From: Patescibacteria group bacterium
GTDB lineage: Bacteria > Patescibacteriota > Minisyncoccia > Phycocordibacterales > UBA12079
Reading direction: 5' to 3'
DNA length: 27,427 nt
Assembly: GCA_018821685.1 (NCBI GenBank)
Contig: JAHJLO010000041.1
Location: forward strand, 1-27,427
Shown here: positions 1 through 27,427 of the stretch, one piece after another
Layout of the letters: each line of letters opens with the position of its first letter
How positions within the stretch are numbered: the stretch's first letter is position 1
Notes under the pieces: model-generated
Seen by the model: the letters and a program-made list of their open reading frames with translations, nothing else
Database searches by the model: none
Told to the model about the DNA's origin: nothing
Program-made: the position numbers and the translations under genes

Positions 1-1069
1 CTTCATCTAAAGATAAATAAAACGACTTCCATTCGCTAAGTGAAAAATCGATTTCTTTAGATCTATTATATAAAGCTATAAATAGTAGCTTTGCTTTTGA
101 CGCATCTATAACTTGGTTATATGGACCAAGACTGTAATCTTGGTTTTCTATTGACGCTTTCAAGATTTCTGAAATGGTATTAGAGTTAAAATCTTTTATA
201 TAAGGGAGGATTTTGATTATAATTTTATCTGTATTACCCCAAGAGTTACTTATTCTAAGTCTTTCAGCAATGATTGATTGAATTTTTTCAAGAATTTCTT
301 TTTCCTTTAATTCAATCTCAATTTTTTCTACACTCTTTTTATCTTTTTCGGAAATTTTAGGCAAGTCTTTTAAGTCATTTGACCAAATTAAATAACCATT
401 AAATTTTAATTTAAATTCATTAACTAGAAATGGATTCAATATATGTTTTGATTCGTTAGTTTTTATACACCAATCAGAGTTATTTTTAGTAAACAAAAAT
501 AACTTTGGTCTTCTAATATTGCTTTCGTTAAAATAATTCAATACGGATTCCCAAATATAACGATCACAGGATTTATCTTCGCCACCATTTTTGTCTAGTG
601 GTGGATTACCTTTGATTTTTCTCAAAGTTACAGCTTCTACTATCTTTATATTATCAGGTATTAAAATTGATATTTCTAATAATGAATTAATTACATTTTC
701 CGCCTTAGGTGACGTCATTGTTTTATAAGATTTTAAATCTTCTTTTTTTAATTTATCAATTTTTGTATTTATCTGCTTTTTTAATTTAGATGTGTTTGAA
801 AGATCCTTAATTTCATCTTTTTCAATACACAGCACAATAGCTTCTAACGTTTTAATAAGATTTGTGTTTTTGTATTTTGCCCAACTAGAATAACGATTTC
901 TATTAATTTCATCGACGATTTGTTGAGGTATCAAAAAGTGATACCCTGCTAAATGTATTTTCTTAAATATAGGTAAAATTGTTTTTTCAAAATCGTCGTC
1001 AACAAAAAAACCATGATACATGTTCGTATCTAATAAGATATATTCTTTTTTATTTTTTGTTTTAGGCAT
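1..1069 (-). CDS. PIN-domain protein (DUF4935/PIN_8-like); 3' end runs off the window
   Basis: Not in the ORF track. I translated the start (ATG 1069, MPKTKNKKEYILLDTNMYHG), an internal stretch (RKIKGNPPLDKNGGEDKSCDRYIWESVL, FTKNNSDW) and the last ~40 codons, which are in the same frame and open to the edge. The DTN, D..IW.S and N..D motifs are typical of PIN-fold nucleases. It starts 5 nt after the hsdM stop. Confidence 0.75.
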   Translation of the reverse strand, partial: MPKTKNKKEYILLDTNMYHGFFVDDDFEKTILPIFKKIHLAGYHFLIPQQIVDEINRNRYSSWAKYKNTNLIKTLEAIVLCIEKDEIKDLSNTSKLKKQINTKIDKLKKEDLKSYKTMTSPKAENVINSLLEISILIPDNIKIVEAVTLRKIKGNPPLDKNGGEDKSCDRYIWESVLNYFNESNIRRPKLFLFTKNNSDWCIKTNESKHILNPFLVNEFKLKFNGYLIWSNDLKDLPKISEKDKKSVEKIEIELKEKEILEKIQSIIAERLRISNSWGNTDKIIIKILPYIKDFNSNTISEILKASIENQDYSLGPYNQVIDASKAKLLFIALYNRSKEIDFSLSEWKSFYLSLDE

Positions 1070-1074
1070 AAAAT

Positions 1075-2874
1075 TTAAAATCCAAGTTCTTTAAGATTGT
1101 TTTCAATCTGCTTTTCTAAATCTCGGCCACTTTTAAAAGCTTCTTTTAATTTATCAGAAAGCTTTTCCATTTTTTCTTCAAATGGAATCCCGTCATCTTC
1201 TTCTTCAGATAAACCAATATATCTTTGAGGTGTAAGCACAAAGCCTTTTTTATCAATTTCTTCTAAGTTTGCTGATTTACAAAATCCGGAGATATCTTTA
1301 TATTCACCAGTTCCTTTTTCACCTCTCCAAGATCTAACTATTCCTGAAATTTTATCAATATGTTCATCCGTAAATACAACTTGTTTTCTAGATATCTGTT
1401 CAAATAGATCTCTTGCATCGATAAATAAAGTTTCTCCCTTTCTATTTCTAAATCTGTCACCCTCTTTGTTTTTTGCAATAAACCAGAGAGAAACAGGTAA
1501 TCCTACGTTATAGAAAAGTTTTGATGGACACGAAATAATCACATCAACCAAATCTTGTTCGATAAGGTTTTTACGAAGTTCTCCTTCTTTTCCAGATACA
1601 CCTAGTGCCCCATTTGCCATAACGAAGCCAGCATAACCATTTGGTGCTAGATGATGAATAAAATGCTGAATCCAAGTAAAGTTAGCGTTACTGCTTGGTG
1701 CAGTTCCAAGTATCATTCGCGGATCATTGTCAGACAGTTTTGAAGGTTCCCAGTCAGCATTAAAAGGAGGGTTTGCTAAAACAAAATCCGCTTTAAGGTT
1801 TGGAAATTTATCTTGATAATATGTGTTTCCTAATTCAATTTTCCCTGACAATCCTCTAATAGCCATATTCATCTTGCAAAGTCTTAGTGTTGTCGTATTA
1901 CTTTCTTGCCCACTTATTGCAAGTTTTGACGGGTCCATTCCGTGGTCATCTAAATATTGACCCATAGATACAAACATTCCTCCACTACCACAAGCAGGAT
2001 CTAGTACTCGAGCATTTTCATAAGGCTCGAGAACTTCTACCAAAACTTTAACTAATGAACGTGGACTAAAAAATTCGCCTCCACGTTTACCTTCCGAAGA
2101 AGCAAACTGCCCAAGGAAATATTCATATATTCTTCCAAGAATATCTTTTTCTTTATCAAAATCATGATCAAAAGTTATGCGAGAGAAAATATTGATTAAT
2201 TCTCCGATAACAGAACTGTCGAGATGGGTTTTTGTGTAAATCTTTGGAAGAACTCCTTCAAGTTGTGCAAGGTTTTCTTTTTCAATAAGATCCATTGCAG
2301 TATCAAGCACCTTACCAACATCAGAAGACATTATCTTTGTTTGTAAATATTCCCAACGAGATTTTTCTGGTACATAAAATACCCCTATACTTGTATAAAA
2401 ATCTTTAGTATCTAAAATCTGTTTCCTGGCTTCTTCGTTTTCTACGTAATAATCGCTATTTTTTTTGTCACGAGTAAGCGATTCTAGTTCTTCACGCCTT
2501 TTATAAAAAGCATCAGATATGTATTTCAGAAAGAGTAAACCTAAAACAATATGTTTGTATTCTGAAACATCAATATTACCTCGTAGTTTATCCGCCGCTT
2601 CCCATAAATCTTTTTCAAAATCTAAGTCGTGTCTATGGTCTTTGTTTTTCTTTAAAACAGATTTTGTAGCCTTCTTTTGTTCTTTTTTAATTCTTTCCTG
2701 AACTTCTTTAGAGAGATTTTTTACAGGTATTAAAAAGGAAGCTTTTGAGGATACGCTTATATCATCTGCTTTTATTTCTCCTTTCTTTATTTTTTGATGT
2801 ACCGCAACACGAGAAATACCAAGTACTTTTGCTAGTTGGGTAGGGGTAATGAATTGTGATTTATCTATTGACAT
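1075..2874 (-). CDS. hsdM: Type I restriction-modification methyltransferase subunit with an extra N-terminal helix-turn-helix domain
   Basis: HsdM_N (LWEAADKLRG), GEFFSPR, motif I DPACGSGGM and motif IV NPPF are present. The first ~55 aa (ITPTQLAKVLGISRVAVHQKIKKGEIKA) look like an excisionase/MerR-type HTH. Start moved to ATG 2874 (MSIDKSQ) because the track's upstream extension runs through the promoter. Confidence 0.93.
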   Translation of the reverse strand: MSIDKSQFITPTQLAKVLGISRVAVHQKIKKGEIKADDISVSSKASFLIPVKNLSKEVQERIKKEQKKATKSVLKKNKDHRHDLDFEKDLWEAADKLRGNIDVSEYKHIVLGLLFLKYISDAFYKRREELESLTRDKKNSDYYVENEEARKQILDTKDFYTSIGVFYVPEKSRWEYLQTKIMSSDVGKVLDTAMDLIEKENLAQLEGVLPKIYTKTHLDSSVIGELINIFSRITFDHDFDKEKDILGRIYEYFLGQFASSEGKRGGEFFSPRSLVKVLVEVLEPYENARVLDPACGSGGMFVSMGQYLDDHGMDPSKLAISGQESNTTTLRLCKMNMAIRGLSGKIELGNTYYQDKFPNLKADFVLANPPFNADWEPSKLSDNDPRMILGTAPSSNANFTWIQHFIHHLAPNGYAGFVMANGALGVSGKEGELRKNLIEQDLVDVIISCPSKLFYNVGLPVSLWFIAKNKEGDRFRNRKGETLFIDARDLFEQISRKQVVFTDEHIDKISGIVRSWRGEKGTGEYKDISGFCKSANLEEIDKKGFVLTPQRYIGLSEEEDDGIPFEEKMEKLSDKLKEAFKSGRDLEKQIENNLKELGF

Positions 2875-2887
2875 ATATATATATAAG

Positions 2888-2944
2888 TTAACATGTGTAA
2901 AGCATAGCATGGTGTTAAAAATAATGCAACTTAACACATGTAAA
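2888..2944 (-). promoter_or_regulatory. Sigma70 promoter of hsdM flanked by two 14-bp pseudo-palindromic operator-like boxes
   Basis: Minus strand: -35 TTGCAT (2929-2924), 17-bp spacer, extended -10 TGcTATGCT (-10 at 2906-2901). Boxes TTTACA-TG-TGTTAA (2944-2931) and TTTACA-CA-TGTTAA (2901-2888). Confidence 0.65.
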
Positions 2945-4253
2945 CCTCTTTGTTTTTTAATTCCATTCTACCCGTTAAGCAATTCAGTAATTCTCGTTTC
3001 TCTTGGTCCTCGCCTTCTTTGAGAATAAATTTTATATAATTTCTTATATCTATCTCGTTTACCTCAATTTTGTCACACTTCCCCTTAACCATACTTTGGA
3101 ATTTTTTAAATCTTTTTACTTCTGACTTAATTTTGTTTTCTATTGCAGTTTTTTTGAAATCTAATTTATCTGTTATGTTTTGTAGTTTTTTAATTAAATC
3201 AGTTTCGTTGATATAACCACATTTACAATATTTATCTTTCGCTTTCGTACAACCGTAATAAACATGCCTGTTAAAATCTCCATTCTTTAGTTTTTTAAAC
3301 TTTTCCATAGCTGATATTCCAGACCCACATAATCCACATTTCATGATTTTGGTAAATGCAAATTCAATATTTTCCTTACGAACCAATTGAGAATTTTTTA
3401 CTTGATCCTGTACTAAATCAAAAAGTTCTTTGGTGATAATTGGCTTATGTTTTCCCTGGTACCAGTTACCGCTACCTCGTGGGTATTCAAATGTTCCGTA
3501 ATAAAATGGATTCTCTAACATCCGATAAATATTACCTAGACTAAAATGTTTCTTTCCTGCTTCTGTTCTAAAATTTAAATCAAATCTAAGCCAATGATAA
3601 AGTTTTCTTCCAGACCATTTTTCATATGCTACTTTTTCAAATATTTGTTTTATAACAGGCGCTCTTTCTTCATCAATGATACATTCACATTTTCGATCCA
3701 TTCTTTTTTCTTTAAAATATCCAGTCGGTGGACAAGTCGGCCATAATCCCATTTCACATCTCGTCCTTAATCCTCGTTTTACATTTATTCCTCTATTATC
3801 ATTCTCGAGTTTAGCTTGGGAACAAAGAATCATTAATAAGAATTTTTCGTTTGGAGAATTAGAAAAAGTTTGTCCATAGGTACGAATACTTACAAGTTTT
3901 CTCGCATCCATTAAATCAACAACCGAACCAAGGTCTCCTGCATTTCTAGATAATCTATCAGGAGCCCATGTAAGAATCGCATTGAATCGGTCATTCGATA
4001 CATCTTTTAATAACTCTTTAAAGACAGGTCTATTATTTGAGTCTTTAGCTGATTTTGATTCTCTTCTTATATCTATAATTTCAAGTCCTTCTCTTTCGGC
4101 TATCTGCAACATTTCCTTTACCTGAGAATCAATCGATAAAGCTTGTCGTTCATCTGATTCAGTACTTTTTCTAGCATATAAGCAATACTTTAATTTAATA
4201 TCTGGAATTACTGCGGATTTAGTTTGTTGTGACAATAATGTATTCGTTTCCAT
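2931..4253 (-). CDS. Large serine recombinase (resolvase + recombinase + Zn-ribbon domains)
   Basis: YARKS catalytic motif, TWAPDRLSR, recombinase domain (P.GY, GWY.GKH.PII..ELF) and Zn ribbon CGLCG..YYGC..C. Short C-terminus, 440 aa in total. Confidence 0.92.
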   Translation of the reverse strand: METNTLLSQQTKSAVIPDIKLKYCLYARKSTESDERQALSIDSQVKEMLQIAEREGLEIIDIRRESKSAKDSNNRPVFKELLKDVSNDRFNAILTWAPDRLSRNAGDLGSVVDLMDARKLVSIRTYGQTFSNSPNEKFLLMILCSQAKLENDNRGINVKRGLRTRCEMGLWPTCPPTGYFKEKRMDRKCECIIDEERAPVIKQIFEKVAYEKWSGRKLYHWLRFDLNFRTEAGKKHFSLGNIYRMLENPFYYGTFEYPRGSGNWYQGKHKPIITKELFDLVQDQVKNSQLVRKENIEFAFTKIMKCGLCGSGISAMEKFKKLKNGDFNRHVYYGCTKAKDKYCKCGYINETDLIKKLQNITDKLDFKKTAIENKIKSEVKRFKKFQSMVKGKCDKIEVNEIDIRNYIKFILKEGEDQEKRELLNCLTGRMELKNKEVYMC

Positions 4254-4380
4254 ATATATATTAATGACAGAGAAAGAGACCTTTGCTAAGCGATTTGTTG
4301 TTGGTAATAAATTAGATAAAAACTTAATAAAATAATGAATTGTCTTATTTTTAAATAAAATATGATATTATTAAGTGATC

Positions 4381-4731
4381 ATGAAAGACATTAAAAAAAT
4401 CACAACCTCTTTTACAGTCAGTTTTTTAGTTCTAATAACTTTTTCTTTTTTAGGATTGGTTTTTCTAGTGAACTTTGGTGGTGCAAATTTAAATGAATCC
4501 AAATTTTTTGCGGTTGTATTTTTACCAACTCTCTTTTTATATTCACTAATATATTCTTTAGCTGAATTAATTCACACCCACACAATTAAATACACATTAT
4601 TTTTTACATCTATTTTATCTCTATGCTCATTAATATCAATGTATTTTCATTTTTGGTTGTTTCATTGGTTTTTAATCTTTTTAATTATTCACTATTTAAT
4701 TTCAATATTAAAATCAAAAAAAGACCTTTAG
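4381..4731 (+). CDS. Hypothetical integral membrane protein (about 4 TM helices)
   Basis: Hydrophobic 116-118 aa ORF; ATG at 4381 follows an AT-rich -10-like region. Confidence 0.6.
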   Translation: MKDIKKITTSFTVSFLVLITFSFLGLVFLVNFGGANLNESKFFAVVFLPTLFLYSLIYSLAELIHTHTIKYTLFFTSILSLCSLISMYFHFWLFHWFLIFLIIHYLISILKSKKDL

Positions 4732-4829
4732 AAAAAACTAAAGGCCTTTTTATAGTCATTTAATTGCTTTTGTAAATAATTGATTGAAAAGCTGTGCCAA
4801 TTTCTCCTTTTGGGATTTTAAATAATGCC

Positions 4830-5069
4830 TCAACTCCTCATCAGTGCAGAAATTCCAATTATAATAAAAACAAGAGGTGTAAGAACTAAAATCATCCCGA
4901 TATAAGATTCTGTAAATAAAAACAAAATATTTGCTATCCGCATACTCATAACAATTAAAGCCGATACTCCTGATAAAATAAATATTCTACCAGCAATACG
5001 AGGACTGTTTTTGATAAAGGAAAAGGGGTCAGTCACCTTTTCTATCAAACAAACCCTAAAAACCCTCAA
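4830..5069 (-). CDS. Small 2-TM membrane ORF, possibly a truncated remnant
   Basis: The C-terminal ~60 aa are two hydrophobic helices, but the 5' end reads through the 24-bp repeat at 5018-5041 and has no clear start signal. Confidence 0.3.
   Translation of the reverse strand: MRVFRVCLIEKVTDPFSFIKNSPRIAGRIFILSGVSALIVMSMRIANILFLFTESYIGMILVLTPLVFIIIGISALMRS
5018..5041. repeat. 24-bp direct repeat, copy 1 (AGGAAAAGGGGTCAGTCACCTTTT)
   Basis: Identical to 7316-7339; internal dyad AAAAGG-N9-CCTTTT. Confidence 0.9.
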
Positions 5070-5177
5070 ACGCCCCCCTCTTTGAACTGTACTCCAAAAA
5101 GTGCTAGAGACTTTTTTTTACAAAAAATCTTTATCCCAAAATTAAAAAACACTTGGAGTTATGGTATAATTCGGTTT

Positions 5178-5768
5178 ATGAAAAATAAAATTATTTTAAG
5201 CTCAATTGTTATTCTAGGAATTATTCTTAGTGGTTTTTATTTATCTTCAAAAACCAAGAATCAAAGCGTTGATACAGGTGAAACCGCTACAATAACAGAA
5301 CAAACATTATTAGATACATCAGATTGGGAAACTTGCAGGAACGAAGAATACGGATATGAGTTTAAATATCCGAAAAATTGGTATATGTATCAATTCATTT
5401 CAGGTTCTGAAAGCGGGGTTGCTAAAGACATTTCTACTTGTCGAGGAGATCGTGTCGTAATTTCTAAAAATCCTAGCGTAAGAAATGGGTGGTATCCCCC
5501 AACAATTTCTGTTTTGAATACAAACTATTCATCTCCAGAAGAATATTTAAACAATATTAGTACAGAAATTATGCCAGTTAATGTAATAAAAGAATATTTG
5601 ATTAATGATCTTGAAATAACGTTATACGAGAGACAAGGTTTATCTCAAATCTTAATAACCGACGGAGACAAGTTAGTTGATGTTAAAATAAACGCTGGTA
5701 AAGATAATGAAAGTTATCAAAAAGAACTTGAAAATACCATTATATCAAACTTCAAATTTATAAAATAA
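5178..5768 (+). CDS. Secreted/membrane-anchored PsbP-like protein of the CPR type
   Basis: N-terminal TM/signal helix and DTSDWETCRNEEYGYEFKYPKNW motif. Start reassigned to ATG 5178, 7 nt after TGgTATAAT (5162-5170). Confidence 0.7.
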   Translation: MKNKIILSSIVILGIILSGFYLSSKTKNQSVDTGETATITEQTLLDTSDWETCRNEEYGYEFKYPKNWYMYQFISGSESGVAKDISTCRGDRVVISKNPSVRNGWYPPTISVLNTNYSSPEEYLNNISTEIMPVNVIKEYLINDLEITLYERQGLSQILITDGDKLVDVKINAGKDNESYQKELENTIISNFKFIK

Positions 5769-5772
5769 AAAG

Positions 5773-5798
5773 AAACCCTTGCTGAGAAGCAAGGGTTT
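5773..5798. terminator. Bidirectional intrinsic terminator
   Basis: AAACCCTTGCT-gaga-AGCAAGGGTTT, 11-bp stem between convergent genes. Confidence 0.8.
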
Positions 5799-5836
5799 TT
5801 AAATTAATTAGTGTTTCGTAATAGTAAAACTCACTA

Positions 5837-7057
5837 CTACTGACAAAAGTCCCAAAGACAAACATTGTCATTTCCGCTAACTTGAAGTGGATCGGTCCCG
5901 TATTCACCTTGCCATCCATAAGGATCAACGCGCTGGCCATTCTTTTTCACCGTGAAGTGAAGGTGGTCACTCGTTTTGCCGATTAAGCTAGTACCTTTCG
6001 TAACATAATCATTAGTGGAGACATAGATCTGACTCAAATGAAGATAGTAGGTAACAAATCCATTACCGTGATCTATGTTCACCTGATTATAAGGGTTAGG
6101 GCTGGGAACAGTAACAGTCCCCGAAGCAGCAGCATAGACATTTGTATTAGCAATGGGGTAATCGTATCCAGTGTGACCATCATAGAAGAGATAGTAGCCG
6201 TCCTCATTTCCAGAACTGGTGTCATACTGATTATTGATGCTAAAGACTGTACCAGGATTGCCATTCTTGTAGCCATACAAGATATCGTTTACACAAGACA
6301 GGGATTCTCCGTATACATACCAATTGGAATGGTCGTATTGAGAAGATCCTCTTTCATTCGTATAAGCAACAACAAGCCCGTCAGCACATCCACCTCCTGT
6401 GGTCATGGAATGATCCAAGACAGCACTGATTGGCGCATTATAAGGAGTATAACCCGAAAGAGGAAAACCCAAATTCGCCCCATCATAAGTCACAACCAGC
6501 TTCGGCCTGTACCGATAATCACTGTAATCAGAACTTCTGAATACATTGAACTGGTTGTTGTTATCTGTCGCCAAGAAAGCAAAACCATAATTTGCATAGG
6601 TTCCGGCTTTCCACCAATTATAAGCGGTGGTTATATTGAGAATACCATACCAGGAATTAGGTGTTGGTGCAGGGAGAACTCCAAGATAACCCCCAGAAAG
6701 AGGGTCATAATAATCTTGAGTTTGTTCATCCCAACTACTCATTAAAAAATACCAAATCATTGAAACAGGCGTAGAAGAATCACCACGATCATAGGCATAC
6801 ATGTACATATCTACCGAGGTTGCTACTGGAGGTAAATCAGTAAGATCAAACTGGATAAGAGTTCTGTACCAATCTCCCCAGCCACCTACTTGCAGTTTAT
6901 CGTCATCAACAGCAGTATTGTTATACACAGAAGAAAGCCACATATCTTTTCCTTGAACAGATCCTGGTTGAAAAACAACCTGATCCGCATAAACCGAAGA
7001 ATTCCCCAACAACACCATAGACAAACAACAAGCAGTAAATATGGACTTTTTCATCAC
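5837..7057 (-). CDS. Secreted DNRLRE-like beta-sandwich domain fused to an M23 family peptidase
   Basis: Signal peptide; N-domain QPG..GKD..L..LQVG..RTLIQFDL..F.SSD..RPKLVVTY; C-terminal M23 zinc motifs HTGYD (HxxxD), HGNG..T.Y.HL and HLH; SD AAGGAG upstream. Confidence 0.8.
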   Translation of the reverse strand: MMKKSIFTACCLSMVLLGNSSVYADQVVFQPGSVQGKDMWLSSVYNNTAVDDDKLQVGGWGDWYRTLIQFDLTDLPPVATSVDMYMYAYDRGDSSTPVSMIWYFLMSSWDEQTQDYYDPLSGGYLGVLPAPTPNSWYGILNITTAYNWWKAGTYANYGFAFLATDNNNQFNVFRSSDYSDYRYRPKLVVTYDGANLGFPLSGYTPYNAPISAVLDHSMTTGGGCADGLVVAYTNERGSSQYDHSNWYVYGESLSCVNDILYGYKNGNPGTVFSINNQYDTSSGNEDGYYLFYDGHTGYDYPIANTNVYAAASGTVTVPSPNPYNQVNIDHGNGFVTYYLHLSQIYVSTNDYVTKGTSLIGKTSDHLHFTVKKNGQRVDPYGWQGEYGTDPLQVSGNDNVCLWDFCQ

Positions 7058-7278
7058 GAACTCCTTTTTCTTGTTTTTTTGAGTTTAACCTCAGTTGATA
7101 AGAAATTTTATAATTTCTTATTTTGTTCCATTTTTCACCTTTTGTATTAACACCTCCTTTATGTTTTTAAAAGTTTTATAAAAAAAAGAAAAGCCAAATA
7201 TTTTGGCAGATTTAATTAGGAACTTTTTACCCGTCCGTATGGATTAGGGTCGATTTTTTAAGAACAAATCTGAATAGT

Positions 7279-7308
7279 ATTCTACACTATGGGGGGGCTA
7301 CTTTGCAA
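7279..7308 (-). promoter_or_regulatory. Putative sigma70 promoter with a G7/C7 tract in an 18-bp spacer
   Basis: TTGCAA (7308-7303), 18-nt spacer containing C7 (7297-7291), TAGAAT (7284-7279). Confidence 0.5.
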
Positions 7309-7315
7309 ATTTTTG

Positions 7316-7339
7316 AGGAAAAGGGGTCAGTCACCTTTT
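7316..7339. repeat. 24-bp direct repeat, copy 2
   Basis: Identical to 5018-5041. Confidence 0.9.
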
Positions 7340-7354
7340 TAATCACACCCCCCC

Positions 7355-7389
7355 CCAACGCCCCACCCTCTTAGAGGGTGGGGCGTTGG
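7355..7389. repeat. Perfect 16-bp GC-rich inverted repeat (3-nt loop)
   Basis: CCAACGCCCCACCCTC-TTA-GAGGGTGGGGCGTTGG. Confidence 0.9.
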
Positions 7390-7486
7390 TATAAAATAAG
7401 ATAAAAATACTAAACATCTCCTCTCAATCGCATATTTTTTTAAACCCTACTTTATAATTCCTTTCACATAATTTATACTTAATCCC

Positions 7487-16473: not shown

Positions 16474-16628
16474 GACAAAAAGTTGATATTTGTGAAAAAT
16501 ATATAAGTTCGTTGAAAATTTAATTACTGTCATTCGCTTGCTACACCTAATCATACTCGTCTTGCTTGCAATTCGGGACAAATATTTTGATTGGCTTCGG
16601 TTTAATCTGAATAGAATGGGTGTAGCAA

Positions 16629-17175
16629 GGGGGTGACAGGCTTAGACAGATAAACTAATTTTTATATGTGCAAAGTCGAACTGAGTAATTCGTAAAAAGG
16701 CTCAATAAAGATAAGTGCAAACTTGTCACAAAAAGCAAAGGCTGTGGTTTCACCATATTTCGCTTTTGCTCCAGCATTAGCTTAGTCTAAACTGGCGGTC
16801 AATTTCGCTGCTGTTTGATAAGCAAATTGATTGTTATATTCTTCAAACTAGGATTTAAGAATGTTTCGGCTTATTTCCGAAGTCAAGAAAATCGGATTTT
16901 TAAGGTTTTGTTTATTTAAGAGCGTGTCCAAAAGCTTGCTTCTGAGGATATTTTACCAAATTTTGATCGAGATGAAATAAAAAATTTTAAGGAATATTAA
17001 TATATTTCGAGAAATTTTTTACAAATCTTCGGGCGAAATTTGGAGAAATAGAGCCAGAATGAAGTTTCTGGACACGCTCATACTTAATAATCTTAAACAC
17101 CAAACAAATAAAATATACTTTGTAGACTCATTTAAAAACTTTATTTGGACGCGAGTTCAACTCTCGCCACTTCCA
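16629..17175 (+). ncRNA. ssrA: tmRNA, unusually long (547 nt)
   Basis: 5' GGGGGTGAC pairs with CACTTCC-A (17168-17175); GGAC-GCGAG-TTCAACT-CTCGC T-arm; helix 2 CAGATAAA/TTTATTTG and TGCAAAGT/ACTTTGTA; pk1-like CGAA/TTCG + TGAG/CTCA; tag frame 16717-16785 ANLSQKAKAVVSPYFAFAPALA*. Confidence 0.92.
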
Positions 17176-17410
17176 CAAATTATAAAAGACGCCAGTTCGT
17201 AAGAACTGGCGTCTTTTATAATTTGTGGAAGTGGAGAAAGCAAACAGTTTTGCTTTCGTCGAGAGTTGAAAGGCGGAGCATGTCGCACGCAAGTGATTTT
17301 CTCTTCCAAGGAGAAAATAACGAGTACGACAGCGAGCCGGGGTAGCGAACACTTAGGCTTTTGGAGTCCGAAGGACGAACAAAAGACTTAGTGATTCGTG
17401 ACCGATTCTC
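17176..17410 (+). repeat. Structured RNA-3'-end element, tmRNA copy (unit 4)
   Basis: Perfect 32-bp palindrome 17167-17234; 9-bp/4-nt hairpin; GTCGAGAGTTGAAA; P1 17272-17338; P2 17341-17403 (42-bp core 41/42 identical to unit 1); terminal GATTCTC. Confidence 0.8.
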
Positions 17411-17598
17411 CTTTAAACAGTAATTTATTTTCTCCCCAAAATAAATTTCCTTTAGTCAGCAAACTAAAATAAAAAAGGCTCCTAACCTTAATTCCACCCC
17501 CCAACAAAAAACCTACCCATTTGACACCCCTCCTCACCCTGTGGTATATTTCTATCAGAACAGTAACATTAATTCATCGAAAAACAAGGAGAAAAACC

Positions 17599-17838
17599 AT
17601 GACACATTCAACCACTTCAAAAAAAGACCTCTGTGATAAAGAAGTGAATCTGGGAAGAAGAAATGTTGCCTGCACATTATACCAAAGAGGGGGTATCCTC
17701 CTGGTGAGAGGCAACGTTCGTTACTTACATGCCACAAAAATTCTCCAAGTCTTGGAGGAAAAAGGGGCAGATATAAACCCCAGCGACTGGTTTATAAAAA
17801 ACAGAACACCAGAAAGTATCACTTTCTGGAAAAACTAG
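17599..17838 (+). CDS. Small hypothetical protein
   Basis: SD AAGGAG before ATG 17599 (MTHSTTSKK); promoter TTGACA(17521)-18-TATATT; followed by hairpin 17856-17884. Confidence 0.55.
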   Translation: MTHSTTSKKDLCDKEVNLGRRNVACTLYQRGGILLVRGNVRYLHATKILQVLEEKGADINPSDWFIKNRTPESITFWKN

Positions 17839-18002
17839 ATAAAAAAGCTCTGGCCAACCCCGCGAGAAAACCTCTCCTGGGGTTTTCTTATTGCTTTTTT
17901 TTGGGTTGAATGACACAATGGGGTTAAATATATTAGGTTAAACAAACAATTTTAGATTGCCACACTTTTTAGTGTAAAATTTCCAAAGCTAAACCAAAAA
18001 AC

Positions 18003-19280
18003 ATGAGAAAAAAAGGAAGTCAAAAAGAATATGACCTTGTTGTAATCGGTGGAGGACCGAGCGGTATGATGATGGCAGGAAGAGCGGCTGAATTAGGAGC
18101 CAGGGTTCTTTTGCTTGAAAAAAACAAAGACCTAGGAAAAAAATTAAGAATTACAGGAGGTGGGCGTTGTAATATTACCAACGCTGAATTCAACGTGAGA
18201 GAATTTCTAAATAACTTTCCTGAATCAAAAAACTTTCTCTTCTCCCCCTTTTCCAAGTTCTCTTCCAAAGATACTTTTGATTTTTTTGAAAAAAAAGGTT
18301 TACCTCTAGTGGTTGAATCTCGTAAAAGAGCTTTTCCGGAATCACAAAAAGCTGAGCATGTATTCAAACTCCTAGAGAGATACGTTCGCTCAAACGGAGG
18401 TGAAATAAAAACAGATTCACAGGTAGTAAAGATGAGTAAAGAAAGCGGTAAAATAAAATCAATTGAAACAAAAAAAGGTGAAAAATATTTTGCTAAAAAT
18501 TTTGCTATTGCAACAGGAGGAGCTTCCGCTCAATGGACAGGGTCAACCGGTGATGGATTTAAATGGTTAGAAAAATTGGGACATAAAATTAAAGAAGCTA
18601 ACCCAAATTTGGTTCCCCTTACAACAAACGAAAAATGGATTCATAAATTATCTGGACTAACTCTTTCTTTCATGAAAATTAGTTTCATTCAAGATGAAAA
18701 AGTTAAATTTAAAAAAACAGGGAAAATTCTATTTACTCACTTCGGTGTTTCAGGACCTTTAATTATAAACTCAGCTTTCGAGGCTAAAAAACTACTCAAA
18801 AAAGGTAAGGTTTTTGCCTCTATTGATATATTCCCAGATACAGAAGAAAGTGATTTAGACAAAAGAGTTCTGAAACTTTTCGAAAATAACAAAAACAAAT
18901 CTCTTAAAAATATTCTTCCAGAAATGCTATTGAAAAATCTAGCCAAAGAAATTTTAAACCTACCTGATATTAATATGGCAGAAAAACAAGCCAACTCTGT
19001 CACCAAGGAGGAGCGAAAAAAACTTGTTAAAAAAATGAAAGATTTAAGGTTCGAAATAACAGGAACTCTTGGTTTGGACAAAGCAATTATCACAGACGGT
19101 GGAATTATTTTAGAAGAAGTTGATTTTAAAAACATGACTTCAAAAAAATATCCAAACCTATATTTACTAGGTGATGTTCTAAATGTTAACCGACCATCAG
19201 GAGGCTTCTCACTTCAATTGTGTTGGACAACCGGTCATGTAGCGGGTTCAGACGTAGGAGAAAAAATTAAAGAAGAGTAG
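18003..19280 (+). CDS. HI0933/YhiN-family NAD(P)/FAD-dependent oxidoreductase
   Basis: GGGPSG dinucleotide fold, GGGRCNITN, ILFTHFGVSGP, GGFSLQ.CW.TG. Confidence 0.93.
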   Translation: MRKKGSQKEYDLVVIGGGPSGMMMAGRAAELGARVLLLEKNKDLGKKLRITGGGRCNITNAEFNVREFLNNFPESKNFLFSPFSKFSSKDTFDFFEKKGLPLVVESRKRAFPESQKAEHVFKLLERYVRSNGGEIKTDSQVVKMSKESGKIKSIETKKGEKYFAKNFAIATGGASAQWTGSTGDGFKWLEKLGHKIKEANPNLVPLTTNEKWIHKLSGLTLSFMKISFIQDEKVKFKKTGKILFTHFGVSGPLIINSAFEAKKLLKKGKVFASIDIFPDTEESDLDKRVLKLFENNKNKSLKNILPEMLLKNLAKEILNLPDINMAEKQANSVTKEERKKLVKKMKDLRFEITGTLGLDKAIITDGGIILEEVDFKNMTSKKYPNLYLLGDVLNVNRPSGGFSLQLCWTTGHVAGSDVGEKIKEE

Positions 19281-19349
19281 TCAATTTACAATAAAAGTGA
19301 TATATTCAAATTAGATAAGTAAACACTAATCTGATAAAAGGAGAATTCC

Positions 19350-19847
19350 ATGGCTAAAATTGAAAAAAAAGATCTGGTGACTGTTTTTTTGAGAATAGAA
19401 CAAATTGGGATAGGACAAAAGTACAGTGGGGTTTTAAAAATAGGATCCCTTGGGATGACTTATGATTTTGAGTCTGTGATACCTCTTCCCGATAAAGAAG
19501 AAGAAATTTACCTAAACGCGGAAACACTGGATGCTTGCAAAATTTTATTTTTAATAAAGATATACGACCTAAAAGGAGGCCCTTCATTAGAATTGAGTGA
19601 TGCGGAATTTATTTTTTTTCATGACCTTCTTTATTCGAATATAAAAAAACTGCATTTTCATCCTGAGATTTCCAGATTTAACGAGGCAAAAAAAACTGGG
19701 AAAATAAGTTGTTTGATTGATTCGAAAAGCTCAATAGGTAAACCTATTGAGATGATAACAGTTCCAAGGCAATTGTATACTTTTTTAATATTAAAGAATC
19801 GAGTACCAAAAACGATTCTTGAATCTACCCAAAAAAACTCGGTGTAA
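19350..19847 (+). CDS. Hypothetical protein
   Basis: 165-aa ORF with SD AAGGAG; ends at a terminator. Confidence 0.6.
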   Translation: MAKIEKKDLVTVFLRIEQIGIGQKYSGVLKIGSLGMTYDFESVIPLPDKEEEIYLNAETLDACKILFLIKIYDLKGGPSLELSDAEFIFFHDLLYSNIKKLHFHPEISRFNEAKKTGKISCLIDSKSSIGKPIEMITVPRQLYTFLILKNRVPKTILESTQKNSV

Positions 19848-19858
19848 GTAATCAATAC

Positions 19859-19886
19859 AAAGCAGCCCTTTCTCCAGGGCTGCTTT
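19859..19886. terminator. Bidirectional intrinsic terminator
   Basis: AAAGCAGCCCT/AGGGCTGCTTT between convergent genes. Confidence 0.8.
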
Positions 19887-19888
19887 TT

Positions 19889-21391
19889 TCATTCAACTTT
19901 TTTTCTTAATAACCAAATAAAATAAATTCCATAAATTGATACCATCAGCCACGCTGGAAAATAAGAAATGTGGAAAGAAGAAAAAGGAAGTGAAGCAAAA
20001 ATATCAACTATTTTTAATTCATAGGTTAGTAAACCATAAGTTGCATAGGCAAAAGGTATTGCGAGAAACGAACTAATAAAACCAAAAATACCAGTCAAAA
20101 AACCAAGTAACATGGTTAGTGGAATAAACATAAGAACCAGGAGATTTACCGGAATAGAAACAACCGAGAAATCCCCCATCATATACAGGATAAGAGGTAA
20201 AACAAAAATTTGAGTGGAAATAACCGCAACTAAAGATTCTCTTAGATTAAACTTCTCCGGAATAAATTCAAAATATTTTTTAACCCGAGGGGAAAGAACA
20301 ATCAAACCAAAAGTTGCCATGAAAGACAGCTGAAAAGATGGATCAAAAATTAGAATGTTTGGATTATGTAAAAGCATTAAAAAACCGGCGAGAAAAAGAG
20401 TTCTAGTCATCTGATTAACTCTTCCCGTGGAATGAGCTAACATCACCAGCAGAGCCATAACCGAAGCCCTAACGATTGTGGCAGAAGCCCCTGTCATAAT
20501 TGCAAATAAAATAATGCTAACAGCGCCAAGAAGAGTCGAAAAAACAATGGGCAAAAAAGAAAAAAGTCCCATCATGAACTCAGCTACAATGGTTAAATTA
20601 TAACCAGACAAAACAACAATATGAATTAACCCCGTCTTTCTAAAGTCTTCTTGAAGTTCTTTTCCGAGTGATTCCTTTGCCCCAACAACCAGACCTCCCA
20701 ACAAAGAAGAATGGGGCTCTGGAATTATTTTTTTAATTTGAAATAAAAAGGCAGTTTTTACCTCAAACAATTTCTCTTTAATAAAATTCCCATTTCCGCT
20801 AGAAAGATAATTAACCTCAGGATAAAACATCTGGTAATAAATTCTGTCTTTTGCTAGATAGGAAATGTAATCAAACTCTCTATTATCATCTGATACAAAA
20901 TTTTTTGGTTTTTTTAACTCCCCAAAAATATTAATTTCATCTCCGTATTTAAATTTAGGATAATGACCGGTGGTGATAATAGCTTTTTCATTGAGAGGAG
21001 TATTTTCAAGACCTAAGTCACTGAATTTTATTATTAAACGAGTGTTGTTTTCCCTAACATCAGGCTCGTCAACAACTATTGCCTTCATTTTTACCTTCTC
21101 CCCCACCAATTTGTCTAGAGCTAAATTATCTTTATCTAAACCAACAGCATCGAACCTCATCATGCCCAAACCAACAGACATTAATAAAATTACTAAGAAT
21201 AAAATCTTCTCCAAACTGACTGCCCTTTCGTGATTTTCTCTTTTTTTTATTTTCAACAAATAGAAGAAAAATAAAATAATTCCTAAAAATATAAACAACC
21301 AAGAAAAAGAAACCCCGAAATCAAAAAACGAACGGAAAAATATTCCGCCCGCAAATCCACCCAAAACCACATAGAAAAAATCTTTTTGCAT
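19889..21391 (-). CDS. comEC: Competence channel ComEC/Rec2 (DUF4131 OB domain + Competence domain, no metallo-beta-lactamase domain)
   Basis: F..TGL.HIVVLSGYN, A..VRA..M, D.SFQLSF.AT, N.LV...IP; multi-TM. Confidence 0.93.
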   Translation of the reverse strand: MQKDFFYVVLGGFAGGIFFRSFFDFGVSFSWLFIFLGIILFFFYLLKIKKRENHERAVSLEKILFLVILLMSVGLGMMRFDAVGLDKDNLALDKLVGEKVKMKAIVVDEPDVRENNTRLIIKFSDLGLENTPLNEKAIITTGHYPKFKYGDEINIFGELKKPKNFVSDDNREFDYISYLAKDRIYYQMFYPEVNYLSSGNGNFIKEKLFEVKTAFLFQIKKIIPEPHSSLLGGLVVGAKESLGKELQEDFRKTGLIHIVVLSGYNLTIVAEFMMGLFSFLPIVFSTLLGAVSIILFAIMTGASATIVRASVMALLVMLAHSTGRVNQMTRTLFLAGFLMLLHNPNILIFDPSFQLSFMATFGLIVLSPRVKKYFEFIPEKFNLRESLVAVISTQIFVLPLILYMMGDFSVVSIPVNLLVLMFIPLTMLLGFLTGIFGFISSFLAIPFAYATYGLLTYELKIVDIFASLPFSSFHISYFPAWLMVSIYGIYFIWLLRKKVE

Positions 21392-21413
21392 GGCTAATTG
21401 TCCTTACAATCTT

Positions 21414-23843
21414 CTAAATAAAATCTTCTTCTTTAAATTCAACACGAGACCCAACTTCCACCTTCCCCGAAATTAACATCTCAGCCACTTTTTGTTCTAT
21501 ATTGTCTTGGATAGCTCTATTCATGGGACGAGCTCCAAATTTAGGGTCAGAACCTTTTTTCATAAGGAAATCAGTAACAACATCATTAATGACTAAATCA
21601 ATTCCACGTTCTTTCAAACGTTTTTGGAGTTTTTTAAGCATGAGAACAGCAATCTGTTTTAATTCATCACTTTTCAGAGATTGAAACGTAACAACCGCGT
21701 CAAACCTATTAAGAAATTCTGGTTTAAAAATACCTCTTTCTATAATGGTATTTACTAATTGCTTTTCAAAATCTTCATAAAGAATATTTTTTTGTGACAT
21801 TTCCCAAATTAAATCACTACCAGCATTTGAAGTAGCTATTAAAATAACATTCCGAGCGTTCACTTTTTTTCCATTCATATCAGTAAAAATTCCTTCGTCG
21901 ATAATTCTCAAAAATAAATCATGAACACCCTTACTTGCTTTTTCAAGCTCATCCAACAACAGAACACCATAGGGTTTTTCTCTTAAAATATTTGAAAGTA
22001 AGCCCATTTTCCCTGTGTCGAAAGACCCAATAAGTTTATCGACAGCATCCTCTCCTTGATACTCGGACATATCAATCCTCGAAATAGCTTCTTCATTTTT
22101 GAAAAAGATTTCAGCAAGAGCCTTCGCGGTTTCGGTTTTTCCAACTCCAGTAGGACCAATAAAAAGAAACGAGCCAATCGGTCTTTTAGAATTTTGGATT
22201 CCCGTTCGAGCACGACGGACAGCGTTACTCATAGCTTTAATAGCGTTATTCTGACCGATAACTCTTTTATGTAACATATCTTCCATAGCAATCAAACCAT
22301 CTCGTTCTTCTTCCTTAATTTCTCCAACTGGAATATTTGTTTTTGAACGAACCAAATCAAAGACGTCTTCTTTTTCAACAATATATTTTTTCTTTTTAAC
22401 AAGAATAGAGCTCAATTCGATGGCTATATCAATGGCCTTATCTGGCATAACACCCTCAGAAAAATAACGGTCAGCACTAACGATAATTTCTTCTAAAGAT
22501 AGATAGGTAAAAAATATCGGATTCCGATATTCTAAATCGCGGATGACTTCTTCTAAAACAACCATCGTATCTTCCAAGGAAGGTTGCTCCATAATAATCT
22601 TTTCAAATCGACGAACGATGATTGGGTCTTGTTCTAAAAATTTATGGAATTTATCTAAATCATTTAAAACTATTAATTGGAGTTGATCAGAAGCAAGGTA
22701 AGAATCAATAAGAGGAAGAACCTCAACCCCAAGTTTTTTTGCACTTAATAAAAAATTAGAAAATTTATCAATAGCAAGAATAATATTTCCAGCTTTAATT
22801 GACTCTATTAAAATATTAAGAAAAGTTTGTTCAAATTCAGATTTTTCTGTCATAGCAGAAACAAACCTTTCCGAGTCAAAAAGTACGACTTTTTTATGTT
22901 CCAATTGAGGAACGACATTTTTTGAGGTAATTATTCTTGCGAAATCCTGTAGGGCTTCAATCTTTCCCACACCCTCTTCACCAACCAAGATTACATTTAA
23001 TTCACGACCTCGCGATAGAACAGTTTCAATATTGTTAACAATATTTTTTGTTTTTATGGTAGAAATTTTATCTGTAGGACCTTCATAACCAGAAACAACG
23101 GAACTAAACTTATCTAGGGTATAGGTAACTCCTTGAGTAAAGCCAACTCCTATGGAAGGAATTCTTTCTAGCCTTCGAGGAGACCACCACTGCTCATTCT
23201 TTTTAATTAATTCTATTTCTCTTATTATCCATTCAGCCGAACCAATTAATTGTTTTTCTCTTATGCTTTTTTTAAACAAAAAATCTTCAAACTCCTTACT
23301 GTTTCTATATAAATAAACAGCGAGATCTCTAATTGTAAATATATTTTGAGAATCAAAAATTATTTCTTCCGTAAAAGTCTCTTCTTTCTTCTCCGAAAGA
23401 AATTTTTTAATATCTCTTTTATAAATACCGCAACGAGACATCACACTTAGGCCTGACTCTGAAAGTAAAAAACTTTTAAGCAAATTGTCCTTTCGTGTTT
23501 TTTTAAAAATCTTTAAAACCTCAAAACTAATAGGATTTTTTTCCTGTTCTTTAAAATACAAAGACCTGAAGAAAAACTCTAAAAAAGAAATACTGATCCA
23601 AAAACCAAAAAGCACAAAGATAACTCCAATTACTCTCAATTGGTCATAGACCAAAAAATCTAAATTAGATAAATTAAATTTTTCTGACACAAAAGGAAAT
23701 ATTAAAAAAATTATTCCTAGAAAAATTAAACTAAAAATAAAATTATTTATTTTATGTCTCCATTTATGACTAAAAACTCTCTCCAAAATTAAAATTGGAT
23801 ACAGTTTATTTTCTTTAACTTTTGTATGTAAATTTAAACTCAT
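21414..23843 (-). CDS. Membrane-anchored ClpA/B/C-family AAA+ ATPase with a degenerate first module
   Basis: Two N-terminal TM helices. D1 has GEEGVGKIE but a non-canonical Walker B (LAIDKF) and MPDKAID. D2 is intact: VIGQ..A, RPIGSFLF.GPTGVGKTE, LLDELEKA, PEFLNRFD, FGARP. Confidence 0.88.
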   Translation of the reverse strand: MSLNLHTKVKENKLYPILILERVFSHKWRHKINNFIFSLIFLGIIFLIFPFVSEKFNLSNLDFLVYDQLRVIGVIFVLFGFWISISFLEFFFRSLYFKEQEKNPISFEVLKIFKKTRKDNLLKSFLLSESGLSVMSRCGIYKRDIKKFLSEKKEETFTEEIIFDSQNIFTIRDLAVYLYRNSKEFEDFLFKKSIREKQLIGSAEWIIREIELIKKNEQWWSPRRLERIPSIGVGFTQGVTYTLDKFSSVVSGYEGPTDKISTIKTKNIVNNIETVLSRGRELNVILVGEEGVGKIEALQDFARIITSKNVVPQLEHKKVVLFDSERFVSAMTEKSEFEQTFLNILIESIKAGNIILAIDKFSNFLLSAKKLGVEVLPLIDSYLASDQLQLIVLNDLDKFHKFLEQDPIIVRRFEKIIMEQPSLEDTMVVLEEVIRDLEYRNPIFFTYLSLEEIIVSADRYFSEGVMPDKAIDIAIELSSILVKKKKYIVEKEDVFDLVRSKTNIPVGEIKEEERDGLIAMEDMLHKRVIGQNNAIKAMSNAVRRARTGIQNSKRPIGSFLFIGPTGVGKTETAKALAEIFFKNEEAISRIDMSEYQGEDAVDKLIGSFDTGKMGLLSNILREKPYGVLLLDELEKASKGVHDLFLRIIDEGIFTDMNGKKVNARNVILIATSNAGSDLIWEMSQKNILYEDFEKQLVNTIIERGIFKPEFLNRFDAVVTFQSLKSDELKQIAVLMLKKLQKRLKERGIDLVINDVVTDFLMKKGSDPKFGARPMNRAIQDNIEQKVAEMLISGKVEVGSRVEFKEEDFI

Positions 23844-24223
23844 ATAATTAATTTTACCCCTAAAGCAAAAATACCTATCAAAAGAACAGGTGCTAATGTC
23901 CAGGCAATTAACGAAACTAACCCTAAAATAAGAACTGCAATAATCGCGACAGCTCCTGTAATGATTATGGTCGATTTCACAATAAAACCAACTACCCTCA
24001 TAATAGTGTTAACAATCGCAACAGAAAACATATCTTCAAAATCAAAAGCTCGTTTTCTTTCTTCGCCCATTCTCTTGAAAGGAGAAAATAATGTACTAAG
24101 GAGAATTCTGATGGAAAAGAAATTATAAAAAAAATTTAAAAAATTCCCCCACAAAGAAAAAATATCTCTATACGCTTTAGTATAATGCCAGCCGAAATAA
24201 TAGAAAATTAAATTAAAAACCAT
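23840..24223 (-). CDS. Small membrane protein translationally coupled to the Clp-like ATPase
   Basis: 4-nt stop/start overlap with the ATPase; aromatic N-terminus (YYFGWHY) and C-terminal TM helices; TATAAT 6 nt before the ATG. Confidence 0.75.
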   Translation of the reverse strand: MVFNLIFYYFGWHYTKAYRDIFSLWGNFLNFFYNFFSIRILLSTLFSPFKRMGEERKRAFDFEDMFSVAIVNTIMRVVGFIVKSTIIITGAVAIIAVLILGLVSLIAWTLAPVLLIGIFALGVKLII

Positions 24224-24269
24224 ACAATAATTATATAATAAAAATGAAGATAACTACACCAGAGTAAAC

Positions 24270-24683
24270 CTATTTAGAATCCATAGCTTCGTTAGCCAGC
24301 TTATCAGCTTCTTTGTTTTCTTTTCTAGGAATATGTACAAATTTTATTTTTGGAAAATCAGTTTTTAAATTATTAACTTTTATAAACTGCTCTTTAAGGG
24401 AAGGCTCTTTTACTCGATACTCACCATTTATTTGTCGGACAATTAATTGACTATCCATTCTTATTTCAACTTCAGTTGTTTTCGTCTTTGCACCTAATAA
24501 TTCTTTTGCTTTTTCTAGACCAATAATCAAACCTTGATATTCCGCCCAATTGTTTGTTTTAATTCCTAAATATTTTTTAGCAGTCATTAACTCATTCCCC
24601 TCTCCATCTGTAATATAAACCCCCGCTCCAGCAATTCCTGGATTATTTCGAGAACCCCCGTCTGTATAAATAATTATTTTCAT
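24270..24683 (-). CDS. rnhA: Ribonuclease HI (archaeal/Ty-like type)
   Basis: YTDGGSRNNPG.AG, TNN.AEY, MDSQL, HIPR..NKEADKLANEAMD. Start reassigned to ATG 24683. Confidence 0.92.
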   Translation of the reverse strand: MKIIIYTDGGSRNNPGIAGAGVYITDGEGNELMTAKKYLGIKTNNWAEYQGLIIGLEKAKELLGAKTKTTEVEIRMDSQLIVRQINGEYRVKEPSLKEQFIKVNNLKTDFPKIKFVHIPRKENKEADKLANEAMDSK

Positions 24684-24719
24684 ATTATAAAAAGTATAGC
24701 ACACCCTAAATTACAAAAA

Positions 24720-24753
24720 AATCTCCTGCACCAAACGAATGGTACAGGAGATT
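24720..24753 (-). terminator. Intrinsic terminator
   Basis: AATCTCCTG-C-ACCA / TGGT-A-CAGGAGATT with a U-tract on the minus strand. Confidence 0.7.
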
Positions 24754-24772
24754 AGACCGAAATCGACTTCTT

Positions 24773-25021
24773 TTAGAGAACCAGAACTTCGGTTCCTTTA
24801 GTTTTGACGATAGCCCTCCTTTTGTTTTTCTCTTCCAAAATCAGCTGCCCAAGAAGAGATTTTTCTTCAGAAGACAGAGAGTTATCCTCTCTGAGAGTTT
24901 TTTCGGCAAATTCCTTCACTTCTTGATGACTTAGATCATAAAGGTTAAACTCCGACCCCTCAAACATCACAATACGCCACCCTTTTCTATGGAAAAAACC
25001 AAACAAATCTGTTTCAGACAT
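24773..25021 (-). CDS. Small hypothetical protein
   Basis: SD AAGGAGG before the ATG; own terminator. Confidence 0.55.
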   Translation of the reverse strand: MSETDLFGFFHRKGWRIVMFEGSEFNLYDLSHQEVKEFAEKTLREDNSLSSEEKSLLGQLILEEKNKRRAIVKTKGTEVLVL

Positions 25022-25110
25022 AACCCCCTCCTTTTTTTAGTCATTGAAAACAACGGAACAATTCTTTTTTCTGATTGTATTCAACCATAAAATACGAATT
25101 AAGGCAACCC

Positions 25111-25476
25111 CTACTCACCAATATATTCGAAACGAGAAACAATCCCGTCAGGAGTTTCCTTGGTCCCGAGAAAGTCACCGACCGATCTAGCCAATAAAGT
25201 ACCCTTTGGATATTCTTCTGAATCGTAAAGAGATTTATAAATAATCAAATCTTCCCTAGTTCCGCTGTAGTAAGAAGTACCAACAAAAAGATATTCACCT
25301 CCTTTAAAATGTCGGTATTTTCCAGGAGGTAGTGCAGAAATTTCATTCTCGAAATCATCATTGCTTCTCCAAACTTTTATTTCTTCAAGAGTTTCTGCGT
25401 GGAGAGCAACTCCAAAAAAAGAATACCCTGCATGTCGAAATTCTTCTTCTTTAATGGTTAATACTATTCTTTTCAT
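25111..25476 (-). CDS. DUF1653-domain protein with an N-terminal extension
   Basis: PGKYRHFKGG.Y..VG......E.L..YKSLY......R....F motif; SD AAGGAG. Confidence 0.75.
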   Translation of the reverse strand: MKRIVLTIKEEEFRHAGYSFFGVALHAETLEEIKVWRSNDDFENEISALPPGKYRHFKGGEYLFVGTSYYSGTREDLIIYKSLYDSEEYPKGTLLARSVGDFLGTKETPDGIVSRFEYIGE

Positions 25477-25627
25477 AACAGCTCCTTACGTTGATTTGAT
25501 TTGATTTGATTTACTTTTCCTAACTCAATTTAAACAGAAAGTGATGTTTTTAGCAAACGTTTTAAAATTCTCCTATATTGCCACGTCATTTTGATAACAT
25601 TTAAAAGTTCGTTAATTTTGGAATTAT

Positions 25628-27334
25628 TTAAACAAAGTCGACTATTCTTAAACGCAGTTCATTCACGTTCCTGAACGTAGACTTCTCTAGATTAACTAAT
25701 ATATTTATTTTGTCCCCTCTTTGAATTTTTGTTTCACCATCTTCTATATTCTCAGCAAAAAATTGAATGGAAGAAATATTTTGACCTTTAGTGTTTTTAA
25801 AATCTAAACCTAAATGGTTATTTTGTTTTCCAAAAACTTTCACATTAAAAACCTCAACACCTTCAATCATAAAAACTGGCTTTTCGTTTCCCATACCAAA
25901 AGGTGCTAGTTTTTCGATTAATTGATAGTTTCCCCAATTAATATCATCAAGGGTAATTTTTTTATCAACCATTAAACTATCACTTTTTTCTCCTTTTTCT
26001 ATATGTTGGTAGGCTTCGTTCAACTTCTCTTCTAAAAAATGTACCTGGTCATTTGAAACAGAAAAACCTCCCGCCATCTTATGCCCACCAATATTAGTGA
26101 AGATATCTTCACCGACTTTATTCATTAATTCAACCACATCGACGGAACCACAGGAACGACAGGAACCTTTAATATTCCCTTTACCATCCTGACCCCAAAC
26201 GAAACTCGTTTTTTGATGCTTTCCAACAAGAGAGCTTGCCACCAAACCCACAACCCCAACATTCCATTCAGGACTTCCAAGAACAATAACATCCCCTTCC
26301 TTCCTCTCTTTTAATTTTTTATTTGCCTGCCGAACCATTGTAGTAACCAAGGTTTTTCTTTTTGAATTTATTTTATCTAAATAATTGGCCAGCTCACCAG
26401 CAACAACTTCATCATCGGAGGATAACAATTCAAAAGCTTTGATGGGGTCATCAATTCTTGAAGCAACATTTATTCTAGGAGTTATCATAAAAGCTAAATC
26501 ATCTTCAGTAAGATTTCTTTGATCCATTCTTAGTTTTCTCAATAGATGAATTAAACCATAACGAGGAGATTTTCTTAAAACCTTCATCCCAAAATATGAA
26601 AAAGCTCTGTTCTCATTTTTCAGAGGAACCATATCGGAAATTGTTGCTAAACCAACCATATCCAAAAGCCATTTCTCCCAACCTTCTTTTATTTCGAAAT
26701 TTCCTCTTTGCAAAAGCGCTTGAACTAATTTAAAAATAACCCCTGCTCCAGCGATACCGTCATCGGGATAATTACAGTCTTCTTGTTTAGGATTTAAGAT
26801 AGAGAAAGCATTCGGAATTTTTTCACCGACGATATGATGGTCTGTAATAATGACATCAATTCCATTTTTTTGAGCTTCTTCTATTTCATAAAAATCTTTT
26901 GTTCCGCAATCGATGGTGATGATTAAATCAACCCCATCTTTTTTAAATTTTTTAATAGCATCAAAATTTAAACCATAGCCTTCGTTATGACGATGAGGAA
27001 TGTAATTTTCAAAATTTGGATAACCTATTTTTTTGAAAAAATCTTTAAATACCACAGCCCCCGGAATTCCATCGGCATCATAATCAGAGTAAATTAAAAT
27101 CTTCTCTCCTGATTCAATCGCTTTTAAAATTCTCTCGACAGACTTCTCCATATCTTTCATCAAAAAAGGGTCATGGATGTCACGAGAATAATCTGGATTT
27201 AAAAACCGTTCTGCCTCCTCCATGGTTTTAATGCCACGAGAAAAAAGAAGTTGTCCAAGCAACTCAGGATAAACTTTAAATTCTTGTTTTATTTTTTCAG
27301 ACAACTCCTGGTCTCTTAGAGTAAACTTTTGCAT
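25628..27334 (-). CDS. recJ: Single-stranded-DNA-specific exonuclease RecJ
   Basis: DYDADG, YIPHR..EGYG, TIDCG, TDHH (DHH motif), P.IN.ASR, GGH..AGG, APFG.GN..P. TGtTAAAAT lies 6 nt before the ATG. Confidence 0.96.
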   Translation of the reverse strand: MQKFTLRDQELSEKIKQEFKVYPELLGQLLFSRGIKTMEEAERFLNPDYSRDIHDPFLMKDMEKSVERILKAIESGEKILIYSDYDADGIPGAVVFKDFFKKIGYPNFENYIPHRHNEGYGLNFDAIKKFKKDGVDLIITIDCGTKDFYEIEEAQKNGIDVIITDHHIVGEKIPNAFSILNPKQEDCNYPDDGIAGAGVIFKLVQALLQRGNFEIKEGWEKWLLDMVGLATISDMVPLKNENRAFSYFGMKVLRKSPRYGLIHLLRKLRMDQRNLTEDDLAFMITPRINVASRIDDPIKAFELLSSDDEVVAGELANYLDKINSKRKTLVTTMVRQANKKLKERKEGDVIVLGSPEWNVGVVGLVASSLVGKHQKTSFVWGQDGKGNIKGSCRSCGSVDVVELMNKVGEDIFTNIGGHKMAGGFSVSNDQVHFLEEKLNEAYQHIEKGEKSDSLMVDKKITLDDINWGNYQLIEKLAPFGMGNEKPVFMIEGVEVFNVKVFGKQNNHLGLDFKNTKGQNISSIQFFAENIEDGETKIQRGDKINILVNLEKSTFRNVNELRLRIVDFV

Positions 27335-27371
27335 TAATGAATTTTAACATAAAATATCCTCTTAATTCATA

Positions 27372-27399
27372 TTGACGTAAAAAATTATTTTGCTATAAT
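27372..27399 (+). promoter_or_regulatory. Divergent sigma70 promoter for a gene beyond the window
   Basis: TTGACG (27372-27377), 16 nt, TATAAT (27394-27399) preceded by TGc. Confidence 0.6.
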
Positions 27400-27427
27400 T
27401 AATTGTAATACAAATTATTACATATAA

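What the first reader, a model, noticed from the sequence alone, without database searches (positions are those of the whole stretch)
2700..2944. HsdM with a built-in HTH and two matching operators bracketing its promoter
Seen: an extra N-terminal HTH on HsdM. Two 14-bp boxes TTTACA-NN-TGTTAA, 43 bp apart (about 4 turns), differ only in the central TG/CA. One abuts the -35 and overlaps the recombinase stop; the other overlaps the -10 and start region. Established: type I systems normally lack the controller proteins seen in type II systems. Inference: a methyltransferase that autoregulates its own operon, useful when a mobile R-M island enters a naive host. The boxes could alternatively be recombinase-binding sites.
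Basis: partly seen in the sequence, partly recalled or inferred. Interest (0 to 1): 0.62.

Follow-up and report, generated by a model that had tools for sequence, protein, structure and literature searches.

The report
Self-regulating type I restriction methylase
The methylase of this type I restriction system carries its own DNA-binding domain, and the two matching 14-bp sites that bracket its promoter are almost certainly where that domain binds to control its own operon, a built-in control not yet described for type I systems in the papers searched.

Summary
All genes lie on the minus strand. hsdM (2874..1075) starts with an extra ~85-residue winged-HTH plus linker. Two 14-bp dyads, TTTACA-TG-TGTTAA (2944-2931) and TTTACA-CA-TGTTAA (2901-2888), lie 43 bp apart. 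The first abuts the -35 and holds the recombinase stop codon. The second starts at the last base of the -10.

The autoregulation reading is well supported by comparison, though not by experiment.
- All 57 HTH-hsdM loci fetched from other genomes have a dyad at the promoter.
- The dyads fall into five sequence classes, and the class always matches the class of HTH recognition helix.
- That match holds even where the methylase bodies are 95% identical and the HTH only 41%.
- The motif occurs nowhere else in the 0.79-Mb genome.
- Free-standing homologues of the HTH, which are antitoxins of Doc toxins, sit behind the same dyads.
- A recombinase is adjacent in only 7 of the 57 loci, so the boxes are not its sites.

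The closest known cases are type II methylases with a fused repressor domain (SsoII, Ecl18kI, EcoRII) and RptR, a separate type I repressor. I rate this a new variant of a known kind. This scan has already noted the same family on other DNA (e1-1145230, e1-2030031, e1-1190514).

The parts
2931..2944 (-). Operator O1 (box 1), TTTACA-TG-TGTTAA. It abuts the -35 and contains the recombinase stop codon TAA (2933-2931).
   Evidence: The same position is conserved in 17 class-a loci: 1.45 bits per position in the box against 0.32 in the upstream flank.
2924..2929 (-). Inferred -35 hexamer TTGCAT.
   Evidence: In the anchored alignment of homologues, TTGnnn lies 1 nt after the box in 17 loci. The simple scan does not call it.
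2901..2909 (-). Inferred extended -10: TGC (2909-2907) plus TATGCT (2906-2901), 17 nt after the -35.
   Evidence: homologues have TGC-TATACT or TATAAT at the same spacing. The ATG follows 6-8 nt later in many of them, so those mRNAs look leaderless.
2888..2901 (-). Operator O2 (box 2), TTTACA-CA-TGTTAA. It starts at the last base of the -10 and covers the predicted transcription start (about 2894).
   Evidence: A second box about 41-43 bp after the first is also found in L006, L008, L010, L012, L018-L020 and L025. In L017-L020 it overlaps the start codon.
2719..2874 (-). Coding region for the winged HTH domain (HsdM residues 1-52). The recognition helix is about residues 22-31 (ISRVAVHQKIKK region).
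   Evidence: HTH_11 in 42 of 44 and HTH_17 in 32 of 44 family members. The AlphaFold2 model has mean pLDDT 80 and 84-91 in the HTH core. The nearest folds are Xis, BldC, P2 Cox and the Mu DNA-binding domain.
2620..2718 (-). Coding region for the charged helical linker (residues 53-85) between the HTH and the HsdM_N domain.
   Evidence: Predicted helix at residues 56-77. HsdM_N starts at residue 87.
1075..2874 (-). hsdM: a 599-aa HTH-HsdM with HsdM_N and N6_Mtase domains and an NPPF motif present.
   Evidence: It is the only N6_Mtase gene in the genome.
2931..4253 (-). Large serine recombinase (440 aa), co-directional with hsdM here. It is a neighbour, not part of the control module.
   Evidence: A homologue is present next to only 7 of 57 related loci, and there it is divergent.
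2..1069 (-). PIN_12-domain cargo gene directly downstream of hsdM, running off the contig end. The operon probably continues with hsdS, a 288-aa gene and hsdR on contig C101.
   Evidence: L012 has an 80% identical PIN_12 gene between hsdM and hsdS.

Best explanation
The N-terminal winged-HTH of HsdM binds the two 14-bp dyads O1 and O2 as a dimer. Each dyad has two half-sites, so two HTH copies are needed. These could come from the two HsdM subunits of the M2S1 methylase or from pairing of the linker helices. O1 abuts the -35 and O2 covers the transcription start, so a bound protein excludes RNA polymerase. The methylase thereby represses its own promoter, which appears to drive the whole hsdM-PIN_12-hsdS-...-hsdR operon.

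Three things are shown: the anatomy, the conservation, and the strict pairing of HTH class with dyad class. Three things are inferred: binding, the direction of control (repression), and the oligomeric state.

A further inference comes by analogy with M.EcoRII. Unmethylated target sites on the chromosome may titrate the methylase away from the operator. Expression would then stay high until the genome is protected.
For: 1. The fusion is conserved. 118 protein clusters match the first 90 residues at E-values from 1e-12 to 1e-45. The recognition helix is nearly invariant within class a.
2. All 57 related loci, plus the window, carry a dyad at the promoter. Shuffled upstream regions match these patterns in only 0.03-2% of trials.
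3. There are five dyad classes, each paired with its own recognition-helix class, with no mismatched locus.
   - Class a: TTWACAYRTGTWAA.
   - Class b: GTATACATATGTATAC.
   - Class c: GGTTGnCAnnTGACAACC.
   - Class d: GGTTATCATATGATAACC.
   - Class e: GGTTAACATATGTTAnC.
4. On a tree of the methylase body alone, the classes need 14 changes where 4 is the minimum. L016 and L039 are 95.5% identical in the body but 40.8% in the HTH, and they have different dyads.
5. The dyad always touches core promoter elements, which is repressor geometry. It abuts the -35 in classes a and b, contains the -35 in class c, lies over the spacer and -10 in classes d and e, or lies over the start site or ATG.
6. The motif is found only at the hsdM promoter in this genome. 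The same holds in 4 other genomes apart from one unrelated hairpin.
7. Free-standing 85-96-aa homologues (pairwise E about 1e-10) are encoded upstream of Fic/DOC genes. Their own promoters carry TTAACATATGTTAA or GGTTATCAnnTGATAACC.
8. The fold is a Xis/BldC/MerR-type winged helix.
Against: - There is no experimental binding or expression data. No RNA run holds this sequence, so the transcription start is not mapped.
- The promoter is weak by the E. coli consensus and is not called by the scan.
- The HTH coding region and the dyad are only about 100-170 bp apart. Their joint swapping could therefore reflect physical linkage rather than function.
- O1 is centred near -43.5. That position is also used by class II activators and by lambda cI at OR2, so activation from O1 is not excluded.
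- The window protein's own Pfam HTH score is below the cut-off.
- No Foldseek match reaches E <= 0.001.
- The control set of HTH-less HsdM genes is small and taxonomically distant.
Confidence: 0.77

Rival explanations
1. Controller-protein-like dual logic. At low HsdM levels, occupancy of O1 (centred about -43.5) recruits RNA polymerase and activates the weak promoter. At higher levels O2 is filled and shuts it off. That gives a pulse followed by homeostasis, as with type II C proteins.
For: The -35 is poor (TTGCAT, 3 of 6) and the scan calls no promoter, so help from an activator is plausible. O1 abuts the -35 rather than covering it. Two sites of different position resemble the OL/OR logic described for C proteins (PMC12707154).
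Against: In classes c, d and e the single dyad contains the -35 or lies over the spacer and -10, which can only repress. About half of class-a loci have O1 alone, so O1 would have to do both jobs. An extended -10 (TGn) is conserved and could compensate for the weak -35.
Confidence: 0.12
2. The boxes are bound by a separate trans-acting regulator, for example the free-standing HTH_17 antitoxin paralogue of the same genome. The HsdM HTH would then serve another purpose.
For: The genome encodes a 92-aa paralogue with a similar recognition helix on contig C66.
Against: That paralogue's own promoter carries class-d-type dyads (GTTATCAnnTGATAAC), not the class-a boxes. Upstream sequence beyond the box and promoter is not conserved among the class-a loci, and the one upstream neighbour tested, the recombinase, is present in only 7 of 57. 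The dyad class follows the fused HTH in every locus.
Confidence: 0.05
3. The boxes are binding or crossover sites of the adjacent large serine recombinase. They would be attachment or inversion sites of a mobile R-M island.
For: Box 1 overlaps the end of the recombinase gene. The two boxes are also inverted copies of each other (pair I6). The recombinase is inverted here relative to related loci.
Against: 50 of 57 related loci have the dyads but no recombinase within the sequence held upstream, up to 6 kb and under 1 kb at nine loci. Recombinase homologues 51-65% identical over the aligned parts sit next to both class-a and class-b dyads. 29 bp between the sites is too short for inversion (my own knowledge). 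No matching repeat flanks the other end of the recombinase gene.
Confidence: 0.03
4. RNA-level element or coincidence. The two boxes pair as a 16-bp stem in a read-through transcript from the recombinase gene, or they are chance palindromes in AT-rich DNA.
For: The arms 2887-2902 and 2930-2945 are 88% complementary.
Against: No T-run follows, and the scan finds no terminator. The boxes are conserved where there is no co-directional upstream gene. Single-box loci cannot form the stem. The motif is unique in the genome.
Confidence: 0.03

Closest known systems
[quoted passage not shown]
   Same: An N-terminal HTH is translationally fused to the methylase. An operator lies at the methylase's own promoter. 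The methylase represses itself, which ties R-M expression to the amount of methylase protein.
   Different: Those are single-subunit type II cytosine-C5 enzymes. This is the N6-adenine HsdM subunit of a three-subunit type I system, with a Xis/MerR-type winged helix. It has two operators 43 bp apart that bracket the promoter, and the apparent operon order is M-S-R. Binding is demonstrated there and only inferred here.
RptR, RMS-proximal transcriptional regulator of type I R-M islands in Gammaproteobacteria (PMC12255303, 2025)
   Same: A dedicated repressor of a type I R-M or defence-island promoter that binds repeated short sites in that promoter, with cargo genes embedded in the operon.
   Different: [quoted passage not shown] It binds TAGCTA motifs arranged as direct repeats. 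Here the DNA-binding domain is part of HsdM itself and the sites are 14-18-bp dyads.
Type II controller (C) proteins and their C-boxes (PMC12707154)
   Same: Autogenous control of an R-M operon through paired operators at its own promoter. Distinct specificity groups exist.
   Different: C proteins are free-standing proteins that activate and then repress the C/REase promoter. Here the domain is fused to the methylase, is of another HTH class, and in most classes sits in a repressor position.
HTH antitoxins of type II toxin-antitoxin pairs, here the HTH_17 antitoxin-like gene upstream of Fic/DOC (Phd/Doc-type logic; autorepression by antitoxins is from my own knowledge)
   Same: Homologous DNA-binding domain (pairwise E about 1e-10) with the same dyad sequences at its own promoter.
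   Different: Those are 85-96-aa free proteins paired with a Doc toxin. In HsdM the domain is joined by a roughly 30-residue helix to a methylase and controls a restriction operon.

Membership tests
Type I R-M modification subunit (HsdM) | HsdM_N plus N6_Mtase domains with the NPPF catalytic motif | tested here: met
   PF12161 at 84 bits and PF02384 at 336 bits. The sequence LANPPFN is present in the translation.
Type I R-M modification subunit (HsdM) | Partner hsdS and hsdR genes in the same system | tested here: met
   The own genome has hsdS and hsdR on contig C101 and only one N6_Mtase gene. Related loci show hsdM-(cargo)-hsdS-(cargo)-hsdR on one strand. The physical join of C63 to C101 is not shown, since no end overlap was found.
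Regulatory methyltransferases of the SsoII/Ecl18kI/EcoRII kind | HTH domain fused to the N-terminus of the methylase | tested here: met
Regulatory methyltransferases of the SsoII/Ecl18kI/EcoRII kind | Cognate operator in the methylase's own promoter | tested here: met
   Comparative evidence only: conserved dyads that co-vary with the helix at the promoter.
Regulatory methyltransferases of the SsoII/Ecl18kI/EcoRII kind | Type II cytosine-C5 methyltransferase catalytic domain | tested here: not met
   The catalytic domain is N6_Mtase of type I. This protein works like those enzymes but is not a member of that family.
Regulatory methyltransferases of the SsoII/Ecl18kI/EcoRII kind | Demonstrated operator binding and repression | not testable with these tools
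   Needs EMSA, footprinting and reporter assays.
HTH_17 / excisionase-MerR-type winged helix (PF12728) | Profile match above Pfam's gathering score | tested here: inconclusive
   The window protein scores 19.2-22.2 bits against a cut-off of 27. 32 of 44 family members match at E <= 0.01, the best at 2.3e-9. Precomputed PF12728 is listed for many homologues.
HTH_17 / excisionase-MerR-type winged helix (PF12728) | Beta-alpha-alpha-beta-beta winged-helix fold | tested here: met
   The model has pLDDT 80 with helices at 11-18 and 22-31 and a strand at 47-50. It superposes on Pukovnik Xis (1.8 A over 43 residues), BldC (1.8-1.9 A) and the Mu DNA-binding domain (TM 0.59). All Foldseek E-values are above 0.01.
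Type II controller (C) proteins | Small free-standing protein encoded upstream of the REase gene | tested here: not met
   The domain is fused to HsdM, and the profile matches are HTH_11 and HTH_17.
RptR | Separate small repressor gene as first ORF, with TAGCTA direct repeats in the promoter | tested here: not met
   There is no separate regulator gene. The sites are TTTACA-NN-TGTTAA dyads. The RptR features are taken from PMC12255303.

The most novel reading that the evidence does not exclude
In ultra-small (Patescibacteria) bacteria, promoter, operator and HTH coding region form one portable control cassette. The cassette is exchanged between type I methylase genes and shares its DNA-binding domain and dyads with Doc-toxin antitoxins.

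Its five or more specificity classes would act like immunity groups, keeping co-resident restriction and toxin-antitoxin modules from cross-regulating each other. This genome fits that idea: its HsdM uses class a and its Doc antitoxin uses class d.

The M2S1 methylase would then be the first type I enzyme that is itself a transcription factor. It might sense genome methylation state by being titrated onto unmethylated target sites.
Probability: 0.4. Interest if true: 0.72.

Novelty: new variant of a known kind. Interest (0 to 1): 0.58.

Why it matters
[quoted passage not shown] The only dedicated regulator found in the papers searched, RptR, is a separate protein reported in 2025 (PMC12255303).

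A large and conserved family in which HsdM itself carries the repressor domain would extend the regulatory-methylase principle from type II to type I. It would also give organisms with few transcription factors a self-contained way to dose a dangerous operon.

The family offers natural specificity-swap pairs. L016 and L039 have 95% identical enzyme bodies but different HTH domains and operators, which makes the hypothesis directly testable. The helix-to-dyad table is a ready-made recognition code for a poorly studied winged-helix family.

Tried and rejected
- **Perfect-palindrome scan.** It was too strict and missed most real dyads, so I replaced it with class patterns that allow mismatches.
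- **Generic best-palindrome comparison with 20 HTH-less hsdM loci.** This was uninformative. The controls are high-GC genomes from other phyla with uncertain starts. Three nearer HTH-less relatives show no promoter dyad, but three is a small sample.
- **Sequence search of PDB with residues 1-90.** Nothing significant was found.
- **First structure model including part of HsdM_N.** Confidence was low (pLDDT 65). I redid it on residues 1-80 with a broader alignment.
- **Search for RNA sequencing runs to map the transcription start.** Only DNA metagenomes hold the sequence.
- **Third near-match at 2720-2733 inside hsdM.** It is not conserved in any homologue and is dismissed.
- **Repeats flanking the recombinase gene that might explain its inverted orientation.** Only AT-rich low-complexity matches were found.
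- **Extra motif hit in genome G004.** It is the centre of a longer intergenic hairpin not next to any related gene and is treated as chance. About 0.3 hits per genome are expected from base composition, by my own estimate.
- **End overlap between contig C63 and contig C101.** None was found, so the physical link from hsdM to hsdS and hsdR is inferred from synteny only.
Full report
**What is in the sequence**

The finding lies on the minus strand. A large serine recombinase gene (4253..2931; Resolvase, Recombinase and Zn_ribbon_recom domains) is followed by hsdM. The longest ORF of hsdM starts at a GTG at 2937. The real start is the ATG at 2874-2872, because more than 100 homologue clusters begin with the same MSIDK sequence.

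The 599-aa product has HsdM_N from residue 87 and N6_Mtase from residue 242. It is preceded by about 85 extra residues. A PIN_12-domain gene (1069..2) follows and runs off the contig.

The window is a whole contig of a 0.79-Mb, 132-contig genome. That genome has only this one N6_Mtase gene. Its hsdS, a 288-aa gene and hsdR lie at the start of another contig, C101.

**The boxes**

- Box 1, TTTACATGTGTTAA, is at 2944-2931. Box 2, TTTACACATGTTAA, is at 2901-2888.
- They are 43 bp apart and differ only in the central dinucleotide.
- Box 1 supplies the last codons and the stop of the recombinase ORF.
- After box 1 come one G, TTGCAT, 17 nt ending in TGC, and TATGCT. The last T of TATGCT is the first base of box 2.
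- The degenerate motif TTWACAYRTGTWAA occurs only at these two places in the whole genome. The reversed control gives none.
- The simple promoter scan does not call this promoter. I infer it from homologues, as described below.

**The HTH is real and conserved**

- A search restricted to residues 1-90 found 118 clusters of HsdM-length proteins, all but a few at 50-72% identity over that stretch. Nearly all are from Patescibacteria, and some are additionally fused to HsdS.
- The recognition-helix region is almost invariant among close relatives.
- An exhaustive search shows that the next-closest HsdM proteins (50% identity or less) start at the equivalent of residue ~85. The domain is therefore an add-on of this clade.
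- Profile matches across 44 family members are to HTH_11 (42 of 44) and HTH_17 (32 of 44, best E 2.3e-9). The window's own score is below Pfam's cut-off.
- An AlphaFold2 model of residues 1-80 has mean pLDDT 80 and 84-91 in the core. It shows a strand, two helices, a wing and a long helix at 56-77.
- The best local superpositions are with Pukovnik Xis, BldC, P2 Cox and the Mu transposase DNA-binding domain. No Foldseek E-value is significant for so short a domain.

I fetched 57 loci from other genomes that encode an HTH-HsdM and read their upstream regions. Every one has a dyad-symmetric element at the promoter. The elements fall into five classes, each with its own recognition helix:

| Class | Dyad | Recognition helix |
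|---|---|---|
| a | TTWACAYRTGTWAA | SRVAVHQKIKKG type (the window's class) |
| b | GTATACATATGTATAC | TRAAINKQI |
| c | GGTTGnCAnnTGACAACC | TRQAVQKMLKG |
| d | GGTTATCATATGATAACC | SRVAxxKKxxK |
| e | GGTTAACATATGTTAnC | SRVxVxKKIKS |

There is no mismatched locus. Shuffled upstream regions match these patterns in 0.03-2% of trials.

I anchored 17 class-a loci on the box. That alignment lines up a TTGnnn hexamer 1 nt downstream, a 17-nt spacer ending in TGC, and a TAnnnT hexamer. The 25 nt upstream are not conserved: 0.32 bits per position there, against 1.45 in the box and 1.27 in the -35. The box figure is inflated by the anchoring. The promoter figures are not.

In many loci the ATG follows the -10 by 6-8 nt, so these mRNAs are probably leaderless. 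A second box 41-43 bp downstream of the first, as in the window, recurs in L006, L008, L010, L012, L018-L020 and L025. In L017-L020, and in class b, the second box overlaps the start codon.

**Position argues for repression**

The dyad abuts the -35 in classes a and b, contains the -35 TTGACA in its right arm in class c, and lies over the spacer and -10 in classes d and e. In two-box loci the second box covers the start site. All of these positions would block RNA polymerase.

Activation from O1, which is centred near -43.5, cannot be excluded for class a. I keep it as the main rival.

**The pairing is not just shared descent**

A maximum-likelihood tree of the methylase body alone, with HTH and linker removed, needs 14 changes of operator class where 4 would suffice. 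Well-supported branches force several of these changes.

- L016 (class a) and L039 (class c) are 95.5% identical in the body but 40.8% in the N-terminal part.
- L024 (a) and L031 (b) are 91% and 47% identical in the same two parts.

Promoter, operator and HTH therefore move together as a 5' cassette. Because they are only about 100-170 bp apart, linkage alone could keep them together. This strengthens the functional link but does not prove it.

**An independent context**

I searched 400 genomes of the phylum with the N-terminal profile. This found free-standing 85-96-aa homologues, one of them in the window's own genome on contig C66.

- Each is followed by a ~140-aa Fic/DOC gene, so these look like toxin-antitoxin pairs.
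- Their promoters carry the same dyads. TTAACATATGTTAA occurs in four genomes. In L132 a second, near-identical dyad lies just upstream of the -35, so the two flank it.
- The own genome's pair has a perfect and a near-perfect copy of GGTTATCAnnTGATAACC.
- Pairwise similarity to the HsdM N-terminus gives E about 1e-10.

The same domain family thus sits behind the same sites in an operon type where autorepression by the DNA-binding partner is the rule (my own knowledge). Within this genome the two modules use different classes, a for HsdM and d for the Doc partner.

**The recombinase alternative**

A homologue of the recombinase is adjacent in only 7 of the 57 related loci. There it is divergent from hsdM. 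It is about equally similar to the window's copy (51-65% identical over the aligned parts) whether the neighbouring dyads are class a or class b. The boxes follow the HTH, not the recombinase.

In the window the recombinase gene is inverted relative to those loci, and its ORF simply runs on into box 1.

**The operon**

Where enough sequence is held, related loci read hsdM, 0-2 cargo genes, hsdS, 0-1 cargo gene and hsdR on one strand. L012 has an 80% identical PIN_12 gene in the same place as the window.

If hsdM, hsdS and hsdR form one operon, as the gene order suggests, feedback at this promoter would set the level of the whole system rather than delay hsdR relative to hsdM. Alternatively, by analogy with M.EcoRII, unmethylated sites could titrate the methylase (PMC12707154). 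Neither idea is tested.

**What is known**

- A 2025 review says little is known about transcriptional control of type I systems. It describes HTH-methylase fusions only for type II enzymes.
- RptR (2025) is a separate repressor of type I islands.
- Five full-text searches and a check of a 2026 preprint on CPR methyltransferases found no description of an HTH-fused HsdM with operators.
- This scan has noted the same family on other DNA. Two follow-ups reached a similar reading (e1-1145230, e1-1190514), and one first-stage note saw ACACATGTTAA copies flanking a promoter (e1-2030031). These are unchecked AI notes, not independent evidence.

**Verdict**

- It is a new variant of a known kind, a regulatory methylase, here in a type I system.
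- Binding, direction of control and oligomeric state remain to be shown.

Noticed in passing
window 2931-4253 (-), compared with L091, L008, L012, L028, L031 and L032: The serine recombinase next to hsdM is co-directional here but divergent in every related locus that has it. recG keeps the same orientation relative to hsdM in the window and in L091. The recombinase gene seems to have been inverted in place, and its ORF now ends inside operator O1.
   Followed up: partly
G000 contig C66, L133:1800-2600 (-): The own genome carries an HTH_17-type 92-aa gene followed by a Fic/DOC gene, a putative toxin-antitoxin pair. Its promoter reads TTGACA, 5 nt, GTTATCATTTGATAAC, and 16 nt later GGTTATCAACTGATAACC. 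These dyads belong to the class-d family seen upstream of other HTH-hsdM genes.
   Followed up: partly
window 2-1069 (-); L012 +1800..+2867 from the hsdM start: A PIN_12-domain gene is embedded between hsdM and hsdS, and it is 80% identical in L012. Other loci carry different cargo, such as a DUF2806-like 288-aa gene between hsdS and hsdR, and patatin plus CBASS genes after hsdR in L091.
   Followed up: no
window 2865-2894 (-): The ATG inside box 2 (2894-2892) sits where the leaderless start codon lies in relatives. Here it opens a 9-codon frame (MLTYIYICQ) that ends after the real hsdM ATG. Compared with L018, the window has about 20 extra bases, including a (TA)n run, between box 2 and the start codon.
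   Followed up: no
L055 (MAG labelled Helarchaeota) and L060 (MAG labelled Anstonellales): Two HTH-hsdM loci with matching dyads lie on contigs of archaeal-labelled MAGs. This may be gene transfer or mis-binning.
   Followed up: no
proteins P0025, P0098, P0102, P0106, P0107, P0111, P0115: Some family members of 775-831 aa are HTH-HsdM fused at the C-terminus to an HsdS-type domain (PF01420).
   Followed up: no
window 4340-4354 (+) and 2915-2929: The promoter-like stretch upstream of the 118-aa gene at 4375 (+), TTGTCTTATTTTTAA, resembles the hsdM -35 and spacer, TTGCATTATTTTTAA. It has no box next to it. The match may be chance in AT-rich DNA.
   Followed up: no
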